Below are positions 1 to 64,000 of a DNA stretch of 64,000 bases, one piece after another. Both the position numbers and the translations under genes were made by a program. The stretch spans positions 21,936-85,935 of the forward strand of contig CAJXCL010000001.1 of NCBI GenBank assembly GCA_913051775.1. The letters are read 5' to 3'. Positions within the stretch are counted from its first letter, which is position 1. Every line of letters begins with the position of its first letter. Under the pieces are notes generated by a model that searched no databases, had not been told where the DNA came from, and saw only the letters and a program-made list of their open reading frames with translations. Origin of the DNA: an uncultured Nitrospirota bacterium. GTDB taxonomy: Bacteria > Nitrospinota > Nitrospinia > CAJXCL01.

Positions 1-93
1 TTATTGAAAACGATAGAGATTTTGGTTGTGGCCCTGAACACTCTGTGATCTCTGCGGTTAAATATTTAAAAGCCAATTATTGTATTAAAAACT

Positions 94-1221
94 ATGAACC
101 TTGCCTTATATTTTCATATTCCCTACTGCAAACAGAAATGCCCTTATTGTGATTTTAATTCTTATGGTAATGGAATGAATAAGGATTTTGTCACAGCTTT
201 AAAAGAAGAAATTGGTATAAAAAGTAAAAATATAGATCAATATCAAATTGGGTCTGTTTTCTTCGGTGGAGGCACTCCTACAACTCTATCTTCTTTTCAA
301 ATCACAGATATTCTCAATTTCTGTTTTAATAAATTTTCTATTAAATCGGACTGCGAAGTTTCCATCGAAGCTAATCCGGGCACTATTGATTATCAATATT
401 TAAAATTGTTAAGAAATAAATGTTTTAATCGTTTGAGTCTAGGGTGCCAGTCTTTTAATGATGATCTATTAAAAAAAATAGAACGAATTCATAACTGTGA
501 TGAAATCTTTCAATCTGTATCCGCTGCCAGGAAGGCTGGATTTAAAAATATTTCACTGGATCTAATGTTTGGTCTTCCGGGACAAAGTTTTGATATATGG
601 GAAGAAACACTTCAAAGTGCTACTCAACTGAAACCAACCCATCTTTCTGTGTACAACCTGACAATTGAAAAAGAGACTCCTTTCTACGATCAATTGAGGA
701 AAGGAATATTAATTCTTCCTTCGGAGGGACTTCAATTAAAAATGTATAAAAGGGCTGTTGAATATTTATCACAAGCCGGTTATATCCATTATGAAATTTC
801 TAATTTTGCTGTGAAAGGTTATGAGTGTCGACATAATAAGGTCTATTGGAATAATAATGAATATGTTGGATTCGGGCCGGGCGCTGCATCGTATTTAAAT
901 GGAACAAGGAGCAAAAATATTTTATCACCGGAGAAATATATTGAGACCCTTTTGGAGAAAAAAGAAATTCCTCTTTTTGAGAAAGAAACATTGGATCAAA
1001 AGAAGAGCATGTGGGAAACTCTAATGCTTGGATTAAGAATGGTAAAAGGAATTAACCTTTCTGATTTTGAGAAAAGGTTTGGTAAAACTCTGGATTCTGA
1101 ATTTGATGAAAAGATAAGAAAATTACGTAATGAACATTTTTTGGAATACAGCGATAAGAAACTGAAATTAACTCGCAAGGGAATTTTATATTCCAACGAA
1201 GTTTTTGTTGAACTGATATAA
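94..1221 (+). CDS. hemW: Radical SAM heme chaperone HemW (HemN-like oxygen-independent coproporphyrinogen oxidase family)
   Basis: 375 aa. N-terminal CxxxCxxC motif (HIPYCKQKCPYCDF) typical of the HemN/HemW radical SAM family. The length fits HemW rather than HemN (~450 aa). Confidence 0.8.
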   Translation: MNLALYFHIPYCKQKCPYCDFNSYGNGMNKDFVTALKEEIGIKSKNIDQYQIGSVFFGGGTPTTLSSFQITDILNFCFNKFSIKSDCEVSIEANPGTIDYQYLKLLRNKCFNRLSLGCQSFNDDLLKKIERIHNCDEIFQSVSAARKAGFKNISLDLMFGLPGQSFDIWEETLQSATQLKPTHLSVYNLTIEKETPFYDQLRKGILILPSEGLQLKMYKRAVEYLSQAGYIHYEISNFAVKGYECRHNKVYWNNNEYVGFGPGAASYLNGTRSKNILSPEKYIETLLEKKEIPLFEKETLDQKKSMWETLMLGLRMVKGINLSDFEKRFGKTLDSEFDEKIRKLRNEHFLEYSDKKLKLTRKGILYSNEVFVELI

Positions 1222-1232
1222 CAAGTTTCATT

Positions 1233-1257
1233 TTTCGACAGGATAACAGGATTAACA
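1233..1257 (+). repeat. Short dispersed motif 'tttcgacaggaYtaacaggattWa' (copy 1 of 2), 12 nt after the hemW stop
   Basis: Near-identical 25-nt sequence recurs at 26103-26127, also just after a + strand stop codon. It contains the internal triple direct repeat aacagg. Confidence 0.5.
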
Positions 1258-1357
1258 GGGAAAATTATTAGGTTAACTTAACCACCCATTCGCTTTGCTC
1301 TTCCCCTCTTTGCCAAGGAGGGGATACAGGGAAGGTTGACAAAATAATTTTATTTAA

Positions 1358-1436
1358 AAGTGTTTAGCGAGTGAACTTAAAATGAAAATTATACTCTACG
1401 CTGATTCCCTTTAGTCTTGCTTCATGGAGCTTCAAC
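1358..1436. repeat. Family-A dispersed intergenic repeat, long form (copy A1)
   Basis: Shares 'gtgtttagcgagYga...aaaatgaaaattatactctac.ctga...agcttcaa' with copies at 5961-6080, 6179-6232, 10522-10572, 56092-56175 and (reverse) 36639-36680. Lies between convergent genes. Confidence 0.7.
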
Positions 1437-1904
1437 TTAAACATGATTTATATACCAGCCGATTAACGCGGTAACTACTCCTCCGATCAACGCGACTTTA
1501 TCCAATACAGACATAATCCTGCCAATTTTCTTCAAACGTTCAGGGTTTCTTCCCGAAGCAGCTAATTCCCGTTTAACATACCTGAGATAAAAATGATTGC
1601 AAAAGGCGGCTCCCAAAGCAACTATCCCAAAAATAATTTTTGTCAGAAAGACCGAGTTGCTGATTATCATATCGAAACTTAACAGGGCTATTCCAATAGC
1701 TGACAGGCCGACTAAGATAACAATAGCATCCACAATTGGATGCCAGCGTTTCTGAATAAATTTGACCCCTTCTTTTTTCCCGGAGCTGTTCGGGATTCTT
1801 TTCATAACATTAGCCACGACTAATTGCATGATGGTCATGGTCATAACAAAAGCCGCAGCTGATACAGCGTGCACAAAAACTATCCATCCGTAATAATCCA
1901 TCAA
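1437..1904 (-). CDS. Hypothetical 4-TM integral membrane protein
   Basis: 155 aa. Four hydrophobic segments. No recognisable catalytic motif. Confidence 0.4.
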   Translation of the reverse strand: MMDYYGWIVFVHAVSAAAFVMTMTIMQLVVANVMKRIPNSSGKKEGVKFIQKRWHPIVDAIVILVGLSAIGIALLSFDMIISNSVFLTKIIFGIVALGAAFCNHFYLRYVKRELAASGRNPERLKKIGRIMSVLDKVALIGGVVTALIGWYINHV

Positions 1905-1985
1905 CTTCTCCTAAATCTCAGTTTGCTATAATACTGTGTTTTTTACGAAAATATTGTATCATAAAGATTAGATTTTGGAGGCATT

Positions 1986-3341
1986 ATGAAAAACGAAATC
2001 AGTAAAAACATTTTCAGGTTATACGATATACGTGGTGTTGCTTATGAAGAGTTAACACCTGATACTGTAAATATTATAGGCAAAGCCTACGGAACTTATA
2101 TGAGAAGTATGGGGTACAACACGATAACCGTTGGATGTGATAACAGAGCAAGTTCGGATGAATTTTTTAATGTTCTGAGCGAAGGAATTAATTCAACAGG
2201 TTGTAATGTAATTAACCTTGGCACAGTTCCTACTCCATTGCTTTATTTTTCACTTTTTCATTTGAAACCTGATGGAGGAATAATGATAACCGGTAGCCAC
2301 AATCCATCGGAATATAACGGGCTTAAGATTTGTGTTGGGAAAGACACTATTTTTGGAGAAGAGATTCAAAAGATTAGAAAAGTTTGTGAAGAAGGTAATT
2401 TTTACCAGGGAACAGGAAAAATAGAAGATGCCGATGTTATTACACCATATACAAAACTCCTCCTTGAAAAGTTCCAGTTCAAGAAAAATATCAAAGTAGT
2501 CGTAGATGGTGGAAATGGTGTTGCCGGGACTGTTGTGCCGGCATTATTTGGAAAGCTGGATTGTGATTTCATTCCTCTTTATTGTGAACCTGACAGCCGA
2601 TATCCAAACCATCATCCGGACCCAACAGTCCCGGAAAATCTACAAGACCTCATCAAGTCGGTAAAAGAGAATAAAGCTGACGCTGGAATTGCTTTTGACG
2701 GTGACGTAGATCGCATCGGGGTTATCGATAACCAGGGAAATATTATCTGGGGAGATAGGCTTTTAGTTCTTTATTCCAGAGACGTATTAAAGCGGCACCC
2801 GGGAGCGTCTGTGATTTTTGAAGTGAAATGTTCTCAGACTCTTTACGATGACATTCAGAAGAACGGTGGCAAACCGGTGATGTGCGCTGCCGGGCATTCT
2901 ATTATTAAAGGGGAGATGAAAAAAGAAAAAGCTCTGCTGGCTGGAGAAATGAGCGGACACATGTTTTTTGCGGATGAGTACTTCGGGTACGATGACGCAA
3001 TTTATGCGGCATGCAGGCTTATTAGAATCCTTTCCGAATCAGGTAAAAGCATTTCTCAATTGTTGGATGATGTACCCAAAACCTTTTCAACACCTGAAAT
3101 TCGAGTTGATTGCCCGGATGATGAAAAGTTTGAAGTGATTAAAAAAGTAGCAGATGATCTTAAAAAAGATTTCAAAACTGTTGATATAGATGGTGTTCGG
3201 ATAATTTATGAGCACGGCTGGGGTCTGGTTCGTGCTTCTAATACCCAGCCCGTATTGGTGCTTCGTTTTGAAGCGGATAGTGAGGAGAACCTGAACTATG
3301 TGAGGAATACTATAGAAAGTAAATTAAGGGGGCATTTATGA
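1986..3341 (+). CDS. Phosphomannomutase/phosphoglucomutase (alpha-D-phosphohexomutase family)
   Basis: 451 aa. N-terminal 'FRLYDIRG', active-site Ser loop 'TGSHNPSEYNG', and metal-binding 'FDGDVDR'. Confidence 0.8.
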   Translation: MKNEISKNIFRLYDIRGVAYEELTPDTVNIIGKAYGTYMRSMGYNTITVGCDNRASSDEFFNVLSEGINSTGCNVINLGTVPTPLLYFSLFHLKPDGGIMITGSHNPSEYNGLKICVGKDTIFGEEIQKIRKVCEEGNFYQGTGKIEDADVITPYTKLLLEKFQFKKNIKVVVDGGNGVAGTVVPALFGKLDCDFIPLYCEPDSRYPNHHPDPTVPENLQDLIKSVKENKADAGIAFDGDVDRIGVIDNQGNIIWGDRLLVLYSRDVLKRHPGASVIFEVKCSQTLYDDIQKNGGKPVMCAAGHSIIKGEMKKEKALLAGEMSGHMFFADEYFGYDDAIYAACRLIRILSESGKSISQLLDDVPKTFSTPEIRVDCPDDEKFEVIKKVADDLKKDFKTVDIDGVRIIYEHGWGLVRASNTQPVLVLRFEADSEENLNYVRNTIESKLRGHL

Positions 3342-3964
3342 CTTTTTATCTAAAACAACTAGAAGTGGGGATGATACAAAACTTTAACTACCTTATCGGC
3401 TGTTCTGAAACAAAAGAGTGTGGTGTGGTAGATGCTGCGTTTGAAGTGGATCGGATTTTAAGTATGGCAAAGAAAGACGGCATGAAAATTACAACAGCGC
3501 TTTTTACCCATACCCACTATGATCATATCGATGGGATAGGGGAGTTAACCAAAAGGGCTAACATTGGGAAAATATATGTCCACAAAAATGAAGCTAAGGC
3601 TTTATCGGAATTTAAAGAAAAAGTTACTGAGATTGATGATGGATCGCTCATCCCCATAGGAAATATATCCCTTAAAGTCCTCCATACTCCAGGCCATCTC
3701 CCTGGATGTGTTTGTTACCTTGGCGATAATTTTGTGGTTACCGGAGATACCCTTTTTACAGGTGCTATTGGTAGATGTGATTTTCCGGAAAGTAACCCGA
3801 AAGACATGTACAGAAGTCTTCAAAAACTAAAAGAACTGCCGGACGACACCAGAGTGTATCCCGGTCATGATTATGGAGCGTCAATCACCTCAACTATAGG
3901 TGAAGAAAAGAAGACCAATCCGTATCTAATGATCTCTTCCGAAGAGAATTTTTTGAGAATGTAA
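3338..3964 (+). CDS. MBL-fold metallo-hydrolase (hydroxyacylglutathione-hydrolase-like)
   Basis: 208 aa. 'HTHYDHIDG' (HxHxDH) motif. Start overlaps the upstream stop by 4 nt (ATGA), suggesting translational coupling. Confidence 0.7.
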   Translation: MTFYLKQLEVGMIQNFNYLIGCSETKECGVVDAAFEVDRILSMAKKDGMKITTALFTHTHYDHIDGIGELTKRANIGKIYVHKNEAKALSEFKEKVTEIDDGSLIPIGNISLKVLHTPGHLPGCVCYLGDNFVVTGDTLFTGAIGRCDFPESNPKDMYRSLQKLKELPDDTRVYPGHDYGASITSTIGEEKKTNPYLMISSEENFLRM

Positions 3965-3997
3965 AATCGAAAATCCAAAATCCAAAATCGTCAATCC
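3963..3997. repeat. 7-bp microsatellite (aaaatcg/aaaatcc) x5 between convergent gene ends
   Basis: Units read directly: aaaatcg aaaatcc aaaatcc aaaatcg tcaatcc. Sits in the 41-nt spacer between the MBL hydrolase and acs stops. Confidence 0.6.
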
Positions 3998-4005
3998 GCA
4001 ATTCC

Positions 4006-5943
4006 TTACTGCCTTCCCTCTACCAGAGATTCAACCACAGTCGGGTCTGCAAGTGTAGAGGTGTCTCCCATGTTTTCAATGTCTCCTTCGGCAATTTTTT
4101 TCAAAACTCGCCGCATGATTTTCCCTGAACGTGTTTTTGGCAACACCGGTGTAAACTGGATTTTGTCTGGTGTGACATGAGGGCCCAAAAGCTTGCGTGC
4201 CGTAGAACGAATATTTGCGACGATGCCGTCACTGGAATCCACACCCGTCATTAAAGTTACAAAGGCATAAATCCCCTGGCCTTTTATATCGTGCGGAAAG
4301 CCTACTACTGCGGCTTCCGCAACGCCTTTTGTCTGGCCTATGGCTCCCTCGACTTCAGCAGTGCCTATGCGGTGTCCTGAAACATTCAGCACATCATCCA
4401 CCCGTCCGGTAATCCAATAATAACCATCCTCATCTCTGGTAGCGCCGTCTCCCGTAAGATAATATCCGGGGAATTGATCGAAGTATATTTGTCGAAAGCG
4501 TTCATGATCTCCATAGACGGTTCGCATGATTCCCGGCCATGCCGCTTTGATAGCAAGATATCCTTTGCAAGGTCCCTCAAGTTCTTTACCCGATTCATCT
4601 AATATCACTGGCTGCACACCGAAAAAAGGAAGTGTTGCCGAGCCGGGTTTTGTAGAAATTGCGCCCGGTAAGGGAGTAATCAGTATTCCACCTGTCTCTG
4701 TTTGCCACCAGGTGTCTACTATCGGACACCGATCTTTACCTATTTTCCGGTGATACCATAACCACTCAGGTTCTTTAATGGGTTCTCCCACAGTTCCAAG
4801 CAGACGAAGTGATGATAAATCGTGTTTTTCAGGCCATTCATTCCCTTCTTTCATCAATGATCTAAGAGCTGTCGGGGCTGTGTAAAAGAGATTAATTTTA
4901 TGCTTTTCCACTATTTGCCAGAACCGCCCAAAATCAGGATAATTAGGTACTCCCTCAAACATTACTGTAATGGCACGATTGGCTAACGGACCGTAAACAA
5001 TATAAGAATGACCTGTTACCCAGCCGATGTCAGCAGTACACCAATAAATATCTCCTTCATGATAATCGAAAATCAGCTCGTGTGAATATGAAGTGTAGAC
5101 CAGGTACCCGCCGGTTGTGTGAAGCACTCCTTTAGGCTTGCCAGTTGAACCGGAAGTGTACAATATAAACAAAGGATCTTCCGCGTCCATTTCCTCAGGA
5201 GCACCTTGATCCCTTGCTTCTGACATTGCCTGATCCCAGTAAATATCTCTTCCTTCTTTCATTTTTACTTTTTCACTTGTTCTTCGGACAACGACAATCT
5301 TTTCAATTGATGGACATTCAGCGGCAGCAATATCTGCGTTGGTTTTCATAGGGATATTTGTTTTAGTCCCGCGGACGCCCGTATCTTGGGTGATCAGCAT
5401 CTTACATGATGAGTCGTTGATACGGTCTTTCAGGGAACCAGAGCTAAACGCTCCAAAAACTATAGAATGAACCGCTCCAATACGGGCGCAGGCGAGCATG
5501 GCAACCGGAAGTTCGGGAATCATCTGAAGATAGATACAAATGCGATCGCCTTTTTTTATACCATTATCCTTCATGGCATTTGCGAATTTTTGAACATCAG
5601 TAAGAAGCTCTGAATAAGTGAATGTCTTTGACTCCTTTGGATCATTCCCCTCCCATATCAGGGCAGTTTTATTGCCATGACCTGCCTCCACATGCCTGTC
5701 GAGGCAATTATAGCTGACATTTAGTTTTCCTCCTTCAAACCATTTGATATCTGCCTTCACAAAATCGTATTTAACCACAGTTTCCCATTTCCTGCTCCAG
5801 TCAAGCCTTTCAGCTACTTTTCCCCAAAACCCCGCGGGATTTTGAATAGATTCTTTGTAAAGTTCTTGATATTTTTCTAAAGAACTAATATGCGCATTTG
5901 CGGAAAAATCAGGATTCGGTGAAAATTTCTTAATATTGCTCAT
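4006..5943 (-). CDS. acs: Acetyl-CoA synthetase (AMP-forming)
   Basis: 645 aa. AMP-binding signature '[12 protein letters not shown]'. Overall Acs architecture with C-terminal '[11 protein letters not shown]'. Confidence 0.95.
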
Positions 5944-5960
5944 AGAAAAACTCCTTTAAT

Positions 5961-6080
5961 GTGAAAGTCTTTAGCTAGTGCAGCCTTCGCAGCTTGCTGC
6001 GGGGCTAGCGAGCGAACTTAAAATGAAATCATACTCTACACTGAAGATTTCCAGTAGCTTGCTACGGGGAGCTTCAATGT
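5961..6080. repeat. Family-A repeat, composite copy (partial short form fused to a long form; A2)
   Basis: 'gtgaaagtctttagctagtgcagccttcgcagcttgctgcgggg' is followed by 'ctagcgagcgaacttaaaatgaaatcatactctacactgaagatttccagtagcttgctacggggagcttcaatg'. It lies in the 860-bp divergent acs/msrP intergenic region. Confidence 0.7.
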
Positions 6081-6178
6081 TAAAAAGTGGATACAAAAGT
6101 TTTTTATACCAGTTCTGTCTTTCCTACGCAAGCAGGGATGACATCAAAAACTGTAGTTGCTGAAGATAAAGTTAATTT

Positions 6179-6232
6179 TGAAAGTGCTTAGCGAGCGCAT
6201 TTTTCACAGCTTTGCTGCTAGGAGCTTCAAAA
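6179..6232. repeat. Family-A repeat, short form (A3)
   Basis: 'gaaagtgcttagcgagcgcatttttcacagctttgctgctaggagcttcaaaag', about 100 nt from A2. Confidence 0.65.
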
Positions 6233-6804
6233 GAAGTTGAAATTGAATTGTAATGCAGGTTATGTTTTAATTAGGAAAAATTTTTGATATAAGGAAATAT
6301 TATGAAGCGTTTCAAACTGTTATTGCCCTTTCATTCTGGGAAAATTTTCATTTATATTTTGTGCCTGGAACTCTTTCCAGAAAAGTAAGGAAAAATTCTA
6401 TAAATGCATAAAGGTATACAATTCAGACTTTGAAAACAAACAGGGTGAGAAAGCTGTATTTCTGGTGCATCCGGATCAGCAGAAAGAATTTCTAACTAAA
6501 ATTATTGACGTGAACGATAAAATAATCTTTTACGAAAGCTCGGTTCTCAAAACCAGGTTTTTCCAAAGATGGTCATCCCATAAAGCAAAATGGAAATGGG
6601 GAGATAGATGATGGAATAGACAAAACCATTGTGACGATGCGTTACCAGCTGGTTATCTCACCGAGCAATAAACTGAAATTGCTCATAATCGAGCAAGAAT
6701 GGGTGCGTATGGAAAAAGACTGGTTTGTCAAACCCAACTAAAACGATTTTTTTAAATAGTCCTTTGTAAAGGAAATCTAAATTATTTTTGTAAGGAATAA
6801 ATAA

Positions 6805-7722
6805 ATGACAAAGGTTAAATCTTCTGAAATTACACCGGAAAGCTTATATCTTAACAGGCGAAAATTTATGGTTGGTGTTGGAGGAATAATATTAAGTACT
6901 GCAGGTTTCCCCGGTTGCGACAATTATAAGACAACATATGAACCATCAAAAGGCGGCGTTTTGCCGGATGATAAGCTTACGTCCTACAAAGATATAACTA
7001 CATATAACAACTTTTATGAATTTTCACTAGATAAAGAGGACGTAATTTTTGCGGCAAAAGACTTTAAAACATCTCCATGGAAATTAGAAATAGGAGGACT
7101 TACAGAGAAGTCTTTGAGTATTGACGTGGATGATTTGACTAAAATATACGATCAAGAAGAAAGAATATATCGTTTTCGATGCGTGGAAGGGTGGTCCATG
7201 GTGATCCCCTGGTTGGGACTTCCTCTCGCCAGACTTTTAAAAGAGGTTGAACCCCTGCCGGAAGCTAAATATGTTCAGTTCATGACGCTTCATAGTCCGA
7301 GCAGGATGCCAAATCAGAAATCAAGATCTTTTCCCTGGCCATACATTGAAGGACTTCGGATTGATGAAGCTATGCACGATCTTACATTCTTATCAACAGG
7401 GTTGTACGGCAAAAAACTAATGCCACAAAACGGAGCCCCTATTCGCCTCGTTGTTCCCTGGAAATACGGTTTTAAAAGCATAAAATCTATAGTCAGGATA
7501 CTCCTGGTTGAACACATGCCTTCGTCTCTATGGATGAAAGTTAACCCTCGTGAATATGGTTTTTATTCAAATGTAAACCCGACAGTGGATCATCCCCGCT
7601 GGTCGCAAGCGTCCGAGCGCAGGATCGGCGAATTTGGACGCCGCGAAACTCTACCGTTTAATGGATATGAAGAAGATGTGGCCGACCTTTACAAAGGAAT
7701 GGATTTAAAAAAGTATTTCTAA
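6805..7722 (+). CDS. msrP: Protein-methionine-sulfoxide reductase catalytic subunit MsrP (YedY, molybdopterin oxidoreductase)
   Basis: 305 aa. Twin-arginine signal 'NRRKFMVGVGG'. YedY-like conserved core. Followed by the membrane partner gene with a 1-nt overlap. Confidence 0.85.
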   Translation: MTKVKSSEITPESLYLNRRKFMVGVGGIILSTAGFPGCDNYKTTYEPSKGGVLPDDKLTSYKDITTYNNFYEFSLDKEDVIFAAKDFKTSPWKLEIGGLTEKSLSIDVDDLTKIYDQEERIYRFRCVEGWSMVIPWLGLPLARLLKEVEPLPEAKYVQFMTLHSPSRMPNQKSRSFPWPYIEGLRIDEAMHDLTFLSTGLYGKKLMPQNGAPIRLVVPWKYGFKSIKSIVRILLVEHMPSSLWMKVNPREYGFYSNVNPTVDHPRWSQASERRIGEFGRRETLPFNGYEEDVADLYKGMDLKKYF

Positions 7723-8303
7723 TGAAATCATCGTTAATTGTATGGATTAAAGTCTTTATCCATATAGCCGCGTTATACTTTACCGGTTTGATATTTTGGG
7801 ACTACCTTAATGATCAACTTACCGCAAACCCTATTGAAGAAATAACGAAAAGAACAGGAAAATATGCCTTAATTTTACTCGTCCTTACACTTTCATGCAC
7901 ACCGGTTAAAATTTTATTTGGGTTCAACCAGATTATAAAAGCGCGGCGTCAGATTGGCCTTTATTCTTTCTTTTTTGCCACTTTACATTTTTTTACTTTC
8001 CTGGGACTTGATTACTCTTTTGACTTCGATTTAATCCTAAAGGATGTTATCAAAAAACGTTTTGTTATTGCCGGATTTTCAGCTTACTTAATTCTTATTT
8101 TACTCGCTGCAACCTCTTTTAATAACGCTCGGAGAAAGCTTGGTCGGCAATGGTACAATTTGCACGCGTTGATTTATCCTGTGGCATCGATTGTGGTTCT
8201 TCATTTTGCGTGGCTTGTCAAGTCAGGTGTCCTGGAACCTTTATTATATGGAACGTTGATTTCGCTATTGCTCATATTGAAGTTGTCTTTATTGAAAAAA
8301 TAA
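7722..8303 (+). CDS. msrQ: Heme-binding membrane subunit MsrQ (YedZ)
   Basis: 193 aa polytopic membrane protein immediately downstream of msrP, overlapping it by 1 nt. Confidence 0.75.
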   Translation: MKSSLIVWIKVFIHIAALYFTGLIFWDYLNDQLTANPIEEITKRTGKYALILLVLTLSCTPVKILFGFNQIIKARRQIGLYSFFFATLHFFTFLGLDYSFDFDLILKDVIKKRFVIAGFSAYLILILLAATSFNNARRKLGRQWYNLHALIYPVASIVVLHFAWLVKSGVLEPLLYGTLISLLLILKLSLLKK

Positions 8304-8650
8304 AAGTTTTTCTCGTAGAGACGAAAAGTCGTAGAGATGGAAAAATCCGAAACCCGAAGCACGAATTCATAAACAAATCCAAATCTCAAATTTTAAAATT
8401 TCTAAAACTTTATTTGTCATTGATTTTTTTGACATTTGAATTTATTTCGAGTTTTGTATTTCAAAATTCGTGTTTCTTTCATATTTGCGGCTTTACGAGA
8501 GATTTTTTTAGTTATCCCCTGCTACCTTGAGTAAATCTGTGAACCAAAATTTAACAAAATTTAAAAATCTTCTAAAACAAAAGAATCAAATGTAAAAATA
8601 TTTTATCCATACTATAATAAAAATATTTTCAAAATGAATCAGTAAAATCT

Positions 8651-9496
8651 ATGTCTTATTTAATTATGAAGCTTGGTAAATTTGAAATTCAAACAGTCAG
8701 CGGCGGAAAGTATAAGCTGGACGGTGGGGCTATGTTTGGGGTTATCCCAAAACCGCTATGGGAAAAGACCAACCCTGCTGATGAAAAAAACCGGATTGAT
8801 CTGGAAACCAACTGCCTTCTCATAGATTCCGGTGATAAAAAAATATTGGTTGATACGGGAAACGGGACGAAATTTTCCCCAAAGGAAAAAGATATCTTTG
8901 GATTAGAGAATCGTTCCGTACTGGAGGAGTCTATTAAAGCAAAAGGTCTTGAGCCTTTAGATATAGATATTGTTATTTTAAGCCACCTCCATTTTGATCA
9001 TGCCGGCGGTGCAACAATGAACGAAAGTGGAAAAGCGGTTCCTGCTTTTCCCAAAGCGACTTATATTATTCAAAAAGGAGAATGGGAAGACGCAATGAAC
9101 AATTTTGGCATAATGAAGTATTCATACCGAAAGGAAAATTTAATCCCCCTCCAGGAATCAGGTCAGGTAGAATTTATTGAAGGTGATTTTGAGGTTGTGC
9201 CTGGACTACATACGCGGGTGACCGGCGCTCACACGCGGTATCATCAAATCATACAGATTGATTCGAAAGACGATAAAGGGGTGTACTTAGCCGATCTGGT
9301 CCCCACAACATCACATTTGAAACTGCCTTATCTTATGGCCTATGACCTTTTCCCCCATGAAGTTTTATTGAAGAAAAAAGAGTTATTAACGCAGGCAGCA
9401 GAGGAAAAGTGGCGGATTTTTTTTGACCATGATCCAAAAGCACCGACCGGGAAGATATTTAAGGAAAAAGAAGATGTCTTTGGCATTGAAGTTTAA
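8651..9496 (+). CDS. MBL-fold metallo-hydrolase
   Basis: 281 aa. 'SHLHFDHAGG' HxHxDH motif. Confidence 0.7.
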   Translation: MSYLIMKLGKFEIQTVSGGKYKLDGGAMFGVIPKPLWEKTNPADEKNRIDLETNCLLIDSGDKKILVDTGNGTKFSPKEKDIFGLENRSVLEESIKAKGLEPLDIDIVILSHLHFDHAGGATMNESGKAVPAFPKATYIIQKGEWEDAMNNFGIMKYSYRKENLIPLQESGQVEFIEGDFEVVPGLHTRVTGAHTRYHQIIQIDSKDDKGVYLADLVPTTSHLKLPYLMAYDLFPHEVLLKKKELLTQAAEEKWRIFFDHDPKAPTGKIFKEKEDVFGIEV

Positions 9497-9567
9497 CCAC
9501 TGCTAAGTTCATGGACCAGAGGTCAGAAAAAAGCCGATCCCTGAAATATGATCCCCAACCCCTGAAT

Positions 9568-10101
9568 TTAATATTCTATGCCTTTTTGTGCCTTGACACC
9601 GGATTTGAAGGGATGCTTTATTTCTTTCATTTCCGTTACGAGATCGGCAATCTCTATGATTTCAGGCGGGGCGTTTCTACCTGTTAATATGACATGCAGA
9701 TCTTGCGGTTTTTTTTTGAGAAAATTCATGACATCATGAACATCAAGATAATTATATCTCAGGGCGATATTAATTTCGTCCAATACAACTATTTTATACT
9801 TTCCCGATAAAATTTTTTCCTTACATAACTCCCAGGTGCGTTGTGCCACCATAGTATCACGTTCTTTATCTTTAGTATTCCATGTAAAACCTTCTCCCAT
9901 CGGTATCAGTTCGAAGTTATCGGAAAACTTTTTTGCGGCATCCAGTTCGCCATAATTCCAACTTCCCTTAATAAACTGGACCATGCAGACTTTATAATCA
10001 TATCCTAGGGCTCGAAAAGCAGTTCCTAACGCCGCGGTGGTTTTCCCTTTCCCGTCACCGGTATTGACTATGATTAGTCCTTTTTTATTTTTTTTATTCA
10101 T
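9568..10101 (-). CDS. cobO: Cob(I)yrinic acid a,c-diamide / cob(I)alamin adenosyltransferase (CobO/BtuR family)
   Basis: 177 aa. 'GLIIVNTGDGKGKTTAALG...VCMVQFIKG...GFTWNTKDKERD...VLDEI...HPFKSGVKAQKGIEY' aligns position-for-position with BtuR/CobA. Confidence 0.9.
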   Translation of the reverse strand: MNKKNKKGLIIVNTGDGKGKTTAALGTAFRALGYDYKVCMVQFIKGSWNYGELDAAKKFSDNFELIPMGEGFTWNTKDKERDTMVAQRTWELCKEKILSGKYKIVVLDEINIALRYNYLDVHDVMNFLKKKPQDLHVILTGRNAPPEIIEIADLVTEMKEIKHPFKSGVKAQKGIEY

Positions 10102-10521
10102 AATCGTACTATTTAATTTTCACAACAAATTTATCACAATTATTACAGACTTTTATACTATAATTTTTAGAGGTATAGAATTTATTAATCCGCGGAACAG
10201 AGAAGGGTCGCGAAATAATGAATATTGATTTATTTTTTTTCGTGCTTTTCGTGGTTGATTATTAAATTTGATTGCAGTTTTGTGGCGATATGCAAAGTCA
10301 AAGTGAACTGGTTCAGATATTATCAAGGTTGAAAAGAACCCCATACCCGGCTACCGAAGTATAAAAGAGATATGCGAATTAATAATGACAGATGTACGAG
10401 AGAAAGGACTGGACTGTTTAAGTGAAGAGTGGATAAGAGGAGATCTGTCTGAATTTAGAATCTTTGAATTGGCAGCTACTCTGAATCGCTTTCGAAGCCT
10501 AAAGGTAAAGCAAATAAGTTT

Positions 10522-10572
10522 GGAAGTGTTTAGCGAGCGCATTTCTAGCAGCTTGCTGCGGGGAGCTTCAAT
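10522..10572. repeat. Family-A repeat, short form (A4)
   Basis: 'gaagtgtttagcgagcgcatttctagcagcttgctgcggggagcttcaat'. Intergenic between cobO and the CDP-alcohol phosphatidyltransferase operon. Confidence 0.7.
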
Positions 10573-10617
10573 TTCAGGCAACCTGCTATCACCCAGATTG
10601 CCTTTTACACCAGTTCT

Positions 10618-11886
10618 TCAAGCTGTCTGAATTCTCGGTTTTCTCCAGAAAGGTGAGAGGATATAGATGAAAATTGGACCGCTCAAAAAGCCGATGGGAT
10701 TAATGAAAACTGCCGGGATGAGCCCGAGGGACACGCTGATGATTATTTCGGTTATCCGCATTGTCGGTAGAATTCGATTAAAATGCTGCCAGAAGATTTT
10801 GAATGAACACATCAGAACGGCTGCAATGACTTCGATAATAATACCAACTGCCGGTGGAACACAAAGGATAGTGGAAGATATCAGCCAGGCCCCGGCCGGA
10901 CTTGGGAGACCGCGAAAAAAGCCTGGTGGTGTGATATCTTTAGTTTTACTGTAATCATACAACCTGATGCAGATGGCTGTGAAATAAATAAGCCCGCCTA
11001 TCATGTTTGCTGCTGTCCACCCTGTCATGGCAGCTACCAGCACGGCTGGAGCCAGGCCGAAACTGACCAGGTCTGCTATGGTATCAAAATCTTTGCCGAA
11101 CTTACTGGTTACGCCAAGGCGTCTGGCCACTGAACCGTCTATCAGATCAAAGCCCATGGCGGCAAAATTTAACAGGACTCCGGTTTTCAACTGGCTCTGG
11201 CTTGCGTACAATATGGCCAATAGCCCGCAGATGAGGTTGCTTAAAGTTAAAAGCTGCGGGATTAGCAGACAGATAGAATGTTTCGCTTTGTCCGGTATAA
11301 CGCGGATAGCAACTGAGATACTCGCAAGCACCAGTGCTGTCCAGATTAGCAAGTTGCCAATGACGTTTAACCGAGGGACGTTGGTCAGAATCGCTATGCC
11401 GAAGAAAAGTTTTGATAGATTCTGAGACAGGGCCTTTTTTTTACCGAACTCGTTGGCGCCTTGTACCTGAGTGCCTCGCAGGAAGGTCGAGGCAATGTCG
11501 AGGGCAAAAAGGATAGCAAGAGCAGTATGGTTAATAGCCGACCAGAATAGGATCAAAGTACTGTAAGTGATCAGTTTGTCTACTGCCGGGTCAAGAACTT
11601 TTCCATGCTGGCTAACCTGGCCTGTTTCCCTGGCCAGAGCGCCATCCACAATGTCAAACATGATGACTATTGTTACCAGCAGCAGGGCAAGCAGACCGAT
11701 TAGCTGCCACCAGATACCGAGCAGTTCTCCCAGTTCGTGCATATAGACCCATAAAAACCAGCCCGGTGCAAAAAATAGAAGACGGGCAACGGTGATCTGG
11801 TTAGGAGAAATTCCTAAATCATACCCGATCCACCTGACAAATTTTCTAAACTGATTACGTGGCATTTGCACAAATAATTCTCTCAT
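10618..11886 (-). CDS. Tandem (duplicated) CDP-alcohol phosphatidyltransferase fusion protein
   Basis: 422 aa polytopic membrane protein carrying two complete D-G-x2-A-R-x8-G-x3-D-x3-D signatures: 'DIVDGALARETGQVSQHGKVLDPAVD' and 'DLIDGSVARRLGVTSKFGKDFDTIAD'. Confidence 0.7.
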   Translation of the reverse strand: MRELFVQMPRNQFRKFVRWIGYDLGISPNQITVARLLFFAPGWFLWVYMHELGELLGIWWQLIGLLALLLVTIVIMFDIVDGALARETGQVSQHGKVLDPAVDKLITYSTLILFWSAINHTALAILFALDIASTFLRGTQVQGANEFGKKKALSQNLSKLFFGIAILTNVPRLNVIGNLLIWTALVLASISVAIRVIPDKAKHSICLLIPQLLTLSNLICGLLAILYASQSQLKTGVLLNFAAMGFDLIDGSVARRLGVTSKFGKDFDTIADLVSFGLAPAVLVAAMTGWTAANMIGGLIYFTAICIRLYDYSKTKDITPPGFFRGLPSPAGAWLISSTILCVPPAVGIIIEVIAAVLMCSFKIFWQHFNRILPTMRITEIIISVSLGLIPAVFINPIGFLSGPIFIYILSPFWRKPRIQTA

Positions 11887-12401
11887 TTTCTTCCTGCTTT
11901 ATAAAGATTGCGAATTTGCAATAATGTTTCATTATACAATCCGGTTTTAAAATCGGGGAAGCTGTAAGGGTATGAATGGAAGTTTCCCTTTTCATACCAG
12001 AGAGTCGGATCAGCATAAATTCCAAGGTAAAGGTAAATTTTTTGCCCGTTGTATTTGGCAGAAGCTAAAACCACTTTGTTTAAATCCATATACCCCGGAT
12101 CCAGGTTCACCTTTCGTTTACTGTTTACAGATAGAAGGTTTTCTACTTCATTAGTTTTTATTTTTGTTTTAGCTAATTCGCCTGGATCAATTAAATTTGT
12201 AAAAGAAACAAATTTTCGTAAAACAGGGCTGCCCATTTCATCTTTATAGTAATTTGAAACAGTAAAATTAAAATCTGGACTCGTGTAATCTATTTCTCCA
12301 AACTTTTCCTTGAGAAAGCAGATTGCCTTTTCTAGTAATTTCGCATCGCTGAATAAAATTCCGATAAAAAACTTTACAGTATCTGGTTCAATTGGTTTCA
12401 T
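11883..12401 (-). CDS. Conserved hypothetical protein (possibly DUF4416-like), translationally coupled to the phosphatidyltransferase
   Basis: 172 aa, soluble. Its stop overlaps the downstream phosphatidyltransferase start by 4 nt. No catalytic motif recognised. Confidence 0.5.
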   Translation of the reverse strand: MKPIEPDTVKFFIGILFSDAKLLEKAICFLKEKFGEIDYTSPDFNFTVSNYYKDEMGSPVLRKFVSFTNLIDPGELAKTKIKTNEVENLLSVNSKRKVNLDPGYMDLNKVVLASAKYNGQKIYLYLGIYADPTLWYEKGNFHSYPYSFPDFKTGLYNETLLQIRNLYKAGRK

Positions 12402-12510
12402 TGTAGTTTAATCTTCGTGACATTCATGAATTCAAGCCTTTGCAGGTACTCTTCACTGGGCGAATCTGCGAAGCCACGCTTAGCGGGGCGAAGCTAAATT
12501 CGTGGTTAAC

Positions 12511-13407
12511 TTATTTTGGCGTCCAGAGTCCCAAAGCCCTTTCTTTTTCGAGATTAATTTTTAATGTTGTCATGGCCTGTTCAGAGAGCTCTTTGTCAAT
12601 CCCGAAAACATCATGAATAGCTTCGTGAAAATTGTTTTTAATATTAAAATTTTGTTTCCCATCAAAAGTTGTTTTGCGCATAAAATTACCGCAGACAAAA
12701 AAAATCCCCTCATCTATTGTTTTGCTTAAATAAAGTCTATGCATGGAATTCCATTTAAAAGAAGCAAGCCAGTGCCGCAAAAATTCATCATCTGTCACAG
12801 GTTTATCCTGAAACCTGTAACGCCATTTAGTTTCAAAATTGTTAAAAGTAAACAAATTATAGCTTTGATTTTTTTGATCGAATTCAAGTTTTACTCCTGC
12901 AAATTTATTATTGATGAGTTGATTTTTTTCAGGATTGATTTCCATTGGTTTTTTCAGGAGATAGCCGGGATCCACCAGATATTTAACAGAACCCAAAACT
13001 ACGATCAGGCAGCAATGGATGTTTTTACCGGCACGCATCTCCGCCATGACAGGATAACAAATAAATTCGCAATAATTCAAAATACTTTGAATGAAAAAAG
13101 TTAAAGAAAAACAGGTGCCGCCTAATTTATAGGAAATATAGTCTTCTATAAGCTCCTCCGGTAGACGGATTTTATTTTCAGAGTCCCAATCATTGTCCAA
13201 TTTTATTATTTTGCTGAGATTTTCATAAGGAAGATTAGAAAAATGAAGTAGGAGTTCCTGCAAAAAAATCGAATCAGGCTTTTTTCGCTTAAGTTTAAAG
13301 AACTCAAGAAAACGTTTCACTCCCTCGTCGTGAGCAGTAAGGTCTAACAAAATTTTTTGGCTATCATCTATCATTAAAAAGTTGCAAAAATTTCTTTTTT
13401 TTCGCAT
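12511..13407 (-). CDS. Arylamine N-acetyltransferase (NAT)-family / transglutaminase-like Cys-protease-fold protein
   Basis: 298 aa. 'NLPYENL' and 'LGGTCFSL' (catalytic Cys), then 'HCCLIVV' (His) and 'DPGYLL' (Asp), matching the NAT Cys-His-Asp triad order. Confidence 0.55.
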
Positions 13408-13448
13408 TATATTATAATAAAGGTTTAATTTTTACTAAGGAAATTTTT

Positions 13449-13766
13449 ATGGCTGTAGATGAACAGAGTTTTGAAGAAAATGTTTTAACCAAAAAGAGAG
13501 AAAAAGTAGAAAAACCACCTCTTTACAGGGTTGTTTTACATAACGATAATTATACAACTATGGAGTTTGTTGTATTGGTACTCCAGAAATTTTTTTATAA
13601 AAACGAAACTGAAGCCAACCATATAATGTTAAATGTGCATAAAAAGGGTAGGGGAATCGCGGGTATTTTTACATTCGAGGTGGCTGAGACAAAATTGAGC
13701 CAGGTTCATTCTTTCGCGAAGAATCAAGACCATCCTTTGAAATGCAGTTTGGAGCCGGATAAATGA
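13449..13766 (+). CDS. clpS: ATP-dependent Clp protease adaptor ClpS
   Basis: 105 aa. '[20 protein letters not shown]...' conserved ClpS core. Overlaps clpA by 4 nt. Confidence 0.9.
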
Positions 13767-16033
13767 GTTTGATTAGCCATGAAGTTGAAATAGCCTTTAA
13801 AGTAGCTTCAGCAGATGCTCATTCACGGCGACATGAGTTTTTGACATTGGAGCATCTCCTCTTTGCGCTCCTTCATGATGCTGAAACGTCCGGAATTATT
13901 GAATATTGCGGAGGAGAACCTGGGACGATCAAAAATGAATTAAATGATTTTTTGAGCAAACAGTTTACTCCTTTACCAGAAGGCAGTGAAGCAAAACCGG
14001 AACCTACAATAGCTTTTCAGAGGACCATTCAAAGGGCAGCTATTCATCTCCGGAATTCGGAAAAAAATGGGCAAATAACGGGCGCTGATTTAATTGTCGC
14101 ATTTTTTGACGAAGCTGATTCTTTTGCAGTATATTCCCTGAAAAAATTAGGCATTACCCGATACCATATTGTCAATTACCTTGCCCATGGAATTCCTGGG
14201 ACTGGAGAAGAGGGAGAAATCTTACCCGAGAAGGAAGAAGAGCCCGGTATTCCTAAAGAGGGTAAGCGGCCTGGAAAGAGCCCGCTTGATCTTTTTACTG
14301 TAAACCTTGTTGAAAAAGCAGCAAAAGGGGAGATCGATCCGATTATAGGACGTACAGCAGAGTTAACCAGAACAATTCATACTCTTTGCCGCAGGCGAAA
14401 AAACAACCCGCTTTTTGTGGGAGATTCTGGCGTTGGCAAAACAGCAATTGCCGAAGGCCTGGCTTTAAGAATATTTGAAGGGAAAGTACCTGATATTCTC
14501 AAAGATGCAGTTATTTTTTCGCTGGATATGGGATCATTGCTGGCCGGCACAAAATATCGTGGTGATTTTGAGACGCGTTTAAAAGGGGTCCTTAAATCTC
14601 TCAAGAAGCTGAAAAATACCGTTCTCTTTATTGATGAAATTCATACGATTGTTGGCGGAGGCGCAACATCTGGCGGAGCTATGGATGCCTCCAATCTGCT
14701 AAAACCGTCATTAGCTTCCGGAGAATTGAAGTGCATTGGGTCCACTACCTATAACGATTACCGTAATTATTTTGAGAAAGATAGAGCACTGGCACGACGC
14801 TTCCAGAAAATTGAGGTCAATGAACCGTCCCTAGATGAATCTATACAAATACTCAAAGGGTTGAAATCTCATTATGAGAAATTCCATAATGTTAGGTTTA
14901 CAATGTCGGCTTTACGGGCAGCTGTTGAGCTTTCCGCTAAATATATTAACGACCGGAAACTTCCGGATAAGGCAATAGATGTAATTGATGAAGTAGGCGC
15001 GTCAATGAAGATATTACCTCCGTACAAACAGAAAACAACCATTGGGACTAAAGAAATTGAACAGATTGTGGCCGGCATTGCAAGAATCCCTGCAAAAACA
15101 GTATCCACCAGTGATAAAAAACACCTTAAAACTCTTGAGCGTGATCTTAAGCTTCAAATCTTTGGACAGGATAAAGCCATTAAGGCTTTATCAAGCGCAA
15201 TTAAATTATCGAGAGCCGGACTGTCACACCCTGAGAAACCGATCGGATCCTATTTATTTACAGGCCCAACAGGTGTCGGCAAGACCGAGGTGGGCAAACA
15301 ATTAGCTCATATAATGGGTGTTAAATTTTTACGTTTTGATATGAGTGAATATTCAGAACGACACACCGTTTCCAGGTTAATAGGAGCTCCGCCCGGTTAT
15401 GTAGGGTTTGATCAGGGGGGGCTGTTAACCGAAGCTGTGAACCAGTCTCCCTATTCCGTTTTGCTGCTTGATGAAATGGAAAAGGCTCATCCGGACCTGT
15501 TCAATATTTTATTGCAGGTGATGGACTATGCCACATTAACAGACAACAATGGGAAAAAAGCTGATTTTCGGAATGTGATTTTAATTATGACCAGTAACGT
15601 AGGCGCCCGCGAACTGGCGAGAGAAACAATTGGATTTGGCAAGGATGAATCCGCTAAAAAAAGCGGCTCTGATAAACCGTTGAAAGAAACCTTCAGCCCC
15701 GAATTCCGGAATCGCCTCGATGCAGTTATAACATTCAGCCAATTAGGCATCGATATTATAGAACGGATAGTGGATAAATTCATAATTGAACTTGAAACTC
15801 AACTTATAGACAAGAAAGTATTGTTGCGGCTGACACCGGAAGCCAGGACATGGCTGGCAAAGAAAGGATATGATCCCGTTTACGGAGCGCGTCCTTTGGC
15901 GCGCGTTATCCATCAGGAAATCAAACAGTCCCTCGGCAATGAAATTCTATTTGGAAAACTTGAGAAAGGTGGAACCGTGGAGATAGGACTCAAGGATGAG
16001 AAGCTTACATTTTTCTACAATTCAAGAAATTAG
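13763..16033 (+). CDS. clpA: ATP-dependent Clp protease ATP-binding subunit ClpA
   Basis: 756 aa. Two AAA+ modules (Walker A 'GDSGVGKT' and 'GPTGVGKT'). ClpA-type N-domain. Downstream of clpS. Confidence 0.9.
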
Positions 16034-16409
16034 GCTTATCTTTTGCAGCAACCACCGAACAGGTTAGACCGCTCATAGTAGATGGACAAAATCCACTCGA
16101 CTATCAATCTAAATATCCCATTAGGCGGGTTTTACATTTAACCACCGATGGTCCGCCTCGAGGAGCCGTAAAAGAATTTTTTGATTGTGTTTATTCCAAT
16201 GAAGGCAAAGCAGTCATAAAAAAGCGATTTATGCCTTTACAATAATATACGAAGTTGTCGTACCGCAATGGCGGCACCCATAAACGATGGAAATTTTAGA
16301 TTATCAGTGTCGTAGATTTCCAATCAAGTCGAGAGTGGTAATTCTACCCTTATGTCATTTCCGCAAAAGCGGGAATCTATTTTGTTGATTATAGTAACAG
16401 TATTTTCTT

Positions 16410-17072
16410 ATGTTAATCGGTCTTGCTGACAACATTCCATTTCCTGACGTTAAAAAGGCTACCCCTGAAGGGCTGGTTGCTGTTGGGGGTAACTTGTCTC
16501 CGAAGAGACTTCTTTCAGCTTACCGGCAGGGAATTTTTCCATGGTACAGCGAAAATCAGCCGATATTCTGGTGGTCGCTAGACCCACGGGGAATTATTCC
16601 ATTAGATGATTTTCATGTGGGTGCAACCTTAATTAAAGTTTTAAAGCGAAAGATTTTTGAAATTAAAATTAATACCGCTTTTGAAGATGTTATGAGAGCG
16701 TGCGCTGTTCGGTCTGACGGCAGTGAATCAGGGTGGATTACTGAAGAGATGATTTCAGCCTATACGGAACTTCATCGGCTTGGAAACGCGCATAGTATAG
16801 AATCTTGGCGGAATGGGAAGCTGGTGGGAGGAGTCTATGGTATTGCAATAGGCGGTTTATTTGCCGCGGAATCTATGTTTTACCTGGAATCAAATGCATC
16901 AAAAATAGCGCTGACAGCATTGGTTGAGCGTATGAAAGAAACGGGATTTACCCTATTTGACTGCCAGATGGTAACCAATGTGACAAAAAGAATGGGCGCC
17001 ATTGAAATCAGCCGTGAAGAATATTTAAAACAGCTGAATAAGGCTTTATTGCAGAATTGTATATTTATTTGA
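16410..17072 (+). CDS. aat: Leucyl/phenylalanyl-tRNA--protein transferase
   Basis: 220 aa. 'RLLSAYRQGIFPWY...PIFWWSLDPRGI' Aat signature. Classic clpS-clpA-aat N-end-rule arrangement. Confidence 0.9.
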   Translation: MLIGLADNIPFPDVKKATPEGLVAVGGNLSPKRLLSAYRQGIFPWYSENQPIFWWSLDPRGIIPLDDFHVGATLIKVLKRKIFEIKINTAFEDVMRACAVRSDGSESGWITEEMISAYTELHRLGNAHSIESWRNGKLVGGVYGIAIGGLFAAESMFYLESNASKIALTALVERMKETGFTLFDCQMVTNVTKRMGAIEISREEYLKQLNKALLQNCIFI

Positions 17073-17193
17073 AGTGGTAAAAGTTTTTTTAACCACAATT
17101 TTATAAATTACGCTAATTTTTTTGGTATAATTCTTTTCTAAATAATTTTTAGTGTAATTAGTGTAATTTGTGGTTTTTTTTTAGGAGATAAGA

Positions 17194-18168
17194 ATGGTGT
17201 TTCCAATAACACGCCTGAGGCGGCTGAGAAAAAATGAAAATTTGAGAAGGATGATCAGGGAAACCAGGCTGTCGGTTGATAACCTCATCTATCCTCTGTT
17301 TGTAACATTTGGAAAAGGCGTTAAAGATGAAATTTCATCCATGCCAGGGCATTACAGGTTTTCTGTCGATAAAATAACGGAGGAGGTAAAGGAAGCTCAA
17401 AACCTTAAAATTCCGGCGATTATACTATTCGGTATCCCGGAGCATAAGGATGAAGTAGGTTCAGAAGCCTATAACAAATGCGGCGTTGTGCAGGGAGCAG
17501 TTAAAGCAATTAAATCTGCCACACCTGAAATAATTGTAATTACCGACGTCTGTATCGATGAATACACCTCTCATGGACATTGCGGACTTGTTAAGGGAGA
17601 TGAAATTCTAAATGACCCGACCCTTGAGCTTCTTTCAAAAATGGCTTTAACGCATGTGGAAGCAGGAGCGGATATGGTAGCGCCTTCCGATATGATGGAC
17701 GGACGTGTGGGTGCAATAAGAGAAACCCTTGATGATAATGGTTTTGATAATATACCGATAATGGCTTATTCCGCAAAATATGCTTCGGCGTTTTACGGTC
17801 CGTTCAGGGAAGCGGCTGATTCAGAGCCGAAGTTTGGAGACCGCAAGTCATACCAGATGGACCCTCCAAACAGCGAGGAAGCCATGAGAGAAGTTCTTCT
17901 TGATATTGAAGAAGGAGCGGATATCGTCATGGTAAAACCAGCCTTACCCTACCTTGATATAATCTACAGGGTAAAACATGAACTTGGTATGCCTGTTGCC
18001 GCATACAACGTGAGTGGAGAGTTTTCTTTAATAAAAGCCGCAGGCCAAAAAGGATGGGTTGATGAAGAACGGGTAATGATGGAAGCGCTCATCAGCATCA
18101 AACGCGCTGGAGCGGATATGATCCTCACCTACTTTGCCAAAGAAGCCGCTCGGGTTCTTACTGCTTAA
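17194..18168 (+). CDS. hemB: Porphobilinogen synthase (delta-aminolevulinate dehydratase)
   Basis: 324 aa. '[18 protein letters not shown]...LIYPLFV' and active-site Lys region '[10 protein letters not shown]'. Confidence 0.9.
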
Positions 18169-18704
18169 TAAATGCAGGAACAATAATTTTAACAGGTCCT
18201 ATAATTTCCATTTGAAGAGAAAAGTTTTTTATGCGGTTCAGTCTAATTCCATCAATCTCTTTTCCTTTAGGGCAGATAAGTCGTCCGGTTTTTGATGTAA
18301 GTTATTCATATTAATGCTCTGGAGTAATACTCGGGTGGAGGTTTTTCCGGCTCAAAAGGTCCGGAATGTAATCTCTCCAACAGCCATTTCAACATTCTTA
18401 ACAATCTCTTTATCCATTACAGTTTCGGTTCATCAGGATATTACAATAAGGAAACAACGACTCCTGGATGAGCGATTACCGAATCTTCCTTGGATACAAA
18501 TTCTAATCAAAGTTTTTGATTAAACAGACAATCAGGCTTTTTTACAAATCCTGAACGCCCCACTTTTCCACAATCCTCTTGTAAGCATCGTCTGCTTTAA
18601 TCTGCTACAAACTATGCGCTATAAGCAGCAAGTTACGAATCGAATGCTATCTGCAATTTGTTACTGGTTTTAGTGAATTAGTGGCTATGCAGATTTACCC
18701 GGGG

Positions 18705-19895
18705 TCAAGTTGTGACTTCCTCTTTTTCTTTTTGAGTCTGGATAGGTTCGTATATGCAGTAGGGTTCTTCTTCGAGGTAATTTCCTTTTTCAAAATAGGC
18801 GCGGGCTCTGCACCCTTCACAAACCTTTTTATATTCGCAAATGCCGCATTTTCCCAACAGAAGGTCAGGATCTCGCAAATTCTTAAAAACTTCAGAGTTG
18901 TCCCATACGTCTTTAAAAGATTGTTTCAGGATATGCCCTGCTTCCACTGGCAGGTATCCGCACGGAAAGACCTCTCCTTTATGGGACACAAAGCAGATCG
19001 AGCTGCCAGCCAAACAGCCTTTGGTCATGGCTGCCATGCCGTGAGTCTTAGGTGTGATTTTTATCCCGTCCTCTTTTGCCCTCTGCCGCATGATTCTAAA
19101 ATAATGAGGAGCACAGGTAGCTTTTGTTTCAATTTTCTTTTCTAAGGAAACATCATAAAACCAGTTCAACACTTCCTCGTATTGCTCCGGTGGGAGCATC
19201 TGGTCATCGGCGATCTCAACACCACATCCAACAGGTACTAACATAAATATATGCAGGGCATGGACTCCAAGCTCTACGGCGTTTTTGTATAATTGCTTAA
19301 TTTCATGGACGTTGTGTTTGGCAATGGTGCTGTTTATCTGGACACTCATGCCGAGTTTCTGTAAATGCTTTAATCCTCTGAGCGCCATATCAAAAGAGCC
19401 GGGAAGTTTTCTGAATTCATCATGCGTTTTGCTGGTAGCCCCGTCAAAACTGATGGATACCCGTTGAATCCCTGAGTCGACTATTTTTTGTGCTATCGCT
19501 TCATCAATCGATGTCCCATTTGTAGCTAAGGCCAAAGTCAAACCTTTTTTTACCCCGTATTTGGCAATGTCGAAAATATCAGGACGAAAGAGCGGCTCGC
19601 CTCCGGATAAGACAAGGATTGGTTTTCCAACACTTGCGATATTATCAATAAGCTGGAAGGACTGTTCTGTAGTTAGATCATCCCTCATTAATTCTTTGCT
19701 GACGTCCAGTCGTCGGCAATGAACGCATTCCAAGTTACATCCCGCAGTTGTTTCCCAGAATATAAGCCTGAGCTGGTTTTTGACATTTTTCATAAAATGA
19801 GCCGCATGATGTGACCCATGCTTTTTATCATCTTTTATTTTATGAAACATTTCTTTTATTGTTGCATCTTTCGGGTGTCCTAAATTATGAGTCAT
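18705..19895 (-). CDS. Radical SAM / SPASM-domain protein of the NirJ/AhbC/AhbD (PqqE-like) type
   Basis: 396 aa. 'TTAGCNLECVHC' CxxxCxxC. C-terminal Cys cluster 'CGICEYKKVCEGC' typical of a SPASM auxiliary-cluster domain. His-rich N-terminus. Confidence 0.65.
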   Translation of the reverse strand: MTHNLGHPKDATIKEMFHKIKDDKKHGSHHAAHFMKNVKNQLRLIFWETTAGCNLECVHCRRLDVSKELMRDDLTTEQSFQLIDNIASVGKPILVLSGGEPLFRPDIFDIAKYGVKKGLTLALATNGTSIDEAIAQKIVDSGIQRVSISFDGATSKTHDEFRKLPGSFDMALRGLKHLQKLGMSVQINSTIAKHNVHEIKQLYKNAVELGVHALHIFMLVPVGCGVEIADDQMLPPEQYEEVLNWFYDVSLEKKIETKATCAPHYFRIMRQRAKEDGIKITPKTHGMAAMTKGCLAGSSICFVSHKGEVFPCGYLPVEAGHILKQSFKDVWDNSEVFKNLRDPDLLLGKCGICEYKKVCEGCRARAYFEKGNYLEEEPYCIYEPIQTQKEKEEVTT

Positions 19896-19957
19896 TCAAA
19901 TCTCCTTTATTGGTGCATATTCGCGTAATTCGTGGTTAAGAAATAATAACATAAATC

Positions 19958-20106
19958 GGAGAGGCTCGACAACCACAATTCGGCATGGAAAGCCGAATTG
20001 GACGGATTCCGAAGGAAAAACGCCCCAAGGGTGAGGGCAGGGATGGCTGAAATCAAGTGAAGCTTCCGCTCCGGAGAGCTAATAAAAAAATTTGTTCAAA
20101 AAAAAT
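19958..20106 (+). repeat. Family-B ~145-nt structured intergenic element (copy B1; candidate ncRNA or cis-regulatory RNA)
   Basis: 'caaccacaattcgg...aattgga.gg.ttccgaag.aaaa.cgcc.caaggg.tgagg.ca.ggatggc.ga.aatcaa...hairpin...ctaataaaaa..ttgt.caaaaaaaa' is shared with 28843-28987 (about 80% identity). The terminal hairpin shows a compensatory change. Confidence 0.6.
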
Positions 20107-20209
20107 TTATTTTACAAATTAATAGTATAAGAGGTGAAGCTTTTCTAAACCTATTTATATCAGTAGGTAGTTGACTTAACAATTTCATTTTGTTTAAACT
20201 AAACGCATC

Positions 20210-21565
20210 ATGAACGATTTTGAAAAATCGAGAGGATTCTGGGGTTCCCGCGCAGGGTTTGTAATTGCAGCGGCGGGTTCCGCTATCGGATTGGGGAATA
20301 TTTGGAAATTTCCTTATATTACAGGCCAGCACGGGGGAGGGGCGTTCGTCATTGTGTACCTGATATGTATTGTTTTGATAGGAATCCCCATAATGCTGGC
20401 GGAATTTACAATTGGAAGGAAAACTCATAAGAACCCTGTAGGAGCATATAAAAATATCCATCCGGCAGGTTTATGGTTTCTTGTTGGAGGAATGGGAGTT
20501 TTAGCGGGATTTATGATTTTGTCCTTCTACAGCGTGGTTGCGGGCTGGACAATCGCGTATGTTGTTAGATCCATCTTTATGTTGGTAACCCAATTTGAGA
20601 CAGCTGCCGATGCGGGAAAATATTTTGGAAATTTTGCTTCAAACCCCTTTGAAGCGTTATTGTTCCATACCATATTTATGAGCCTGTGCATCTCTATAGT
20701 TATTAAAGGCGTCAGATCAGGGATAGAAAAGTCATGTGATATCCTCATGCCGACACTTCTATTTATACTTGTATTGCTTGTTATTAGATCACTGACCCTG
20801 AAGGGTGCGTGGGCAGGAGTAGTATTTTATTTAAAACCGGAGTTCAGCAAGCTCACTGCTCAGGGTGTCCTGGTGGCATTGGGTCACGCTTTTTTCTCTT
20901 TAAGTTTAGGAATGGGCGCGATGATTACTTACGGCAGCTATCTTTCTAAAAAAGAAAACCTTGCCTCTTCCGCTTTGATAGTAGGTGCCCTTGATACAGT
21001 GATTGCTTTATTAGCCGGGCTGATGATTTTCCCGGCTGTCTTTGCTATGGGACTAGAACCTTCTGCGGGTCCGGGACTGGTATTTCATGTATTACCCGCT
21101 GTTTTTTCTAAAATGCCATTTGGGAATATAGTTTCCATTGCTTTTTTTACCCTCCTTGCCATTGCCGCATTAACATCAGGCATTTCACTTCTTGAAGTTG
21201 TTGTCGCATATTTCATAGATGAAATTCGCTGGAGTAGAAAAAAAGCCGTTTTGATAGTTGGTAGCGTGATTTTTATTTTGGGGATTCCATCAGCTCTTTC
21301 TTTTGGTGCATTTGGTGAGTATAAGCTTTTTGGAATGAACTTTTTCGATATTGTTGACCACATAGCTTCAAATTATCTGTTGCCTCTGGGGGGCCTGTTG
21401 ATCTGCGTTTTTGTCGCGTGGGTATGGGGTCCAAAACCTGCTCTGGAAGAAATACATATAGGCGAACATAAATTTCCGTTTGCCGGTGGCTGGGTATTCC
21501 TGGTTAAATATATTTCTCCCGTTGCGGTAGGGATTATTTTGATCGCTAAATTAATGGGAAAATAA
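20210..21565 (+). CDS. Sodium-dependent transporter, neurotransmitter:sodium symporter (SNF/NSS) family
   Basis: 451 aa. 'GFWGSRAGFVIAAAGSAIGLGNIWKFPY' NSS TM1 signature. About 12 TM segments. Confidence 0.85.
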   Translation: MNDFEKSRGFWGSRAGFVIAAAGSAIGLGNIWKFPYITGQHGGGAFVIVYLICIVLIGIPIMLAEFTIGRKTHKNPVGAYKNIHPAGLWFLVGGMGVLAGFMILSFYSVVAGWTIAYVVRSIFMLVTQFETAADAGKYFGNFASNPFEALLFHTIFMSLCISIVIKGVRSGIEKSCDILMPTLLFILVLLVIRSLTLKGAWAGVVFYLKPEFSKLTAQGVLVALGHAFFSLSLGMGAMITYGSYLSKKENLASSALIVGALDTVIALLAGLMIFPAVFAMGLEPSAGPGLVFHVLPAVFSKMPFGNIVSIAFFTLLAIAALTSGISLLEVVVAYFIDEIRWSRKKAVLIVGSVIFILGIPSALSFGAFGEYKLFGMNFFDIVDHIASNYLLPLGGLLICVFVAWVWGPKPALEEIHIGEHKFPFAGGWVFLVKYISPVAVGIILIAKLMGK

Positions 21566-21594
21566 TTATTTAATCAGTGTAATCAAACTTCATT

Positions 21595-22776
21595 ATGAAA
21601 ATAGCATATTTTGACTGCTTTTCAGGTATTAGCGGGGATATGATTCTAGGAGCCTTAGCTGATTTAGGCAATGATTTTTCCTTTATTAAAAAAGAGTTAA
21701 AAAAACTTGATCTGAAAGGTTATTCCCTTTCGCATAAAAAAGTAAAGCGTGGAGTTATTGAAACCACAAGAGTCGATGTTAAAGTAACAGAGAAAAGTTC
21801 CTCTAAAAGAAATCTGAAAAGTATTATTTCCATTATTAAAAACAGCGGCCTCGCGGAAAAGATTAAAAATGACTCCATAAAGATATTTCGCAGGCTGGCA
21901 GAAGCTGAAGCAACAGTTCATGGGACGACCATTAACAAAATCCATTTCCACGAAGTCGGCGCGATAGACTCTATTGTAGATATAGTGGGTTCTGTTATTG
22001 GAATTCATCATTTAAACATTTCTAAAATAGTTTCGTCGTCCATTAATATCGGCAGTGGATTTGTAAAATGTGACCATGGTACTCTTCCTGTTCCCGCTCC
22101 TGCTGTTGTGGAAATTTTAAGAGGGGTTCCCTGTTTTTCATCTGGTACTAGGCAGGAATTGACCACTCCCACGGGAGCAGCCGTTATTGCAACCCTGGCA
22201 AATGAATTTGGTTCGTTGCCTGAATTAAAAACTGACAGGGTAGGTTACGGAGCAGGAGGTAAGAATCTAAAAGAAATGCCTAATGCTTTAAGAATTATCT
22301 TAGGAGAACTCTCGATTGCAAACGAATTAAAAAAGGAAATCTTTGTATTAGAAACAAATATAGATGATATGAATCCGGAATTTTACGATGTTGTAATGGA
22401 AAAGCTTTTTCAAGCAGGTGCAGTTGATGTTTTTCTTACACCTATCATAATGAAAAAAAATCGTCCTGCTACAAAACTTTCAGTATTGACACAACAGCAA
22501 AATGTTGAAATGCTTGCGAACGAAGTTTTAAAAAATACCACCAGCTTTGGTATCCGCTTTTACCCGGTTGAAAGAGTAATGCTTGAAAGAGAGTTTCAGG
22601 AGATTGAAACTGTATTGGGTAAAGTGAAAGTAAAAATTGGGAAAAGAGATGGTGAGGTTTGCCACATATCTCCCGAGTACGAACACTGTAAAAAAATTTC
22701 CAGAGAACAGGGCATCCCCATCAAAAAAGTCTACGAAGAAATACAATCTGCCATCTGCAAAATTTTTAAGGTGTAA
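21595..22776 (+). CDS. larC: Nickel-pincer cofactor biosynthesis protein LarC (DUF111 family nickel insertion protein)
   Basis: 393 aa. N-terminus 'MKIAYFDCFSGISGDMILGALADLG' is the LarC/DUF111 hallmark. Confidence 0.8.
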   Translation: MKIAYFDCFSGISGDMILGALADLGNDFSFIKKELKKLDLKGYSLSHKKVKRGVIETTRVDVKVTEKSSSKRNLKSIISIIKNSGLAEKIKNDSIKIFRRLAEAEATVHGTTINKIHFHEVGAIDSIVDIVGSVIGIHHLNISKIVSSSINIGSGFVKCDHGTLPVPAPAVVEILRGVPCFSSGTRQELTTPTGAAVIATLANEFGSLPELKTDRVGYGAGGKNLKEMPNALRIILGELSIANELKKEIFVLETNIDDMNPEFYDVVMEKLFQAGAVDVFLTPIIMKKNRPATKLSVLTQQQNVEMLANEVLKNTTSFGIRFYPVERVMLEREFQEIETVLGKVKVKIGKRDGEVCHISPEYEHCKKISREQGIPIKKVYEEIQSAICKIFKV

Positions 22777-22795
22777 TCAATACTATCAAATGGAA

Positions 22796-22906
22796 TTACT
22801 TGCCGCTAAGCTTTTTGATGGTGCTAACAGCCTTTTTTGTTCGATCTCCGCTAATTTTTTTAGCAGCTTCAGACGAATATTTTCCGAACATAAAAAATGT
22901 CGCCAT
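22796..22906 (-). CDS. Candidate small protein (36 aa), convergent with larC
   Basis: Reverse-strand ORF 'MATFFMFGKYSSEAAKKISGDRTKKAVSTIKKLSGK'. A perfect GGAGG Shine-Dalgarno sits 5 nt upstream of the ATG (rc of 22912-22916). Absent from the ORF track because it is under 60 aa. Confidence 0.35.
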   Translation of the reverse strand: MATFFMFGKYSSEAAKKISGDRTKKAVSTIKKLSGK

Positions 22907-23114
22907 ATTAACCTCCTTTCTGTGATGGCAATTGCCATCCAATAAAAAATGTTTACATAAATATAAGCTTATTTTATGATAATTCTCATTGTGTAGAGTG
23001 TCTGCTTAATTTCTTAATACCCTAAGAATTTTTTTGATTGGATTATAGGATAGATTATTTTTTTGAAGTGTAATGACCGTGTCATTGCATTCTTTTTTAT
23101 TCAAATAGGAAATT

Positions 23115-23564
23115 ATGAAAAAAAGTATTCTTTGTTTTTTGTTATTTTTAGTTTTCTCCTGGGTTGCGGTGGAATCAGGATTTTCCGATAACAACGACAA
23201 TGATAATGTCATCAAAAAAGTTTCTCCTGAAATATCTAATATAAAGGTAGAACCATTATCCGGTTATAACGGAACAGTTATCAGAATAACCCTCGAGATA
23301 AACGACCTACAGGGTTTAGATAATATACGCAAAGAGCTATATCAAATACGTGAAGGAATCGAGCCTATTGTGTTAAAGCTCTCTGACGACGGGACTCACG
23401 GTGATACTGTAGCCAACGATAGCATCTTTTATGCGGAGACAATAGTTCCAAAAACCGCTGCAAAAGGGGTTCATGAGTTTCATGTGTTTGTATTTGATAA
23501 GGATGGCAATAAAAGTAATACACTGACTTATAAATTTACAGTTAGTGAGCTTCTTGAAGTTTAA
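23115..23564 (+). CDS. Hypothetical secreted protein (signal peptide, possible Ig-like beta domain)
   Basis: 149 aa. N-terminal hydrophobic signal 'MKKSILCFLLFLVFSWVAV', then D/N-rich linker. Confidence 0.4.
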   Translation: MKKSILCFLLFLVFSWVAVESGFSDNNDNDNVIKKVSPEISNIKVEPLSGYNGTVIRITLEINDLQGLDNIRKELYQIREGIEPIVLKLSDDGTHGDTVANDSIFYAETIVPKTAAKGVHEFHVFVFDKDGNKSNTLTYKFTVSELLEV

Positions 23565-23596
23565 AGCATAAAGCGGCAAGTTTCCGTAACAGAATG

Positions 23597-23642
23597 GAGC
23601 TTCCGCTCCAGTGAACAAACAAAAAAACTTGTTCAAAAAAAA
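23597..23642 (+). repeat. Family-B partial copy (3' hairpin plus A-rich tail only; B3)
   Basis: 'ggagcttccgctccagtgaacaaacaaaaaaacttgttcaaaaaaaag' matches the 3' end of B1. Located 70 nt upstream of prpD. Confidence 0.55.
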
Positions 23643-23709
23643 GTTTTCACAGTGTAATAGCAAAGACGATCTTCCTTCTTTAATACATGATTTTGAGGTT
23701 TTTTTTATC

Positions 23710-25083
23710 ATGAACAAAAAGCCGAAAAGTATTTCCAGAAATCTTGCCGAATATGCATCCTTCCTTGAATATAAAGATCTTTCTCCAGAAGTTATACATG
23801 AAATTAAAAGGCGTTTAATAGACAGCTTTGGATGCGCGCTTGGGGCTTTTGAAAGTGATCCGGCGAAAGTTGCAAGAGGAATAGGACAGAAAGCTAAAAC
23901 ATCTCAAGGCGCTACACTTTTGGGGACTTCTTTTAAAACGACATTTGACTTGGCCACTTTTGCTAATGGAACTCTTGTTCGTTATCTGGATTTTAATGAT
24001 ACCTATTTATCTAAAGAACCGGCTCATCCGAGTGATAATATATCAGCCGCCCTTGCTGTCGCGGAAGCGGAAAAGGCTAATGGTAAGGCTCTCATTACGT
24101 CTATAGCATTAGCGTATGAAATCCAGTGCAGGCTATGTGACGCCGCCTCTCTCAGGGCAAGGGGATGGGATCATGTGGGCTATGTCTCCATAGCAAGCGC
24201 GCTTCTTGCGTCAAAGCTTATGAATTTGGATCAGGACATAATAGAACATGCCATTGCCTTGAGTATTACGCCTAACACAACTTTACGACAGACCAGGGTA
24301 GGGGAGTTGTCCATGTGGAAAGGGTGTGCTGCTGCCAATGCAGCGAGAAACGGGGTCTTTGCTGCCTACCTTGCTAAGGAAGGAATGACGGGACCTTCAG
24401 AAATTTTTGAAGGTGAAAAAGGTTTTTTTAATCAGGTTACAGGTCCTTTTGATTTGGAAGTGGAAGCCTTCGGTAAAAGTGGTAAAAATTTTAAAATTCT
24501 TGATACTTATATAAAATACTATCCTTCTGAATATCATTCCCAGGCAGGAGTGGAGGCCGCCTTAAAACTTAGAGATAGAATTAAAGTCGATGATGCTGAC
24601 AAGATAAATATTGAAACTTATGACGCATGTGTTGACATTATTGCCGGAGAAAAGGAAAAGTGGTGCCCCCAAACCAGAGAGACAGCAGACCACAGTCTCC
24701 CTTATTGTGTGGCAGTTGCTCTTTTTGATGGAAAGGTCGGTCTGGAGCAGTTCTCAGAACAAAGGATTCAGGACACTGAACTCCAGAAATTTTTAAGTAA
24801 AATTAAGGTTAAACGAAATGAAGAACATAACAAACAATACCCTGAATCCTTCCCCTGCTTTATAGAGATCAAGAGCAAAGCAGGAGAGTTTTTTTCTGAA
24901 ACCGTTGATTATCCAAAAGGCCATCCTAAAAATCCCCTGAGTGACAGGGAAGTGGAAGAAAAGTTTATATATTTAAACGATGGTCGTATAAAAAGTGTGA
25001 AAGTAAAGGATATAATGAATCGCATCTGGGACTTGGAAAATCTGAAAGATTTAAGTAATTTTATAAGTCTTTTGAAAATATAA
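23710..25083 (+). CDS. prpD: MmgE/PrpD family protein, probable 2-methylcitrate dehydratase
   Basis: 458 aa from the internal ATG at 23710; the track ORF starts at 23611 inside the B3 repeat. Size and operon context with prpB/prpC support the call. Confidence 0.75.
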   Translation: MNKKPKSISRNLAEYASFLEYKDLSPEVIHEIKRRLIDSFGCALGAFESDPAKVARGIGQKAKTSQGATLLGTSFKTTFDLATFANGTLVRYLDFNDTYLSKEPAHPSDNISAALAVAEAEKANGKALITSIALAYEIQCRLCDAASLRARGWDHVGYVSIASALLASKLMNLDQDIIEHAIALSITPNTTLRQTRVGELSMWKGCAAANAARNGVFAAYLAKEGMTGPSEIFEGEKGFFNQVTGPFDLEVEAFGKSGKNFKILDTYIKYYPSEYHSQAGVEAALKLRDRIKVDDADKINIETYDACVDIIAGEKEKWCPQTRETADHSLPYCVAVALFDGKVGLEQFSEQRIQDTELQKFLSKIKVKRNEEHNKQYPESFPCFIEIKSKAGEFFSETVDYPKGHPKNPLSDREVEEKFIYLNDGRIKSVKVKDIMNRIWDLENLKDLSNFISLLKI

Positions 25084-25219
25084 TGAAGAGGATGTAGGAT
25101 GAATAGTAAAGGGTCGGGTGTCAGGGATCGGGGTTCAGATAAAAAAAGCTGACCCATGATACCCAACACCTGATTACTACTTGAAAATTCTCATTAATCT
25201 TTGTCAATAGTTAAGCATT

Positions 25220-26083
25220 ATGGGAAAAGTAATTAAGAAATTGATGGGTAAAGGTATCGTTGTAATGCCGGGGGCGTTTAACGGTATCTCAGCAAAGCTG
25301 GTTGAAAAGGCCGGCTTTAAAGCCCTTTATATTTCAGGAGCAGGCCTCGTCAATGGCGTCATGGCTATGCCAGATGTAGGACTCCTCACCATGACCGAAG
25401 TTCAGACACAGGCGGGTTATATTATCAATGCCGTTAACATACCCTGCATTGTGGATGGAGATACAGGCTTCGGAGAGACTGCAAATGTAATGAGAATGGT
25501 GAAAGGACTCGAAGGTGTTGGAGTGGCCGGAGTCCATATTGAAGATCAGGAACTGCCCAAGAAATGCGGACATCTTTCCGGTAAAAGGCTTGTGTCTCCT
25601 CATACAATGGCGGAGAAGATTGCTTCCGCTGTGGAAGCAAGGAAAGACCCGGACTTTATTATTATCGCGAGAACAGACGCAAGAGGGGTAGAAGATATTA
25701 AAAAAGCGATAGAAAGGGCAAACATTTATTTGGAAGCCGGAGCAGATGTTATTTTTCCCGAGGCCTTGCAATCAAAGGAAGAATTCATTACTTTTAAAAA
25801 AGAGGTCAATGCCCCGCTTTTAGCTAATATGACAGAATTCGGTAAGACACCGTTCATAACTGTAAGTGAGTTTGAAGATATGGGTTACAGCATTGTCATC
25901 TTCCCTCTAACTGGCTTCAGAGTGATGCTTAAAGCCGTTCAAGAAGCTCTGGAAAAGCTGAAAGCCGAAGGAACGCAGAAAGACTTGATTGAAAAGATGC
26001 TTACCAGGAAAGGCTTGTATGAACTTATCGATTATAATGATTATGAGGGGATTGATAAAAAAATAAGTAATAAATTCAAATGA
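25220..26083 (+). CDS. prpB: 2-Methylisocitrate lyase (isocitrate lyase/PEP mutase family)
   Basis: 287 aa. Family signature 'KKCGH' ('PKKCGHLSGK'). N-terminal 'MPGAFNGISAKLVEKAGFKALYISGAG'. Confidence 0.8.
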   Translation: MGKVIKKLMGKGIVVMPGAFNGISAKLVEKAGFKALYISGAGLVNGVMAMPDVGLLTMTEVQTQAGYIINAVNIPCIVDGDTGFGETANVMRMVKGLEGVGVAGVHIEDQELPKKCGHLSGKRLVSPHTMAEKIASAVEARKDPDFIIIARTDARGVEDIKKAIERANIYLEAGADVIFPEALQSKEEFITFKKEVNAPLLANMTEFGKTPFITVSEFEDMGYSIVIFPLTGFRVMLKAVQEALEKLKAEGTQKDLIEKMLTRKGLYELIDYNDYEGIDKKISNKFK

Positions 26084-26102
26084 TATTAATTTTTTTAAAG
26101 AT

Positions 26103-26127
26103 TTTCGACAGGACTAACAGGATTTAG
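26103..26127 (+). repeat. Short dispersed motif 'tttcgacaggaYtaacaggattWa' (copy 2), 20 nt after the prpB stop
   Basis: 22 of 25 nt identical to 1233-1257. Confidence 0.5.
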
Positions 26128-26258
26128 TAGATTTTGGATTGTGGATTTTTAATGCAAAACCGAAACCCAAAATCCTATATTCGAAATTATTGAATCCAGG
26201 CAATCCTGTGCATCTTGCAAAACTGAGCTTAGCTCATGTCAAAAAGAAAGTAACTATA

Positions 26259-27389
26259 ATGAGCGCTGAACAAAAAATTGCTGCCGGGCTTGCGGGAATA
26301 ATTACCGGAAGGAGTTCAATTTGTGAGGTAGATGAAGAAAATTGTGAGCTCTATTACAGGGGATATTCCATCTTAGACCTTGCGGAACACTCTAACTTTG
26401 AGGAAGTCGCGTACCTTTTGCTGAAAGGTGAGCTGCCCGAAAAGAAGAATTTAGGAGAGTTTCAAAATAAGTTGTCGGAGGAAAGAGAAATTCCCCATAA
26501 AGTTGATGAGGTTCTAAAAGGGCTTTCAGCGAAAACCGACCCTATGGATGTTTTAAAGATAGCTGTTGGGATTCTTCATACCGTAGACCCCGATGCATCT
26601 TCCAATGAAGAAGAAGCCAATATAAGGAAGGCTATAAGACTAATTGCGAAAATCCCGACAATTATCACAGACAATTTTCACTTCTCTCATGGAAACGAAC
26701 CTGTTAAACCCAATCCTCATCTTTCCCTTGCCGAAAACTTTCTTTATATGTTGAAGGGAAAGGAACCGGAAGCTTTTGAATCGAGCGCCCTTGAAAAATC
26801 ACTAATCCTTTACGCGGAGCATGAACTGAATGCTTCCACATTTGCCGCGCGGGTAGTTGTCTCTACTCTTTCGGACATGCACTCTGGTATCATTGCCGCT
26901 ATTGGAGCGTTAAAGGGCCCTTTGCACGGTGGCGCTAATGAAAGAGCTATGGAAATGCTCCTTGAGATAGAGGAACCTGAAAAAGCAGAATCTTGGATTA
27001 AGGACGCCCTGTTACAAAAAAAGCGGATCATGGGATTTGGTCACAGGGTTTATAAAAAGATGGACCCGAGAAATCCGGTTATAAAAAAGATATCAAAAGA
27101 ATTGGGCGCAAGGAATGAAAACAGCAAGTGGTTTGAAATTTCAGAAATAATAGAAAAGATTATTGATCGGGAAAAAGGACTCCATCCAAATCTGGACTTC
27201 TACTCCTCTTCTGCCTATTATCTCTTAGGGATTCCGATTCCTCTTTATACACCTATTTTTGTTGCCTCAAGAGTTACGGGCTGGGTAGCTCATGTGATGG
27301 AACAGTACTGCGATAACAGGCTCATAAGACCCAGGGCGGAATATACAGGCGAGAAAAAAAGGGAGTACGTACCGATTGAAGACAGATGA
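26259..27389 (+). CDS. prpC: Citrate synthase family, probable 2-methylcitrate synthase
   Basis: 'GFGHRVYKKMDPR' citrate synthase signature. Start moved to the internal ATG at 26259 (377 aa); the track start at 26139 adds a non-conserved 40-aa leader. Confidence 0.8.
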   Translation: MSAEQKIAAGLAGIITGRSSICEVDEENCELYYRGYSILDLAEHSNFEEVAYLLLKGELPEKKNLGEFQNKLSEEREIPHKVDEVLKGLSAKTDPMDVLKIAVGILHTVDPDASSNEEEANIRKAIRLIAKIPTIITDNFHFSHGNEPVKPNPHLSLAENFLYMLKGKEPEAFESSALEKSLILYAEHELNASTFAARVVVSTLSDMHSGIIAAIGALKGPLHGGANERAMEMLLEIEEPEKAESWIKDALLQKKRIMGFGHRVYKKMDPRNPVIKKISKELGARNENSKWFEISEIIEKIIDREKGLHPNLDFYSSSAYYLLGIPIPLYTPIFVASRVTGWVAHVMEQYCDNRLIRPRAEYTGEKKREYVPIEDR

Positions 27390-27465
27390 TAGAGAGTAAA
27401 TAGTATGGAGCAGGGCAATTAGCAGTTATCAATGAGCAATTAATTGGACGCAGATAAACGCGGAT

Positions 27466-27499
27466 TTTATGATTAAAAAATCATTACCCGCGTTTTTTT
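27466..27499 (+). terminator. Rho-independent terminator after prpC
   Basis: 'aaacgcgg-attttatgattaaaaaatcatta-cccgcgtttttttg'. An 8-bp GC-rich stem is followed by T7. Lies between convergent prpC and thrC. Confidence 0.6.
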
Positions 27500-27552
27500 G
27501 AGGGAATCTATGTCCTATTTTTTTTACCGAAAATTAGTAAAGCAACCAATTA

Positions 27553-28686
27553 CTAAATACCAAGCATCGCTGTTTTTAGCCCGTTGCCTGATACAATAAG
27601 GACAATTCTGGCGTTCTTTTTCAACCGGTTTTTTAGTTTTATCAGACCTGCTAGGGTGACGGCTCCTGCAGGCTCCGCAAAAACCCCTTCTTTTTTAGCG
27701 AGATAGTCTTTTGCTTTAAGTATTTCTCTGTCTGTTACAGATTCTACCATTCCATGGGATTCCCGTAGAACCTGAAGAGCTTTTAATCCGTCGAGAGGAT
27801 TGCCACAGGCGATAGCGCCGGCAATGGTATGCGGTTTTACAGGTTTTATAAAATCCATCTCTTTTTTAAATGCATTGACTACTGTATTGCACCCCTTTGA
27901 CTGAACTCCTATGAGTACGGGGAGTTTTTTTGCAAGCTTAACATTTTTGAATTCCTTTAGTCCTTTCCATATTCCGTAAATTAAGGTTCCGTTTCCAATC
28001 GGGGAAATGATATAGTCGGCATTGATCTCATCGGCAATTTCAAATCCGACTGATTTTTCTCCTTCACCTCTGTACGGATAATCCCCCATCAGGTACCATC
28101 CTCTTTTTCTGAATAATTTTGATGCTTCCACTTCGGCGGCATTATAATCTCCATAGACTCTATGGATTATGGCGCCGTGGCTTTTGATTTGCGCTATCTT
28201 TATGTCAGGTGTATCGACAGGGAGGATGATGTGCGCCTTAACGTTTGCCGCCGCGGCATAAGCGGATACAGAGGCGCCCATATTGCCTGTGGACGCGCAC
28301 ACGATTTCATTTGACCCAAACTCTAAAGCCTTGGATATCTCAACGGTAGTTCCCCTGTCCTTGAATGATCCGGTGGGGTTTTCACTTTCGCATTTAAAGA
28401 AAAGATTATCAAAGCCAAGTTCACGGGAAATGTTTCTTGATTTTAAAAGAGGTGTTCCGCCCTCCATTAAAGTGACGCTGTTTTCTGATTTGACGAGAGG
28501 AAAGAACTCTTTATATCTCCAGTGCCTGAATGGCCTTTTTCTCAGCCTGTCCCAAGAGATAATGTTTCTTATTTCATTAAAGTTAAAAACAACTTCAAGG
28601 CTTTGTCCACAAGCGCATCGGTACCTTATCTCTTTTTTTGAGTATTTTTCTTTACATTTTATGCATTGGAGATACCGGATATGCAT
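27553..28686 (-). CDS. thrC: Threonine synthase (PLP-dependent, fold type II) with N-terminal zinc-ribbon
   Basis: 377 aa. PLP-lysine motif 'ENPTGSFKDRG'. N-terminal 'CIKC...CACG' Cys4 ribbon. Confidence 0.75.
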   Translation of the reverse strand: MHIRYLQCIKCKEKYSKKEIRYRCACGQSLEVVFNFNEIRNIISWDRLRKRPFRHWRYKEFFPLVKSENSVTLMEGGTPLLKSRNISRELGFDNLFFKCESENPTGSFKDRGTTVEISKALEFGSNEIVCASTGNMGASVSAYAAAANVKAHIILPVDTPDIKIAQIKSHGAIIHRVYGDYNAAEVEASKLFRKRGWYLMGDYPYRGEGEKSVGFEIADEINADYIISPIGNGTLIYGIWKGLKEFKNVKLAKKLPVLIGVQSKGCNTVVNAFKKEMDFIKPVKPHTIAGAIACGNPLDGLKALQVLRESHGMVESVTDREILKAKDYLAKKEGVFAEPAGAVTLAGLIKLKNRLKKNARIVLIVSGNGLKTAMLGI

Positions 28687-28751
28687 GAAAGCAATTTTAA
28701 CATAATTGACAACGTAAGTATCTCACTTTATAATGCCTCCTTTAGATGTCG

Positions 28752-28775
28752 TCTTGAGCTTGTCAAAGGGCGATA
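28752..28775. repeat. Short motif 'tcYtgagcttgtcRaaggg..a' (copy 1 of 2)
   Basis: Recurs at 58624-58646, 30 nt upstream of murC. About 20 of 23 nt are identical. Confidence 0.4.
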
Positions 28776-28842
28776 CTCTACTTTTTTCTATGTAATACTG
28801 AGACAGGTTTAGTGTGACATACAGCCGTTTTCCACAGAGTAG

Positions 28843-28987
28843 CGAGGCCACCAACCACAATTCGGTAAGGAATGCAAAATTGGATGGTTTCCGAAGAAAA
28901 GCCGCCCAAGGGGTTGAGGCCATGGATGGCCGATAATCAAATGGGCTGCCGCCCAGTCTGCTAATAAAAAGTTGTGCTAAAAAAACA
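28843..28987 (+). repeat. Family-B ~145-nt structured intergenic element (copy B2), 40 nt upstream of tRNA-Gln
   Basis: Aligns with B1 throughout. The hairpin 'tgggctgccgcccag' replaces B1's 'gaagcttccgctcc' (A-T to G-C covariation). Confidence 0.6.
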
Positions 28988-29026
28988 CAATTATACAGAT
29001 TTACAGTACAGAGGTTATCAATTGAG

Positions 29027-29100
29027 TTGGGGGATGGTCTAATGGCAGGACGAGCGGCTCTGACCCGCTTAGTGAAGGTTCGAATCCTTCTCCCCCAGCC
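29027..29100 (+). tRNA. tRNA-Gln (anticodon CUG)
   Basis: 74-nt cloverleaf folded by hand. Acceptor TGGGGGA/TCCCCCA. D-stem GTCT/GGAC. Anticodon stem AGCGG/CCGCT with loop cTCTGac. T-arm GAAGG-TTCGAAT-CCTTC. Discriminator G, encoded CCA. U1-A72 as in bacterial tRNA-Gln. Confidence 0.9.
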
Positions 29101-29306
29101 ACGCTCAGCGTGGCTGAGTCCTGCTCAGCGGGACAGCCATCTCAAGCATTAAAGTTTTGCAATTAGTAAGAATATTATTTTTGTACTATGAATTATTAAG
29201 GCTCTTTCCCAAATGTTCTACGTTTATATTCTCCATAGCATAAAAGATAGGCAACTATGATGGGTTTGTGAGAGCTAGATATTAGAGCAGGCCAGTAAAT
29301 TAATAT

Positions 29307-29738
29307 CTATTTCTTTTTAGTTCCCGCTAAAAAAAATTCGAGCTGTTTAGCTTTGTCTGGGTTTATCTTTTTCAGATCTATCAGGATTTCTTTTGCCTTG
29401 CTGATTTCTCCTGTTTCAACATAAGCTATTCCAATATTTCTGTAAAAATCAGAGTCAAGTGGATTTAGAGAGATGGCTTTTTTATATTTTATAATTGCTT
29501 CTTTTACTTTATCCGATGCAAATAGCATGTTTGCCAGATTATAATGATAGTCAGCGATTTTAGGATTAATTTTTATAGCCTTTCTAAATTCCTTAATGGC
29601 CATTTCATATTTACCTTCTTCCGAATACATGTTTCCCTTATCAAAATGATCTAAAGCATCATCCGCAAAACATGGAGTAATAGCAGGAAACATAAAAACC
29701 ATGAGCGCAATTAAAAAAAACAAAGATCGAACAGTCAC
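29307..29738 (-). CDS. TPR-repeat protein with signal peptide
   Basis: 143 aa. N-terminal hydrophobic segment. Three TPR-like repeats (e.g. 'YEMAIKEFRKAIKINP', 'EAIIKYKKAISLNP'). Confidence 0.6.
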   Translation of the reverse strand: MTVRSLFFLIALMVFMFPAITPCFADDALDHFDKGNMYSEEGKYEMAIKEFRKAIKINPKIADYHYNLANMLFASDKVKEAIIKYKKAISLNPLDSDFYRNIGIAYVETGEISKAKEILIDLKKINPDKAKQLEFFLAGTKKK

Positions 29739-29817
29739 AAATAATTCCTAATAGAAAAGTTTTATAAGTAAAGTTTTTTTAATACTGTAAATATTATGGA
29801 TTTTTTTTTCGCTGTTA

Positions 29818-31395
29818 TCAACTATTTGATATACTTCTGTTTTTCTTCCAGCGTTGTTTCCTCTTTCCCCTATAAAAATTGAATCCACCATAAACAATAG
29901 TGCAGAAAAGGATAGCAATAGCAAAGATATCTCCGTAAAGGGTATAGAATGTTCTATAATTCTTTTCCGGAAAGATATTTCCGATAATTTTATCCCGCAC
30001 AAATATATCTGTTTGCGAGATGATTTTTCCGCGGCTGTCTATTATCCCTGTAATGCCTGTGTTTGCTGCCCGGATAGTTGGTCTTCGGTTTTCCACAGCC
30101 CTGAATACCACCATTGAAATATGCTGATAAGATGCGGCGCTTTTTCCAAACCAGGCGTCATTGGTTATATTCACTAAAAATTCGGCTCCTGCTTTAACGA
30201 AACGCCTGACCAGGTCAGGAAATATTACTTCAAAACAAATGAGCACACTGAGTTTTGCATCTGGTATGGAAAAAACCGTATATTCAGTTCCGCTCCCAAA
30301 ATTACCAATACCTGTTACCATTTTATCCACAAAAAATAAAAGCTTTTTTAAAGGTACGTACTCGCCAAACGGAACGAGGTGTATTTTGTCATACCGGCCA
30401 AGCACCTTTTTTTCAGGTGAAATCAAATAGGCGCTGTTAAAAAGCGTTATATCCTTTCTTTGTTCTGTATAACTCGGACTCCCGAATAGAATATTGCTAT
30501 TACTTTCTTTTCCTAATTGCAAAAGTTTTTTCTGATTAACTATATCGCTTGAGAAATTAAAGGGAGTCGCGGTCTCAGGCCAGACAATTAAGTTCGGGTC
30601 GCTTCCCGCCGCTTTTAGCGTCATGTCCTGATAGGTTTTATAAACCATTTTTTGATAGACTGGATCCCATTTATGATTTTGTTCAATATTTCCTTGAAGC
30701 AAGGCCACTTTTAAAGACTTCTTTCCTGTTCGACTGCCGAAAGAGAAATTTTTCCAAAAACCATACCCTAATGTTACAAAGATTAAAAGAACAGCTACCC
30801 CAACATAATTTCCAAATATAGACAGCTCCATTTTTTCAGGCTGAAAGGAATAAAAATAATCGAGAATCAAAAAAAATATGACATTTATAAAAACAATCAG
30901 AAAGGATAAGCCATAAATACCTGTGATATCCACAATCTGAATAACTGAAAGAAAATTAAACTGTGAATAAGCAAGGCTTGCCCATGGGAAGCCTGTGAGA
31001 AAATGCGCCCGCACATATTCCAGCGAAACCCATATGAAAGAAGCTGCAAGCCATTTATGAACTTTTGGGTGGCTAAAACAGGAAAGAAAAAAACAGAAAA
31101 GGCCGGTATATGCCCCAAGGTACAAAGCAAGCACAATCAATAAAAAAATACTTACTGAAAGAGGGAGTCTTCCGTAATTTACCATGGTATTGATAATCCA
31201 TGACAACGTACCCAGGTAAAAAAGAATCCCCTGAGCCCATCCCAACCAGAACGATTGGAGCGGAGTTTTATTGTGAATAGCGATAAAAAGAGGGATCATT
31301 CCGAACCAGGCGAAAGGCCAGAAGTTATAATTGGGAAACGCAAGGATCAATAAGAGGGAAGAAAATCCAGCTGAAATAAAATCAGTTATTTTCAT
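29818..31395 (-). CDS. lnt: Apolipoprotein N-acyltransferase
   Basis: 525 aa. N-terminal polytopic domain plus CN-hydrolase domain: E of 'LIVWPETA', K of 'KIHLVPFGEYVP', and catalytic Cys in 'ICFEVIFPD'. Confidence 0.8.
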   Translation of the reverse strand: MKITDFISAGFSSLLLILAFPNYNFWPFAWFGMIPLFIAIHNKTPLQSFWLGWAQGILFYLGTLSWIINTMVNYGRLPLSVSIFLLIVLALYLGAYTGLFCFFLSCFSHPKVHKWLAASFIWVSLEYVRAHFLTGFPWASLAYSQFNFLSVIQIVDITGIYGLSFLIVFINVIFFLILDYFYSFQPEKMELSIFGNYVGVAVLLIFVTLGYGFWKNFSFGSRTGKKSLKVALLQGNIEQNHKWDPVYQKMVYKTYQDMTLKAAGSDPNLIVWPETATPFNFSSDIVNQKKLLQLGKESNSNILFGSPSYTEQRKDITLFNSAYLISPEKKVLGRYDKIHLVPFGEYVPLKKLLFFVDKMVTGIGNFGSGTEYTVFSIPDAKLSVLICFEVIFPDLVRRFVKAGAEFLVNITNDAWFGKSAASYQHISMVVFRAVENRRPTIRAANTGITGIIDSRGKIISQTDIFVRDKIIGNIFPEKNYRTFYTLYGDIFAIAILFCTIVYGGFNFYRGKRKQRWKKNRSISNS

Positions 31396-32184
31396 TTATT
31401 GTTTTACAGCAATAATGTCGAATGAATTTTCACTTTTGATAATTCTTGTGGCTATAAAAGATGGGATTCCATACCGGCGGGCGCAATATTTATATTTGTT
31501 TACAACTTTAAGACCCTTTGAATTTAAAATGTCGCATACATTTTTAATGTCTATTCCTCCAAAACGACGCTGAAAATCGGAAAATCCATATTTTTCACCT
31601 GGCATTGATATTCCCTGAAGAGTCATTGATAATCGATAAAGTGTTTCATCCGTTTTCTTCAGAAGTTTATGAAAAAAAGAACGTAACCCGTTGTCAACCG
31701 GCTGTTTTATTGGCTCAAAAAAAATGAGAAGTATACCACCCTTTAGTAAAGCAGAGCAGGCCGCTTTCAATACAGTTTCATAATCAAAAAGATGGTGTAA
31801 AAAAGCTGACATGGAGATCAATGAAAAAACTTCTTTATTATGATTGAGATAATCAGAAGCGCTGTTGTTTATCAGTGTAGCTTTTGTTTTAAGTTTGTCA
31901 GGGATTTTTTCTTCTAAAGCCGTAATCATTTCTTGTGAAAGATCGATTCCTGTTATTTCAAATCCCCTCTGCAAAAACTCCAAAAGAAGGTATCCTGTCC
32001 CACACCCAATGTCCAGAATTTTGCAATGATTCTCAGGCAGCAAGTCAACTGCTTTATTAATGTTTTTGGTCAGGTGAGCATATTGGAAGAAGTTCGTTTG
32101 TTCCGGATGCCGGTGAAGATATTCCTTGCTTTCCAGGGCATGGATCAAAATATTTTCCTTTATGACTTTTTCTGCAAGTTGCAT
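31396..32184 (-). CDS. Class I SAM-dependent methyltransferase
   Basis: 262 aa. Motif I 'ILDIGCGTGYLLLEF'. Its stop abuts the lnt start (31395/31396), implying co-transcription. Confidence 0.7.
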   Translation of the reverse strand: MQLAEKVIKENILIHALESKEYLHRHPEQTNFFQYAHLTKNINKAVDLLPENHCKILDIGCGTGYLLLEFLQRGFEITGIDLSQEMITALEEKIPDKLKTKATLINNSASDYLNHNKEVFSLISMSAFLHHLFDYETVLKAACSALLKGGILLIFFEPIKQPVDNGLRSFFHKLLKKTDETLYRLSMTLQGISMPGEKYGFSDFQRRFGGIDIKNVCDILNSKGLKVVNKYKYCARRYGIPSFIATRIIKSENSFDIIAVKQ

Positions 32185-32307
32185 TTTATATTTTTCGATC
32201 TATGTAATCTTTTCAGCCCAACGGGCTATCCTCTACAATCCTTTCGGACTTTTGGTTCTAATTGTTTTAGCTTTTTTAGATTTTAATGTATAAACCTGTA
32301 ATGATTA

Positions 32308-33231
32308 TTAAATAATAAACCTCTTCGCTACTTTTTGACTTTCGTATTCATTGCAATTTTTGCATATTTGCGGAAAATCTTTATCCATATGTCTTTTTCG
32401 GAGCCTTCTCATAGCTAGTCCGTTCCAGATGGAATCCACTGTTTCATTCAGGACGTTCCCGATTTGGAGCTCTCCTTCATAATCCGCGCAGCAGGGAACA
32501 ACTTTTCCGTCCCACAAGACCACCACCTTTCCGTAATCTTTCCCAAAAAGTTCTGGACAGATATCTGTCCTTTGTAATGCAAACTTGTAAAATTGTGTTT
32601 TTTTAGCACAATTTTTTTTAGCAGATTGGACGGTAGCCCCTTTGGTAGTGGCCTCTTGGCTATGCTGTGAACGGATTAATTTAGGTTGAAAACGAACATG
32701 GTCTGCTATGGATTTCCACTTATCATAAAAGGAGTCCATATCTTTTTCTGTTTGTTCTTCAACAACCATTACAATCCCTATTTTAAGGGGGCTGTTTTTC
32801 TCGTTTCTACCTTTTATCAGATTCAAAATATTATTTTCGATTATTTGAAAATCAATACCCCGAATTTTTTGGTATGTGTCCGGGTTTCCATCCACAGAAA
32901 TTCTCAATACACTTAAAGGACTGTTAAGAATTCTGTGGATAGTGTTGTCATCGAGCAATGTTCCGTTGGTATTAAAAACCGTATAACGAATTCCTTTATT
33001 ATGAGCATATTTGATCATATTAAATAAATCTTTGTTCTGCGTTGGTTCACCCCAGTTATGAAGGCAGAGATGCTTCAGCGATTTTCCGCTACCGATTGTT
33101 TTTTGAAAAAGTTCAAAAGACATGAATCCTTTTTTTCTTTTCATTTCATTATTAGTCGGACATATGCGGCAATTCAAATTACATACATTCGTCGTCTCAA
33201 TAGTTAATGATGTGAGTTTATTGATTTTCAT
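32308..33231 (-). CDS. Radical SAM enzyme with C-terminal SPASM-like Cys cluster
   Basis: 307 aa. 'ETTNVCNLNCRIC' CxxxCxxC. C-terminal 'PCCADYEGELQIGNV...CKNCNEY'. Confidence 0.7.
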   Translation of the reverse strand: MKINKLTSLTIETTNVCNLNCRICPTNNEMKRKKGFMSFELFQKTIGSGKSLKHLCLHNWGEPTQNKDLFNMIKYAHNKGIRYTVFNTNGTLLDDNTIHRILNSPLSVLRISVDGNPDTYQKIRGIDFQIIENNILNLIKGRNEKNSPLKIGIVMVVEEQTEKDMDSFYDKWKSIADHVRFQPKLIRSQHSQEATTKGATVQSAKKNCAKKTQFYKFALQRTDICPELFGKDYGKVVVLWDGKVVPCCADYEGELQIGNVLNETVDSIWNGLAMRRLRKRHMDKDFPQICKNCNEYESQKVAKRFII

Positions 33232-34193
33232 TATTTGAGGATATCGTCAATTACAAAATCAGGTTGGTCTTCGATTATCTCTTCAATTACATAATCAGGC
33301 CTGTCCTGTACCTGGGAATAAATTCTACCGATATATTCTCCAAGAATTCCAATGGAGAGAAGTTGCACTCCTGCAAAAAGAGAAAAAAGAGCTGTCAGCA
33401 CGGTAAGACCATCATACATTACACCTCTAACATAACGTTGAAAAAGTAAAAAGATCATCAATAAAAATCCAAGAGACGCGCCAAAGAAACCGAGATAAGT
33501 AACTATTCTTAAAGGAAACCTCGAAAATCCTGTTATAAGATCCATTGCTAATTGAAACAGCTTCCCAATGCTATATTTTGTTTCTCCATGCAGCCTTTTC
33601 GAATGATCCACTTCCACATGGGCGCTGGAAACACCCATCCAGCTTACCAATGCCGAGAGAAATTTTGATTTATCTTTACATTGATTGATTTTTTCGATGA
33701 CACTTCTTCTCATCACGCGGAAGGAACTTATATAAAGCCTGATATTCTTGCCCATTAACTTCGATATCAAGAAAGCTAAAATAGAAGAACATATTTTTCG
33801 CGGGAAAAAGTCCTGCCTATTTTTTCGAATTCCGCTGACTATATCGTAGCCTTCATTAAGTTTCAGGATTAGCTTGGGTATCTCTTCTGGTGGGTTTTGG
33901 AGATCGGCGTCTAACTGGACAATAATTTTTCCTTTACAATGTTTGAATCCGGCAAGGACTGCTGACTGCTGCCCAAAGTTTCTGGTAAATTTTAAAATAC
34001 TGATATTTTTATCTTTATGTCTCAAATCCTTTAGCATGTTGAGGGAATTATCCGTACTGCCGTCATCAATAAAGATTAATTCATATCGGGGCGAAATTGG
34101 AGTTATTGAAGCTAAGAGCCTGTCATATAGTTCACTAATATTTTCCGCTTCGTTATATACTGGGATAACAACTGAAATATCTACCTGGTTCAT
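33231..34193 (-). CDS. GT2 polyprenyl-phosphate glycosyltransferase (DPM1/ArnC/GtrB-like) with C-terminal TM helices
   Basis: 320 aa. 'VVIPVYNEAENI...IFIDDGSTDNS' GT-A DxD region. Two C-terminal TM helices. 1-nt overlap with the downstream radical SAM gene. Confidence 0.8.
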   Translation of the reverse strand: MNQVDISVVIPVYNEAENISELYDRLLASITPISPRYELIFIDDGSTDNSLNMLKDLRHKDKNISILKFTRNFGQQSAVLAGFKHCKGKIIVQLDADLQNPPEEIPKLILKLNEGYDIVSGIRKNRQDFFPRKICSSILAFLISKLMGKNIRLYISSFRVMRRSVIEKINQCKDKSKFLSALVSWMGVSSAHVEVDHSKRLHGETKYSIGKLFQLAMDLITGFSRFPLRIVTYLGFFGASLGFLLMIFLLFQRYVRGVMYDGLTVLTALFSLFAGVQLLSIGILGEYIGRIYSQVQDRPDYVIEEIIEDQPDFVIDDILK

Positions 34194-34300
34194 TGCACAA
34201 TGTTAACATAATATACTATTACCCCGTAAAAATTTTTTTTTATTTTGTTATACTGCCTAATGTTTTTTTGAATAGCTTTTAATGGTAAAATGCAGAAACT

Positions 34301-35881
34301 ATGTGTATTGATGTTCATAAAATCAGTGAATTAAGAACCAGACCGACCTCTGAATTTCGTTTTACTCTAATAGCGCTCTATAACTTTAATCATTTAGGGG
34401 TTCGCGCCCTCCATTCTCTTTTAAAGTCAAAAGGCGTTCATGTGGATCTTATTTTTTTTAAAAATATGTTGTTTAACGACGCTAAAAGGCCAACCCTGGA
34501 AGAAACTAACCAGTTAACAGAATTAATTAAAGAAAAAAATCCTGACCTTGTCGGGATTAGTGTGAGCTGTTCAACTTTTTATAACATTGCGAAAGATATT
34601 ACTGATAGCGTTAAGCAAAAGATATCATCCCCTGTTATCTGGGGAGGAGCACACCCGACGATAGATCCCGATCAGTGCATTAATCACTCGGATATGGTTT
34701 TTATTGGAGAGGGAGAATTTGGTTTGCTTGACCTCATAACTAAAATGTCACAAAACCTGGATTTCTCAGATATTCCAGGCCTTTGGATAAAAAAGAATGG
34801 TGGACACGTAATTAAAAATGCTCCGACTCCATTAAGCAACTTTCTTAACCTGATTCCGCCGAATGACTACGAAGATGATAAAAAATATTATATTGAAAAA
34901 GGAAACTTGAAAAATGGGGATCCTTACTCAAAAAATAATGAACTCTACACAATTCTGACCGGCAGGGGTTGTCCTTTTGATTGTACATACTGTATTAATC
35001 ACCTTTTTAAGGATATTTACACGAGCAGGGGATTTCCTGTCAGGCGAAGGAGTGTGTCACATGTCATAAACGAGCTTGGTCAGGCAAAAAAAATGTTTCC
35101 TAACCTGAAGCGGGTGACCATTTTTGATGATGTCTTTGTATTGGATAAAAAATGGGCGAAAGAATTTTGTGATGAATATAAAGAAAAAATCAATTTGCCC
35201 TTCTCGTGCCTTTTTCATCCTTCCACGATTAAAGAAGATATTGTGTCTATTTTGAAACAGGGGGGGCTGGACTATATAGATATAGGTATAGAAAGCGGTT
35301 CAGAAAGAATTAGACGTGAAATATTTGGACGAAAAGATTCAAACCGGGTTATTAAAAACGCGATGGATATCATGCGTAGATATAATGTCAGACCTTATCT
35401 CGACTTCATCCTAGATAACCCTTTTGAAACCGTTGAAGATAAACGGCAGACTCTTGATCTGCTCTTAAGTTTCCCCAGGCCTTTTATGTTTTATTTTTAT
35501 TCGTTAATTTATTTTCCTAAAACAAAAATGACTCAGCTTGCCCTTGAAAAAAAGATTATTACTGAAGGTGACGTCGAAGATAAAAAAGGAAAAGTTTTCG
35601 ATCAATTTCAGGTTACATTCAGTTACAAAAGAAAAAAAGAAGAATTGTTCTGGATATGCCTTTTTTCTTTGTCAGGGAAAAGTTTTATTCCAAAATTTTT
35701 GATCAGGAGTTTGAGTAAAATTCGCCTGTTATCAGCTAAACCGACTTTGCTCGTAATGCTAACAACCATTTCCAACTATATCAGGGTTATCGGTATAGGC
35801 CTCGAGCGACTCTTTTCAGGTGAGTTGACTTATACGATGTTTAAGCGGTATTTTAAAGCGGCTTTTACATTGAATAAATAG
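34301..35881 (+). CDS. B12-binding-domain radical SAM enzyme (class B radical SAM)
   Basis: 526 aa. N-terminal cobalamin-binding-like domain ('DLVGISVSCST...VIWGGAHPT'). Radical SAM 'GRGCPFDCTYC'. Divergently transcribed from the GT2/rSAM/MT/lnt operon. Confidence 0.7.
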   Translation: MCIDVHKISELRTRPTSEFRFTLIALYNFNHLGVRALHSLLKSKGVHVDLIFFKNMLFNDAKRPTLEETNQLTELIKEKNPDLVGISVSCSTFYNIAKDITDSVKQKISSPVIWGGAHPTIDPDQCINHSDMVFIGEGEFGLLDLITKMSQNLDFSDIPGLWIKKNGGHVIKNAPTPLSNFLNLIPPNDYEDDKKYYIEKGNLKNGDPYSKNNELYTILTGRGCPFDCTYCINHLFKDIYTSRGFPVRRRSVSHVINELGQAKKMFPNLKRVTIFDDVFVLDKKWAKEFCDEYKEKINLPFSCLFHPSTIKEDIVSILKQGGLDYIDIGIESGSERIRREIFGRKDSNRVIKNAMDIMRRYNVRPYLDFILDNPFETVEDKRQTLDLLLSFPRPFMFYFYSLIYFPKTKMTQLALEKKIITEGDVEDKKGKVFDQFQVTFSYKRKKEELFWICLFSLSGKSFIPKFLIRSLSKIRLLSAKPTLLVMLTTISNYIRVIGIGLERLFSGELTYTMFKRYFKAAFTLNK

Positions 35882-35969
35882 TTAGTCACTGGTCATTTGA
35901 CATCAGTCAATAATGATTTCCCAATGACAAGTGATTAATGACGAACGACTAATATAAGGAAATAACAAT

Positions 35970-36302
35970 ATGACAATAGAAAGATACTGGGTTCTGTTTC
36001 CCATTCTGTTTTTTCTTGTTCTCGGATGTCTTATCGCGGCCGTCATTCGGACATTCAGGCAAAATGAAAAAGGCATTGAGAAGTGGACTGTTGTCCCGGC
36101 ACTGGCACTGATTATTGTTACAGCTTTTTCGGGTTGGCTTTTTCCGAGCTACCACAGGATTATTTCGTTTGTCGCGGAGGGTCTTATTTTTTACAACGCC
36201 ATAATTTTCTGGAAAAAGAAAGAGAGATTTACATCATGGTTAAACATAGCAGCGCTATTTTTTATCTTTTGTGATTTTTCTCTGCATAAGATTTTAAAAT
36301 AA
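35970..36302 (+). CDS. Hypothetical small membrane protein (3-4 TM)
   Basis: 110 aa, mostly hydrophobic. Downstream of the B12-rSAM gene. Confidence 0.4.
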   Translation: MTIERYWVLFPILFFLVLGCLIAAVIRTFRQNEKGIEKWTVVPALALIIVTAFSGWLFPSYHRIISFVAEGLIFYNAIIFWKKKERFTSWLNIAALFFIFCDFSLHKILK

Positions 36303-36309
36303 AGAGGAG

Positions 36310-36618
36310 GTGATGATTATGAATTTAAAGAAATTTTTTATTATTTTCTTCATACTTTTTTTAGCGGCGTGCGGAAAGACAGGAAAAAATTTTAACGAAG
36401 GGTACGTTGAATATATTAAAAATGGCGAAACAACAATGCATGAGATAGTACAAGAAATAGGGGAACCTAACAGAAAAGGGACGGCTGACGGGCGTGAATG
36501 GTGGATCTATGAGTATAACACCTATAAATTAGGAAAAACTCTTTCCAAAGATCTGCAAATTGTATTCGATGATAAGGGAGTAGTAAAGGCAATCACTTTT
36601 TCCAGTAATTTCCCCTGA
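36310..36618 (+). CDS. Hypothetical lipoprotein
   Basis: 102 aa. Signal peptide ending in lipobox 'LAAC' (…FILFLAACGK). Confidence 0.45.
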   Translation: MMIMNLKKFFIIFFILFLAACGKTGKNFNEGYVEYIKNGETTMHEIVQEIGEPNRKGTADGREWWIYEYNTYKLGKTLSKDLQIVFDDKGVVKAITFSSNFP

Positions 36619-36638
36619 GAAGAAACCGGGGAAATTTA

Positions 36639-36680
36639 TTGAAGCTCCCTGCAGCAAAGCTGCGAGGAATTTTCAGTAAA
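36639..36680 (-). repeat. Family-A repeat, short form, reverse orientation (A6)
   Basis: Reverse complement 'ctgaaaattcctcgcagctttgctgcagggagcttcaat' matches the A4/A5 3' half. Confidence 0.6.
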
Positions 36681-36734
36681 GAATATTGGGCAGAATAACA
36701 AGATTACTAATTAACAGTTTACATCTTTCAATTA

Positions 36735-36763
36735 TCAATTAACAATTGATCGTTGTTAATTGA
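36735..36763. promoter_or_regulatory. Perfect 11-bp inverted repeat (tcaattaacaa-N7-ttgttaattga), candidate operator upstream of the HAD hydrolase gene
   Basis: Read directly from the sequence. Embedded in further 'taattga' iterations. Lies 55 nt upstream of the 36818 start. Confidence 0.4.
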
Positions 36764-36817
36764 CCATTGCTAATTGATTCATCCTATCAAAAAATTAATT
36801 GAAAGAACAAATTAGAT

Positions 36818-37474
36818 ATGCGATTAATAATTTTTGATTTGGACGGCACTCTTATTGACTCTAAAAATGATATTGCCGATTCAGTTAACTATACTTTAAA
36901 GAGACTTCATCTTCCCTCATTGCAAAACAGCTTAATTTATAGTTACGTGGGAAACGGTGTTCTTCCCCTGCTTGAAAAAGTGATCTCTTGTTCAAATAAA
37001 AAAAGTAATTTAGAGAACGCATTGAAAGTATTCAGAAAACATTATGAAGAGCATCTTTTAGATTCGACCAGACTCTATCCGGGTGTAATGGAAATATTGA
37101 AACATTTTTCAGACGTCAACATGGGGCTTGTTTCCAATAAACCGGAACGGTTTGTTAAAAAGATTTTAAAGGGATTAAACGTCGATTGTTTTTTCCCCGT
37201 GGTAATAGGAGGGGACACCTTGAAAACTAAAAAGCCTGATCCAGAAGGCGTTAATATGATCAGGAATAGATTTGGCGCTGATCTCCACGAAACAGTTATT
37301 GTTGGAGATGGGGGCGTGGATATAGAGACGGGCAAAGAAGCTGGTATCCACACCTGCGGTGTCAGTTACGGTTTGCGAGACAGAAAGGAATTAGTTGAAG
37401 CAGGGGCAGAAATTATTATCGACGATATTCTGGAATTAAAAAATCATTTTAATTCTGGCTTTTTTAATGTTTAA
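36818..37474 (+). CDS. HAD-superfamily hydrolase (phosphoglycolate-phosphatase-like)
   Basis: 218 aa. Motif I 'IFDLDGTL'. Later 'VSNKP' and 'VGDGGVD' motifs. Confidence 0.7.
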   Translation: MRLIIFDLDGTLIDSKNDIADSVNYTLKRLHLPSLQNSLIYSYVGNGVLPLLEKVISCSNKKSNLENALKVFRKHYEEHLLDSTRLYPGVMEILKHFSDVNMGLVSNKPERFVKKILKGLNVDCFFPVVIGGDTLKTKKPDPEGVNMIRNRFGADLHETVIVGDGGVDIETGKEAGIHTCGVSYGLRDRKELVEAGAEIIIDDILELKNHFNSGFFNV

Positions 37475-37686
37475 TTTTATAAGTTATAAAGCAAATAGTG
37501 AATGGTTGTTATACAAATGATACAAAGTACTTGTACTTATTGACTTCCAATTAACTTAAAATCTGAAAATCCTGCTGAACTGGATGTTAAACCGCGAGAT
37601 TATCTATAAATGAGTAAGCGGTTAGCGATAGGTAAGGCAATAAAAAAAAGATATCAGGTCTAAGTGTCTGTTAAACGCTTACGAAA

Positions 37687-38628
37687 ATGGAAAAAAGAAA
37701 ATTAGGCGCAAGTGATCTAAAAGTAAGCGTTATTGGATTTGGTGCGTGGGGAATAGGCGGGCATCCGTTCTGGACTAATGAAGGTGACAATAAATCAGTC
37801 AGCGCAGTTCAAAAAGCCTTTGATTTAGGAATCAATTTCTTTGATACCGCGCCGGTATACGGGTTCGGCCGTTCGGAGCGTTTAATTGCAAAGGCTCTAA
37901 ATAAAAAACGGGATAAAGTAATACTTGCCACAAAATGCGGGTTGCGGTGGGAGAAGGAATCAGCTGGTTCAATACGAAAGGATAGTTCAGCAAATTCTAT
38001 TCGTTTTGAAATTGAAGAAAGTCTAAAAAGACTAAAAACAGATTTTATAGACCTCTACCAGGTGCATTGGCCAGACCCGAACACTTCTTTCAGAGAAACG
38101 ATGGAAGAGTTATTGAAATTGAAAGAAGAAAAAAAAATCCTTACTATTGGATTAAGTAACTTCTCTAAATCACAAATGGAAGAATGTTTGAAGTATGGAG
38201 AATTTATATCCCTTCAGTCAATGTATAACATGCTTGAAAGGGATTTGGAAAAAGATGAAATCCCTTTTTGCAAAGAAAAAGGAATTGGAATTATTCCGTA
38301 TTCGCCGCTGGCTTCCGGAGTTTTAACGGGAAAATATGATAAACAAACGAAGTTCAGGGACTGGCGCGGAAAAGGGATTTTAGGCCACTTTTCAGGTGAA
38401 ATCTATGAAAGCCATATTGACAAAGTGGAAAAGTTAAAAAGTTTTGCTTCTAATTATGGCAAGAAAGTGTATCACTTGGCAATAAACTGGCTTTTAGCAC
38501 AAGAAGGAATCTCTACTGCTATAGTCGGCGCAAAAAAAGCAGTTCAGGTACAGGATAACCAACAGGCAACAGGATGGGAGATTTCCGAAGAAGATATGAA
38601 AAATATTAATGAGTTGTTAGCGACGTAA
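37687..38628 (+). CDS. Aldo/keto reductase
   Basis: 313 aa. 'GASDLKVSVIGFGAWGIGG', 'FFDTAPVYG', 'IDLYQVHWPD' AKR signatures. Confidence 0.8.
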   Translation: MEKRKLGASDLKVSVIGFGAWGIGGHPFWTNEGDNKSVSAVQKAFDLGINFFDTAPVYGFGRSERLIAKALNKKRDKVILATKCGLRWEKESAGSIRKDSSANSIRFEIEESLKRLKTDFIDLYQVHWPDPNTSFRETMEELLKLKEEKKILTIGLSNFSKSQMEECLKYGEFISLQSMYNMLERDLEKDEIPFCKEKGIGIIPYSPLASGVLTGKYDKQTKFRDWRGKGILGHFSGEIYESHIDKVEKLKSFASNYGKKVYHLAINWLLAQEGISTAIVGAKKAVQVQDNQQATGWEISEEDMKNINELLAT

Positions 38629-38657
38629 CTGCCACTTCGTGGCTATAAAACAATTTG

Positions 38658-39530
38658 TCAATATTTATAGAAACCTTCCCCTGTTTTTCCCCCCAGCTTT
38701 CCTTCTTTTACTAAAGATTCAAGCATTGGGGTTGGTTTATACCTTTCATCCTTTAAACTTTCATATAGGTAGGTCATTATATTGCGGCAGATATCGAGTC
38801 CTATAAAGTCTGCTAATTCAATTGGACCCATGGGATGGTTCATGCCGCATTTCATGATTGCATCGATATCCTCCTTGTCAGAGATACCTTTTTCTAAAAG
38901 CCGCAAAGCCTCACCAATGAGGGCAAACAGGAGTCGGTTGGATACAAAACCTGGGGAGTCATTTACTACAGCAGAAGTTTTTCCTATTTTTTTTGATAGA
39001 TCCAAAATACTCTTTAAAGTATTTTCTGATGTTTTTTCTCCTTTAATGACTTCTAACAGTTTCATTACTTTGGGCGGGTTCATGAAGTGCATTCCGATGA
39101 AACAGGATGGTTTTTCCACTGCCTCTGCAAGTTTGTTAATAGAAAAAGCGGATGTGTTGGTCGCGATAATGGTATCGTTCTTACATACTTTGTTAAGGAC
39201 ATTATAAATCTCTTTTTTTACATCCACGTTTTCAAAAACAGCCTCAATAATAAGATCGCAATCTTTTATTTTCTCAAAATTCGTTGAGGTTTCTATATGG
39301 CCTGAAACTTTATTCCATAACTCGGGTTCCGTACGGCTCTTTACATTGTTTAGCGCGTCCTGAAGTATAGTCTCTTTCTCATCTACAAGTACGACAGGGT
39401 AATCATAGAGAGCAAAAACCTGTGCTATGCCTCTTCCCATTGTGCCCGCGCCTATAATGCCTATTTTTTTTATTCTTTTGTGCACTTTGTCTTCTCTACG
39501 GTGAATTTTCTGACTCCTGACCTCTGACAA
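38658..39530 (-). CDS. hbd: 3-Hydroxyacyl-CoA / 3-hydroxybutyryl-CoA dehydrogenase
   Basis: 290 aa. Rossmann 'IGIIGAGTMG'. HCDH catalytic region. C-terminal dimerisation domain. Confidence 0.8.
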   Translation of the reverse strand: MSEVRSQKIHRREDKVHKRIKKIGIIGAGTMGRGIAQVFALYDYPVVLVDEKETILQDALNNVKSRTEPELWNKVSGHIETSTNFEKIKDCDLIIEAVFENVDVKKEIYNVLNKVCKNDTIIATNTSAFSINKLAEAVEKPSCFIGMHFMNPPKVMKLLEVIKGEKTSENTLKSILDLSKKIGKTSAVVNDSPGFVSNRLLFALIGEALRLLEKGISDKEDIDAIMKCGMNHPMGPIELADFIGLDICRNIMTYLYESLKDERYKPTPMLESLVKEGKLGGKTGEGFYKY

Positions 39531-39560
39531 CTAATTTATTGTTCTTTCGGTTAAAAATTT

Positions 39561-40748
39561 TTATTGCAACTCCACAAGGAGCAGGCCGGGGTCTTCGAGG
39601 TGGGTGCTTACGGTTTTCAGGAACTTTGCTACCGTGGCGCCGTCCATCAATCTGTGGTCAAAGGTGAGCGATAAAGGTAAAACTTTCCTTATCTTTATTT
39701 CTCCATCTATTGCTACCGGTTTTTCTTGTATTCTGCCTGTGGCGAGGATTGCGGCTTCTGGATAGTTTATAATAGGAGTGGCAAAGATTCCTCCATAACC
39801 TCCGATATTAGTAATAGTGAAGGTGCTTCCTTTTAAATCTTTAAGAGCAATTTTCCTCGACCGGGCGTCATCTGCGATCCTACTTAAAGAATCAGCCAGA
39901 GTAAGAATATTTTTCTTGTCCGCGTTTTTAATGACTGGAACCATAAGGCCGTCATCCGTATCTACAGCAATGCCTATGTTGTAATAATTTTTTATAATGA
40001 TTTCTCCGTTTTCCATATCCAGTGTAGAGTTTAATACAGGATATTCTTTTAAACCGATAACTACCGCTTTGATGACAAAGGGGAGGAAAGTCAGGTTTTT
40101 CCCCTTTTTAGTCATAATACTTTTTTCTTTTTCTCTGATCTCCATGAGCTCAGTAACATCCGCTTCATCTATGTGAGTAACATTGGCTGAATCGTGCTGT
40201 TGAAAGGCCATATGCTTTGCGATGGCTTTTCTTATTCCTCTTAAGGGAACTCTTTTAATAGGACCATGCGAATCATCCCCTTCCTTTATACCGGTGCTTT
40301 CTTTACGGAATTTTTGCAAATCCTCTTTTGTAATCCTTCCGCCGGGACCTGTGCCTTTCACTTTACTAAGGTCTATACTTAAGTCTTTTGCTATTTTTTT
40401 GACCGCGGGAGTTGCCAGAACTTTAGAGGGTGCTTTCTTTGCAGCGGGTTCTTCGGCTTCCTCTAATACTCCTACAACAGTCCCCTTATCCTTTTTGCGT
40501 CCAAACTCCTCCTCAGTTCCTATAGTTAAAAGAACTTCTCCAACATTAATGACGTCACCTTCCTTGAAATGTAGATTAATTATCACTCCTTCTGTTGGAG
40601 AGGGTAATTCAACTACAGCTTTATCCGTTTCAACATCAACTAAGATATGATCTTCTTTTATCTTCTCTCCTACTCTTACCCTCCACTTCACTATTTCACC
40701 CTCGATTATTCCTTCCCCTACATCCGGAAATTTAAATTCTGTAACCAT
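39561..40748 (-). CDS. 2-Oxo-acid dehydrogenase complex E2 (dihydrolipoamide acyltransferase)
   Basis: 395 aa. Lipoyl-lysine motif 'VETDKAVVELPSP'. Catalytic 'DHRLMDGA'. Confidence 0.85.
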   Translation of the reverse strand: MVTEFKFPDVGEGIIEGEIVKWRVRVGEKIKEDHILVDVETDKAVVELPSPTEGVIINLHFKEGDVINVGEVLLTIGTEEEFGRKKDKGTVVGVLEEAEEPAAKKAPSKVLATPAVKKIAKDLSIDLSKVKGTGPGGRITKEDLQKFRKESTGIKEGDDSHGPIKRVPLRGIRKAIAKHMAFQQHDSANVTHIDEADVTELMEIREKEKSIMTKKGKNLTFLPFVIKAVVIGLKEYPVLNSTLDMENGEIIIKNYYNIGIAVDTDDGLMVPVIKNADKKNILTLADSLSRIADDARSRKIALKDLKGSTFTITNIGGYGGIFATPIINYPEAAILATGRIQEKPVAIDGEIKIRKVLPLSLTFDHRLMDGATVAKFLKTVSTHLEDPGLLLVELQ

Positions 40749-40838
40749 TTATTTTCCCCATCAAAGTTGTTAGATGTTAGTTTTTGGTTGTTAGGCAATA
40801 AATCAGCAATCTGACCCCCGACACCTGCAAACTGCAGT

Positions 40839-41816
40839 TTAAAAATTAATTATTTTTTTCAAACCCTGTAAAATCCTATCAACACTTGGTATATAATAAT
40901 CCTCACCTTTGGCAAGAGGGACGGCGATATCTTGCCCGGTAACCCTTAATACCGGCGCGTTAAGACTCAAAAGCGCTTTTTCATTTATCAAAGCGACTAT
41001 TTCAGCGCCCAATCCGCATGTTTTAGGTGCTTCGTGGACGACCAAAGCTCTACCGGTTTTTTCTACAGAGGTGATTATTGTATCCTTATCTAAAGGAGAA
41101 AGTGTTCTCAAATCTATTATCTCTATGTCAATATTCTCTTTCTCTGCTTCTTCCGAAACCGTTTCCACAACCCTAACCATAGCCCCCCAGCAAATAACAG
41201 TGATGTCTTTTCCTTCTTTAACCATTCTGGCCTTGCCCAGAGGTATGGTGTATTCCTCTTCAGGGATATCTTCTTTAATAGCCCTGTAAATTCTTTTTGG
41301 TTCAAGAAAAATTACAGTATCAGGGTCTCTAATGGCGGATGTAAGGAGTCCTTTGGTGTCTTTTGGAGTGGACGGGACTACCACCTTGATTCCTGGGATC
41401 TGGGTAAAGAGAGCTTCCGTGCTTTCGGAGTGATGCTCGGGTGCACGGATTCCTGCCCCATAAGGCACTCTGATAACCAGCGGAGCAGTAATTCTTCCGC
41501 GAGTTCTGTTTCTCAACCTCGCGGCATGACAGATGATATGATTTAGGATGTAATATACAAAGCCCATAAACTGAATTTCAGCAACAGGCCTTAACCCGTT
41601 CACTGCCATCCCTAACGCGCCGGCAACAATACCGTTTTCCGAGAGGGGAGTATCTATTACCCTGTTATCACCAAATTCCTCTAACAGTCCGATAGTAGCC
41701 CTGAAGACCCCGCCGTTTACCCCAACGTCTTCACCAAGAACGATGACACGGTCATCCCGCTTCATTTCTTCTTTTAACGCCAGGTTAACCGATTCAATTA
41801 TATTATGAACCGCCAT
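40839..41816 (-). CDS. 2-Oxo-acid dehydrogenase E1 component beta subunit
   Basis: 325 aa. Transketolase-like pyrimidine-binding and C-terminal domains. Confidence 0.85.
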   Translation of the reverse strand: MAVHNIIESVNLALKEEMKRDDRVIVLGEDVGVNGGVFRATIGLLEEFGDNRVIDTPLSENGIVAGALGMAVNGLRPVAEIQFMGFVYYILNHIICHAARLRNRTRGRITAPLVIRVPYGAGIRAPEHHSESTEALFTQIPGIKVVVPSTPKDTKGLLTSAIRDPDTVIFLEPKRIYRAIKEDIPEEEYTIPLGKARMVKEGKDITVICWGAMVRVVETVSEEAEKENIDIEIIDLRTLSPLDKDTIITSVEKTGRALVVHEAPKTCGLGAEIVALINEKALLSLNAPVLRVTGQDIAVPLAKGEDYYIPSVDRILQGLKKIINF

Positions 41817-41991
41817 AATAATTGACTATACAGCACGGTAAGTTGCCGCAACCAAAAGGGCTACCGCCCGTTGTCCAACAAAACTTTTAAAAAAAACGAA
41901 ATAATGTTGCAAGTTTGTAATACAGATTACTAAAATTTATTACAATTATTTACTTGTTTTTATTTTTAAACTTCCAAAAACTAACAACCTA

Positions 41992-43065
41992 TCACTCCTT
42001 TAGGCTTTCTTTTAATTCCTCCAACTCCTCTTTAATATGCCATGGCATTTCAGCATATGTATACTTAAAAAAATCTTCTATGTCAGGCGGCGGTTCGGCC
42101 TCTGCCTTTTTTACGGCTTCGTCTACCAGATCTTCCGCTTCTTTTCTTGTCTCTTTTTCAAAATTTTTATTCCATATCTGCTTTGATCCCAAATAAGATT
42201 TAAATCTTGCGATAGGATCTTTGCCGCGCCATTCATCAATTTCTTTTTCGCTTCTGTAGCGGGACGCATCATCTGCTGTGGTATGATCACCCATGCGATA
42301 TGTGACTGCTTCAATAAGAGTTGGCCCATCTCCTTTATTTGCTCTGTCAACAGCCTCTTTTGTGACGGCATACACGGCAAGGATGTCATTCCCATCCACC
42401 TGGATACCGTTAAAGCCGTATCCTATTGCCTTTTGAGCCAGGGTTTTAGACGCGCTTTGTTTTGTTCTAGGTACGGATATAGCCCACTGGTTGTTAATGC
42501 AGAGAAATACAGTTGGGGTTTTAAATACGCCGGCAAAGTTTAGCCCATCATGAAAATCTATTGCTGATGTAGCCCCGTCCCCAAAAGAAATCAGGGTAAC
42601 TGCTTTCTCTTTTTTCAGTTTTGAAGCCCAGGAAAATCCCATGCCGAGAGATATCTGACTGCCAACAGGGATAGCAATAGGAAACACATTTGTTCCTTCA
42701 GGGAATCTGCATCCATTTTCATTTCCCATCCAGTAAAGAAAAATAAGATCCAGGGGAACTCCCATCACAAGCATGGCGCCCATATCCCTGTACACAGGGA
42801 ACAGCCAATCATTTTTGTTCATGGCAAAGGCAGATCCGATCTGAACCGCCTCATGCCCTTTTAAAGGAGGGTATGTTCCAATTCTCCCTTCCCTTTGCAG
42901 GGCGAAAGCCTTCTCATCCGCAATGCGGGATAGAACCATGTATTTGTATATTTCGATTAAATCTTTTTTTTCAATTTTTGGTTCTAACTCGCTGTTGACA
43001 TTCCCATTTTCATCCAGTATTTGCAGCCTCTTGTTTTTTAAAGGATCGTATTCATCAATAAGCAT
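41992..43065 (-). CDS. 2-Oxo-acid dehydrogenase E1 component alpha subunit (TPP-dependent)
   Basis: 357 aa. TPP-binding 'GDGATSAIDFHDGLNFAG'. Confidence 0.85.
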   Translation of the reverse strand: MLIDEYDPLKNKRLQILDENGNVNSELEPKIEKKDLIEIYKYMVLSRIADEKAFALQREGRIGTYPPLKGHEAVQIGSAFAMNKNDWLFPVYRDMGAMLVMGVPLDLIFLYWMGNENGCRFPEGTNVFPIAIPVGSQISLGMGFSWASKLKKEKAVTLISFGDGATSAIDFHDGLNFAGVFKTPTVFLCINNQWAISVPRTKQSASKTLAQKAIGYGFNGIQVDGNDILAVYAVTKEAVDRANKGDGPTLIEAVTYRMGDHTTADDASRYRSEKEIDEWRGKDPIARFKSYLGSKQIWNKNFEKETRKEAEDLVDEAVKKAEAEPPPDIEDFFKYTYAEMPWHIKEELEELKESLKE

Positions 43066-43131
43066 CTTTAATCCGTAATCAGCTGTTAGTTTTTAGTTGC
43101 CTGTTTTTAGACCTTTTTTGCAAAGAATTAA

Positions 43132-43425
43132 TTAATCCTTGGAGCAATTTACCAATCTCAGCAATAGCGCTTTAAGTTTTTCATGGCTTCGCGAGTCTAT
43201 ATACTTTAGGCGTTGCCCTAATTTCATTATAGTTACCACTTCATATTGAGACCTCAAAGCAAAGTACAGAAATTGAATAAATTCTTTTGATGATTTGCAT
43301 GCGGAATCTTCTGAAATATTTAATGGTATAGATGTCGACGCCCTCCTAAACTGAGGTGTCAAACCATAAAGTTCTTCTTCAGGAAATCCTTTAGTTTTAT
43401 TATAAACTTCAAGACAGAATTCCAT
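43132..43425 (-). CDS. Four-helix-bundle protein (TIGR02436 / '23S rRNA intervening-sequence protein' family), N-terminally short
   Basis: 97 aa. 'FPEEELYGLTPQFRRASTSIPLNISED...KEFIQFLYFALRS' matches the family core. An in-frame stop lies 2 codons upstream of the ATG, so the usual ~25 N-terminal residues are absent. Confidence 0.5.
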   Translation of the reverse strand: MEFCLEVYNKTKGFPEEELYGLTPQFRRASTSIPLNISEDSACKSSKEFIQFLYFALRSQYEVVTIMKLGQRLKYIDSRSHEKLKALLLRLVNCSKD

Positions 43426-43536
43426 TGCTTTTTACCATACGATTAACTTTTCAAAATTTTAATATTTTGGCTTGTTGATTTTAAATGATGCAATCGTTTT
43501 TCATATTTCTAAAAACTAAAAACCAACTACTAACCA

Positions 43537-44025
43537 CTATTTTGTTGGGATAAAATAAACGTCCGTAACTTTAAACTTTGAGTTTCTTAAAAACTTTGTT
43601 CTTACATTCATCCCAATTTTTATATCTTTTTCTTCTATACCCATCAGTCTGGACAGGAACAGTGTACCCACACCTTCAAACTCCACGAGGATGAGATTGT
43701 ATGGGGTTTCTTTTAAAAACGCTTCACTGCCAAAATAACAAGTTGTCCACGTGTGGATTTTACCTGTTAGCGGTAGTTCAAACCATGATGTTTGTTTTCC
43801 GCAGTACATACAATGGCTTCTTGGAGTAGCATATTTATATTTACAGGGTTTGCATTCATTCCCCAAAAGTTTTCCCTTTGCAAGTCCGGCAAAAAAAGGC
43901 GAGTCCTGCGCGTAAGAATGAATGTAATTTATCTCATAACTGCTTTTTAGAATAATAGGGTCAAGATTAAAAAGAGTTGTCCCTTCTTCTGTCTCCGGCA
44001 GCTTGATTTTTTTATTCTTTGCCAT
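43537..44025 (-). CDS. Zn-ribbon / OB-fold DUF35 protein (thiolase partner)
   Basis: 162 aa. 'CKPCKYKYATPRSHCMYCGK' rubredoxin-like ribbon followed by an OB fold. Immediately downstream of the thiolase-like gene. Confidence 0.7.
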   Translation of the reverse strand: MAKNKKIKLPETEEGTTLFNLDPIILKSSYEINYIHSYAQDSPFFAGLAKGKLLGNECKPCKYKYATPRSHCMYCGKQTSWFELPLTGKIHTWTTCYFGSEAFLKETPYNLILVEFEGVGTLFLSRLMGIEEKDIKIGMNVRTKFLRNSKFKVTDVYFIPTK

Positions 44026-44131
44026 ATTCTTTATTCATCATTAGACACTAATTTTTTAAAATTTTCGTGTTTTTTTATTTTCCTCATTAGAAAGTCCTTC
44101 TTGAGAGGGAACTTATTTAGTAACTTATTTT

Positions 44132-45418
44132 TTATTGAGCCTTCTCTAAAATCGTCACAGTAACATAAGTGCCTGTTCCGGCATGGCTGTGGATGAGACC
44201 TTGCTTTGCATTTTTTACCTGAAGCTTATTATTTCCAAAATGTTTTTTAATTGTTCCCTGCAACTGCCACATGGCGAATACTGCCTGCATAATTCCGGTG
44301 GCTCCCACGGGATGACCAGATGCGAGAAGTCCTCCTGACGGGTTAACCGGAATCTTGCATTTCTTAGAAAGTTTCAATCCATATTCGATGCCATCCATAA
44401 AAGGAAATCCTTTTTCCACGAACTTCCCTCCTTCACCATATTTACATAAACCAAGGTCTTCATAAGTCTGAATTTCGGAAGACGTGTACGCGTCATGCAG
44501 TTCAATAAAATCCAGTTCTTCTATTGGATTTTTTATTCCTGCATGTTCATAAGCAGTTTTTGCAGCCATCCTTCCGGCCCTGAAAGAATGTACGCCGGGA
44601 TATTTCAACTTTTTGTAATCTTTTTTGTTTTCGTGAGGGAGAAGGATAACATCTCCATGTGGTCTGTCAGCCATTCTCATACAATCCGTTCCTGTTCCAA
44701 TGCCTTTTATTAAAACAGGATTTTCGCAAACTTTAAAAGCGGTTTCCTCATCTGCTAATATAACAGACGCGGCGCCGTCAGACATGGTACAGCAGTCAAG
44801 TCTTGTCAGAGGCCATGCCACCATTGCTGAGCTCCTCACGTCTTTCACGGTAAGCTCCACTGGGTGCTGAGCAAATGGATTATAAAGAGCGTTTTTATGG
44901 TTTTTAACAGATACGTATGCCATCTGTTCCGGCGTTGTTCCAAACTCATGCATATGTCTTACAACCATCATCGCGTAATATCCGGAGTAAAAGCCGCCAA
45001 CCGGGTAATCAAAGTTTGTATCCGAAGCATGGGCAATAAATTCATTTCCTTTCCATGTATTGACCCTACTCATGGTTTCGAAACCTGCCCCAACAACTAC
45101 CTTCATTCTCCCTGACGCAATTTCCTGGTATGCACTCTGAACACACAAACCGCCGGTAGCTCCTCCACCTTCCACTCTCCTTGAAGGTTTCGGACAGAGT
45201 CCTATATAATCCTGAACCATGGCTCCTGACATGAGCTGACGTGTAAAGTGGTCTGAAAAATAAGAGATCACAGAGCCGTCTATCATGGAAGGCTTGAGCT
45301 TTGGAACATCGGAAAGGGCATGATCATAAGCTTCCCTGACCATAAACCTGAAATCTTTCTCAGGATTTGCCTTGGAAAACTTTGTTACACCGCCTGATAT
45401 CAGATAAACTTTTTTCAA
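44132..45418 (-). CDS. Thiolase-like protein (SCP-x-type / DUF35-associated condensing-enzyme fold)
   Basis: 428 aa. Thiolase fold with active-site Cys region 'GLCVQSAY' and C-terminal 'GHPVGATG'. Confidence 0.7.
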   Translation of the reverse strand: MKKVYLISGGVTKFSKANPEKDFRFMVREAYDHALSDVPKLKPSMIDGSVISYFSDHFTRQLMSGAMVQDYIGLCPKPSRRVEGGGATGGLCVQSAYQEIASGRMKVVVGAGFETMSRVNTWKGNEFIAHASDTNFDYPVGGFYSGYYAMMVVRHMHEFGTTPEQMAYVSVKNHKNALYNPFAQHPVELTVKDVRSSAMVAWPLTRLDCCTMSDGAASVILADEETAFKVCENPVLIKGIGTGTDCMRMADRPHGDVILLPHENKKDYKKLKYPGVHSFRAGRMAAKTAYEHAGIKNPIEELDFIELHDAYTSSEIQTYEDLGLCKYGEGGKFVEKGFPFMDGIEYGLKLSKKCKIPVNPSGGLLASGHPVGATGIMQAVFAMWQLQGTIKKHFGNNKLQVKNAKQGLIHSHAGTGTYVTVTILEKAQ

Positions 45419-46141
45419 TTATACCCCTTTCACCGCAAAGACTCAGAGAATACAAAGATTAAATTTAATGCCTCAACATTATTACAGAAAATCTCTTTTT
45501 CCAAAACTAAAAAAACCTACCTTGAAAGCAAAACTTAATTTTTTAATTCCCGGCCACTAGAATAACAGCCGACCTATTGATTTGAAAATTTAAATACATG
45601 ATCAACAAAATTTGAGATTTTAATAGTAGGTTGTTGAAAACTTGACATAATGTATAATTATTATTAACTTTTATGGAGGTAGAAAAATAGAAGAAAAAGA
45701 GGAAAGAGGATTGGGGAAAATAATGTATGTGGAGTTTTGCAGGGCAATTGCCTAGGGCATTACCTTTTAGGTCTTTCTGTTTCTCAGCGTCTCTATAATA
45801 TTTTGCATCTTTAGGTAGGATGTCAAAGACGCTGAAGATTTTGCCTAAAAAAGGGCTATTACCAATGCGATGGGAAGTCTTCTTGACAAAGACATCTTTG
45901 TAAAGATTAAACAAAATACAAAAGAGACAATAGAATTTGCTGTTAAGTCCATTAATCGGGAATTAGTGGCACCCTATCGACCCCACCAAGAGTAGGGTAT
46001 GTGTCTCCCTGCATTTAACTTGACGCTCATTAATTAAATTATTAATGGAGCAGTTGCTAATAACGAAAAGCATGCAAAGGTGTGAGGATCGGCTTTACCT
46101 TTTTTCATTGCCAGAAAACACAAATATGACAATAATTAATT

Positions 46142-46942
46142 ATGAGAAAATCGGCGGTAGCAGGAAAATTTTATTCGGATTCACCAACTGAACTTCAGAA
46201 AGAAGTCTCAAGTTTCATTAATGTTTCATCCAAAAAACAAAATGCGCTTGGAGCTTTGTCCCCCCATGCCGGGTATGTTTATTCAGGGGCTGTAGCGGGC
46301 GCGGTTTTCTCAGCAATAGATCTGCCGAAATCTTTTGTAATTATTGGCCCAAACCATTCAGGAAGAGGTGAAACAGCATCTATTAATTCCAAAGAAGAAT
46401 GGAAAATGCCGGGCACTATCATAAAAATGAACAGCAGGCTGGCTGAAATTATCAAGTCAAAAAACAATGCGATAAAAGAAGACAGTATCGGACACCGATA
46501 TGAGCATTCTCTTGAAGTGCAAATACCTTTTATACAGAGTTTCCTTGACGATTTCGATATAGTGCCGATATGTATCCAGCATTTAGACTATTCTACCTGC
46601 AAAGAAATGGGAATTGCTATAGCAAGGTCTATTAAAGAATATGGCGAGCCTGTCTTAATAGTCGCTAGCAGTGATATGACACATTATGAATCTCAGAAAA
46701 GCGCGGAACAAAAAGACAGGATGGCGATTGATCAAATTATTAAACTTGATCCCAAAGGGCTTTTTGATACTGTCCGGAAACATTCTATCAGCATGTGCGG
46801 GTTTATTCCCGCCACAATTATGCTTATCGCCTGTAAGGAACTGGGAGCTGAACGTGCGGAAATGATAAAATACATGACGTCAGGAGATGTCAGCGGAGAC
46901 TATGATCAGGTTGTGGGATACTCTGGTGTTGTCGTTGTTTAA
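46142..46942 (+). CDS. MEMO1-family protein (AmmeMemoRadiSam system protein B)
   Basis: 266 aa. 'SPHAGYVYSG...IIGPNHSG' conserved Memo-like metal-site motifs. Confidence 0.7.
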   Translation: MRKSAVAGKFYSDSPTELQKEVSSFINVSSKKQNALGALSPHAGYVYSGAVAGAVFSAIDLPKSFVIIGPNHSGRGETASINSKEEWKMPGTIIKMNSRLAEIIKSKNNAIKEDSIGHRYEHSLEVQIPFIQSFLDDFDIVPICIQHLDYSTCKEMGIAIARSIKEYGEPVLIVASSDMTHYESQKSAEQKDRMAIDQIIKLDPKGLFDTVRKHSISMCGFIPATIMLIACKELGAERAEMIKYMTSGDVSGDYDQVVGYSGVVVV

Positions 46943-47006
46943 ACTTAAAAGCTGAAAGTCGAAACAGGAAGTCGTAATCAAATAAATCCCACTTGTTAAG
47001 TATTAT

Positions 47007-47058
47007 CCCCCCTTAGTCTCCCTTTGAGGGGGGGACTAAAAGGGGAAAATGTTTTTTT
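47007..47058 (+). terminator. Rho-independent terminator after the MEMO1-family gene
   Basis: Long GC hairpin 'cccccttagtctccc-tttga-gggggggactaaaagggg' followed by 'ttttttt'. Confidence 0.55.
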
Positions 47059-47107
47059 CGTTTGTAGTAAAAATAAGGTTTTATTGCTCCCCCTTTTACC
47101 GGTTAAG

Positions 47108-47332
47108 TCAACACACCTCTTCAACGCTTTGAACACCGGGTACTTTTTCTTTTAAAGCCTGTTCTATGCCCACTTTCAGGGTAACCTGAGAACTTGGACA
47201 TCCGGAACAAGCTCCGGTGAGTTTCAACTTAACGTTACCATCATTAGTTACATCAACTAATTCCACGTTTCCACCATCAGCCATCAGCATAGGCCGAATA
47301 TCCTCCAATGCTTTTTCTACCTGTTCTTTCAT
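47108..47332 (-). CDS. NifU-like (Nfu) Fe-S cluster scaffold domain protein
   Basis: 74 aa. '[11 protein letters not shown]' CxxC motif of the NifU C-terminal domain. Confidence 0.7.
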
Positions 47333-47737
47333 AATAATTTCCTCCTTTAATAAATTATCTAACTCAATACTTTAACATATTTATATATAAGAAAAAATGT
47401 TTTTTTACTCTTTATTTGCATAATAATTAATGGAATTACGATGTGATGAAGTTTGGAATTTATACTAGAACTATAGATTATGTGAGAGAGTTATTTGAAA
47501 ATCTTTCTTTTAAATACGCCCACGAATGGAAAAAAGAAGATCACTCTTGAAAGATTATTGGGTTTTTGCCTATATACATTGATCTCCCTCCAACATTGTA
47601 CAACCCTCAGAGTGATGATTTTTCTATGCCGTCAGTTGGAGAGGAGCGAAAACTGATGGCACAGGTTCAAACGTTCCTGGTGCTGGAGATAGATATCCCG
47701 GTGAGTTGTGAGGTCTGATAATATTACATTCTATGCG

Positions 47738-47869
47738 TCACTCTTCAATCAATACTTTTGCTTCAGCCATAATCTCAAAAATCTCACCATTTAAGAGCTC
47801 ATCCCGAAGCTTTCTTGTAATTTGCTCTGCTCGAAAACGCTTTTTTCCTATAAACTTGCGCGCTTTCTC
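47738..47869 (-). pseudogene. Possible remnant of an IS3-family transposase OrfA (HTH N-terminus), no start codon
   Basis: Reverse-strand translation 'EKARKFIGKKRFRAEQITRKLRDELLNGEIFEIMAEAKVLIEE*' resembles the '...F(T/S)xEQI(I/V)xKLREAE...' N-terminus of IS3 OrfA proteins. It is 43 codons long and stop-bounded on both sides. Confidence 0.3.
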
Positions 47870-48115
47870 TTAATGTTTTTTATCACAATACTAACTTTAA
47901 AGGTTGTTCAATTTTCAAGGGGTATGGCCATCTTTTTTCTCCAAAATTAAATCCAGTTATTTCCATAAATCCTGCCAAAAAAATACCTGCTTTATCCCTC
48001 AGAAAACAAATATATTTTTTTCTATTTTTTTGTTGACAAGGTATTGAAGATATGGAATTATGTGTCTTAAAATGTATTAAAGTGTTTTATAGTGTCATAA
48101 AAATAGTAAATTTCT

Positions 48116-48568
48116 ATGTTTACTGGCAATTACACATTGAATCTGGATTCCAAGGGCAGGATGAATATCCCTGCTAAATATAAGGAAGTTCTGGAAACGA
48201 AATATAACGATGTACTGTTTATAACCACTAAATCCAACTGTCTTACGGCTTATCCGCAGTCTGTGTGGGATGTCCTTGTAAACCAGGTAAGACAGCTTTC
48301 TTCTTTAAAAAAGGAAGTGAGTGAATTTAAACGGCTTTTTTTAGGCTCGGCACAAGAAGTTACTATTAAACACGGCCGTATTCTTATTCCGGCTAACCTC
48401 AGAAGCCATGCCGGCATTGCTAAAGCAGCAGTTCTTGTTGGAGTGGATGACACATTTGAGATATGGAGCAAGGATAGCTGGATTGAGTTTTTCCAGGATA
48501 GACAGGAAAGTTTGGATGACTTAGGGGATAAGCTTGCTGATCTTGGTGACAAACTTCCCAACATTTAA
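48116..48568 (+). CDS. mraZ: Transcriptional regulator MraZ
   Basis: 150 aa. Duplicated MraZ half-domains. First gene of the dcw cluster. Confidence 0.85.
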   Translation: MFTGNYTLNLDSKGRMNIPAKYKEVLETKYNDVLFITTKSNCLTAYPQSVWDVLVNQVRQLSSLKKEVSEFKRLFLGSAQEVTIKHGRILIPANLRSHAGIAKAAVLVGVDDTFEIWSKDSWIEFFQDRQESLDDLGDKLADLGDKLPNI

Positions 48569-48574
48569 CAGGGT

Positions 48575-49519
48575 GTGTTAATGAAGAAAATGCACCTGGC
48601 TGTGTTAACAGGAGAGATTTTGGAAATGCTCCAGGTCAAAAAACACGGTATCTATCTGGATGGTACCCTTGGCGATGGCAGCCATGCTGAGCAAATCCTT
48701 TCCCGAATGGATCCCGAGGGAATATTAGTTGCTTTTGAACAGGATAAAGATTCTATTTCTTTCGCTCAAAAGCGGCTCCAGCCTTTTAAATCCCAAACGA
48801 AAATATTTCACGACAATTTTAAGAACGCAAGGAAAGTTCTTATTAAAGAAAAGATCGGACTTTTGAATGGAATTTTATTAGACCTGGGGTTCTCGTCACG
48901 ACAACTGGAAAACCCAGAAAGGGGATTCAGCTTTGCTTCAGATGCTTTTTTGGATATGAGAATGGACCAAAGAACCAAAACTACTGCTTTTGACCTAATA
49001 AATAATTCTTCGGAAAATGAGCTAATAACTATTTTTAAGGAGTTTGGCGAAGAAAGATGGGCAAAGAGGATCGCCAGAGCCATTATAAGTACAAGGAAAA
49101 TACAACCCATACGAACCACAGGTGAGTTGAGCAAGTTAATTCTTTCCACGGTTCCGGCAAAATCAAAAAAATACAAAATTCATCCGGCGACAAGGGTATT
49201 TCAAGCATTGAGAATTGCTGTTAACAATGAATTGGAAGCTTTATCTACTATTTTAGATGATGGTATTGAGTGCCTTAAACCGTCCGGCAGGTTTTGCGTT
49301 ATTTCCTTTCATTCACTTGAAGACCGCCTGGTAAAGACGAGGTTTCGTCAACTTGAGAAGGGTTGTATCTGTCCGCCAGATATACCGCAATGTGTGTGCG
49401 GCAGGAAAGGCGTGTTAAAGGTAATAACGAAAAAGCCGATTGTGCCGACGGAAGATGAAGTAAAGAAGAACCCGAGAGCAAGAAGCGCAAAACTGAGAGT
49501 AGCGGAGAAAATAGGTTGA
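48575..49519 (+). CDS. rsmH: 16S rRNA (cytosine1402-N4)-methyltransferase
   Basis: 314 aa. 'DGTLGDGSHA', 'LLDLGFSSRQL', 'SFHSLEDRLVK' RsmH motifs. Confidence 0.9.
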   Translation: MLMKKMHLAVLTGEILEMLQVKKHGIYLDGTLGDGSHAEQILSRMDPEGILVAFEQDKDSISFAQKRLQPFKSQTKIFHDNFKNARKVLIKEKIGLLNGILLDLGFSSRQLENPERGFSFASDAFLDMRMDQRTKTTAFDLINNSSENELITIFKEFGEERWAKRIARAIISTRKIQPIRTTGELSKLILSTVPAKSKKYKIHPATRVFQALRIAVNNELEALSTILDDGIECLKPSGRFCVISFHSLEDRLVKTRFRQLEKGCICPPDIPQCVCGRKGVLKVITKKPIVPTEDEVKKNPRARSAKLRVAEKIG

Positions 49520-49607
49520 CAGTTGTAAGAGTTAGGAGATCGGCAGCAATTGAAAAAGCTATTTTTACCATGATCCTTGAGAACTGAATCCTGAAAACTG
49601 ACTTCAT

Positions 49608-49952
49608 ATGTTTATTAAATTTTATAAAAAATTAAAGGGGAAAAGATATAACCCGGGGCAGAGAAAGAAAATCCGCAAGGTGCAAGCTTATGCGAGCTTT
49701 TTGATAGCATTTAGTTTAATTGGGTCAGGCATTTTTTTTTATAGTTGGCCGAGAGTGAGACTTGTAACCATGACCTATGACTATAACAAGCTGCGGGCAA
49801 AGGAAAATGAGCTGATCCATTTAAACAGGATGCTGAAACTGGAACTGGCGTCCATTAAGTCTTTAAAAAAAGTTGAAAAGATAGCAATAGAAAAGATGGG
49901 AATGATTGAGCCGAAAGACGAAGACATTATTTTTATAAAGGTGAAAAATTGA
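49608..49952 (+). CDS. ftsL: Cell division protein FtsL
   Basis: 114 aa. Single TM plus coiled-coil. Positioned between rsmH and ftsI. 4-nt overlap with ftsI. Confidence 0.6.
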   Translation: MFIKFYKKLKGKRYNPGQRKKIRKVQAYASFLIAFSLIGSGIFFYSWPRVRLVTMTYDYNKLRAKENELIHLNRMLKLELASIKSLKKVEKIAIEKMGMIEPKDEDIIFIKVKN

Positions 49953-51850
49953 GCCGGGACAAGAAAATTAAAATAAAAAGTATGTTCATTTTTATCTTTT
50001 TCGTTTTAAGCGGCATTGGAATTATTACGAAACTGTATCATCTGCAAATAAAAGACCACGAACGCTTTGATGAAAGAGCGCTCAATCAATATGAAGGCAA
50101 GGTTTATAAGTATGCGAACAGGGGAAATATCTTTGATCGCAATATGCGGCCGCTTGCCGTTAATGTAAAGGTAAAATCCGTTTATGCCCACCCTGATAAA
50201 ATCCAAAACCACATGAGGACTGCCGGAACGGTATCATCCATCCTCGATTTGCCGAAAATAGAGATCAGAAAGAAATTAAAACAGAAATTACCATTTGTTT
50301 ATATAAAAAGGAAAATTAATCCTGATGAATACAATAAATTAAAAAACAAAAATTTGTCCGGCATTCATTTCTCCACGGAATATAAAAGGTTCTATCCAAA
50401 AATGGAATTAGCCTCAAAGACCATCGGGTTTGCGGGCATGGATAACCAAGGTTTGAGCGGAATTGAATATTATTTTGATGATTATTTGTCCAATGGTGGT
50501 AAATGGGTACGTTTTAAGAAAGACAGACGCGGGCGAAGCGTTGATTTAGTCGGGAATGAAACTGATTACTTACCAGAAGGAAGTAATATCGTTCTTAGCA
50601 TTGACGAAGTTCTCCAATATCATGCCTTGAAAGCAGTTCAGAAAAAAGTAATTGAAACAAAGGCCAAAAGAGGTATTGCCATAGTTATGGAGCCGAACAC
50701 CGGGGAAGTCCTTGCTATGGCTGAGTATCCTTCCTTTAACGCGAATTTATCCAAAAGGTATACTTTGCAGCAGAGGAAAAACAGGGCGGTTTCAGATGCC
50801 TTTGAGCCGGGGTCTACTTTCAAACTTATCCTTGCTTCTGCCGCGTTAGAAGAAAAAATTGCACAACCCAAAGATATCTTTTTTTGTGAAGATGGTGTTT
50901 TTGATATAGGCGGAATTGTCATACATGAGGCCAATAGGAAAAAATACCGCTGGCTGACCCTTACGGAAATTATCACCAAATCAAGCAATATAGGGTCTGT
51001 AAAAATAGCCCGGCATCTGGGTGAAAGCAAGTTTTACGAATATATTAAAAAGTTTGGGTTTGGTGAAATAACAGGTATCAATCTGCCGGGCGAAGCAACC
51101 GGGATAACGAGAGACCTTTCTCAATGGAAAAAAGTTTCTTTAGGTTCTATTTCGATTGGACATGAAATTTCTACCACTCCTCTTCAACTGGTCACAGCCG
51201 TCTCAGCCATCGCAAATGGCGGTTATCTAATGAAGCCGACGATTGTTAAGCAGGCTGTTCATGAAGGCAAGATTATCAAAAGTTTCTCTCCGGAAATAGT
51301 AAGAGAAGTTCTTTCCCAGAAGACGGTTCAAGCCATGAAAGAGATTTTAACCCAGGCTGTTAATTATGGAACAGGTAAAAAAGCATCCATCCCTGGTTAT
51401 TTGGTGGGAGGAAAAACAGGAACAGCGCAGAAAATTGATCCTGATACGAAAAAATATTCTGCCAATAACTATGTAGCCTCTTTTGTCGGATTTGTTCCTG
51501 TTGAAAACCCGAAGCTGACAATCCTCGTGATGATAGATGAACCCCGCGGTATTCACTGGGGCGGCATTGTTGCTGCACCTGTTTTCAGGGAAATTGCTAA
51601 AAAAGCGCTTAGACACTTAAACGTACCTTCAGAAATGAATCGTATTTATACTTTGCCGACCAAAAGCAATAAAAGCAATAAAAGCAATAAAGGCAATAAA
51701 AGCAATCACAGTATATTAAACGCGGGTTTAATGACAAATTTTTTTCACGATAACATTAATTTGAATATTAGAAAAAATGTCGATAAATTTTTAAGCCGGG
51801 TTATTACCGGATTAAAAAATCATTATTGGGAAAAAGATAAAAATGCCTGA
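49949..51850 (+). CDS. ftsI: Peptidoglycan D,D-transpeptidase FtsI (PBP3)
   Basis: 633 aa. SxxK 'STFK', SxN 'SSN', 'KTGT'. C-terminal tail contains (KSN)n encoded by a 9-bp tandem repeat. Confidence 0.85.
   Translation: MSRDKKIKIKSMFIFIFFVLSGIGIITKLYHLQIKDHERFDERALNQYEGKVYKYANRGNIFDRNMRPLAVNVKVKSVYAHPDKIQNHMRTAGTVSSILDLPKIEIRKKLKQKLPFVYIKRKINPDEYNKLKNKNLSGIHFSTEYKRFYPKMELASKTIGFAGMDNQGLSGIEYYFDDYLSNGGKWVRFKKDRRGRSVDLVGNETDYLPEGSNIVLSIDEVLQYHALKAVQKKVIETKAKRGIAIVMEPNTGEVLAMAEYPSFNANLSKRYTLQQRKNRAVSDAFEPGSTFKLILASAALEEKIAQPKDIFFCEDGVFDIGGIVIHEANRKKYRWLTLTEIITKSSNIGSVKIARHLGESKFYEYIKKFGFGEITGINLPGEATGITRDLSQWKKVSLGSISIGHEISTTPLQLVTAVSAIANGGYLMKPTIVKQAVHEGKIIKSFSPEIVREVLSQKTVQAMKEILTQAVNYGTGKKASIPGYLVGGKTGTAQKIDPDTKKYSANNYVASFVGFVPVENPKLTILVMIDEPRGIHWGGIVAAPVFREIAKKALRHLNVPSEMNRIYTLPTKSNKSNKSNKGNKSNHSILNAGLMTNFFHDNINLNIRKNVDKFLSRVITGLKNHYWEKDKNA
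51662..51706 (+). repeat. 9-bp tandem repeat (aaaagcaat)x5 inside the ftsI 3' end, encoding KSNKSNKSNKGNKSN
   Basis: Five in-frame units, one with an A>G change. Read directly from the sequence. Confidence 0.8.
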
Positions 51851-51863
51851 TGACAGATGACTA

Positions 51864-53351
51864 ATGGCTAAACTGCGTCAATTATTAAAGGAAGTAGAAA
51901 TGATAGAAAACGTTGGAAATTTAGATGTAAATATAAGCGGAATAGAATATAACTCACAAAATGTCAATAGGGGTTCAGTTTTTGTCGCCATAAAAGGATT
52001 TCAGCGGAATGGCACTGAGTTTATAGAAGAAGCTGTTGAGAAGGGGGCGGTTGGCGTAGTGTTGGAGGAAGGCACTGCAATGCTAAATAGAATAGGTGCC
52101 AAAACCGGTGTGGTGGTAGTGAAAAACAGCCGTAAAGCCCTGGCTTCTTTGTCAGCGGATTTTTTTGGTAATCCGAGCCGGGAGTTGGATGTTGTAGGAA
52201 TTACAGGAACAAATGGAAAGACCACAACAGCTTATCTTCTGGAATCCATTCTGCAATCAGCCGGCAGGAAAACAGGGATTATAGGAACTATTAATTACCG
52301 TTTTGACGGGAAAGTAAAACCTGCCGTACAAACAACTCCTGAATCGTTAGATCTGCAAAAAATGTTTCGTGAAATGGCGGATGGCAAAGTTGACAACTGT
52401 ATTTTAGAAGTTTCCTCTCATTCATTAACACTTGACCGGGTTTATAAAACCGACTTTTCAGTCGGTATTTTTACAAACCTGACTCAGGATCATCTCGACT
52501 TTCACCTTACGGAAGAAGATTACTTTAAGGCAAAAGAGAAACTGTTTTTGGAATATAGCCTGAAAAAAGCTGTGGTTAATGTTGATGACCCTTATGGAAA
52601 AATGATTTCTAAAAAGACTTCCGCGGAAACGATTACGATAGGCATAATTGAAAAAAGTGACGTACACACTCGGAATATAGAAACATCAATTAACGGGATA
52701 CAGTTTACGGCTAAAACGCCTAAAGGTGAAGTACAGATAGTGTCCGGCCTTATGGGCCGTCATAATGTCTACAATATCTTATGTGCGATAGGAACGGGAC
52801 TTGCCCTAGATATTTCTCTTGAAGAAATTAAAAGAGGTATCGGTAGTCTGCAAAATGTTCCGGGCAGGCTTGAAAAGATAGATGAGGGGCAAAGTTTTTC
52901 AGTGGTAGTGGATTATGCGCACACAGAAGATGCGCTGAAAAATTTGCTGAAAGCGGTAAGGGAACTTACAAAAAAAAGGTTAATTTTGGTCTTTGGTTGT
53001 GGAGGAAACCGCGATAAAGGTAAAAGGCAAAAGATGGGAAAGGTTGCCGGTGAATACAGTGACTACACCATTATAACTTCGGATAACCCTCGAAACGAAG
53101 AACCTGCTTCTATAGCTTCTGAAATAGAGCAGGGAATAAAAAAAGTGGCTGGCAGCGGTAAATATTCCTTAATTCTGGACCGGATGAAGGCAATCAGGCA
53201 AGCCATTAATCTGGCTGGAGAAGAAGATTTTGTAGTGATAGCAGGCAAGGGTCATGAGAATTATCAGCTATTTAAAGACCGTCGAATTCACTTTGATGAC
53301 TTCGAAACTGTAAGAAAACTAATAAAGGAAAAATTATCAATGATAAATTAG
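51864..53351 (+). CDS. murE: UDP-N-acetylmuramoyl-L-alanyl-D-glutamate--2,6-diaminopimelate ligase
   Basis: 495 aa. 'GITGTNGKTT' P-loop. 'DNPR' motif (ITSDNPRNE), indicating meso-DAP specificity. Confidence 0.9.
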   Translation: MAKLRQLLKEVEMIENVGNLDVNISGIEYNSQNVNRGSVFVAIKGFQRNGTEFIEEAVEKGAVGVVLEEGTAMLNRIGAKTGVVVVKNSRKALASLSADFFGNPSRELDVVGITGTNGKTTTAYLLESILQSAGRKTGIIGTINYRFDGKVKPAVQTTPESLDLQKMFREMADGKVDNCILEVSSHSLTLDRVYKTDFSVGIFTNLTQDHLDFHLTEEDYFKAKEKLFLEYSLKKAVVNVDDPYGKMISKKTSAETITIGIIEKSDVHTRNIETSINGIQFTAKTPKGEVQIVSGLMGRHNVYNILCAIGTGLALDISLEEIKRGIGSLQNVPGRLEKIDEGQSFSVVVDYAHTEDALKNLLKAVRELTKKRLILVFGCGGNRDKGKRQKMGKVAGEYSDYTIITSDNPRNEEPASIASEIEQGIKKVAGSGKYSLILDRMKAIRQAINLAGEEDFVVIAGKGHENYQLFKDRRIHFDDFETVRKLIKEKLSMIN

Positions 53352-53572
53352 CACCCCCCTTAATCCCCGCGAGAAGGGATTTGACAGCTTCAATCCCTTC
53401 AGGTAAGGAGGTAAGGGGGGTGTCATTATCTATAAGAAAGAAATGTAAAACAACGATGGATAGGCTTATTTACGCATACTCGTTGTAAAGTTTATAAATG
53501 AGAATGTTACGAGTTGTTAATTGCAAACTGAATACTTTAAAAAATATGAAACCTGAGATCTAAAATTATAAA

Positions 53573-54670
53573 TTGCTTATGCTCTATCATCTTTTATATC
53601 CATTGCGTGAAAGTTTTTCGGTGTTCAATGTCTTTAAATATATTACTTTTCGTTCTGTTTACGCGGGACTTACGGCAATGATAATCAGTATTTTAATGGG
53701 TGTATTTTTTATCAAATTGCTTTCCAAGCACCAAATAGGCGAAACCATTCGTGAAATAGGTCCAGAATCCCACCGTTCTAAAGAAGGCACTCCAACAATG
53801 GGTGGGATTTTAATCCTGGCAGCTACTTTCATTTCTGTTCTGCTCTGGGGAAATTTGCTGAACCAGTATATATGGGTTCTTTTGCTTTCCATGTTGAGTT
53901 TTGGTTTGTTAGGGCTGACAGATGACTATATCAAGGTTATTTTGAAAAAAAAAGATGGGATCAATGTTTCTTTAAAACTTATGATACAGGCTGCTATCGG
54001 ACTTTGCATTGCGCTCTATGTTGTTTTCTTGGATGCAGATAGGTCTGCTTACGCGACATATTTAGAAGTGCCTTTTTTTAAAAATGTAGTGCCAGACCTG
54101 GGGTTGTTTTACATTTTATTTATTGTTCTGGTCATTGTAGGAGCGTCTAATGCCGTGAATCTGACTGATGGATTAGACGGTCTGGCAATAGGACCAATTA
54201 TCGTTGCTACATTTTCTTTTATGATACTGACTTATGTTACCGGCCATATTAAATTTTCAGACTATTTAAACATTCAATACATAGGCAGTGTCGGGGAGTT
54301 ATCCGTTTTTTGTGGAGCTTTAATCGGAGCGGGATTAGGGTTTCTCTGGTTTAATTCCTATCCGGCTCAGATTTTTATGGGGGATGTTGGTTCTTTGGCT
54401 ATGGGAGGTGCGTTAGGGACTCTGGCGGTTTTATCCAAGCACGAGCTTTTGTTGGTTATTGTCGGCGGGTTGTTTGTTATCGAAGCTCTATCAGTCATAT
54501 TGCAGGTATCATATTTCAAAATATCAGGTGGAAAAAGGATATTTAAAATGGCGCCGCTTCATCATCATTTTGAAAAAAAGGGGTGGTCAGAACCGAAAGT
54601 AACTATACGGTTCTGGATTGTTGCCGTCATATTGGCATTGTTAAGCTTAAGCACACTTAAAATCAGGTAA
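53573..54670 (+). CDS. mraY: Phospho-N-acetylmuramoyl-pentapeptide transferase
   Basis: 365 aa, 10-TM. Conserved 'NAVNLTDGLDGLA' and 'FMGDVGSLAMG' MraY motifs. Confidence 0.9.
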   Translation: MLMLYHLLYPLRESFSVFNVFKYITFRSVYAGLTAMIISILMGVFFIKLLSKHQIGETIREIGPESHRSKEGTPTMGGILILAATFISVLLWGNLLNQYIWVLLLSMLSFGLLGLTDDYIKVILKKKDGINVSLKLMIQAAIGLCIALYVVFLDADRSAYATYLEVPFFKNVVPDLGLFYILFIVLVIVGASNAVNLTDGLDGLAIGPIIVATFSFMILTYVTGHIKFSDYLNIQYIGSVGELSVFCGALIGAGLGFLWFNSYPAQIFMGDVGSLAMGGALGTLAVLSKHELLLVIVGGLFVIEALSVILQVSYFKISGGKRIFKMAPLHHHFEKKGWSEPKVTIRFWIVAVILALLSLSTLKIR

Positions 54671-54673
54671 TGA

Positions 54674-56032
54674 ATGAATTTTGAAGATAAGAATGTTCTG
54701 GTGGCTGGTATCGCCAGAACAGGAATAGCAGCGTCTAACCTTCTCGCAAGAAATAAAGCCGGTGTAACAGCGGCAGATGATAAAAAGGAAGAGGATTTGA
54801 AAGAAAACCTGGAAAAACTGGACAAAAGAGTACAAATTCAAACGGGGGGAATTAAAACAGGTGATATTAGTGATTTTGATCTAATAGTTGTAAGTCCAGG
54901 TATTGATATGCGAAATCCTTTATTCAAAAAAGCTGTAGAAAAAGGCATACCCGTCTGGAGCGAGATCGAACTTGCTTCACGGTTTATTAAAAAGCCCGTT
55001 ATTGCCATAACAGGGACTAACGGAAAAACAACTTCTACCAGCATGATTGGCAATATACTGCAAGACAACGGAGAAAAAATTTATGTAGGAGGAAATATCG
55101 GATTTCCTTTGTCGAATATTGCGGATCAGGCGTCGCAATACAGCTATATTATCCTGGAGGTTAGTTCTTTTCAATTGGAATGGGTTTATCAATTTAAACC
55201 GTTTATCAGCGCCATTTTAAATATTACTGAAGATCACCTCGACCGACATCTTGATTTCAATGAGTACGTCTCTTTAAAAAAAAGAATATATCAAAAGCAG
55301 ACGGAAGAAAATTATCTGGTTTTGAACGAAGACGATCCTGCTACTGCAGGCATTGAGCCGGAAAATAAAATTCACAAGCTGTTATTCAGCCGGATTCGTG
55401 AAGTTGAAGATGGCGCGTTCTTAAGAAAAGACAACATTGTAATCCGCCTGCACGGTGAAGAAAAAGTGGTAGGCCCTGTCAGTAAGCTGAAAGTTAAAGG
55501 AATTCACAATATTGAGAATGGTTTAGCTTCCGCCCTGATTGGAGCACTCTGCAAGGTACAAGCGGAAACTGTAATGGATTCTCTATCTCATTTTTGTGGC
55601 ATTGATCATCGTATGGAGTTTATCAGAGAAATAAATGGAGTTAGGTTTATTAATGATTCCAAGGGTACCAATACGGGGGCAACAATGAAATCCATAGAAA
55701 GTTTTAATTGTCCCGTTATTCTAATTGCCGGAGGAAAAGATAAGGGAGGAGATTACGGATCCCTGGGTGAATTAATAAAGAAGAAAGTTAAATTCTCAAT
55801 TTTAATAGGGGAAAGCAAAATAAAAATTCGGTCAGCTTTAAAAGATTACAATAACGTTGAAGATGCAGCGACTTTAGAAGACGCAGTAAAAAAGGCTTCT
55901 TCTAAAGCAATGGCTGGAGATGTAATTATTTTGTCACCAGCCTGCTCTTCTTTTGACATGTTCAGAGACTATGAAGATCGTGGAAATGTTTTTAAAAAAG
56001 CTGTTTTAAGTTTACCGGGAAATAATAATTAG
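54674..56032 (+). CDS. murD: UDP-N-acetylmuramoylalanine--D-glutamate ligase
   Basis: 452 aa. 'ITGTNGKTTSTSM' P-loop. Mur ligase domain order. Confidence 0.9.
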   Translation: MNFEDKNVLVAGIARTGIAASNLLARNKAGVTAADDKKEEDLKENLEKLDKRVQIQTGGIKTGDISDFDLIVVSPGIDMRNPLFKKAVEKGIPVWSEIELASRFIKKPVIAITGTNGKTTSTSMIGNILQDNGEKIYVGGNIGFPLSNIADQASQYSYIILEVSSFQLEWVYQFKPFISAILNITEDHLDRHLDFNEYVSLKKRIYQKQTEENYLVLNEDDPATAGIEPENKIHKLLFSRIREVEDGAFLRKDNIVIRLHGEEKVVGPVSKLKVKGIHNIENGLASALIGALCKVQAETVMDSLSHFCGIDHRMEFIREINGVRFINDSKGTNTGATMKSIESFNCPVILIAGGKDKGGDYGSLGELIKKKVKFSILIGESKIKIRSALKDYNNVEDAATLEDAVKKASSKAMAGDVIILSPACSSFDMFRDYEDRGNVFKKAVLSLPGNNN

Positions 56033-56091
56033 TGTTTAAACGAAATCTCCATTTTCCTATTATTTCGAGCGGAGCGAGAAAATTTAGGTGA

Positions 56092-56175
56092 GTGAAAGTG
56101 TTTAGCGAGCGAATTTAAAAAAAATTATACTCTACACTGAAAATTCTCAGTAGCTTGCTACGGGAAGCTTCAATG
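56092..56175. repeat. Family-A repeat, long form (A5), inserted between murD and ftsW inside the dcw cluster
   Basis: 'gtgaaagtgtttagcgagcgaatttaaaaaaaattatactctacactgaaaattctcagtagcttgctacgggaagcttcaatg'. The track-predicted ftsW start (56155) lies inside it. Confidence 0.7.
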
Positions 56176-56196
56176 TGGCTAAAATTTAATAATAGG

Positions 56197-57357
56197 ATGG
56201 ATATGAGGACTTCAGAAAATCGATACGACCCTGTAATTTTTATATCAGTTATTCTTTTAATCGGTTTAGGGCTAATAATGGTTTACAGTTCCAGCGCCGC
56301 GATTGCATACCAAAAATTTAATGATCCTTACTACTTCTTAAAACGACAGATTTTCCAGGTCATTATCGGCGGGGTTTTAATGGTTTTTTTTATGTGCTTA
56401 GACTATCATACTATTCAAAAGTTTACTTACCCAGCTCTCATTATAACCATGTTTCTTCTTATTCTGGTTTTGTTCCCGCAGTTTGGGAAAAAAGTAGGCG
56501 GGGCTCAGCGCTGGTTACATATAGGAAGCTTCTCTTTTCAACCGTCAGAACTGGCTAAATTTACCTTAATCCTTTATGTGGTTCATTCTCTTGTTAAAAA
56601 ACAGGAGAGGATAGAAGATTTCTTTTACGGGTATTTACCTAACCTGCTTGTCCTAGGCTTTTTCTCTATTTTATTTCTTTTTCAACCTGACCTGGGGACA
56701 ACCGTGGTTTTAATTGCAGTAGTTTTTATTCTTTTTTTTATTGCCGGCATAAAATTCAATTATCTCTTTTATTCAGTTGTGATGCTTTTGCCGGCCATCT
56801 GCTGGGTTATTTTAAGTTCAGAATATCAGAAGAACAGAATCATTTCATTTTTAGATCCTGAAAAGGACCCCCTTGGAAAAGGGTATCAGATTATTCAATC
56901 TTTTATGGCCTTTAGCCGCGGGAATGCATTCGGTATTGGGCTGGGTGAAGGCAGGCAAAAGTTGTTCTTTCTTCCTGAACCTCATACTGACTTTATTTTT
57001 TCCATCATTGGTGAGGAGTTGGGATTTGCCGGAACAGTTATTGTTGTCATGCTGTTTTTAGCCATTATTTGGCGGGGAATCCAGACTGCGATAAAATCTT
57101 CGGATCTATATGGAAAATTTTTGTCCTTGGGATTAACTTCTCTGATTGGTGTTCAGGCCATGGTAAACCTGGCTGTGGCAGTGGGGCTTCTCCCTACTAA
57201 AGGACTAACTTTGCCATTTGTCAGTATGGGAGGCTCCTCCCTGGTGGTTTCGATGATCTGCGCTGGAGTTTTATTGAATATATCTAAAAAGATAGGGGTC
57301 AGAAATCAGTCCTCAGTAGCGAGGGTGAGAAGAGTTGTACAGACACAAAGAGCGTAA
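56197..57357 (+). CDS. ftsW: Peptidoglycan glycosyltransferase / lipid II flippase FtsW (SEDS family)
   Basis: SEDS 10-TM protein between murD and murG. Start moved to the ATG at 56197 (MDMRTSENRY...) to exclude the repeat. Confidence 0.85.
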   Translation: MDMRTSENRYDPVIFISVILLIGLGLIMVYSSSAAIAYQKFNDPYYFLKRQIFQVIIGGVLMVFFMCLDYHTIQKFTYPALIITMFLLILVLFPQFGKKVGGAQRWLHIGSFSFQPSELAKFTLILYVVHSLVKKQERIEDFFYGYLPNLLVLGFFSILFLFQPDLGTTVVLIAVVFILFFIAGIKFNYLFYSVVMLLPAICWVILSSEYQKNRIISFLDPEKDPLGKGYQIIQSFMAFSRGNAFGIGLGEGRQKLFFLPEPHTDFIFSIIGEELGFAGTVIVVMLFLAIIWRGIQTAIKSSDLYGKFLSLGLTSLIGVQAMVNLAVAVGLLPTKGLTLPFVSMGGSSLVVSMICAGVLLNISKKIGVRNQSSVARVRRVVQTQRA

Positions 57358-57380
57358 AAAAACATCAAAAAATAAACTTT

Positions 57381-58496
57381 ATGAAAATTATCATAGTCGG
57401 GGGGGGAACAGGAGGTCATCTTTTCCCGGGGATAGCAATTGCACGGGAGTTTCAAAAGAGGAACCCGAAAATAAAAATTCTATTTGTGGGAACTCGTAAA
57501 GGAATTGAATTTAAAGTGTTGCCAAAAGAAAAATTAGAACTAAAAACAATATTGTCCAGCGGGCTGAAAGGGAAAATATCCTGGCGTACACTGATAGCTC
57601 TTGTAGAAATGCCAATAGCGCTTTTACAGTCTCTTTTGGTTCTTATTAATTTCAGGCCAAAGCTTGTTCTGGGTGTTGGTGGATACGTAACAGGTCCTTT
57701 TGTTTTAATGGCATGGTTATTAAGGATACCTACTGCTATACAAGAGCAAAACTCAATGCCTGGAATGACAAATCGTATTTTAGGAAAAATTGTGGACAAA
57801 ATATTTGTCACATTTGAGAAATCAAAAAAACACTTCCCTGAAAAAAAAGTGGAAGTAACCGGAAATCCTATTCGGGAGGAATATTATGAAGCTAAAGATA
57901 GAACAAAGGAATCACGGTTTAATGTCCTTATTTTTGGCGGGAGTAAAGGCGCAAGTAGTATTAACCGCGCTATGGTTGAAGCTCTTGATTTTCTGTCAGA
58001 AGATAAAAATTCGATACACTTTATTCACCAGACAGGTGAGGAACAGTTTAAAACTGTACAAGCAAGATACAGGTCAAAAAATATTTCCGCTGAGGTAAAC
58101 CAGTTTATTTACAATATGGCTGATGTTTACCGAAGATCGAATTTGGTTATATGCAGGGCAGGAGCATCAACCATTGCCGAGTTAGCGGCCAGCGGACGAG
58201 CAGCTATTTTAGCTCCTTATCCCTTTGCGGCAAATAACCATCAGCAATTGAACGCGGAATACCTTGTAGATAATGGCGCGGCGGTTATGGTGAAGGATTC
58301 CGATTTGTCCGGAAAGAAATTAGCAGAACTAATTAAAAAACTGATGGATCAGCCGAATCTGCTGCGTGAAATGGAAAAAAAAAGTGCCAGAATGGCTAAG
58401 AAAGATGCAGAGAAAAAAATTGTAGATCAGTGTTATAAACTTGCATTTAGTAATATTTCATTGCAGAGAATGCATGGTTTGGCAGGCTTATCGTGA
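57381..58496 (+). CDS. murG: UDP-GlcNAc--undecaprenyl-PP-MurNAc-pentapeptide GlcNAc transferase
   Basis: 371 aa. N-terminal 'GGGTGGHLFPGIAIA' G-loop. GT28 architecture. Confidence 0.9.
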   Translation: MKIIIVGGGTGGHLFPGIAIAREFQKRNPKIKILFVGTRKGIEFKVLPKEKLELKTILSSGLKGKISWRTLIALVEMPIALLQSLLVLINFRPKLVLGVGGYVTGPFVLMAWLLRIPTAIQEQNSMPGMTNRILGKIVDKIFVTFEKSKKHFPEKKVEVTGNPIREEYYEAKDRTKESRFNVLIFGGSKGASSINRAMVEALDFLSEDKNSIHFIHQTGEEQFKTVQARYRSKNISAEVNQFIYNMADVYRRSNLVICRAGASTIAELAASGRAAILAPYPFAANNHQQLNAEYLVDNGAAVMVKDSDLSGKKLAELIKKLMDQPNLLREMEKKSARMAKKDAEKKIVDQCYKLAFSNISLQRMHGLAGLS

Positions 58497-58623
58497 CATG
58501 TTATGTCTCTGTACTCAAATTTAAAAAATTGTGTTTTTTTGGCACAATTTATGTTAGTAGACCGGGCGGCAGCTCATTTGGTTGCGCTTCCCTGGCTGTT
58601 CTGTGACAGCAATTATTTGTCAT

Positions 58624-58646
58624 CCTGAGCTTGTCGAAGGGATAGC
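58624..58646. repeat. Short motif 'tcYtgagcttgtcRaaggg..a' (copy 2), 30 nt upstream of murC
   Basis: See 28752-28775. Confidence 0.4.
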
Positions 58647-58672
58647 GTTTTTGTGGTGAGTCTATATCTAAA

Positions 58673-60040
58673 ATGTTTAGAAAAACGCAGCACATTCATT
58701 TTGTTGGAATTGGAGGAGCGGGCATGAGCGGCATAGCCGAACTTTTGATTAACTTTGGTTATAACGTAAGTGGTTCTGATATTGCCGTTTCTGAAACAAC
58801 GGAGCGTCTCTCCAGACTTGGAGCTAAAATTTCCATTGGGCATGATGCAAAAAATTTAAATAACGCCGAGGTGTTAGTGATTTCAGCAGCAATTGATCAA
58901 AATAATGTTGAAGTAGTGGAAGCCAGGACGCAAAAAATTCCTGTAATTCCGAGGGCGGAAATGCTGGCGGAATTGATGCGACTTAAATATGGAATTGCAA
59001 TAGGAGGAACACATGGAAAAACCACCACAACCTCAATGGTTTTTGCTGTTCTTGCCGGAGGAAATCTGGATCCTACATCTGTAATCGGTGGAAAACTGGA
59101 AAGCATGGATACCGGAGCAAAACTCGGGAAAGGGGATTTTCTGGTTGCTGAGGCTGATGAAAGTGACGGCTCTTTTTTGAAATTGTCTCCCACTATTGCA
59201 GTTGTAACTTCGTTAGATAACGATCATCTCGAATTTTACACAAACATGGATGAAACAAAATCCGCATTCTTGAAATTTATAAATCATATTCCATTTTACG
59301 GGGTATCAATACTCTGCCTGGATGATGAAAACATTCAAGCACTGATTCCAAAGATAGAAAAACGATTTATTACTTACGGCCTTAAAGGACAGGCTGATTA
59401 TACGGCAAAAAACATCCAGATGTCAGAGGAGATAACCAGTTATTTTGTCGATTATCATAGCAAAAATTTAGGAAAAATTAATATTAAAATGCCGGGAATT
59501 CACAATGTACTAAATTCCTTAGCAGCAGTAGTTGTGGGGCTGGAACTGGATATTCCATTCGAATCCATTGCGCAATCTCAGAGCGAATTTAGCGGGATTG
59601 AAAGACGGTTTCAGATAAAAAGCACTAAAAAGGATGTTTTAGTTGTTGATGATTACGGCCATCATCCAACGGAGATAAAAACAACTTTGAAAACTCTGCG
59701 GGAAATCTACAAAGAAAAAAGGATAATCGTAGTTTTCCAGCCACACCGCTATACGCGGACCCAATTATTATTGAATGATTTTTTTACTTCCTTTTATGAC
59801 GCGGATCTTCTAATTATAGCACCTATTTATCCGGCGAGCGAAAAACCTATAAAGGGGATTAAGTCAAGTCTCATTTGTCAAGGAGTAAAGGATCACGGGC
59901 AAAAAGATGTTCTGCTGTTGGAAGATAAGCAGGAGATAGTCGATTATCTTTTACATAACACAAAAGCCAATGATGTGGTTTTAACACTTGGGGCGGGAGA
60001 TATTTGGAAAGTTGGAAATGAGTTTATCGACACATTATAA
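58673..60040 (+). CDS. murC: UDP-N-acetylmuramate--L-alanine ligase
   Basis: 455 aa. 'VGIGGAGMSGIAE' N-terminal Rossmann. 'GTHGKTTTTSM' P-loop. Confidence 0.9.
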   Translation: MFRKTQHIHFVGIGGAGMSGIAELLINFGYNVSGSDIAVSETTERLSRLGAKISIGHDAKNLNNAEVLVISAAIDQNNVEVVEARTQKIPVIPRAEMLAELMRLKYGIAIGGTHGKTTTTSMVFAVLAGGNLDPTSVIGGKLESMDTGAKLGKGDFLVAEADESDGSFLKLSPTIAVVTSLDNDHLEFYTNMDETKSAFLKFINHIPFYGVSILCLDDENIQALIPKIEKRFITYGLKGQADYTAKNIQMSEEITSYFVDYHSKNLGKINIKMPGIHNVLNSLAAVVVGLELDIPFESIAQSQSEFSGIERRFQIKSTKKDVLVVDDYGHHPTEIKTTLKTLREIYKEKRIIVVFQPHRYTRTQLLLNDFFTSFYDADLLIIAPIYPASEKPIKGIKSSLICQGVKDHGQKDVLLLEDKQEIVDYLLHNTKANDVVLTLGAGDIWKVGNEFIDTL

Positions 60041-60050
60041 AGAAACAGAA

Positions 60051-60983
60051 ATGTTATCTGTGAAACTTATGACTTCAATAAAAGACCTATTGAACGATGT
60101 TGATGGGGAAAAGAGGTATAAAGAACCTCTTTCCCTGCATACTTCATTCAGGGTAGGAGGAAATGCAGATGTTCTCTTCTTCCCGAAAGATGAAGCTTCG
60201 TTAGTTTTGGCGGTGAGAATTTCCAATGAAAACGATGTTCCAATTTTTATTCTTGGAAACGGCTCTAACCTTCTTGTTCGTGATGGCGGAATTCAGGGGA
60301 TGGTAATTTCTTTAAAAAAAATGGAAGGGAATATTGAGATTAATCCAGGAACACACGAAACATTTTTGGTTGTATCTCCTGCGGGAACCTCAATGCCGGC
60401 CCTTGTTCGTTATGCCGTTGATAAAGGTTTGGAAGGTTTAGAAACGCTCATAGGTGTACCGGGTACATTGGGTGGTGCGTTAAAAATGAATGCAGGGGCT
60501 CAAGGAAAAGACATAGGGGATATCTTTCACTCTGTAAGGATGCTGAATATGAAAGGCGAAGTAAAGGAGTTTATGAAAAATGAAGTACGCTTTCATTACA
60601 GGGGAACAGAATTTCCGGAAAAAGGAATTTTCCTGGAGGCAATATTAGAATTGAAAAAAGGTAATAAAGACGCTCTTTCACAAAAGGTGAAGATACTGCT
60701 GGAAAAGAGAAACACCAGTCAGCCGATTACACAAAAAGGGGCCGGTTCAATCTTTAAAAATCCGAAAGGCCATTACGCAGGACAATTAATTGAAGAAGCC
60801 GGGCTGAAAAGCTTCTCTATTGGAGACGCCGAAGTATCTCCTAAACACGCTAATTTTATTATTAATAGAGGTAAAGCAAAAGCGAGAGATATTGAGGAAC
60901 TGATAAAGGTAATACAGGAAAAAGTGATGGTTAAAGCAGGTATATCTTTAAAACCAGAAATCGAAATTGCAGGAGAACGCTAA
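60051..60983 (+). CDS. murB: UDP-N-acetylenolpyruvoylglucosamine reductase
   Basis: FAD-binding 'FRVGGNAD' region and MurB C-terminal 'GSIFKNP...GDAEVSPKHANFIIN'. Start chosen at ATG 60051, just after the murC stop; the track start 59988 overlaps murC by 53 nt. Confidence 0.8.
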   Translation: MLSVKLMTSIKDLLNDVDGEKRYKEPLSLHTSFRVGGNADVLFFPKDEASLVLAVRISNENDVPIFILGNGSNLLVRDGGIQGMVISLKKMEGNIEINPGTHETFLVVSPAGTSMPALVRYAVDKGLEGLETLIGVPGTLGGALKMNAGAQGKDIGDIFHSVRMLNMKGEVKEFMKNEVRFHYRGTEFPEKGIFLEAILELKKGNKDALSQKVKILLEKRNTSQPITQKGAGSIFKNPKGHYAGQLIEEAGLKSFSIGDAEVSPKHANFIINRGKAKARDIEELIKVIQEKVMVKAGISLKPEIEIAGER

Positions 60984-61806
60984 AATTATAAAAAAACGAC
61001 GATATTTAAAGCGATCTCAAGACACAATGCGTTTGTCATTGGAAAAGCGAGAACTGTTTGTAAACGGCGTAAAGCAGATTTTAAAAACTGCTCTCATGTT
61101 GTTTTTTACATTTGCACTAATTTTAAGTGGATATTATCTTTACTACCAAGCTACGACATTGGCTAATTTTCAAATTTCAAATTTTGAAATAAAAGGTAAC
61201 TCTTTTTTAGAAAAGAGCAAGGTAATGCAATTGGCAAAACAAAGCGTTCTTGGACAGAATATCTTTCAAGCAAATATCCAGCTTGTACCAGATCGATTAA
61301 GGGATAATCCATGGATTGAAACGGCTGAAGTCAGCAGAAAAATGCCTGACAGCCTGCAAGTAAAAATTAAAGAACGAATCCCCTTTGCAAAAATTGAAAT
61401 GACTGATGGGAAGACTTTTTTGATAGACAGGAAAGCCTTCCTGATAAAAGAAATTGAAAGTCATGAATACCAGATTCTCCCTGCAATGCAATTAAATGAT
61501 GATACTTATTATGAGATTGGCAATTCTTTACAATCAGAGGAAATAAAAAACTGCATCAAGTTTATTGAAAAAATATTAAGTGTTAAAAACTCGGATCAAG
61601 TTATTAATTTTACTTCATTAACCATGGAAGAAGGGGGTAGGTATACTTTAAAAACACCTTCTACTTCTGTCCGGCTATCCGAAGAAAGTTTGAAGGAAAA
61701 TCTGGACAAGTTGAGGAAAGCATCAAAAATAATTCATCAAGAAGGCTTGAAAATAAAATCCATCGACCTGACATTTGATGATCAGGTTGTTTTAGAACTT
61801 CTGTAA
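60967..61806 (+). CDS. ftsQ: Cell division protein FtsQ/DivIB (POTRA domain)
   Basis: 279 aa. Basic N-terminus, single TM, POTRA-like beta region. Sits between murB and ftsA. An alternative start at 61027 is possible. Confidence 0.7.
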   Translation: MQENAKIIKKRRYLKRSQDTMRLSLEKRELFVNGVKQILKTALMLFFTFALILSGYYLYYQATTLANFQISNFEIKGNSFLEKSKVMQLAKQSVLGQNIFQANIQLVPDRLRDNPWIETAEVSRKMPDSLQVKIKERIPFAKIEMTDGKTFLIDRKAFLIKEIESHEYQILPAMQLNDDTYYEIGNSLQSEEIKNCIKFIEKILSVKNSDQVINFTSLTMEEGGRYTLKTPSTSVRLSEESLKENLDKLRKASKIIHQEGLKIKSIDLTFDDQVVLELL

Positions 61807-61972
61807 GCATTCAGTGGTCAGCTGTAAGAGATCAGGAGTGCAAGTAGAAAAATAAGTTCAGTGTGAAAATATTTTGTATTTTTTAAGGTTTTTCAATTTT
61901 TAAATATTGTATCAGAAAGCTGACGGCTTATGGCTGAACGCTTGCGCTCTATCTTTGTAAGGAGGATTAAAT

Positions 61973-63205
61973 ATGGCAAAGCCGAGTAACGTGATTGCCG
62001 GGCTTGACATTGGTACTACTAAAATTTGCTGCATTATAGGCGAAATAAATGATAAAGGGGAGCTTGATGTTATCGGCATAGGGAGTCACCCTTCCAAAGG
62101 ATTGAGGAAAGGCGTAGTTATAAATATTGAAAGCACTGTAGACTCTATCAAGAGTGCTGTTGAAGAAGCTGAATTAATGTCCGGTTCGGAAATTGATTCT
62201 GTCTATGTTGGAATTGCCGGCGGGCATATAAAAGGTTTTAATAGCCACGGTGTTTTAGCTGTAAAAGATAAAGAAATAGTTGAGGCAGATATAAGCCGAG
62301 TTATAGATGCCGCTAAAGCGGTTGCCATACCCATGGACAGGGAGGTAATACATGTAATTCCACAAGAGTATATTGTGGATGATCAGGATGGCATAAAAAC
62401 TCCCCTTGGAATGTCGGGGGTACGACTTGAAGCTAAAGTCCATATCGTAACTGGTGCGGTTACTTCCGCTCAAAATATAGTAAAAAGCGTAACCAGGGCA
62501 GGGCTTCAGGTAAATGATATTGTTTTGGAACAACTTGCTTCAAGCAAATCGGTTCTGAGTAGTGACGAAAAAGAACTGGGTGTGGCTATGATTGATATTG
62601 GCGGAGGAACTTCCGACCTTGCTATTTTCTTCCAGGAGGCCATCAAACACACTTATGTTCTGGCTATTGGAGGAAATCATGTAACAAATGATATTGCCAT
62701 TGGACTTAGAACCCCCGTATTTGAAGCTGAAAGAATCAAAAAGGAATATGGGTGCGCGCTGACATCCCTTATAAACGGAAATGAAACTATAGAGGTTCCA
62801 TCAGTTGGAGATAGGGAAAACAGAGTTTTGTCTCGCCGTCTCCTGAGTGAAATTATAGAACCAAGATTGGATGAGTTATTTACTTTGGTAAAAATGGAAA
62901 TAGGTCAAAGCGGGCATAAAGATTTAATAACCTCTGGAATTGTCCTCACAGGTGGATCATCAATTTTGAAAGGAATAGTAGAAGCGGCAGAAAAGATTTT
63001 TAAGCTGCCAGTTCGCAGAGGAATGCCTAAATCTATAGGTGGATTAGTCGATGTAGTCAATAGCCCAATGTATGCGACAGCCGTTGGATTACTCTTTTAC
63101 GGCATGGAAAAAATCAAAACAGGAGAAATACCAAACCTGACTGGCACGAAAGTTTTCGATAGGGTTTTTAACCGTATGAAAGAGTGGATAGAGGAGTATT
63201 TTTAG
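61973..63205 (+). CDS. ftsA: Cell division protein FtsA
   Basis: 410 aa. Actin-fold 'IAGLDIGTTKICCI' and 'DIGGGTSD' phosphate motifs. Confidence 0.9.
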   Translation: MAKPSNVIAGLDIGTTKICCIIGEINDKGELDVIGIGSHPSKGLRKGVVINIESTVDSIKSAVEEAELMSGSEIDSVYVGIAGGHIKGFNSHGVLAVKDKEIVEADISRVIDAAKAVAIPMDREVIHVIPQEYIVDDQDGIKTPLGMSGVRLEAKVHIVTGAVTSAQNIVKSVTRAGLQVNDIVLEQLASSKSVLSSDEKELGVAMIDIGGGTSDLAIFFQEAIKHTYVLAIGGNHVTNDIAIGLRTPVFEAERIKKEYGCALTSLINGNETIEVPSVGDRENRVLSRRLLSEIIEPRLDELFTLVKMEIGQSGHKDLITSGIVLTGGSSILKGIVEAAEKIFKLPVRRGMPKSIGGLVDVVNSPMYATAVGLLFYGMEKIKTGEIPNLTGTKVFDRVFNRMKEWIEEYF

Positions 63206-63301
63206 GCTAGTTTTCGGCTGTCAGGAAAAAGAAAGTTGCAATGGACTGATATCTGGAATTTTTAACTATTTTATTAACTTTTTTAAAAGGAGGGAGTATT
63301 T

Positions 63302-64000
63302 ATGATCGAATTGGCAAAAGAAAATACAAGTGGAGCGAACATTAAGGTAATTGGTGTTGGAGGTGGAGGCAGCAACGCCATTGGAACAATGATTGCGTCC
63401 AGGATGAAAGGAGTTGAGTTTATCGTTGCAAATACAGATATTCAGGCATTACAAGCTGTTCCGACTCCCAGCAAACTGCAATTAGGGGTAAACCTCACAA
63501 AAGGCCTTGGCGCTGGTTCTGATCCTGAAATGGGAAGGCAGGCCGCATTAGAAAATTCTGAAGAAATCGGTGGGATGTTTGAAGATGCCGATATGGTTTT
63601 TGTAACTGCTGGGATGGGAGGAGGAACAGGCACGGGAGCAGCTCCTGTTATCGCGCAGCTGGCTAAAGAAAAAGGTGCGTTAACTGTAGGAGTTGTTACT
63701 AAACCGTTTCATTTTGAAGGTAAGAAAAGAATGTCTCAGGCCGAAATGGGGTTAATGGAGTTAAGAAGTTCGGTGGATACATTAATTACTATTCCCAACC
63801 AAAGATTGCTGGGTGTGGTTGGCAGGCATGCCGGAATAGGAGATGCTTTTAAAACGGCTGATAACGTCCTCAAGCAGGCAGTAAAAGGTATCTCGGATTT
63901 AATACTGACACCCGGTCTGATTAACCTTGACTTCGCAGATGTAAAAACAATTATGAGCGTAGGTGGCATGGCCATCATGGGAAGCGGCTCCGCAGAAGGT
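63302..64000 (+). CDS. ftsZ: Cell division protein FtsZ (5' partial, runs off the window)
   Basis: Translation '[30 protein letters not shown]...[13 protein letters not shown]': tubulin signature GGGTGTG. Not in the ORF track because there is no in-window stop. Confidence 0.9.

Follow-up and report, generated by a model that had tools for sequence, protein, structure and literature searches.

The family-A repeats in the gap between the acs and msrP genes of a marine Nitrospinota bacterium probably belong to an IS200/IS605-type transposon lineage, as gene-less (MITE- or PATE-like) members of it. This assignment is based on the architecture of the copies, their boundaries, the covariation among them, and the linkage of the same ends to a transposase gene in Nitrospira. 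The gap, which lies in a 64,000-nt stretch of DNA that we analyzed as a whole (the window), consists of approximately 170 bp of degraded transposon relics, a dead gene of approximately 460 bp, and some unique spacer. It is thus largely genomic debris rather than a demonstrated regulatory device, and on the best explanation any present effect of the elements on acs is incidental.

The window belongs to a marine Nitrospinota population genome, and its MsrP, Acs, and ClpA proteins are identical to NCBI proteins labelled Nitrospinota bacterium. The acs–msrP locus is also present in Tara and JGI ocean metagenomes, and the gap of 861 bp is 100% identical across six assemblies from different oceans (the window and five other metagenome contigs). 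The initial annotation had regarded this gap as an unusually long control region with no convincing ORF in some 550 bp. We found that it is long because transposon relics and a pseudogene sit in it (Table 1). The earlier statement on ORFs was right for intact ones, but it overlooked a recognizable pseudogene, whose intact orthologue occupies the same place between acs and msrP in contigs of a sister lineage (L128-L130). Promoter and terminator scans of the gap gave counts that were not above those of shuffled sequence, so that no promoter could be called. The unique spacer between the two elements has an imperfect hairpin at approximately 6112-6147 (TGTCTTTCCT..AGGGATGACA), a type of repeat that differs from family A.

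The pseudogene was reconstructed as 146 amino acids from three reading frames joined at two points, and four intact 158-aa homologues (P0001-P0004) showed 64 to 69% identity to this reconstruction over 100% of its length. It carries three lesions: a frameshift at approximately 6365-6385, after ...YILCL; a +1 frameshift by a T run at approximately 6565-6575 (KT-F..KDGHP); and a Leu codon that has become TAA (6739-6741), six codons short of the ancestral stop (6760-6762), with msrP only 42 bp beyond. The debris in the gap is consistent with other signs of gene loss nearby, including a 570-aa ABC-ATPase gene of which just the C-terminal fragment is left, adjoining the family-A copy at 10521.

Table 1. 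Features of the acs–msrP gap and family-A copies across the window
Feature	Position	Strand	Remarks
acs	4006-5943	minus	Pfam AMP-binding, ACAS_N
Full-length non-autonomous element	5962-6078 (117 nt)	plus	HMM positions 1-118, E 1e-31
Left motif TGAA	5962-5965		part of 5962-6078
Left spacer, 19 nt	5966-5984		part of 5962-6078
Hairpin 1	5985-6004		part of 5962-6078
CTAGCGAGCGAAC	6005-6017		part of 5962-6078
Lineage-specific core	6018-6045		part of 5962-6078
Guide GATT	6046-6049		part of 5962-6078
Hairpin 2	6050-6069		part of 5962-6078
AGCT	6070-6073		part of 5962-6078
Right motif TCAA	6074-6077		part of 5962-6078
T	6078		part of 5962-6078
Unique spacer separating both elements	6081-6178	.	orthologous to sequence in sister lineage L128
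Short single-hairpin form	6179-6230 (52 nt)	plus	HMM E 1e-13
Left motif TGAA	6179-6182		part of 6179-6230
Spacer, 19 nt, ending CATT	6183-6201		part of 6179-6230
Degraded hairpin	6202-6222		part of 6179-6230
AGCT	6223-6226		part of 6179-6230
Right motif TCAA	6227-6230		part of 6179-6230
Pseudogene, conserved 158-aa hypothetical protein, N-terminal hydrophobic segment	6302-6762	plus	three frames joined
msrP	6805-7722	plus	Pfam Oxidored_molyb; msrQ next
Degenerate long form without hairpin 1 (TAAA...CTTCAA)	1355-1435	plus	HMM E 7.5e-13; hairpin 2 largely destroyed
Short form (TGGA...TCAAT)	10521-10572	plus	HMM match
Right-end fragment (3' part of core, hairpin 2, AGCTTCAAT)	36638-36686	minus	HMM match; sole minus-strand copy
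Long form without hairpin 1	56093-56174	plus	HMM match; within 168-bp murD/ftsW insert

A profile HMM trained solely on copies from other marine contigs and then run on the window matched exactly six places, five on the plus and one on the minus strand; for three of the copies outside the gap, the match covered 1362-1435, 10522-10572, and 56100-56174. Two of these are in the gap, where repeat-family calls also assigned 5962-6004 and 6179-6221 to family D3 and 6018-6080 to family D1, so that the repeats are indeed located where the initial annotation had placed them. It had taken the acs-proximal repeat for a tandem of 1.5 copies, a partial short form fused to a long one; the profile match runs from end to end and corresponds to the common full form elsewhere, which makes it a single canonical element. 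For the 3' module AGCTT(T)GCTRYNRGRAGCTTCA, we counted five occurrences in the window versus 0.00 expected from shuffles. Two stem variants noted before, GTAGC/GCTAC (6054-6065 and approximately 56150) and GCAGC/GCTGC (5989-6000, approximately 10548, and approximately 36660), do differ by compensatory pairs that can be read directly in the window copies. Individually, however, these copies are not more stably folded than shuffled sequence (z between -1.8 and +0.7), and the claim of a hairpin is therefore based on covariation among copies, not on stability.

The window copies are old and degraded, look like fixed relics, and are probably immobile. The left guide of the acs-proximal element is CAGC versus CATT in the consensus, its hairpin 2 has one internal mismatch, and the hairpin of the copy at 6179 has approximately five good pairs remaining. 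An orthologue of the acs-proximal copy is found at the same spot in the sister lineage L128, as a one-hairpin variant with an enlarged loop, indicating that this copy is older than the split of that lineage. Given the mutated left guide, the eroded stems, and the fixed position, the window copies are most likely immobile. In strain L135, five substitutions are clustered within the element at 6179-6230. The copy at 10521 lies between a cobA-like gene (9568-10101) and a CDP-alcohol phosphatidyltransferase gene (10618-11886); its seemingly element-specific divergence in strain L131 was discarded, as a recombination breakpoint is present at 10519 and the divergence runs into the next gene. The murD–ftsW junction has the appearance of an insertion site: murD and ftsW share 4 nt in the more distantly related L138 and L140, whereas the window has an element-bearing insert of 168 bp between the two genes; L136 has a different insert there.

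The family reaches far beyond the window, and its hairpin is conserved elsewhere, as expected of the dispersed family that the initial annotation had proposed. A scan with the 3' module, using one genome per species, yielded at least 120 loci, and the taxa among the matches listed were Nitrospira, Ca. Manganitrophus, Desulfobacterales, Syntrophales, Nitrospinota, and a few other MAG labels. Binning errors are possible for these minor labels, a doubt from which the complete chromosomes CP114561 and CP070769 are exempt. Approximately 45 distinct marine low-GC copies were additionally recovered from metagenome contigs by a 16-mer scan, in which more than half of the matches were chance occurrences in GC-rich DNA and approximately 45 were true elements. 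A BLAST search with the elements against plasmids and phages matched three Ca. Manganitrophus plasmids and no phage. The single match in a scan of viral contigs was located inside a coding sequence and was set aside as chance. Searching a literature library for the element sequences returned only two unrelated papers, with one matching 12-mer each. The family is unusually widespread and seems to be undescribed as such, although it is of a kind already known, namely that of PATE-like or MITE-like gene-less IS200/IS605-type elements.

The common full form (approximately 119 nt) is composed of TGAA, a spacer, hairpin 1, TTAGCGAGCGAA, a core of approximately 35 nt, hairpin 2, and AGCT-TCAA-T. Its left spacer is 18 to 20 nt long, mostly 19, and ends in AGCGAGCGCATT; hairpin 1 has the consensus CCCCG(C/T)AGCTTGCT(G/A)CGGGG; and the core is lineage specific with GAAGATT at its 3' end. 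In 46 full-length copies, hairpins 1 and 2 are in direct orientation on the same strand, and there are no long terminal inverted repeats. The same full form is found in Nitrospirota, Desulfobacterota, and Nitrospinota. Both the short and the long form described before do exist: in each lineage, the full form, a 52-nt single-hairpin form, and a form of approximately 82 nt lacking hairpin 1 occur together with that lineage's own core. By their sequences, the shorter two look like deletion derivatives of the full form. If the latter is written as X-H1-X'-core-H2-tail, the short form (X-H-tail) would result from a deletion between both hairpins, and the long form (X'-core-H2-tail) from a deletion between the two TTAGCGAGCG boxes (also AGCGAGCG boxes). 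The short form is the commonest and occupies many unrelated sites per lineage, an abundance that would fit a mobile unit and that repeated deletion in situ would explain too.

The ends of the elements are sharply defined. When 132 left and 151 right ends were profiled with their flanks, (T)TGAA was conserved on the left and TCA[A/T]T on the right, and the information content dropped to 0.06 bits or less directly upstream of the former and directly past the latter, with no duplicated flank. The first T of TTGAA is present in only approximately 53% of the copies. A T follows TCAA in 83% of them, which may reflect a target preference or may be the base with which the element truly ends. Precise empty sites were not recovered, and it is these flank statistics that suggest where exactly cleavage occurs and that the target is not duplicated. 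The right motif ends 8 nt past the foot of hairpin 2, and the left motif is 18 to 20 nt from the foot of hairpin 1.

The four bases 5' of each hairpin foot vary together with these motifs, in the pairings CATT with TGAA, GATT with TCAA, GATA with TCAT, and AATA with TTAT or TCAT. Immediately 5' of the hairpin foot, T accompanied a TCAA right motif in 63 copies, versus 39 copies with A and TCAT; approximately 14 copies were off this diagonal. At the left end of the TCAT subfamily, the guide AATA stands opposite the motif TTAT or TCAT. Within one single IS, the left end has GATT/TGAA and the right end GATA/TCAT. For TGAA/CATT, the pair used by the window subfamily, only two of the four guide positions (positions 3 and 4) are Watson-Crick.

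The stems covary as well. At the positions that were left unconstrained by the search pattern, pair 3 was C:G in 56 copies, T:A in 26, and a mismatch or wobble in 24, and pair 1 was C:G in 81, T:A in 8, and T:G in 14. The covariation counts are carried mostly by a few subfamilies and represent few independent events. The top strand of the element was on the locally G-rich strand more often than not (92 versus 60 copies, p = 0.012), a weak excess whose direction is that expected for targeting of the lagging-strand template, local skew being a weak proxy for replication direction. The window has five plus-strand copies and one minus-strand copy, and its GC skew is positive in seven of eight bins.

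The link to a transposase was found in Nitrospira, by reading upstream of right ends located at contig ends and by tblastn. Three contigs of one Nitrospira MAG open with the same stretch of approximately 100 nt ahead of the right-end module, and the translation of this stretch ends in ...ERANWQTVERYVQRQGQPHDDLRQLRMF*, with the stop 10 nt before hairpin 2. The 32-aa peptide was lengthened to 40 aa with a neutral pad for homology search, and its database relatives carry PF01797; P0157 matched positions 69-121, the C-terminal half, of Pfam Y1_Tnp PF01797 with an E value of 4.6e-10. An internally deleted IS copy with both ends (L262) retains the N-terminal half (HYHIVVPVKYRK...NHIHL), which matched Y1_Tnp 2-63 with an E value of 9e-11. 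A complete IS200-type element of 548 bp is present in a 5.7-kb contig (L265), and its tnpA has one frameshift. On the left, this element has TGAA, CTTGTGATT, and hairpin 1 (CCCCGTAGCTT(C)TTGCTACGGGG), followed by tnpA; on the right, tnpA is followed by TTCCGTGATA, hairpin 2 (CCCCGCAGCTTGCTGCGGGG, preceded by GATA), AGCT-TCAT, and then T. Fragments of tnpA also adjoin family ends at contig breaks in L030, L052, L115, L048, and L089, the last two being left ends with the tnpA N terminus. The repeats of approximately 100 nt in Nitrospira consist of the left end plus the right end of the 548-bp IS. Since these ends flank tnpA, the family-A hairpins and tail are those of a genuine IS with a Y1 transposase.

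The autonomous IS belongs to a sister TCAT subfamily with a left spacer of 9 nt and without the AGCGAGCG box. Across 1.8 Mb of loci, the window included, we found a Y1 transposase neither in the window nor in the marine Nitrospinota loci, and none adjoined a copy of the TCAA subfamily. No single-copy RAYT gene with flanking REPs was seen among these loci either. A regular expression for the HUH and Y motifs gave no match among the six-frame ORFs of the 1.8 Mb; it missed tnpA because the fragments are truncated at contig ends or frameshifted. Clustering of the ORFs around 120 loci returned common domain families at variable distances, with no transposase and no recurrent neighbor, and a search for left and right ends 0.25 to 4 kb apart gave no convincing autonomous copy.

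The closest model for these elements is IS608, a "peel-and-paste" single-strand transposon of the IS200/IS605 family with a Y1 HUH transposase. Its left site, TTAC, is located outside the element at 19 nt 5' of the left hairpin, TCAA lies 10 nt 3' of the right hairpin, and a 4-nt guide 5' of each hairpin foot recognizes the cleavage site (PMC3201880). Family A resembles IS608 in having subterminal hairpins at both ends on one strand, no target duplication by the flank statistics, and a 4-nt guide that covaries with the cleavage motif, and a related autonomous IS of 548 bp encodes a PF01797 transposase. The left tetranucleotide is 19 nt from the hairpin foot in both, and the TCAA end is at 8 nt here versus 10 nt in IS608. 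On the other hand, the window elements are gene-less, their target motif is TGAA rather than TTAC, guide pairing is Watson-Crick at positions 3 and 4 only, and an internal duplicated TTAGCGAGCG box is present. In addition, no cognate transposase was found for the window subfamily or lineage, and neither tnpB nor an omega-RNA is associated with it.

From this analogy we infer the transposition chemistry and which transposase acted in this lineage. A Y1 HUH transposase (TnpA) would bind the two subterminal hairpins on one DNA strand, and each cleavage site would be picked by pairing with the four bases immediately 5' of the hairpin foot. The left cleavage site would be TGAA, outside the element and 18 to 20 nt upstream of hairpin 1, and the right one TCAA, 8 nt downstream of hairpin 2. 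The element would be excised as a single-stranded circle and re-inserted 3' of another TGAA, and the target would not be duplicated. The compensatory changes would then be the trace of selection that once favored a DNA hairpin serving as transposase substrate, not an RNA switch.

Gene-less elements of this kind have been described as PATEs, or PATE-like minimal IS200/IS605 derivatives, for example in Haloquadratum and Geobacillus stearothermophilus; a TnpA encoded elsewhere presumably mobilizes them in trans, and they outnumber autonomous copies (PMC3119063, PMC10055086). Family A is similarly short and protein-less, with only the hairpin-bearing left and right ends kept. It differs from PATEs in its sequences, in the near identity of its hairpins over several phyla, and in showing no evidence of an embedded omega-RNA. 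It also includes a 52-nt form with a single hairpin, which is smaller than the PATEs of those two studies. A tentative and rather doubtful extension is that the 52-nt form is itself a mobile unit, in which case a lone hairpin with its guide (CATT) would direct cleavage at two sites, at TGAA 19 nt upstream and at TCAA 8 nt downstream.

Family A also has features in common with REPs, BIMEs, and REPINs. These are likewise abundant, intergenic, GC-rich hairpins that follow a conserved tetranucleotide, the enzyme that processes them is a Y1 HUH protein of the same superfamily, and the short form is of the size of a REP. The copies might accordingly be REP-like elements served by a domesticated single-copy RAYT (TnpA-REP) and not derived from IS transposons; function would reside in the 52-nt form, a palindrome preceded by a tetranucleotide and cut at either side, and the host would keep the hairpins for a role in genome structuring or in mRNA. 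Such an origin would agree with the short form being the commonest, with the lack of a transposase beside approximately 170 copies, as expected for one distant RAYT per genome, and with the high density of six copies in 64 kb; RAYTs are in the PF01797 superfamily too (PMC3479197, PMC2817692). We nevertheless consider it improbable. The head in family A is CATT, GATT, GATA, or AATA, with GTAG only inside some stems, whereas REP superfamilies are defined by a GTAG or CGTC head (PMC3733652). The copies are asymmetric with distinct left and right modules, their paired hairpins are direct and not inverted as in REPINs and BIMEs, and gene 3' ends are not enriched among 99 intergenic copies. Moreover, the same ends flank a multi-copy, assembly-breaking IS that encloses its tnpA, which is the IS200 arrangement, rather than a single gene flanked by REPs.

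A regulatory role for the hairpin had been suggested in the initial annotation, and a cis-acting structured RNA (a leader, an attenuator, an mRNA-stabilizing hairpin, or a small RNA) that tunes acs, msrPQ, or both would be in line with the compensatory changes in the stem. The position of the acs-proximal element also agrees with it, as the element lies upstream of acs at 18 nt from its start codon and is retained in the sister lineage. At this distance, either the acs leader includes the complement of the element, or the promoter or start lies inside the element. That copy is, however, antisense to acs, and the hairpins of the window are eroded and fold no better than shuffled sequence. In 5900-6850, there was no credible Rfam match at E values up to 10, and at gathering thresholds the window had only a tRNA.

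The census of the family that had been called for, covering target-site duplications, orientation, and gene ends, returned no target duplication in the flank statistics. Against a regulatory role, it showed no orientation bias relative to neighbors (27 same-sense versus 30 antisense) and no association with gene 3' ends; the 99 intergenic copies occur in every intergenic context, and divergent ones (30) outnumber convergent ones (12). The genes adjoining different copies are functionally unrelated, and an RNA element would leave the sharp ends, the conserved flanking motif, and the linkage to a transposase unexplained, while the hairpin matches the transposase-binding ends of an IS200-type element. 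We therefore regard an RNA function as highly improbable.

A classical cut-and-paste MITE with terminal inverted repeats (TTGAA...TTCAA) moved by a DDE transposase is scarcely credible, since the inverted repeat that the TCAA subfamily does have is too short at 5 bp and often lacks its outer T, the flank statistics show no target-site duplication, the TCAT subfamily shares the hairpins despite ends that are not inverted (TTAT|TC... and ...TCAT), and the element is strongly asymmetric. CRISPR-like repeats were rejected because the copies form no array, integron attC sites because there is no overall palindromic R''/L''–L'/R' layout, and dif-like sites because the 28-bp dif core is absent.

The assignment to gene-less IS200/IS605-type elements removes a false lead, namely the reading of the long acs–msrP gap as an elaborate control region, and the interest lies in the family rather than in this locus. 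Family A provides a natural covariation data set for the rule of guide and cleavage-site pairing that biochemical work on IS608 established. A single hairpin and tail sequence is common to IS200-type elements and gene-less derivatives in at least three bacterial phyla, and the family bears on the relationship among IS200 ends, PATEs, and REPs. It is also relevant to annotation, as the repeats break assemblies and yield spurious ORFs. If the 52-nt form were indeed mobile, it would be the smallest transposable unit of the IS200/IS605 type and would stand as a natural intermediate between IS ends and REPs, and the near-identical hairpin in Nitrospinota, Nitrospirota, and Desulfobacterota would point to one clade of Y1 enzymes that has been broadly transferred or domesticated.

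Comparison of the family-A element at 6179-6230 with its counterpart in the closely related strain L135 (window 6198-6219 against L135:3394-3415) revealed five substitutions, at 6198, 6202, 6203, 6215, and 6219, all of which fall within the element, with one further difference across the surrounding ~770 bp. The L135 version had a better stem and was nearer the family consensus than the window version. This pattern resembles the outcome of ectopic gene conversion, or of a different copy having taken over the same TGAA site (TGAA being the left-edge motif of family-A elements). In the sister lineage (L128:2850-3350), ~420 bp of additional GC-rich hairpin repeats, of the GTCATTCTGAGC.AAGCGAAGAATCTC type, were found in place of the window's 6179 copy.

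The acs-msrP gap also holds the pseudogene of a conserved hypothetical protein and a second hairpin repeat type (TTCCYRCGNAAGCRGGRA), a relative of the widespread GTCATTCCCGCG..CGGGAATGAC motif. The pseudogene has a premature TAA in the window strain that is absent from strains L131, L134, and L135, and sister-lineage contigs L128-L130 retain its orthologue in intact form. An Avd-like gene (23S_rRNA_IVP) adjoins the homologue in L126 and L127. Downstream, the msrQ-lactamase spacer is 347 bp long in the window, versus 81 bp in sister-lineage contig L128. The ~270 bp by which the window spacer is longer are AT-rich and carry CGAAACCCGAAGCACGAATTC-like motifs, similar to flanking sequence at other loci, e.g., L109, and may represent another small repeat family.

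Features of the window, with positions
Feature	Position	Remark
Second hairpin repeat type	6112-6147; 16358-16375	first in acs-msrP gap
Pseudogene, 158-aa hypothetical protein	6302-6762	two frameshifts
msrQ-lactamase spacer	8304-8650	
ABC-ATPase remnant	10385-10630	
Dispersed repeat families D2, D4, D6, D7, I1, I3	19970-20108; 23595-23645; 28852-29014; 32569-32682; 58516-58618	unrelated to family A; some adjoin tRNA gene 29028-29098
murD-ftsW insert	56033-56200	

In the window lineage, a 570-aa ABC-ATPase gene (compare L128:7177-8855) is reduced to its C-terminal ~81 codons (MRB1590_C), and the family-A element at 10521-10572 lies at or within this remnant. A recombination breakpoint in strain L131, at 10519, corresponds exactly to the left edge of that element.

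The murD-ftsW operon junction has received independent insertions by different small elements. The two genes overlap by 4 nt in relatives with 71-75% identity (L138 and L140), the window has an insert of 168 bp bearing a family-A copy, and a relative with 86% identity has a 129-bp insert (L136:3860-3988) made of a different repeat (GGGTTGCACCCCCC...GGGGGGTGCAA). Family-A members can themselves be hosts: those at L024, L038, L047, L084, L097, L212, L143, L151, and L229 contain nested small palindromic elements, such as GCGGAGATCCCGCC..GGGG and CCCCCCTTGTTAGGGGGG, located in the loop of hairpin 1 or in the core. Element-in-element insertion is therefore common.

What the first reader, a model, noticed from the sequence alone, without database searches (positions are those of the whole stretch)
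10618..13407. Single polypeptide with two complete CDP-alcohol phosphatidyltransferase catalytic signatures, coupled to a conserved hypothetical protein and a NAT-like Cys-His-Asp protein
The 422-aa membrane protein carries the full D-G-x2-A-R-x8-G-x3-D-x3-D motif twice (residues ~78-105 and ~249-276). It is therefore a head-to-tail fusion of two phospholipid head-group transferases such as PgsA/PssA/PIPS types. Such a fusion could channel CDP-DAG to two head groups, or be a bifunctional synthase. The upstream 172-aa protein overlaps it by 4 nt. A NAT-fold protein (catalytic Cys in GGTCFSL) lies immediately upstream on the same strand. A family-A repeat fragment sits in the 110-bp gap between the NAT-like gene and the operon.
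Basis: seen in the sequence. Interest (0 to 1): 0.55.

Follow-up and report, generated by a model that had tools for sequence, protein, structure and literature searches.

The report
Fused PgsA-like/PssA-like lipid head-group transferase
One membrane protein really does carry two intact, conserved catalytic sites for attaching head groups to phospholipids, apparently a natural fusion of the two branch-point enzymes of bacterial lipid synthesis. It belongs to a large uncharacterised family, and its link to the two upstream genes is a local accident of gene order.

Summary
The core observation holds. ORF 10618-11886 (-) encodes 422 aa with two CDP-alcohol phosphatidyltransferase domains. Both D-x2-DG-x2-AR-x8-G-x3-D-x3-D signatures are complete (D78-D103, D247-D272) and invariant in 56 homologues of 52-88% identity.

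It is not an assembly artefact: at least 120 cluster representatives share the full-length architecture. They come from MAGs labelled Desulfobulbia, Thermodesulfobacteriota and Nitrospinota.

The N-half is PgsA-like and the C-half PssA-like, including the 8-helix MjPSS-type architecture. The halves share only the motif, so they are distant paralogues, not a recent duplication. Both score below the curated equivalog cut-offs, and each has lost one conserved Arg on helix 4. PGP synthase plus PS synthase is therefore the best guess, not a demonstrated function.

A separate canonical PgsA-PssA tandem family, in which both halves pass the cut-offs, exists in Margulisiibacteriota. IMG already annotates it as bifunctional. 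I found no paper on either family.

The coupling to DUF4416 occurs only in the closest relatives. The conserved pair is NAT-like + DUF4416, found without the tandem gene. The ATGA overlap depends on a window-specific ATG. The repeat fragment claimed for the 109-bp gap was not found.

Verdict: real, moderately interesting, a new variant of a known kind.

The parts
10618..11886 (-). Tandem CDP-alcohol phosphatidyltransferase gene. It encodes 422 aa from ATG 11886; alternative starts are GTG 11871 and ATG 11865, the family consensus start.
   Evidence: ORF. PF01066 117 bits, 2 stretches. At least 120 full-length homologue clusters. AF2 pLDDT 88, pTM 0.83. Start ambiguity.
11290..11886 (-). N-terminal half (residues 1-199): amphipathic helix plus 6 TM helices, a PgsA-like domain of a non-canonical subfamily.
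   Evidence: TIGR00560 pgsA is the best NCBIfam hit, 58.9 bits, below the 109.1 cut-off. Best PDB sequence hit is SaPgsA 7drj, E 7e-7. Foldseek matches 7drj at prob 1.00. Helix map.
11578..11655 (-). Catalytic signature 1: D78 xx D81 G82 xx A85 R86 x8 G95 xxx D99 xxx D103.
   Evidence: Read from the sequence. All eight residues are invariant in 56 of 56 sequences.
10621..11280 (-). C-terminal half (residues 203-422): a PssA-like domain with horizontal helix, 8 helices and two short cytoplasmic beta-strands, as in M. jannaschii PSS.
   Evidence: TIGR00473 pssA 92.4 bits alone, cut-off 107. PDB 7b1k/7pow E 5e-13. Foldseek top hits 7pow/7b1k, TMt 0.74-0.76. Strands 323-325 and 365-367 in the model. 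MjPSS architecture from PMC8633023.
11071..11148 (-). Catalytic signature 2: D247 xx D250 G251 xx A254 R255 x8 G264 xxx D268 xxx D272.
   Evidence: Read from the sequence. All eight residues are invariant in 56 of 56 sequences.
11883..12401 (-). DUF4416 gene (172 aa) immediately upstream. It is a neighbour only in this lineage and is not part of the enzyme.
12511..13407 (-). NAT-like gene (298 aa; Cys99-His131-Asp146), the conserved partner of DUF4416.
   Evidence: PF00797 E 4e-9. Alignment to 3lnb. Positions. The pair is conserved in L010, L011 and L012.
12402..12510 (.). The 109-bp spacer between the NAT-like and DUF4416 genes. No repeat fragment or Rfam family was detectable.
10512..10574 (.). 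Copy of an intergenic repeat (core AGCAGCTTGCTGCGGGGAGCTTCAAT) downstream of the tandem gene.
   Evidence: Other copies lie at 5962-6080, 6177-6221 and 56096-56176.

Best explanation
The gene encodes a single-chain, two-active-site CDP-diacylglycerol:alcohol phosphatidyltransferase.

SHOWN:
- Two distantly related CDP-AP domains are joined by a linker of about 5 residues.
- The N-domain is PgsA-like with 6 TM helices. The C-domain is PssA-like with the 8-helix MjPSS-type architecture.
- Both metal/CDP-binding signatures are intact and under strong conservation.
- The helix count and the distribution of K/R residues fit an N-in/C-in topology, which would put both active sites on the cytoplasmic face.

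INFERRED:
- Every solved CDP-AP is a homodimer through helices 3/4. In MjPSS the N-terminal horizontal helix of one protomer packs on helices 4 and 6 of the other.
- The two halves therefore most likely fold onto each other as a covalent pseudo-heterodimer that mimics the canonical dimer.
- Each half independently uses membrane CDP-DAG.

BEST GUESS FOR ACCEPTORS:
- The N-half uses sn-glycerol-3-phosphate and makes phosphatidylglycerophosphate.
- The C-half uses L-serine and makes phosphatidylserine, the precursor of PE.
- One polypeptide would then fix a 1:1 ratio of the enzymes that commit CDP-DAG to the anionic and the zwitterionic lipid branches.

The gene behaves as a stand-alone housekeeping-type gene. 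Its position behind DUF4416 in this window reflects a lineage-specific relocation or insertion.
For: - Domain content and motifs.
- Invariance of all 16 signature residues, plus N29 (SaPgsA Asn5, a CDP ligand), K104 (= K83), R137 (= R118), K149 and K151 (= K137) in the N-half. In the C-half, D268, T/S269, D272 and Y312 correspond to the MjPSS Ser1 ligands D62, S63, D66 and F105, and R308 corresponds to the essential R101 (residue roles from PMC8640168 and PMC8633023).
- Structure: AF2 pLDDT 88 and whole-chain pTM 0.83. The best PDB folds are PSS 7pow/7b1k, then PgsA 7drj.
- The halves share only the 27-residue motif (12 of 27 identical), so they are old paralogues.
- Architecture precedent: canonical tandem proteins whose N-halves pass the pgsA cut-off and whose C-halves pass the pssA cut-off. 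They are widespread in Margulisiibacteriota.
- Topology: K/R-rich N-terminus, C-terminus and the 316-328 and 360-377 loops.
- Not an artefact: at least 120 full-length clusters, 119 of 120 with both motifs.
- Helix-4 substitutions tend to go together across tandem families: N-half Leu with C-half Asp, and N-half Arg with C-half Arg. This would be expected if the two helices 4 face each other. There are exceptions, and the families are not phylogenetically independent.
Against: - Neither half alone reaches its NCBIfam equivalog cut-off: pgsA 58.9 of 109.1, pssA 92.4 of 107.
- The N-half lacks the Arg of the PgsA 'ARE' element. SaPgsA R110 is a ligand of the G3P phosphate; here it is Leu in 54 of 56 sequences.
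- The C-half has Asp where PSS has R104.
- The N-half profile scores only 27-42 bits on canonical PgsA halves, against 105-133 bits on a stand-alone non-canonical subfamily of unknown function.
- No psd or other lipid gene is a conserved neighbour.
- I could not test whether these genomes also carry ordinary pgsA and pssA.
- The pseudo-dimer packing could not be inspected, because model coordinates are not exposed. There is no biochemical evidence.
Confidence: 0.5

Rival explanations
1. Both halves are active CDP-APs, but at least one uses a different acceptor from G3P or serine. Possibilities are another phosphorylated or anionic alcohol, PG (making a eukaryote-type cardiolipin synthase), or a second step on the product of the other half. 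The protein would then make a head group that canonical PgsA and PssA do not make.
For: - Both halves fall below the equivalog cut-offs.
- Both carry invariant, family-specific substitutions in acceptor-side helix 4: L129-D130-x2-S133-T134 in the N-half and R308-L-Y-D311-Y312 in the C-half.
- The N-half belongs to a distinct subfamily that also exists as stand-alone proteins and is far from canonical PgsA.
- AIPS, PIPS and ClsA models also hit the N-half.
Against: - pgsA and pssA remain the best-scoring models for the respective halves.
- Three of the four basic G3P-phosphate ligands are kept. The four Ser1 ligands are kept or conservatively replaced.
- MjPSS R104E retains about 50% activity, and SaPgsA R110A only lowers activity.
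Confidence: 0.27
2. Only one half is catalytic. The other is a structural or regulatory partner that supplies the obligatory dimer interface, making the protein a pseudo-enzyme fusion.
For: - CDP-APs need a dimer partner.
- Each half lacks one conserved Arg.
- Several related tandem representatives show only one regex-complete motif, so degeneration of one site does occur in the wider group.
Against: - In this family all eight signature residues of both halves are invariant in 56 of 56 sequences, against about 20% invariant columns overall. CDP-side ligands (N29, N217) are invariant too.
- Only 1 of 120 sequences has a motif substitution (P0093, D103N).
Confidence: 0.15
3. The NAT-like, DUF4416 and tandem genes form one functional operon that builds and modifies a lipid head group.
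For: - The three genes lie on the same strand, with at most 20 nt (or a 4-nt overlap) between DUF4416 and the tandem gene.
- The arrangement is kept in L001 and L002.
Against: - The adjacency is limited to relatives of 87% identity or more. Eight other family members have unrelated neighbours.
- NAT+DUF4416 occurs as a pair without any tandem gene in L010-L012.
- Syntenic L010 lacks the gene at this site, while a 73% homologue sits on another contig of the same sample with the same coverage.
- The tandem gene's GC3 of 0.515 is the highest of 48 ORFs, whereas its neighbours have 0.30-0.33.
Confidence: 0.05
4. The ORF is an artefact: two adjacent genes merged by a frameshift or assembly error.
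For: None found. A few 90-204 aa fragments exist among the hits. They could be contig-end fragments or split genes.
Against: The same continuous 402-459 aa architecture occurs in at least 120 independent cluster representatives from different assemblies and sources. The window ORF has no internal stop.
Confidence: 0.01

Closest known systems
Canonical PgsA-PssA tandem proteins of Candidatus Margulisiibacteriota/Marinamargulisbacteria (about 440-456 aa; e.g. P0185, P0178, P0176, P0201). IMG annotates them automatically as 'CDP-DAG--glycerol-3-phosphate 3-phosphatidyltransferase/CDP-DAG--serine O-phosphatidyltransferase'.
   Same: They have the same domain order, with the PgsA-like domain N-terminal and the PssA-like domain C-terminal. 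Both carry two complete signatures in a single polypeptide.
   Different: - Their halves pass both curated equivalog cut-offs, keep ARE/R110 and RLxRF/R104, and have a linker about 14 residues longer.
- The window family's halves are closer to stand-alone proteins (105-180 bits) than to the halves of these proteins (27-42 bits for N, about 98 for C). The fusions are therefore probably independent events.
- I found no experimental work on either family.
Staphylococcus aureus PgsA (PDB 7drj/7drk), a phosphatidylglycerophosphate synthase
   Same: It is the best solved relative of the N-half (E 7e-7). It shares the 6-TM fold, the signature, the CDP ligand Asn, and K83, R118, K135 and K137.
   Different: It is a homodimer of 192-aa chains. 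R110-E111 becomes L129-D130 and T138 becomes A152 in the window protein. The pgsA HMM score is about half the cut-off.
Methanocaldococcus jannaschii phosphatidylserine synthase (PDB 7b1k/7pow)
   Same: It is the best solved relative of the C-half (E 5e-13; Foldseek TMt about 0.75). It shares the 8 helices, the two short cytoplasmic strands, the GLPxPAGA element, the Ser1 ligands and R101.
   Different: It is a homodimer. R104 becomes D311, F105 becomes Y312 and S63 becomes T269 in the window protein. The C-half alone scores 92.4 bits, below the pssA cut-off of 107.
Archaeoglobus fulgidus IPCT-DIPPS (PDB 4mnd), a bifunctional fusion that includes a CDP-AP domain
   Same: It is a precedent for a CDP-AP fused to another enzyme of the same pathway within one chain.
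   Different: Its partner is a soluble cytidylyltransferase, not a second membrane CDP-AP, and it still homodimerises.

Membership tests
CDP-alcohol phosphatidyltransferase superfamily (Pfam PF01066) | HMM score above the gathering threshold | tested here: met
   117.1 bits against 22, with two stretches.
CDP-alcohol phosphatidyltransferase superfamily (Pfam PF01066) | Signature D1xxD2G1xxAR...G2xxxD3xxxD4 on helices 2-3 | tested here: met
   Present twice (D78-D103 and D247-D272) and invariant in 56 of 56 sequences.
CDP-alcohol phosphatidyltransferase superfamily (Pfam PF01066) | Polytopic 6-TM core fold | tested here: met
   AF2 model pLDDT 88. Foldseek prob 1.00 to PSS, PgsA and PIPS structures.
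CDP-alcohol phosphatidyltransferase superfamily (Pfam PF01066) | Dimer through helices 3/4, here expected to be intramolecular | not testable with these tools
   Only indirect support: whole-chain pTM 0.83 and a linker of about 5 residues, plus the dimer descriptions in the literature.
PgsA (NCBIfam TIGR00560 equivalog), applied to the N-half | HMM score of at least 109.1 bits | tested here: not met
   58.9 bits for residues 1-191 alone and 80.1 for the whole protein.
PgsA (NCBIfam TIGR00560 equivalog), applied to the N-half | Basic ligands of the G3P phosphate (SaPgsA K83, R110, R118, K137) | tested here: inconclusive
   K104, R137 and K151 are conserved, but R110 is Leu129 in 54 of 56 sequences.
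PgsA (NCBIfam TIGR00560 equivalog), applied to the N-half | PGP synthase activity | not testable with these tools
   Needs an enzyme assay or complementation.
PssA, CDP-AP type (NCBIfam TIGR00473 equivalog), applied to the C-half | HMM score of at least 107 bits | tested here: not met
   The C-half alone scores 92.4 bits. The whole protein reaches 107.4 only by summing two stretches.
PssA, CDP-AP type (NCBIfam TIGR00473 equivalog), applied to the C-half | Ser1-coordinating residues (MjPSS D62, S63, D66, F105) and the essential R101 | tested here: met
   D268, T269 (52 Thr, 4 Ser), D272, Y312 and R308. All are invariant or conservative replacements.
PssA, CDP-AP type (NCBIfam TIGR00473 equivalog), applied to the C-half | Second conserved Arg of the chloride network (MjPSS R104) | tested here: not met
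   Asp311 is invariant. R104E in MjPSS keeps about 50% activity.
PssA, CDP-AP type (NCBIfam TIGR00473 equivalog), applied to the C-half | Eight-helix architecture with two short cytoplasmic beta-strands | tested here: met
   Model helices 202-409 with strands 323-325 and 365-367, compared with the MjPSS description.
Margulisiibacteriota-type canonical PgsA-PssA tandem family | Both halves are canonical (pass both equivalogs) and the proteins are each other's nearest relatives | tested here: not met
   The window protein fails both cut-offs. Half-profiles score higher on stand-alone proteins than on the halves of this family.
Arylamine N-acetyltransferase (Pfam PF00797), applied to the neighbouring ORF 12511-13407 | HMM above threshold and a Cys-His-Asp triad | tested here: met
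   36.9 bits against 22.8. Cys99, His131 and Asp146 align with 3lnb. The substrate is unknown.

The most novel reading that the evidence does not exclude
The protein is an obligate intramolecular heterodimer whose two active sites have co-evolved: paired loss of the helix-4 arginines at the predicted interface (N-half R to L, C-half R to D). It makes something canonical PgsA and PssA do not. The two sites might act cooperatively or sequentially on one acceptor to give a bis-phosphatidyl or otherwise unusual head group, or one site might gate the other allosterically and so hard-wire the anionic/zwitterionic lipid ratio. It would be the first natural CDP-AP heterodimer, and a new lipid-synthesis activity in uncultivated Desulfobulbia/Nitrospinota-like bacteria.
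Probability: 0.12. Interest if true: 0.75.

Novelty: new variant of a known kind. Interest (0 to 1): 0.42.

Why it matters
CDP-DAG is the branch point of bacterial phospholipid synthesis. PgsA commits it to PG and cardiolipin, and PssA commits it to PS and PE. How cells balance the two branches is a long-standing question.

Every CDP-alcohol phosphatidyltransferase solved so far is a homodimer. A natural single chain that carries one active site of each branch would be a covalent heterodimer with a fixed 1:1 stoichiometry. That makes it a ready-made system for asking whether the protomers of these enzymes communicate.

It would also be an attractive, asymmetric target for structural work. The family is large (hundreds of sequences) and entirely uncharacterised. 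Its non-canonical acceptor-side residues leave room for a new head-group specificity.

For annotation, it shows that 'phosphatidylserine synthase' labels on these proteins describe only half of the protein, and not securely.

Tried and rejected
- Frameshift or merged-gene artefact: rejected, because the architecture recurs in at least 120 independent clusters.
- Recent internal duplication: rejected, because the halves share only the 27-residue motif.
- Conserved operon with DUF4416 and the NAT-like gene: rejected by context comparison of L001-L006, L008-L015.
- Repeat fragment in the 109-bp gap: not found by blastn-short, by Smith-Waterman with shuffles, or by a sliding scan of the whole window.
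- RNA element in or around the gap: no Rfam hit. The only match with E below 1 is a meaningless snoRNA hit inside the NAT ORF.
- Promoter and terminator scan of 10100-13600: no more sites than in shuffles, so uninformative.
- Literature: no paper mentions DUF4416, tandem or two-domain CDP-APs, PgsA-PssA fusions or CDP-AP heterodimers. The Lipocone paper was irrelevant.
- Search for split N-like and C-like gene pairs: a metagenome scan with the stand-alone N-like protein P0177 returned only distant, ordinary single-domain CDP-APs.
- L007 looked like a half-gene, but it is interrupted by masked N runs.
- Taxonomy of the other tandem families: the cluster look-ups gave almost no names.
- AFDB fold search for named tandem proteins: the library was not available.
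- Second CDP-AP gene (ordinary pgsA or pssA) in the window: none in 64 kb. The rest of the genome could not be searched.
Full report
WHAT IS THERE

The minus-strand ORF 10618-11886 encodes a 422-aa polytopic membrane protein. Pfam finds CDP-OH_P_transf (PF01066) at 117 bits with two matched stretches. Reading the translation gives two complete signatures:
- D78-x2-D81-G-x2-A-R-x8-G95-x3-D99-x3-D103
- D247-x2-D250-G-x2-A-R-x8-G264-x3-D268-x3-D272

No other ORF in the 64-kb window carries this motif.

The upstream ORF 11883-12401 is DUF4416 (PF14385, E 1e-52). The next ORF, 12511-13407, is a weak but significant arylamine N-acetyltransferase-family member (PF00797, E 4e-9). Its Cys99, His131 and Asp146 align with the catalytic region of B. 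anthracis NAT 3lnb.

The wider context is housekeeping. On one side lie GlmM, Acs, MsrP/Q-like genes, an MBL hydrolase and CobO. On the other lie ClpS, ClpA, Aat, HemB and a radical-SAM/SPASM gene.

IS IT REAL?

- A search of the 5.8-billion-protein collection returned 549 hits. The best 120 cluster representatives are all 402-459 aa, cover at least 93% of the query, and are 53-100% identical.
- 119 of the 120 contain both motifs. The exception, P0093, has D103N.
- In a 56-sequence alignment (52-88% identity to the window protein, 60% mean column identity), all 16 signature residues are invariant. So are the CDP-side Asn residues N29 and N217.
There is no degenerate Asp and no merged-gene error.
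- Named sources are MAGs labelled Desulfobulbaceae, Desulfobulbia, Desulfobacteraceae and Thermodesulfobacteriota. The closest relatives (87-89% identity) are two MAGs labelled Nitrospinota.

WHAT THE HALVES ARE

The halves share only the motif, 12 of 27 residues identical. They are old paralogues, not a recent duplication.

N-half (residues 1-199):
- Its best NCBIfam model is pgsA TIGR00560 at 58.9 bits, below the cut-off of 109.1. Archaetidylinositol-phosphate synthase, ClsA and PIPS models follow.
- Its best solved relative is S. aureus PgsA 7drj, E 7e-7.

C-half (residues 203-422):
- Its best NCBIfam model is pssA TIGR00473 at 92.4 bits alone, below the cut-off of 107.
- Its best solved relative is M. 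jannaschii PSS 7b1k/7pow, E 5e-13.

Structure:
- An AF2 model built on the family alignment is confident: pLDDT 88, whole-chain pTM 0.83.
- Foldseek ranks PSS first (TMt about 0.75) and PgsA second.
- The model has an N-terminal amphipathic helix plus six helices. A linker of about 5 residues (197-201) follows, then a helix 202-229 and seven more helices with two short strands (323-325 and 365-367).
- That second part is the unusual 8-helix, beta-hairpin architecture described for MjPSS.
- K/R residues cluster at the N-terminus, the C-terminus and the 316-328 and 360-377 loops. This fits an N-in/C-in topology. With six helices in the first half, both active sites would face the cytoplasm (inference).

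RESIDUE-LEVEL COMPARISON

| Reference residue | Role | Window protein |
|---|---|---|
| SaPgsA K83 | G3P-phosphate ligand | K104, invariant |
| SaPgsA R118 | G3P-phosphate ligand | R137, invariant |
| SaPgsA K137 | G3P-phosphate ligand | K151, 55 of 56 |
| SaPgsA K135 | conserved Lys of the GKxKT element | K149, invariant |
| SaPgsA R110-E111 | R110 is a G3P-phosphate ligand (the 'ARE' element) | L129-D130 (Leu in 54 of 56; Asp invariant) |
| SaPgsA T138 | H-bond to PGP | A152 |
| MjPSS D62, S63, D66, F105 | Ser1 ligands | D268, T269, D272, Y312 |
| MjPSS R101 | essential | R308, invariant |
| MjPSS R104 | chloride network | D311, invariant |

R104E in MjPSS keeps about 50% activity, and R110A in SaPgsA only lowers activity. 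The substitutions therefore weaken the PGP/PS assignment but do not exclude it.

Both substitutions sit on helix 4, the helix that forms the dimer interface in every solved CDP-AP.

Across related tandem families the two positions tend to change together. N-half Leu goes with C-half Asp, and N-half Arg goes with C-half Arg, with exceptions. This is suggestive of contact, but the families are not phylogenetically independent.

HOW COMMON IS THE ARCHITECTURE?

An exhaustive profile search of 1.84 billion representatives found 35 clusters (50% identity) with E of 1e-30 or better. Among the best 150 there are dozens of 360-510-aa proteins with two complete motifs.

One group of about 440-456 aa is fully canonical. 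P0178, P0183, P0185, P0176 and P0201 pass both the pgsA and the pssA equivalog cut-offs. Their homologues are named Candidatus Margulisiibacteriota or Marinamargulisbacteria, and IMG labels them with both enzyme names.

Half-specific profiles of the window family gave these scores:

| Profile | Target | Bits |
|---|---|---|
| N-half | stand-alone N-like proteins (P0177, P0241, P0295) | 105-133 |
| N-half | Margulis-type N-halves | 27-42 |
| C-half | stand-alone C-like proteins (P0165, P0175) | 141-180 |
| C-half | Margulis-type C-halves | about 98 |

The stand-alone N-like proteins share the L-D-x2-S-T element. The two tandem families are therefore probably independent fusions.

The window's N-half belongs to a distinct PgsA-like subfamily of unknown specificity. 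Its stand-alone members also fall below the pgsA cut-off.

I found no publication on any of this.

THE CLAIMED COUPLING

- tblastn of the window's neighbours against related loci shows DUF4416 and the NAT-like gene next to the tandem gene only in L001 and L002.
- Other family members sit among unrelated genes, with no psd or other lipid gene recurring (L003-L006, L008, L009, L014, L015).
- Conversely, NAT-like + DUF4416 is an adjacent or overlapping pair in distant genomes that lack the tandem gene at that site (L010, L011, L012).
- L010 is syntenic with the window (HemB-Aat-ClpA-ClpS-...-NAT-DUF4416-...-CobO) but has three small unknown genes where the window has the tandem gene.
- A 73%-identical tandem homologue lies on another contig of the same sample, with near-identical coverage (10.79 against 10.76) and GC (0.376 against 0.370). 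I infer that the two contigs come from one genome.
- The tandem gene has the highest GC3 of 48 ORFs in the window: 0.515 against a mean of 0.368, sd 0.041. DUF4416 and the NAT-like gene have 0.295 and 0.334.
- The same excess is seen in L001, L002 and L008.

Together these results indicate a compositionally distinct gene that was relocated or inserted behind DUF4416 in this lineage. They do not indicate a conserved module.

The ATGA overlap depends on an ATG (11886) that L001 and L002 lack, since they read ATA there. The family consensus start corresponds to Met8.

The claimed repeat fragment in the gap (12402-12510) could not be found. A copy of the window's intergenic repeat lies at 10512-10574 instead. 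No Rfam family matches the region.

MECHANISM

Shown:
- two intact, conserved CDP-AP catalytic centres in one chain;
- a PgsA-like domain and a PssA-like domain;
- a short linker and a confident whole-chain model.

Inferred from established structural knowledge:
- Every solved CDP-AP is a homodimer through helices 3/4.
- In MjPSS the N-terminal horizontal helix of one protomer contacts helices 4 and 6 of the other.
- A linker of about 5 residues from helix 6 of the N-half to the horizontal helix of the C-half is what a covalently closed dimer would need.
- The protein is therefore most likely an intramolecular pseudo-heterodimer.

Best guess: the N-site makes PGP from G3P and the C-site makes PS from serine, both from CDP-DAG. 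This would tie the two branch-point activities together at 1:1.

Confidence in this full statement is about 0.5. The main rival, at about 0.27, keeps two active sites but changes one or both acceptors. A half-dead pseudo-enzyme is at about 0.15, an operon-level function with NAT and DUF4416 at about 0.05, and an artefact at about 0.01 or less.

VERDICT

The core observation is correct and robust. The 'coupled' part and the repeat part of the finding do not hold.

The object is a member of a large, uncharacterised family. Public pipelines label these proteins generically or, misleadingly, as PssA. The architecture has a canonical counterpart in another phylum.

I rate it a new variant of a known kind, with interest about 0.4. 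It is a good target for lipid enzymologists but not a categorical novelty.

Noticed in passing
window 11883-13407 (-); L010 5173-6537, L011 5154-6522, L012 5033-6531: The NAT-like (PF00797) and DUF4416 genes form a conserved adjacent or overlapping pair in distant genomes, including ones labelled Calditrichota or KSB1. DUF4416 is very conserved (about 60% identity across these) and has no literature. In L011-L013, DUF4416 lies beside central carbon-metabolism genes: glycerate kinase, pyruvate kinase and enolase in L012, pyruvate kinase and enolase in L013, and PPDK in L011. L013 has no NAT-like gene.
   Followed up: partly
[not shown]
   Followed up: partly
window 10618-11886: The tandem gene is a compositional outlier: GC3 0.515 against a window mean of 0.368, sd 0.041, the highest of 48 ORFs. 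The same holds in the low-GC relatives L001, L002 and L008. This fits a foreign origin (its nearest outside homologues come from MAGs labelled Desulfobulbaceae) or gene-specific codon bias.
   Followed up: partly
window 11865-11886: The start codon is ambiguous. ATG 11886, which creates the ATGA overlap, is ATA in L001 and L002. GTG 11871 and ATG 11865 (Met8, the family consensus start) are alternatives.
   Followed up: yes
window 5962-6080, 6177-6221, 10512-10574, 36638-36657, 56096-56176: A short intergenic repeat family with the palindromic core AGCAGCTTGCTGCGGGGAGCTTCAAT, possibly a REP-like or terminator element. One copy lies just downstream of the tandem gene.
   Followed up: partly
window 19970-20108 vs 28852-28914 and 23595-23645; 32580-32682 vs 58516-58618: Further two-copy direct repeats of 51-103 nt at 74-84% identity, of unknown nature.
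   Followed up: no
window 29028-29098 (+): A tRNA gene is the only Rfam match in the window that reaches its gathering score.
   Followed up: no
proteins P0177, P0241, P0295 (N-like) and P0165, P0175 (C-like): Stand-alone proteins that share the window family's non-canonical features: the L-D-x2-S-T helix 4 in the N-like ones, and the TP-x-GFF-x-G-x-PSPAGA loop in the C-like ones. They may be split versions of the heterodimer. Their gene neighbourhoods could not be retrieved.
   Followed up: partly
protein P0222: A dinoflagellate (Karlodinium veneficum) transcript encodes a 406-aa tandem protein with two nearly identical PssA-like motifs. This is a separate, recent-looking internal duplication of a CDP-AP in a eukaryote.
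   Followed up: no
window 12402-12510: The NAT-DUF4416 spacer is 109 bp here, whereas the two genes overlap or nearly abut in other genomes. On the transcript strand it folds into stem-loops (MFE -23.9 kcal/mol). This was not compared with shuffles.
   Followed up: no

What the first reader, a model, noticed from the sequence alone, without database searches (positions are those of the whole stretch)
19958..20106. Family-B ~145-nt conserved intergenic element with hairpin covariation: candidate structured ncRNA or cis-regulatory leader
Two full copies (19958-20106 and 28843-28987) share about 80% identity over about 145 nt: 'caaccacaattcgg…aattgga.gg.ttccgaag.aaaa.cgcc.caaggg.tgagg.ca.ggatggc.ga.aatcaa'. 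Both end in a short hairpin plus an A-rich tail 'ctaataaaaa..ttgt.caaaaaaaa'. The hairpin differs between copies by compensatory changes: ggAgc-ttcc-gcTcc in B1 and the partial copy B3, versus gGgc-tgcc-gcCc in B2. That pattern suggests selection on structure rather than on sequence. A third copy (23597-23642) has only the 3' hairpin and tail. All three are in the same orientation immediately upstream of + strand genes (SNF transporter, tRNA-Gln, prpD), and also upstream of the divergent minus-strand rSAM and thrC genes. The element does not match any RNA family I can recognise by eye (tmRNA, RNase P, 6S, SRP, T-box, SAM or B12 boxes).
Basis: seen in the sequence. Interest (0 to 1): 0.6.

Follow-up and report, generated by a model that had tools for sequence, protein, structure and literature searches.

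The report
Nested mobile hairpin repeat in Nitrospinota
The two ~175-nt "conserved intergenic elements" are copies of a small mobile DNA repeat family that is scattered through marine nitrite-oxidiser (Nitrospinota) genomes, is missing from the same sites in close relatives and even sits in frame inside protein genes, so they are not a dedicated regulatory RNA.

Summary
The repeat is real. B1 and B2 are about 75% identical over 177 nt (blastn E about 1e-26). It is not a locus-specific leader or a single ncRNA gene.

The window holds six copies of one dispersed family, on both strands. I found 41 distinct copies in about 380 kb of related marine Nitrospinota DNA.

- **Basic unit.** It is about 92 nt: three short hairpins (H1, H2, H3), no terminal inverted repeats, and a 4-6 bp direct repeat (RCAGAG or ATAAAG) at the two junctions.
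- **B1 and B2.** They are this unit with a second ~81-nt hairpin module ("MA") nested after the motif AACCA. Elsewhere MA also sits directly after the CCA end of a tmRNA gene, and in tandem with itself.
- **Empty sites.** Relatives have empty sites for B1, B2 and B4, exact to within the repeat.
- **B4.** It is a 93-nt in-frame insertion in a radical-SAM/SPASM gene. Three more real genes in related contigs carry in-frame copies.
- **B2.** It lies between a perfect sigma-70 promoter and tRNA-Gln.
- **B1.** It lies upstream of the conserved promoter-like site of the transporter gene.

The best reading is a TIR-less, target-specific, non-autonomous mobile element that behaves like the Rickettsia palindromic elements. 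I found no Rfam match and no literature. The enzyme that mobilises it is unknown.

The parts
19957..20126 (+). B1: composite (long-form) copy, made of the base element with the nested MA module. It is flanked by the direct repeat ATAAAT (19951-19956) and ATAAGA (20127-20132).
   Evidence: Sequence. blastn against B2. CM hit at 20029-20134. The empty site in relative L074 reads ...CATAACATAAG^GAGTGAAAC.
19976..20055 (+). MA module inside B1. It has hairpins HA1 (AATTCGGC/GCCGAATT), HA2 (GGACGG..CGCCCC around TTCC-GAA-GGAA) and HA4 (GGGCA/TGGCT). It is inserted after CAACCA (19970-19975).
   Evidence: Alignment A6 of 9 MA copies. Pair counts.
28840..29007 (+). B2: composite (long-form) copy, flanked by ACAGAG (28834-28839) and ACAGAG (29008-29013). 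It ends 14 nt before tRNA-Gln.
   Evidence: Sequence. CM hit at 28914-29015. The empty site in related species L070 reads ...TTTTTCACAGAGGTCATCAATTGAG-tRNA.
28858..28939 (+). MA module inside B2, inserted after CAACCA (28852-28857). HA4 is GGCCA-TGGA-TGGCC.
23574..23665 (+). B3: complete short-form copy without MA. It starts 9 nt after the stop codon of ORF 23115-23564 and lies 45 nt upstream of prpD. Its junction repeats are ATAAAG (23568-23573) and GCAAAG (23660-23665).
   Evidence: An orthologous copy is present in L070 at 20288-20388.
32570..32662 (-). B4: short-form copy inserted in frame (93 nt, 31 codons) in the radical-SAM/SPASM gene 32308-33231 (-).
   Evidence: Translation. Protein alignment A4: orthologs of 276-288 aa lack the 31 aa, and P0004 carries the long form in frame. 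Empty-site DNA in L068/L069 reads TCTTCACAAAGAACAGAT.
41836..41927 (+). B6: short-form copy lying antisense between two minus-strand genes. It is 13 nt from the start of gene 40839-41816 and 65 nt from the stop of gene 41992-43065.
58507..58598 (-). B5: short-form copy lying antisense between two plus-strand genes, 11 nt after the stop of gene 57381-58496. Its H1 is degenerate. The ortholog in L063 (2361-2461) has an intact H1.
28706..28734 (+). Perfect sigma-70-type promoter match (TTGACA-17-TATAAT) upstream of B2 and tRNA-Gln. It is conserved in the species that lacks B2. If it is the tRNA-Gln promoter, B2 is inside the pre-tRNA leader.
   Evidence: The same hexamers are visible in L070.
29028..29098 (+). 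tRNA-Gln (CTG) gene immediately downstream of B2.
   Evidence: Rfam RF00005, 63.4 bits. ARAGORN on the ortholog in L070.
20171..20200 (+). Promoter-like site (TTGACT-18-TAAACT) for the SNF transporter gene, downstream of B1. The TTGACTTAA block is conserved in L072, L073 and L074. B1 is therefore not in the SNF 5' leader.

Best explanation
B1 and B2 are two insertions of a small, non-autonomous mobile DNA element family that is dispersed through marine Nitrospinota genomes.

**Base element.** It is about 92 nt: (R)CAGAG | H1 GYGGC-loop-GCCRC | AACCAAAT | H2 GGGC-TNCC-GCCC | AATCTGCTAAnAAAAA | H3 AAAATTGTG-CTAAAAAAA-CACAATTTT | ACAAGTTTGYAGT | (R)CAGAG.

**Insertion.** It goes into RYARAG-like hexamers and leaves that hexamer, or at least 4 nt of it, at both junctions. 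It has no terminal inverted repeats.

**B1/B2 type.** It carries a second ~81-nt three-hairpin module (MA) nested after AACCA. A third ~45-nt module can nest in the H3 loop of other copies.

**Shown**
- Multi-copy dispersal on both strands.
- Empty sites in relatives, exact to within the junction repeat.
- In-frame occupancy of coding genes.
- Hairpins maintained by compensatory change.

**Inferred**
- The hairpins are the recognition features for a trans-acting enzyme encoded elsewhere. The most likely type acts on folded single strands (HUH/Y1-like, or another site-specific recombinase). A DDE transposase is unlikely because there are no TIRs.
- The elements themselves have no dedicated regulatory role at these loci.
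- Their local effects are incidental: B2 lengthens the tRNA-Gln leader by 174 nt, B4 adds 31 residues to a radical-SAM enzyme, and B1 may contribute a -35 box to the divergent rSAM gene.
For: **Family size and spread**
- Six copies in the window, by nhmmer and by an unfiltered covariance-model search.
- 52 hits, 41 of them distinct, in about 380 kb of related DNA.
- Hits in several Nitrospinota MAGs. Protein sources name Nitrospinota/Nitrospinaceae.

**Empty sites**
- B2.
- B1.
- B4.
- The same rSAM site holds the short form in the window and the long form (with MA) in L070.
- L074 lacks B1 but has another copy, in the opposite orientation, abutting the SNF start codon.

**In-frame insertions in genes with Pfam domains on both sides**
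- rSAM/SPASM.
- A Radical_SAM + Radical_SAM_C gene.
- TPMT.
- An RNB/S1 (RNase II/R-type) gene.

**Anatomy and context**
- No orientation bias: same/same 10, opposite/opposite 8, divergent 5, convergent 2.
- No TIRs: alignment scores are at shuffle level.
- Left and right junction hexamers agree within a copy more than between copies: 3.61 against 3.28 +/- 0.13 matches of 6, reached by 22 of 2000 permutations.
- Hairpin covariation.
- MA sits directly after the CCA end of a tmRNA gene and in tandem.
- Nested copies of the third module.
Against: - No autonomous partner or transposase was found in the DNA I could reach. tblastn with recalled IS200 TnpA and RAYT sequences gave nothing, but only about 0.7 Mb of sequence was held.
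- The six strain-level contigs of the same population all carry the same four copies, so there is no evidence of ongoing mobility within the population.
- The B2 empty site rests on one assembled contig. A second contig of that species is rearranged there.
- Presence/absence does not follow protein divergence cleanly. P0006 at 85% identity lacks B4, while P0005 at 78% has it. L074 at 89% lacks B1, while L072 at 83% has a copy. Precise loss or repeated insertion must therefore be assumed.
- Strong hairpin conservation could also reflect an RNA-level function that I cannot test.
Confidence: 0.8

Rival explanations
1. Host-maintained REP/BIME-like elements. On this view the hairpin mosaics are kept because, once transcribed within operons and leaders, they act as RNA stabilisers, partial terminators or processing or protein-binding sites. 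This would make them a functional RNA-level element, whatever their origin.
For: - Hairpins are kept by compensatory changes.
- Many copies lie within about 30 nt of stop or start codons, in intercistronic spacers.
- The reverse complement of H2 gives weak terminator-like matches in B1, B2 and B3.
- G.U-type changes in MA occur on the forward strand.
- Loops of HA1 and HA4 carry GGA motifs.
Against: - Copies occur in both orientations with no bias.
- They occur inside coding sequences, read in frame.
- In the short form, G.T and A.C mismatches are about equally common: 24 against 14, or 17 against 14 without one doubtful pair. This gives no clear strand.
- Relatives do without the element at the same sites.
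- H3 is AT-rich and makes a poor terminator.
Confidence: 0.2
2. B1 and B2 would be a structured small RNA gene, or a cis-regulatory 5' leader (riboswitch-like) controlling the downstream SNF transporter, tRNA-Gln or prpD genes.
For: - B1, B2 and B3 all point toward downstream + strand genes.
- The MA module has covariation-supported hairpins.
- B2 is probably transcribed as part of the tRNA-Gln precursor.
Against: - No Rfam match, even at permissive thresholds.
- The MFE folds of B1 and B2 differ, and their z-scores are only -1.8 and -2.5.
- RNAalifold gives a consensus of -1.76 kcal/mol with 3 pairs.
- The element is absent upstream of the orthologous tRNA-Gln and SNF genes in relatives.
- B1 lies upstream of the conserved SNF promoter-like site.
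- The downstream genes are functionally unrelated.
- The same sequence is translated inside genes.
Confidence: 0.06
3. Mobile promoter cassette. On this view the conserved 3' part (TTGTGC-16 nt-TACARR) is an outward-facing promoter that the element delivers to downstream genes, as Correia elements do in Neisseria.
For: - The spacing of TTGTGC and TACAAG/TACAGA is 16 nt (read directly from the sequence).
- B1, B2 and B3 face downstream genes.
- A minus-strand promoter-like match (TTGTCG-18-TATTAT, 19972-19943) uses B1 sequence as its -35 box, facing the divergent rSAM gene.
Against: - The consensus scan found no forward promoter-like site inside any copy.
- The -10 candidate lacks the conserved final T.
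- tRNA-Gln and SNF have their own better, conserved promoter-like sites outside the element.
- Half of the copies face gene 3' ends or lie inside ORFs.
Confidence: 0.05

Closest known systems
Rickettsia palindromic elements (RPEs)
   Same: - Hairpin-forming dispersed repeats of about 100-150 bp, with no coding capacity of their own.
- Found in intergenic DNA and next to RNA genes.
- Repeatedly inserted in frame in unrelated metabolic genes, so that they are translated as extra peptide segments (review PMC10969869). Here.
- The mobilising enzyme is unknown.
   Different: - The host is a free-living marine chemolithoautotroph phylum, not an obligate intracellular alphaproteobacterium.
- The element has three separate short hairpins, not one long palindrome.
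- It has a defined target hexamer that is repeated at both junctions.
- It has nested sub-modules (MA and the H3-loop module).
- Sequence similarity to RPE families was not tested.
Bacterial MITEs (for example Correia/NEMIS, ERIC, QMITE of Coxiella)
   Same: - Small (50-800 bp) and non-coding.
- Multi-copy and mostly intergenic, occasionally intragenic with in-frame fusions.
- Flanked by short direct repeats.
- Show presence/absence between relatives (PMC3184786, PMC10969869, PMC5896051, PMC11602168).
   Different: - MITEs are defined by terminal inverted repeats of at least 10-15 bp that match an IS. This family has none.
- The flanking repeat is the same hexamer in nearly all copies, which indicates strong target specificity.
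REP/BIME and REPIN elements with RAYT (Y1/HUH) transposases; IS200/IS605-derived PATEs
   Same: - Short GC-rich hairpins combined in mosaics.
- No TIRs.
- Hundreds of copies expected per genome.
- Hairpin next to a conserved short motif at the junction.
- Target-sequence-specific insertion, with precise loss plausible.
- G.T-tolerant hairpins, as expected for single-strand recognition.
   Different: - The unit is longer (92-175 nt) and has three unlike hairpins.
- It is not restricted to extragenic DNA.
- No GTAG-type motif was established.
- No RAYT or TnpA gene was found in the sequence held, so this is not a test of the genome.
- IS200/IS605 elements make no target duplication. The junction repeat here may or may not be one.
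Pneumococcal BOX elements
   Same: Modular small repeats (boxA, boxB(n), boxC) with optional or tandem middle modules and stable hairpins. Here: base element +/- MA +/- loop module, and tandem MA.
   Different: - Here the optional modules look like nested insertions, each with its own target motif (AACCA^ or CTAA^). They are not a variable number of one box.
- There is no sequence relation to BOX elements.

Membership tests
MITE (miniature inverted-repeat transposable element) | Terminal inverted repeats of at least about 10-15 bp | tested here: not met
   For 10 copies, the first 30 nt were aligned against the reverse complement of the last 30 nt. Local scores were 4-6, against shuffle means of 3.7-4.9 and shuffle maxima of 6-10.
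MITE (miniature inverted-repeat transposable element) | Target-site duplication flanking the element; empty sites in relatives | tested here: met
   - Empty sites carry one copy of the hexamer and filled sites carry it at both junctions: B2 ACAGAG, B1 ATAA(A/G), B4 ACA(A/G).
- Within-copy left/right agreement exceeds permutation, reached by 22 of 2000.
- The repeat length (4-6 bp) is not resolved, and the data cannot exclude an element-borne right end.
MITE (miniature inverted-repeat transposable element) | Small, non-coding, many dispersed copies | tested here: met
   - The element is 92-176 nt.
- Six copies in 64 kb.
- 41 distinct copies in about 380 kb.
MITE (miniature inverted-repeat transposable element) | A cognate autonomous IS with the same ends | not testable with these tools
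   No complete genome of the host was accessible. No case of element ends flanking an ORF was seen in the loci held.
REP/BIME with RAYT | 20-40 nt GC-rich extragenic palindrome with a conserved 5' tetranucleotide; a RAYT gene in the genome | tested here: inconclusive
   - H1 alone is REP-like (GYGGC(C)-loop-(G)GCCRC, next to the junction hexamer), but the unit is 92 nt with two other unlike hairpins.
- It is also found inside genes.
- tblastn with a recalled RAYT sequence found nothing in about 0.7 Mb, which says little about the genome.
IS200/IS605-derived non-autonomous element (PATE-like) | No TIRs, subterminal hairpins, insertion 3' of a specific short target, no duplication, Y1 TnpA in trans | tested here: inconclusive
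   - No TIRs.
- Hairpins are present and the target is specific.
- Whether the right-hand hexamer is a duplication or part of the element cannot be decided.
- The hairpins at the two ends are unlike each other.
- No TnpA was found in the held DNA.
Rickettsia palindromic elements (as a behavioural class) | Repeated in-frame insertion of a hairpin repeat into unrelated protein-coding genes | tested here: met
   - rSAM/SPASM gene: 31 aa in the window, and a longer version (52 aa) in P0004 that includes MA.
- A Radical_SAM/Radical_SAM_C gene, a TPMT gene and an RNB/S1 gene, each with Pfam domains on both sides of the insert.
- Sequence homology to RPE families was not tested.
Described structured RNA family (Rfam), riboswitch or leader | Match to a covariance model; conserved position upstream of orthologous genes | tested here: not met
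   - No Rfam hit at gathering or permissive thresholds on B1, B2 or related copies.
- The element is absent upstream of the orthologous tRNA-Gln gene and SNF gene.
Intrinsic terminator | GC-rich stem followed by a U tract, downstream of a gene, in the sense orientation | tested here: inconclusive
   - Only weak matches, on the reverse strand at H2 of B1, B2 and B3.
- H3 is AT-rich.
- Copies occur in both orientations and upstream of genes.

The most novel reading that the evidence does not exclude
The family may be a previously undescribed kind of guide-directed mini mobile element.

- It is a set of TIR-less hairpin modules (base element, MA, loop module) that parasitise one another.
- Each module inserts next to its own short motif: RCAGAG, NCCA^ (including the 3' CCA end of tmRNA) and CTAA^.
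- In MA, an invariant internal GGTTG can pair with the 5 nt just 5' of the insertion point: CAACC, CAGTC, CAGCT, CCACC or AAATC. 95% of cells are paired, and every one-sided change that keeps pairing is of the G.U type on the forward strand. That is how IS200/IS605 ends and group II introns read their targets.

If this is right, a single-stranded DNA or RNA intermediate and an unknown host-encoded enzyme mobilise these elements. They would also be an RPE-like source of new peptide segments in an abundant ocean nitrifier.
Probability: 0.15. Interest if true: 0.75.

Novelty: new variant of a known kind. Interest (0 to 1): 0.5.

Why it matters
**For annotation.** These sequences should be masked as repeats. 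They should not be called sRNAs or riboswitches. The extra 25-52 residues in several Nitrospinota enzymes are repeat-derived inserts.

**For biology.** In-frame colonisation of protein genes by a hairpin repeat is best known from Rickettsia. This finding shows that it also occurs in free-living marine nitrite oxidisers, which are key players in the ocean nitrogen cycle.

**For mobile-DNA research.** The family offers a clean natural system: empty and filled sites exact to within the junction repeat, nested modules, and a defined target hexamer. It could be used to find the enzyme that moves TIR-less hairpin elements.

**At the loci themselves.** The insertions change a tRNA-Gln leader, two intercistronic spacers and a radical-SAM enzyme loop. 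These are testable phenotypic consequences.

Tried and rejected
- **Rfam.** Gathering thresholds on the whole window, and permissive E-values on B1, B2 and two related loci. Only tRNA-Gln and a tmRNA were found.
- **RNAalifold on 15 copies.** The consensus was -1.76 kcal/mol with 3 pairs. Whole-element folds of B1 and B2 disagree with each other, so I rejected a single global fold.
- **Promoter and terminator scan.** No forward promoter-like site inside any copy, and only weak reverse-strand terminator-like hits at H2.
- **TIR search.** Scores were at chance level.
- **Strand test by wobble counts in the short form.** Not decisive: 24 G.T against 14 A.C.
- **Viral contig scans for both modules.** Zero hits.
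- **Literature.** Nothing relevant on Nitrospina/Nitrospinae repeats or MITEs. A 2024 survey of prokaryotic MITEs does not mention Nitrospinota.
- **Peptide searches to count in-frame insertions across protein databases.** The exhaustive search with the 34-aa window peptide found only the same rSAM, two tiny ORFs and one doubtful 629-aa protein. Both were uninformative.
- **tblastn with IS200 TnpA and RAYT sequences recalled from memory against all held DNA.** Nothing below E = 0.6. This is a lead only, not a test.
- **A guide-like complement to the RCAGAG flank inside the base element.** I looked for one by eye and found only a 4-5 nt match (TCTG(C)) that does not covary, so I dropped it.
- **Splicing as an alternative for the in-gene copies.** I rejected it because all in-gene copies keep the reading frame, have no stop codons and have lengths that are multiples of 3: 93, 78 and 156 nt (52 codons in P0004).
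Full report

Yes, with corrections. B1 (about 19958-20135) and B2 (about 28843-29015) align over 177 nt at 75% identity, blastn E about 1e-26. An ungapped 63-nt block is 81% identical.

They lie at 32569-32671 (-), 41829-41927 (+) and 58507-58607 (-). An unfiltered covariance-model search finds exactly these six and nothing else convincing.

Rfam recognises only tRNA-Gln at 29028-29098 in the window. It finds nothing on the elements, even at E up to 10.

**2. Where does the window come from, and how widespread is the element?**

The threonine-synthase protein of the window occurs on many long marine metagenome contigs of one population. Homologs of window proteins are named Nitrospinota, Nitrospinaceae or Nitrospina by their sources.

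An exact-pattern scan of one genome per species hit several Nitrospinota MAGs, some more than once. Those loci contain clear copies. A metagenome scan with a second pattern gave 30 more loci.

A covariance model built from 20 copies finds 52 hits, 41 of them distinct, in about 380 kb of this DNA. In DNA fetched through proteins, and so not selected for the repeat, there are about 9 copies in about 64 kb. That is similar to the 6 per 64 kb in the window. By extrapolation this means a few hundred copies per genome.

**3. Anatomy**

Aligning the copies shows a base element of about 92 nt. It reads: junction hexamer (A/G)CAGAG (ATAAAG in a subfamily); hairpin H1 (GYGGC(C)-3-4 nt-(G)GCCRC); AACCAAAT; hairpin H2 (GGGC-TNCC-GCCC, or GGAGC-TTCC-GCTCC); AATCTGCTAAnAAAAA; hairpin H3 (AAAATTGTG-CTAAAAAAA-CACAATTTT); ACAAGTTTGYAGT; and then the hexamer again.

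Single copies fold as three independent hairpins on either strand. There are no terminal inverted repeats.

B1 and B2, the 'Family-B' long form, are this element with an extra ~81-nt module nested after AACCA. I call it MA. Its sequence is CAATTCGGCAnGGAAAGCCGAATTGGACGGATTCCGAAGGAAGGCCGCCCGAAGGGTTGAGGCCATGGATGGCCGAAATCA.

MA also occurs in these places:
- in six other loci;
- twice in tandem;
- alone, starting exactly after the 3' CCA of a tmRNA gene (ARAGORN; Rfam 201 bits ending at L060:4349; sequence).

A third module of about 45 nt (GCnTTGCATAAGGCGCTGT...ACAGCGnC) is nested in the H3 loop of several copies. In one copy it is nested inside itself. The thing is therefore a mosaic of nested hairpin modules.

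B3 is a complete short form, not a 3' fragment.

**4. Evidence that it is an insertion, not a conserved regulatory sequence**

(a) B2. A related species shares gene order and is 78-86% identical in the rSAM/SPASM protein. It has the same tRNA-Gln and the same upstream sequence, but reads ...GCCGTTTTTCACAGAGGTCATCAATTGAG-tRNA. The window reads ...TTTTCCACAGAG[174 nt]GTTATCAATTGAG-tRNA. The insert is bounded by ACAGAG on both sides.

(b) B1. The closest relative found (SNF protein 89% identical) reads ...CATAACATAAG^GAGTGAAAC. The window has ATAAAT[element]ATAAGA at that point. A more distant relative (83%) has a diverged long-form copy at the same site, and another (80%) has none.

(c) B4 lies inside the radical-SAM/SPASM gene 32308-33231 (-).
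- Orthologs of 276-288 aa lack exactly 31 residues between FQPKLIxS and QRTDxCPELFG.
- The empty-site DNA reads TCTTCACAAAGAACAGAT.
- One ortholog (P0004, 329 aa) carries the long form at the same site, with MA translated in frame as TIRQGKPNWTVSKGKPPEGLRSRKTEI.

(d) Three other genes in related contigs carry in-frame copies, with Pfam domains on both sides of the insert: a Radical_SAM/Radical_SAM_C gene (between CPH and GGCTYC), a thiopurine-methyltransferase-family gene and an RNB/S1 gene (RNase II/R type).

(e) Orientation relative to flanking genes is unbiased. B5 and B6 lie antisense in intercistronic spacers.

(f) Left and right junction hexamers match within copies better than between copies: 3.61 against 3.28 +/- 0.13 matches of 6, reached by 22 of 2000 permutations. 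This fits a target duplication with a preferred target. Whether 4 or 6 bp are duplicated, or whether the right hexamer belongs to the element as in IS200/IS605, cannot be settled from three empty sites.

**5. Local context of the two copies in the finding**

A perfect TTGACA-17-TATAAT lies at 28706-28734. It is conserved in the species without B2. If it is the tRNA-Gln promoter, B2 sits in the pre-tRNA leader and is co-transcribed and then trimmed away. This is an inference.

The promoter-like site of the SNF gene (TTGACT-18-TAAACT, 20171-20200) is conserved in three relatives and lies downstream of B1. B1 is therefore not in that gene's 5' leader.

A minus-strand promoter-like match (19972-19943) takes its -35 box from B1 and faces the divergent rSAM gene. 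This is only a consensus match.

**6. Structure**

| Alignment | Cells paired | Pairs with double-sided changes | Shuffles reaching this |
|---|---|---|---|
| Hand-specified three-hairpin structure, 20 copies | 88% (slid controls 37-45%) | one strongly covarying pair in H1 (UA 10, CG 8) | not applicable |
| 41 distinct copies | 88% (slid controls 34-49%) | 14 of 19 | 0 of 500 |
| MA, 9 copies | 89% | 6 | 0 of 500 |

Two caveats apply. The 41-copy alignment is fitted to the model. Copies of a repeat family also share descent, so cells are not independent events.

In MA the compensatory changes include AATTCGGC/GCCGAATT to AATTAGGC/GCCTAATT and to AATTTTA/TAAAATT, and GGCCA/TGGCC to GCCCA/TGGGC and to GGTCA/AGACC. 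An A.C mismatch in HA2 is invariant.

In the short form, G.T and A.C mismatches are similarly frequent, so no strand is singled out. In MA the one-sided changes that keep pairing are G.U-type on the forward strand.

An extra helix is possible between the 5 nt preceding MA (CAACC and its variants, including the tmRNA CCACC) and an invariant internal GGTTG. It is 95% paired, with changes only on the 5' side. This resembles guide-target pairing but is not proven.

There is no support for one global fold.

**7. Most likely mechanism**

Shown:
- It is a dispersed, modular, hairpin-bearing repeat.
- It inserts at a preferred hexamer.
- It can be absent from orthologous sites.
- It can be nested.
- It survives inside genes only when it keeps the reading frame.

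Inferred:
- It is a non-autonomous mobile element moved by an enzyme encoded elsewhere.
- Several features point to an enzyme that recognises folded single strands or a short core sequence (HUH/Y1-type, or a site-specific recombinase), not a DDE transposase: there are no TIRs, the hairpins are local and conserved, the target motif is fixed, and loss appears to be precise.
- I found no such gene in the DNA available (a weak test).

RNA-level side effects (leader length, mRNA hairpins, possible -35 donation) are plausible but untested.

**8. Comparison with known systems**

In behaviour it is closest to Rickettsia palindromic elements, which insert in frame in unrelated genes (PMC10969869). More generally it resembles bacterial MITEs, REP/BIME and BOX elements (PMC3184786). 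It fails the defining MITE test (TIRs). It is too long and too intragenic for a REP, and no RAYT is known for it. It matches IS200/IS605-derived elements only in part.

I found no description of such repeats in Nitrospinota.

**9. Verdict**

The finding is a real repeat with real structural conservation. As a 'candidate ncRNA or leader' it is explained away. It is a new, TIR-less, nested variant of the small mobile palindromic repeats, with RPE-like in-frame insertions.

It is of moderate interest. It matters for annotation of marine nitrifier genomes. It also gives an entry point to an unidentified mobilisation mechanism.

Noticed in passing
window 5962-6004, 6018-6080, 6179-6230, 10512-10574, 56114-56176 (+); 36639-36686 (inverted): A second, unrelated repeat family ending in ...CAGCTTGCTGCGGGGAGCTTCAATGT. 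It has at least five copies in the window (D1, D3, I4, I7).
   Followed up: no
window 29099-29140; also L039 about 3215-3240 (-): Directly after tRNA-Gln there are two adjacent hairpins with the same loop: CCACGCTCAGCGTGG and GTCCTGCTCAGCGGGAC. The same GCTCAGCG hairpin motif appears inside a composite element in another locus. It may be a terminator pair or yet another small module.
   Followed up: no
window about 29200-29306: The start of a GIY-YIG-domain gene (MFYVYIL...) is recognisable, but the gene appears truncated here. It is intact (93 aa) at the same place in the related species, L070 14188-14469.
   Followed up: partly
L060 3992-4430: The MA module alone starts exactly after the 3' CCA of a tmRNA gene (Rfam 201 bits, ending at 4349). 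The base element is not present around it.
   Followed up: yes
L043 3806-3992 (-); L038, L039, L041, L042: A ~45-nt hairpin module (GCnTTGCATAAGKCGCWGT...ACWGCGMC) is inserted in the loop of H3, flanked by (C)TAA on both sides. In L043 one copy is nested inside another.
   Followed up: partly
L074 1819-1926 (-): The relative that lacks B1 has a different short-form copy in the opposite orientation. Its junction overlaps the SNF start codon (CATAAT|GCGGCC...), so the sequence just upstream of the ATG is supplied by the element.
   Followed up: partly
MA module, for example window 19985-19991 and 20040-20043, 28925-28928: The loops of hairpins HA1 (AUGGAAA) and HA4 (A/UGGA, within CCAAGGAUGG in several copies) carry GGA motifs. 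These resemble CsrA/RsmA binding hairpins or Shine-Dalgarno mimics. This is purely a resemblance.
   Followed up: no
L071 14480-14846 compared with L070: A second contig of the B2-less species is rearranged at the tRNA-Gln locus. The tRNA is replaced by unrelated sequence, although the downstream hairpins are kept. The B2 empty site therefore rests on one contig.
   Followed up: partly
L054 5280-5366 and 8254-8362 (-): In some copies H2 is replaced by another GC-rich module (...CCCCTCTATCAAGAGGGGTGTCCCTCCGAGACGGGGTGTG...). This is further evidence of mosaicism.
   Followed up: no
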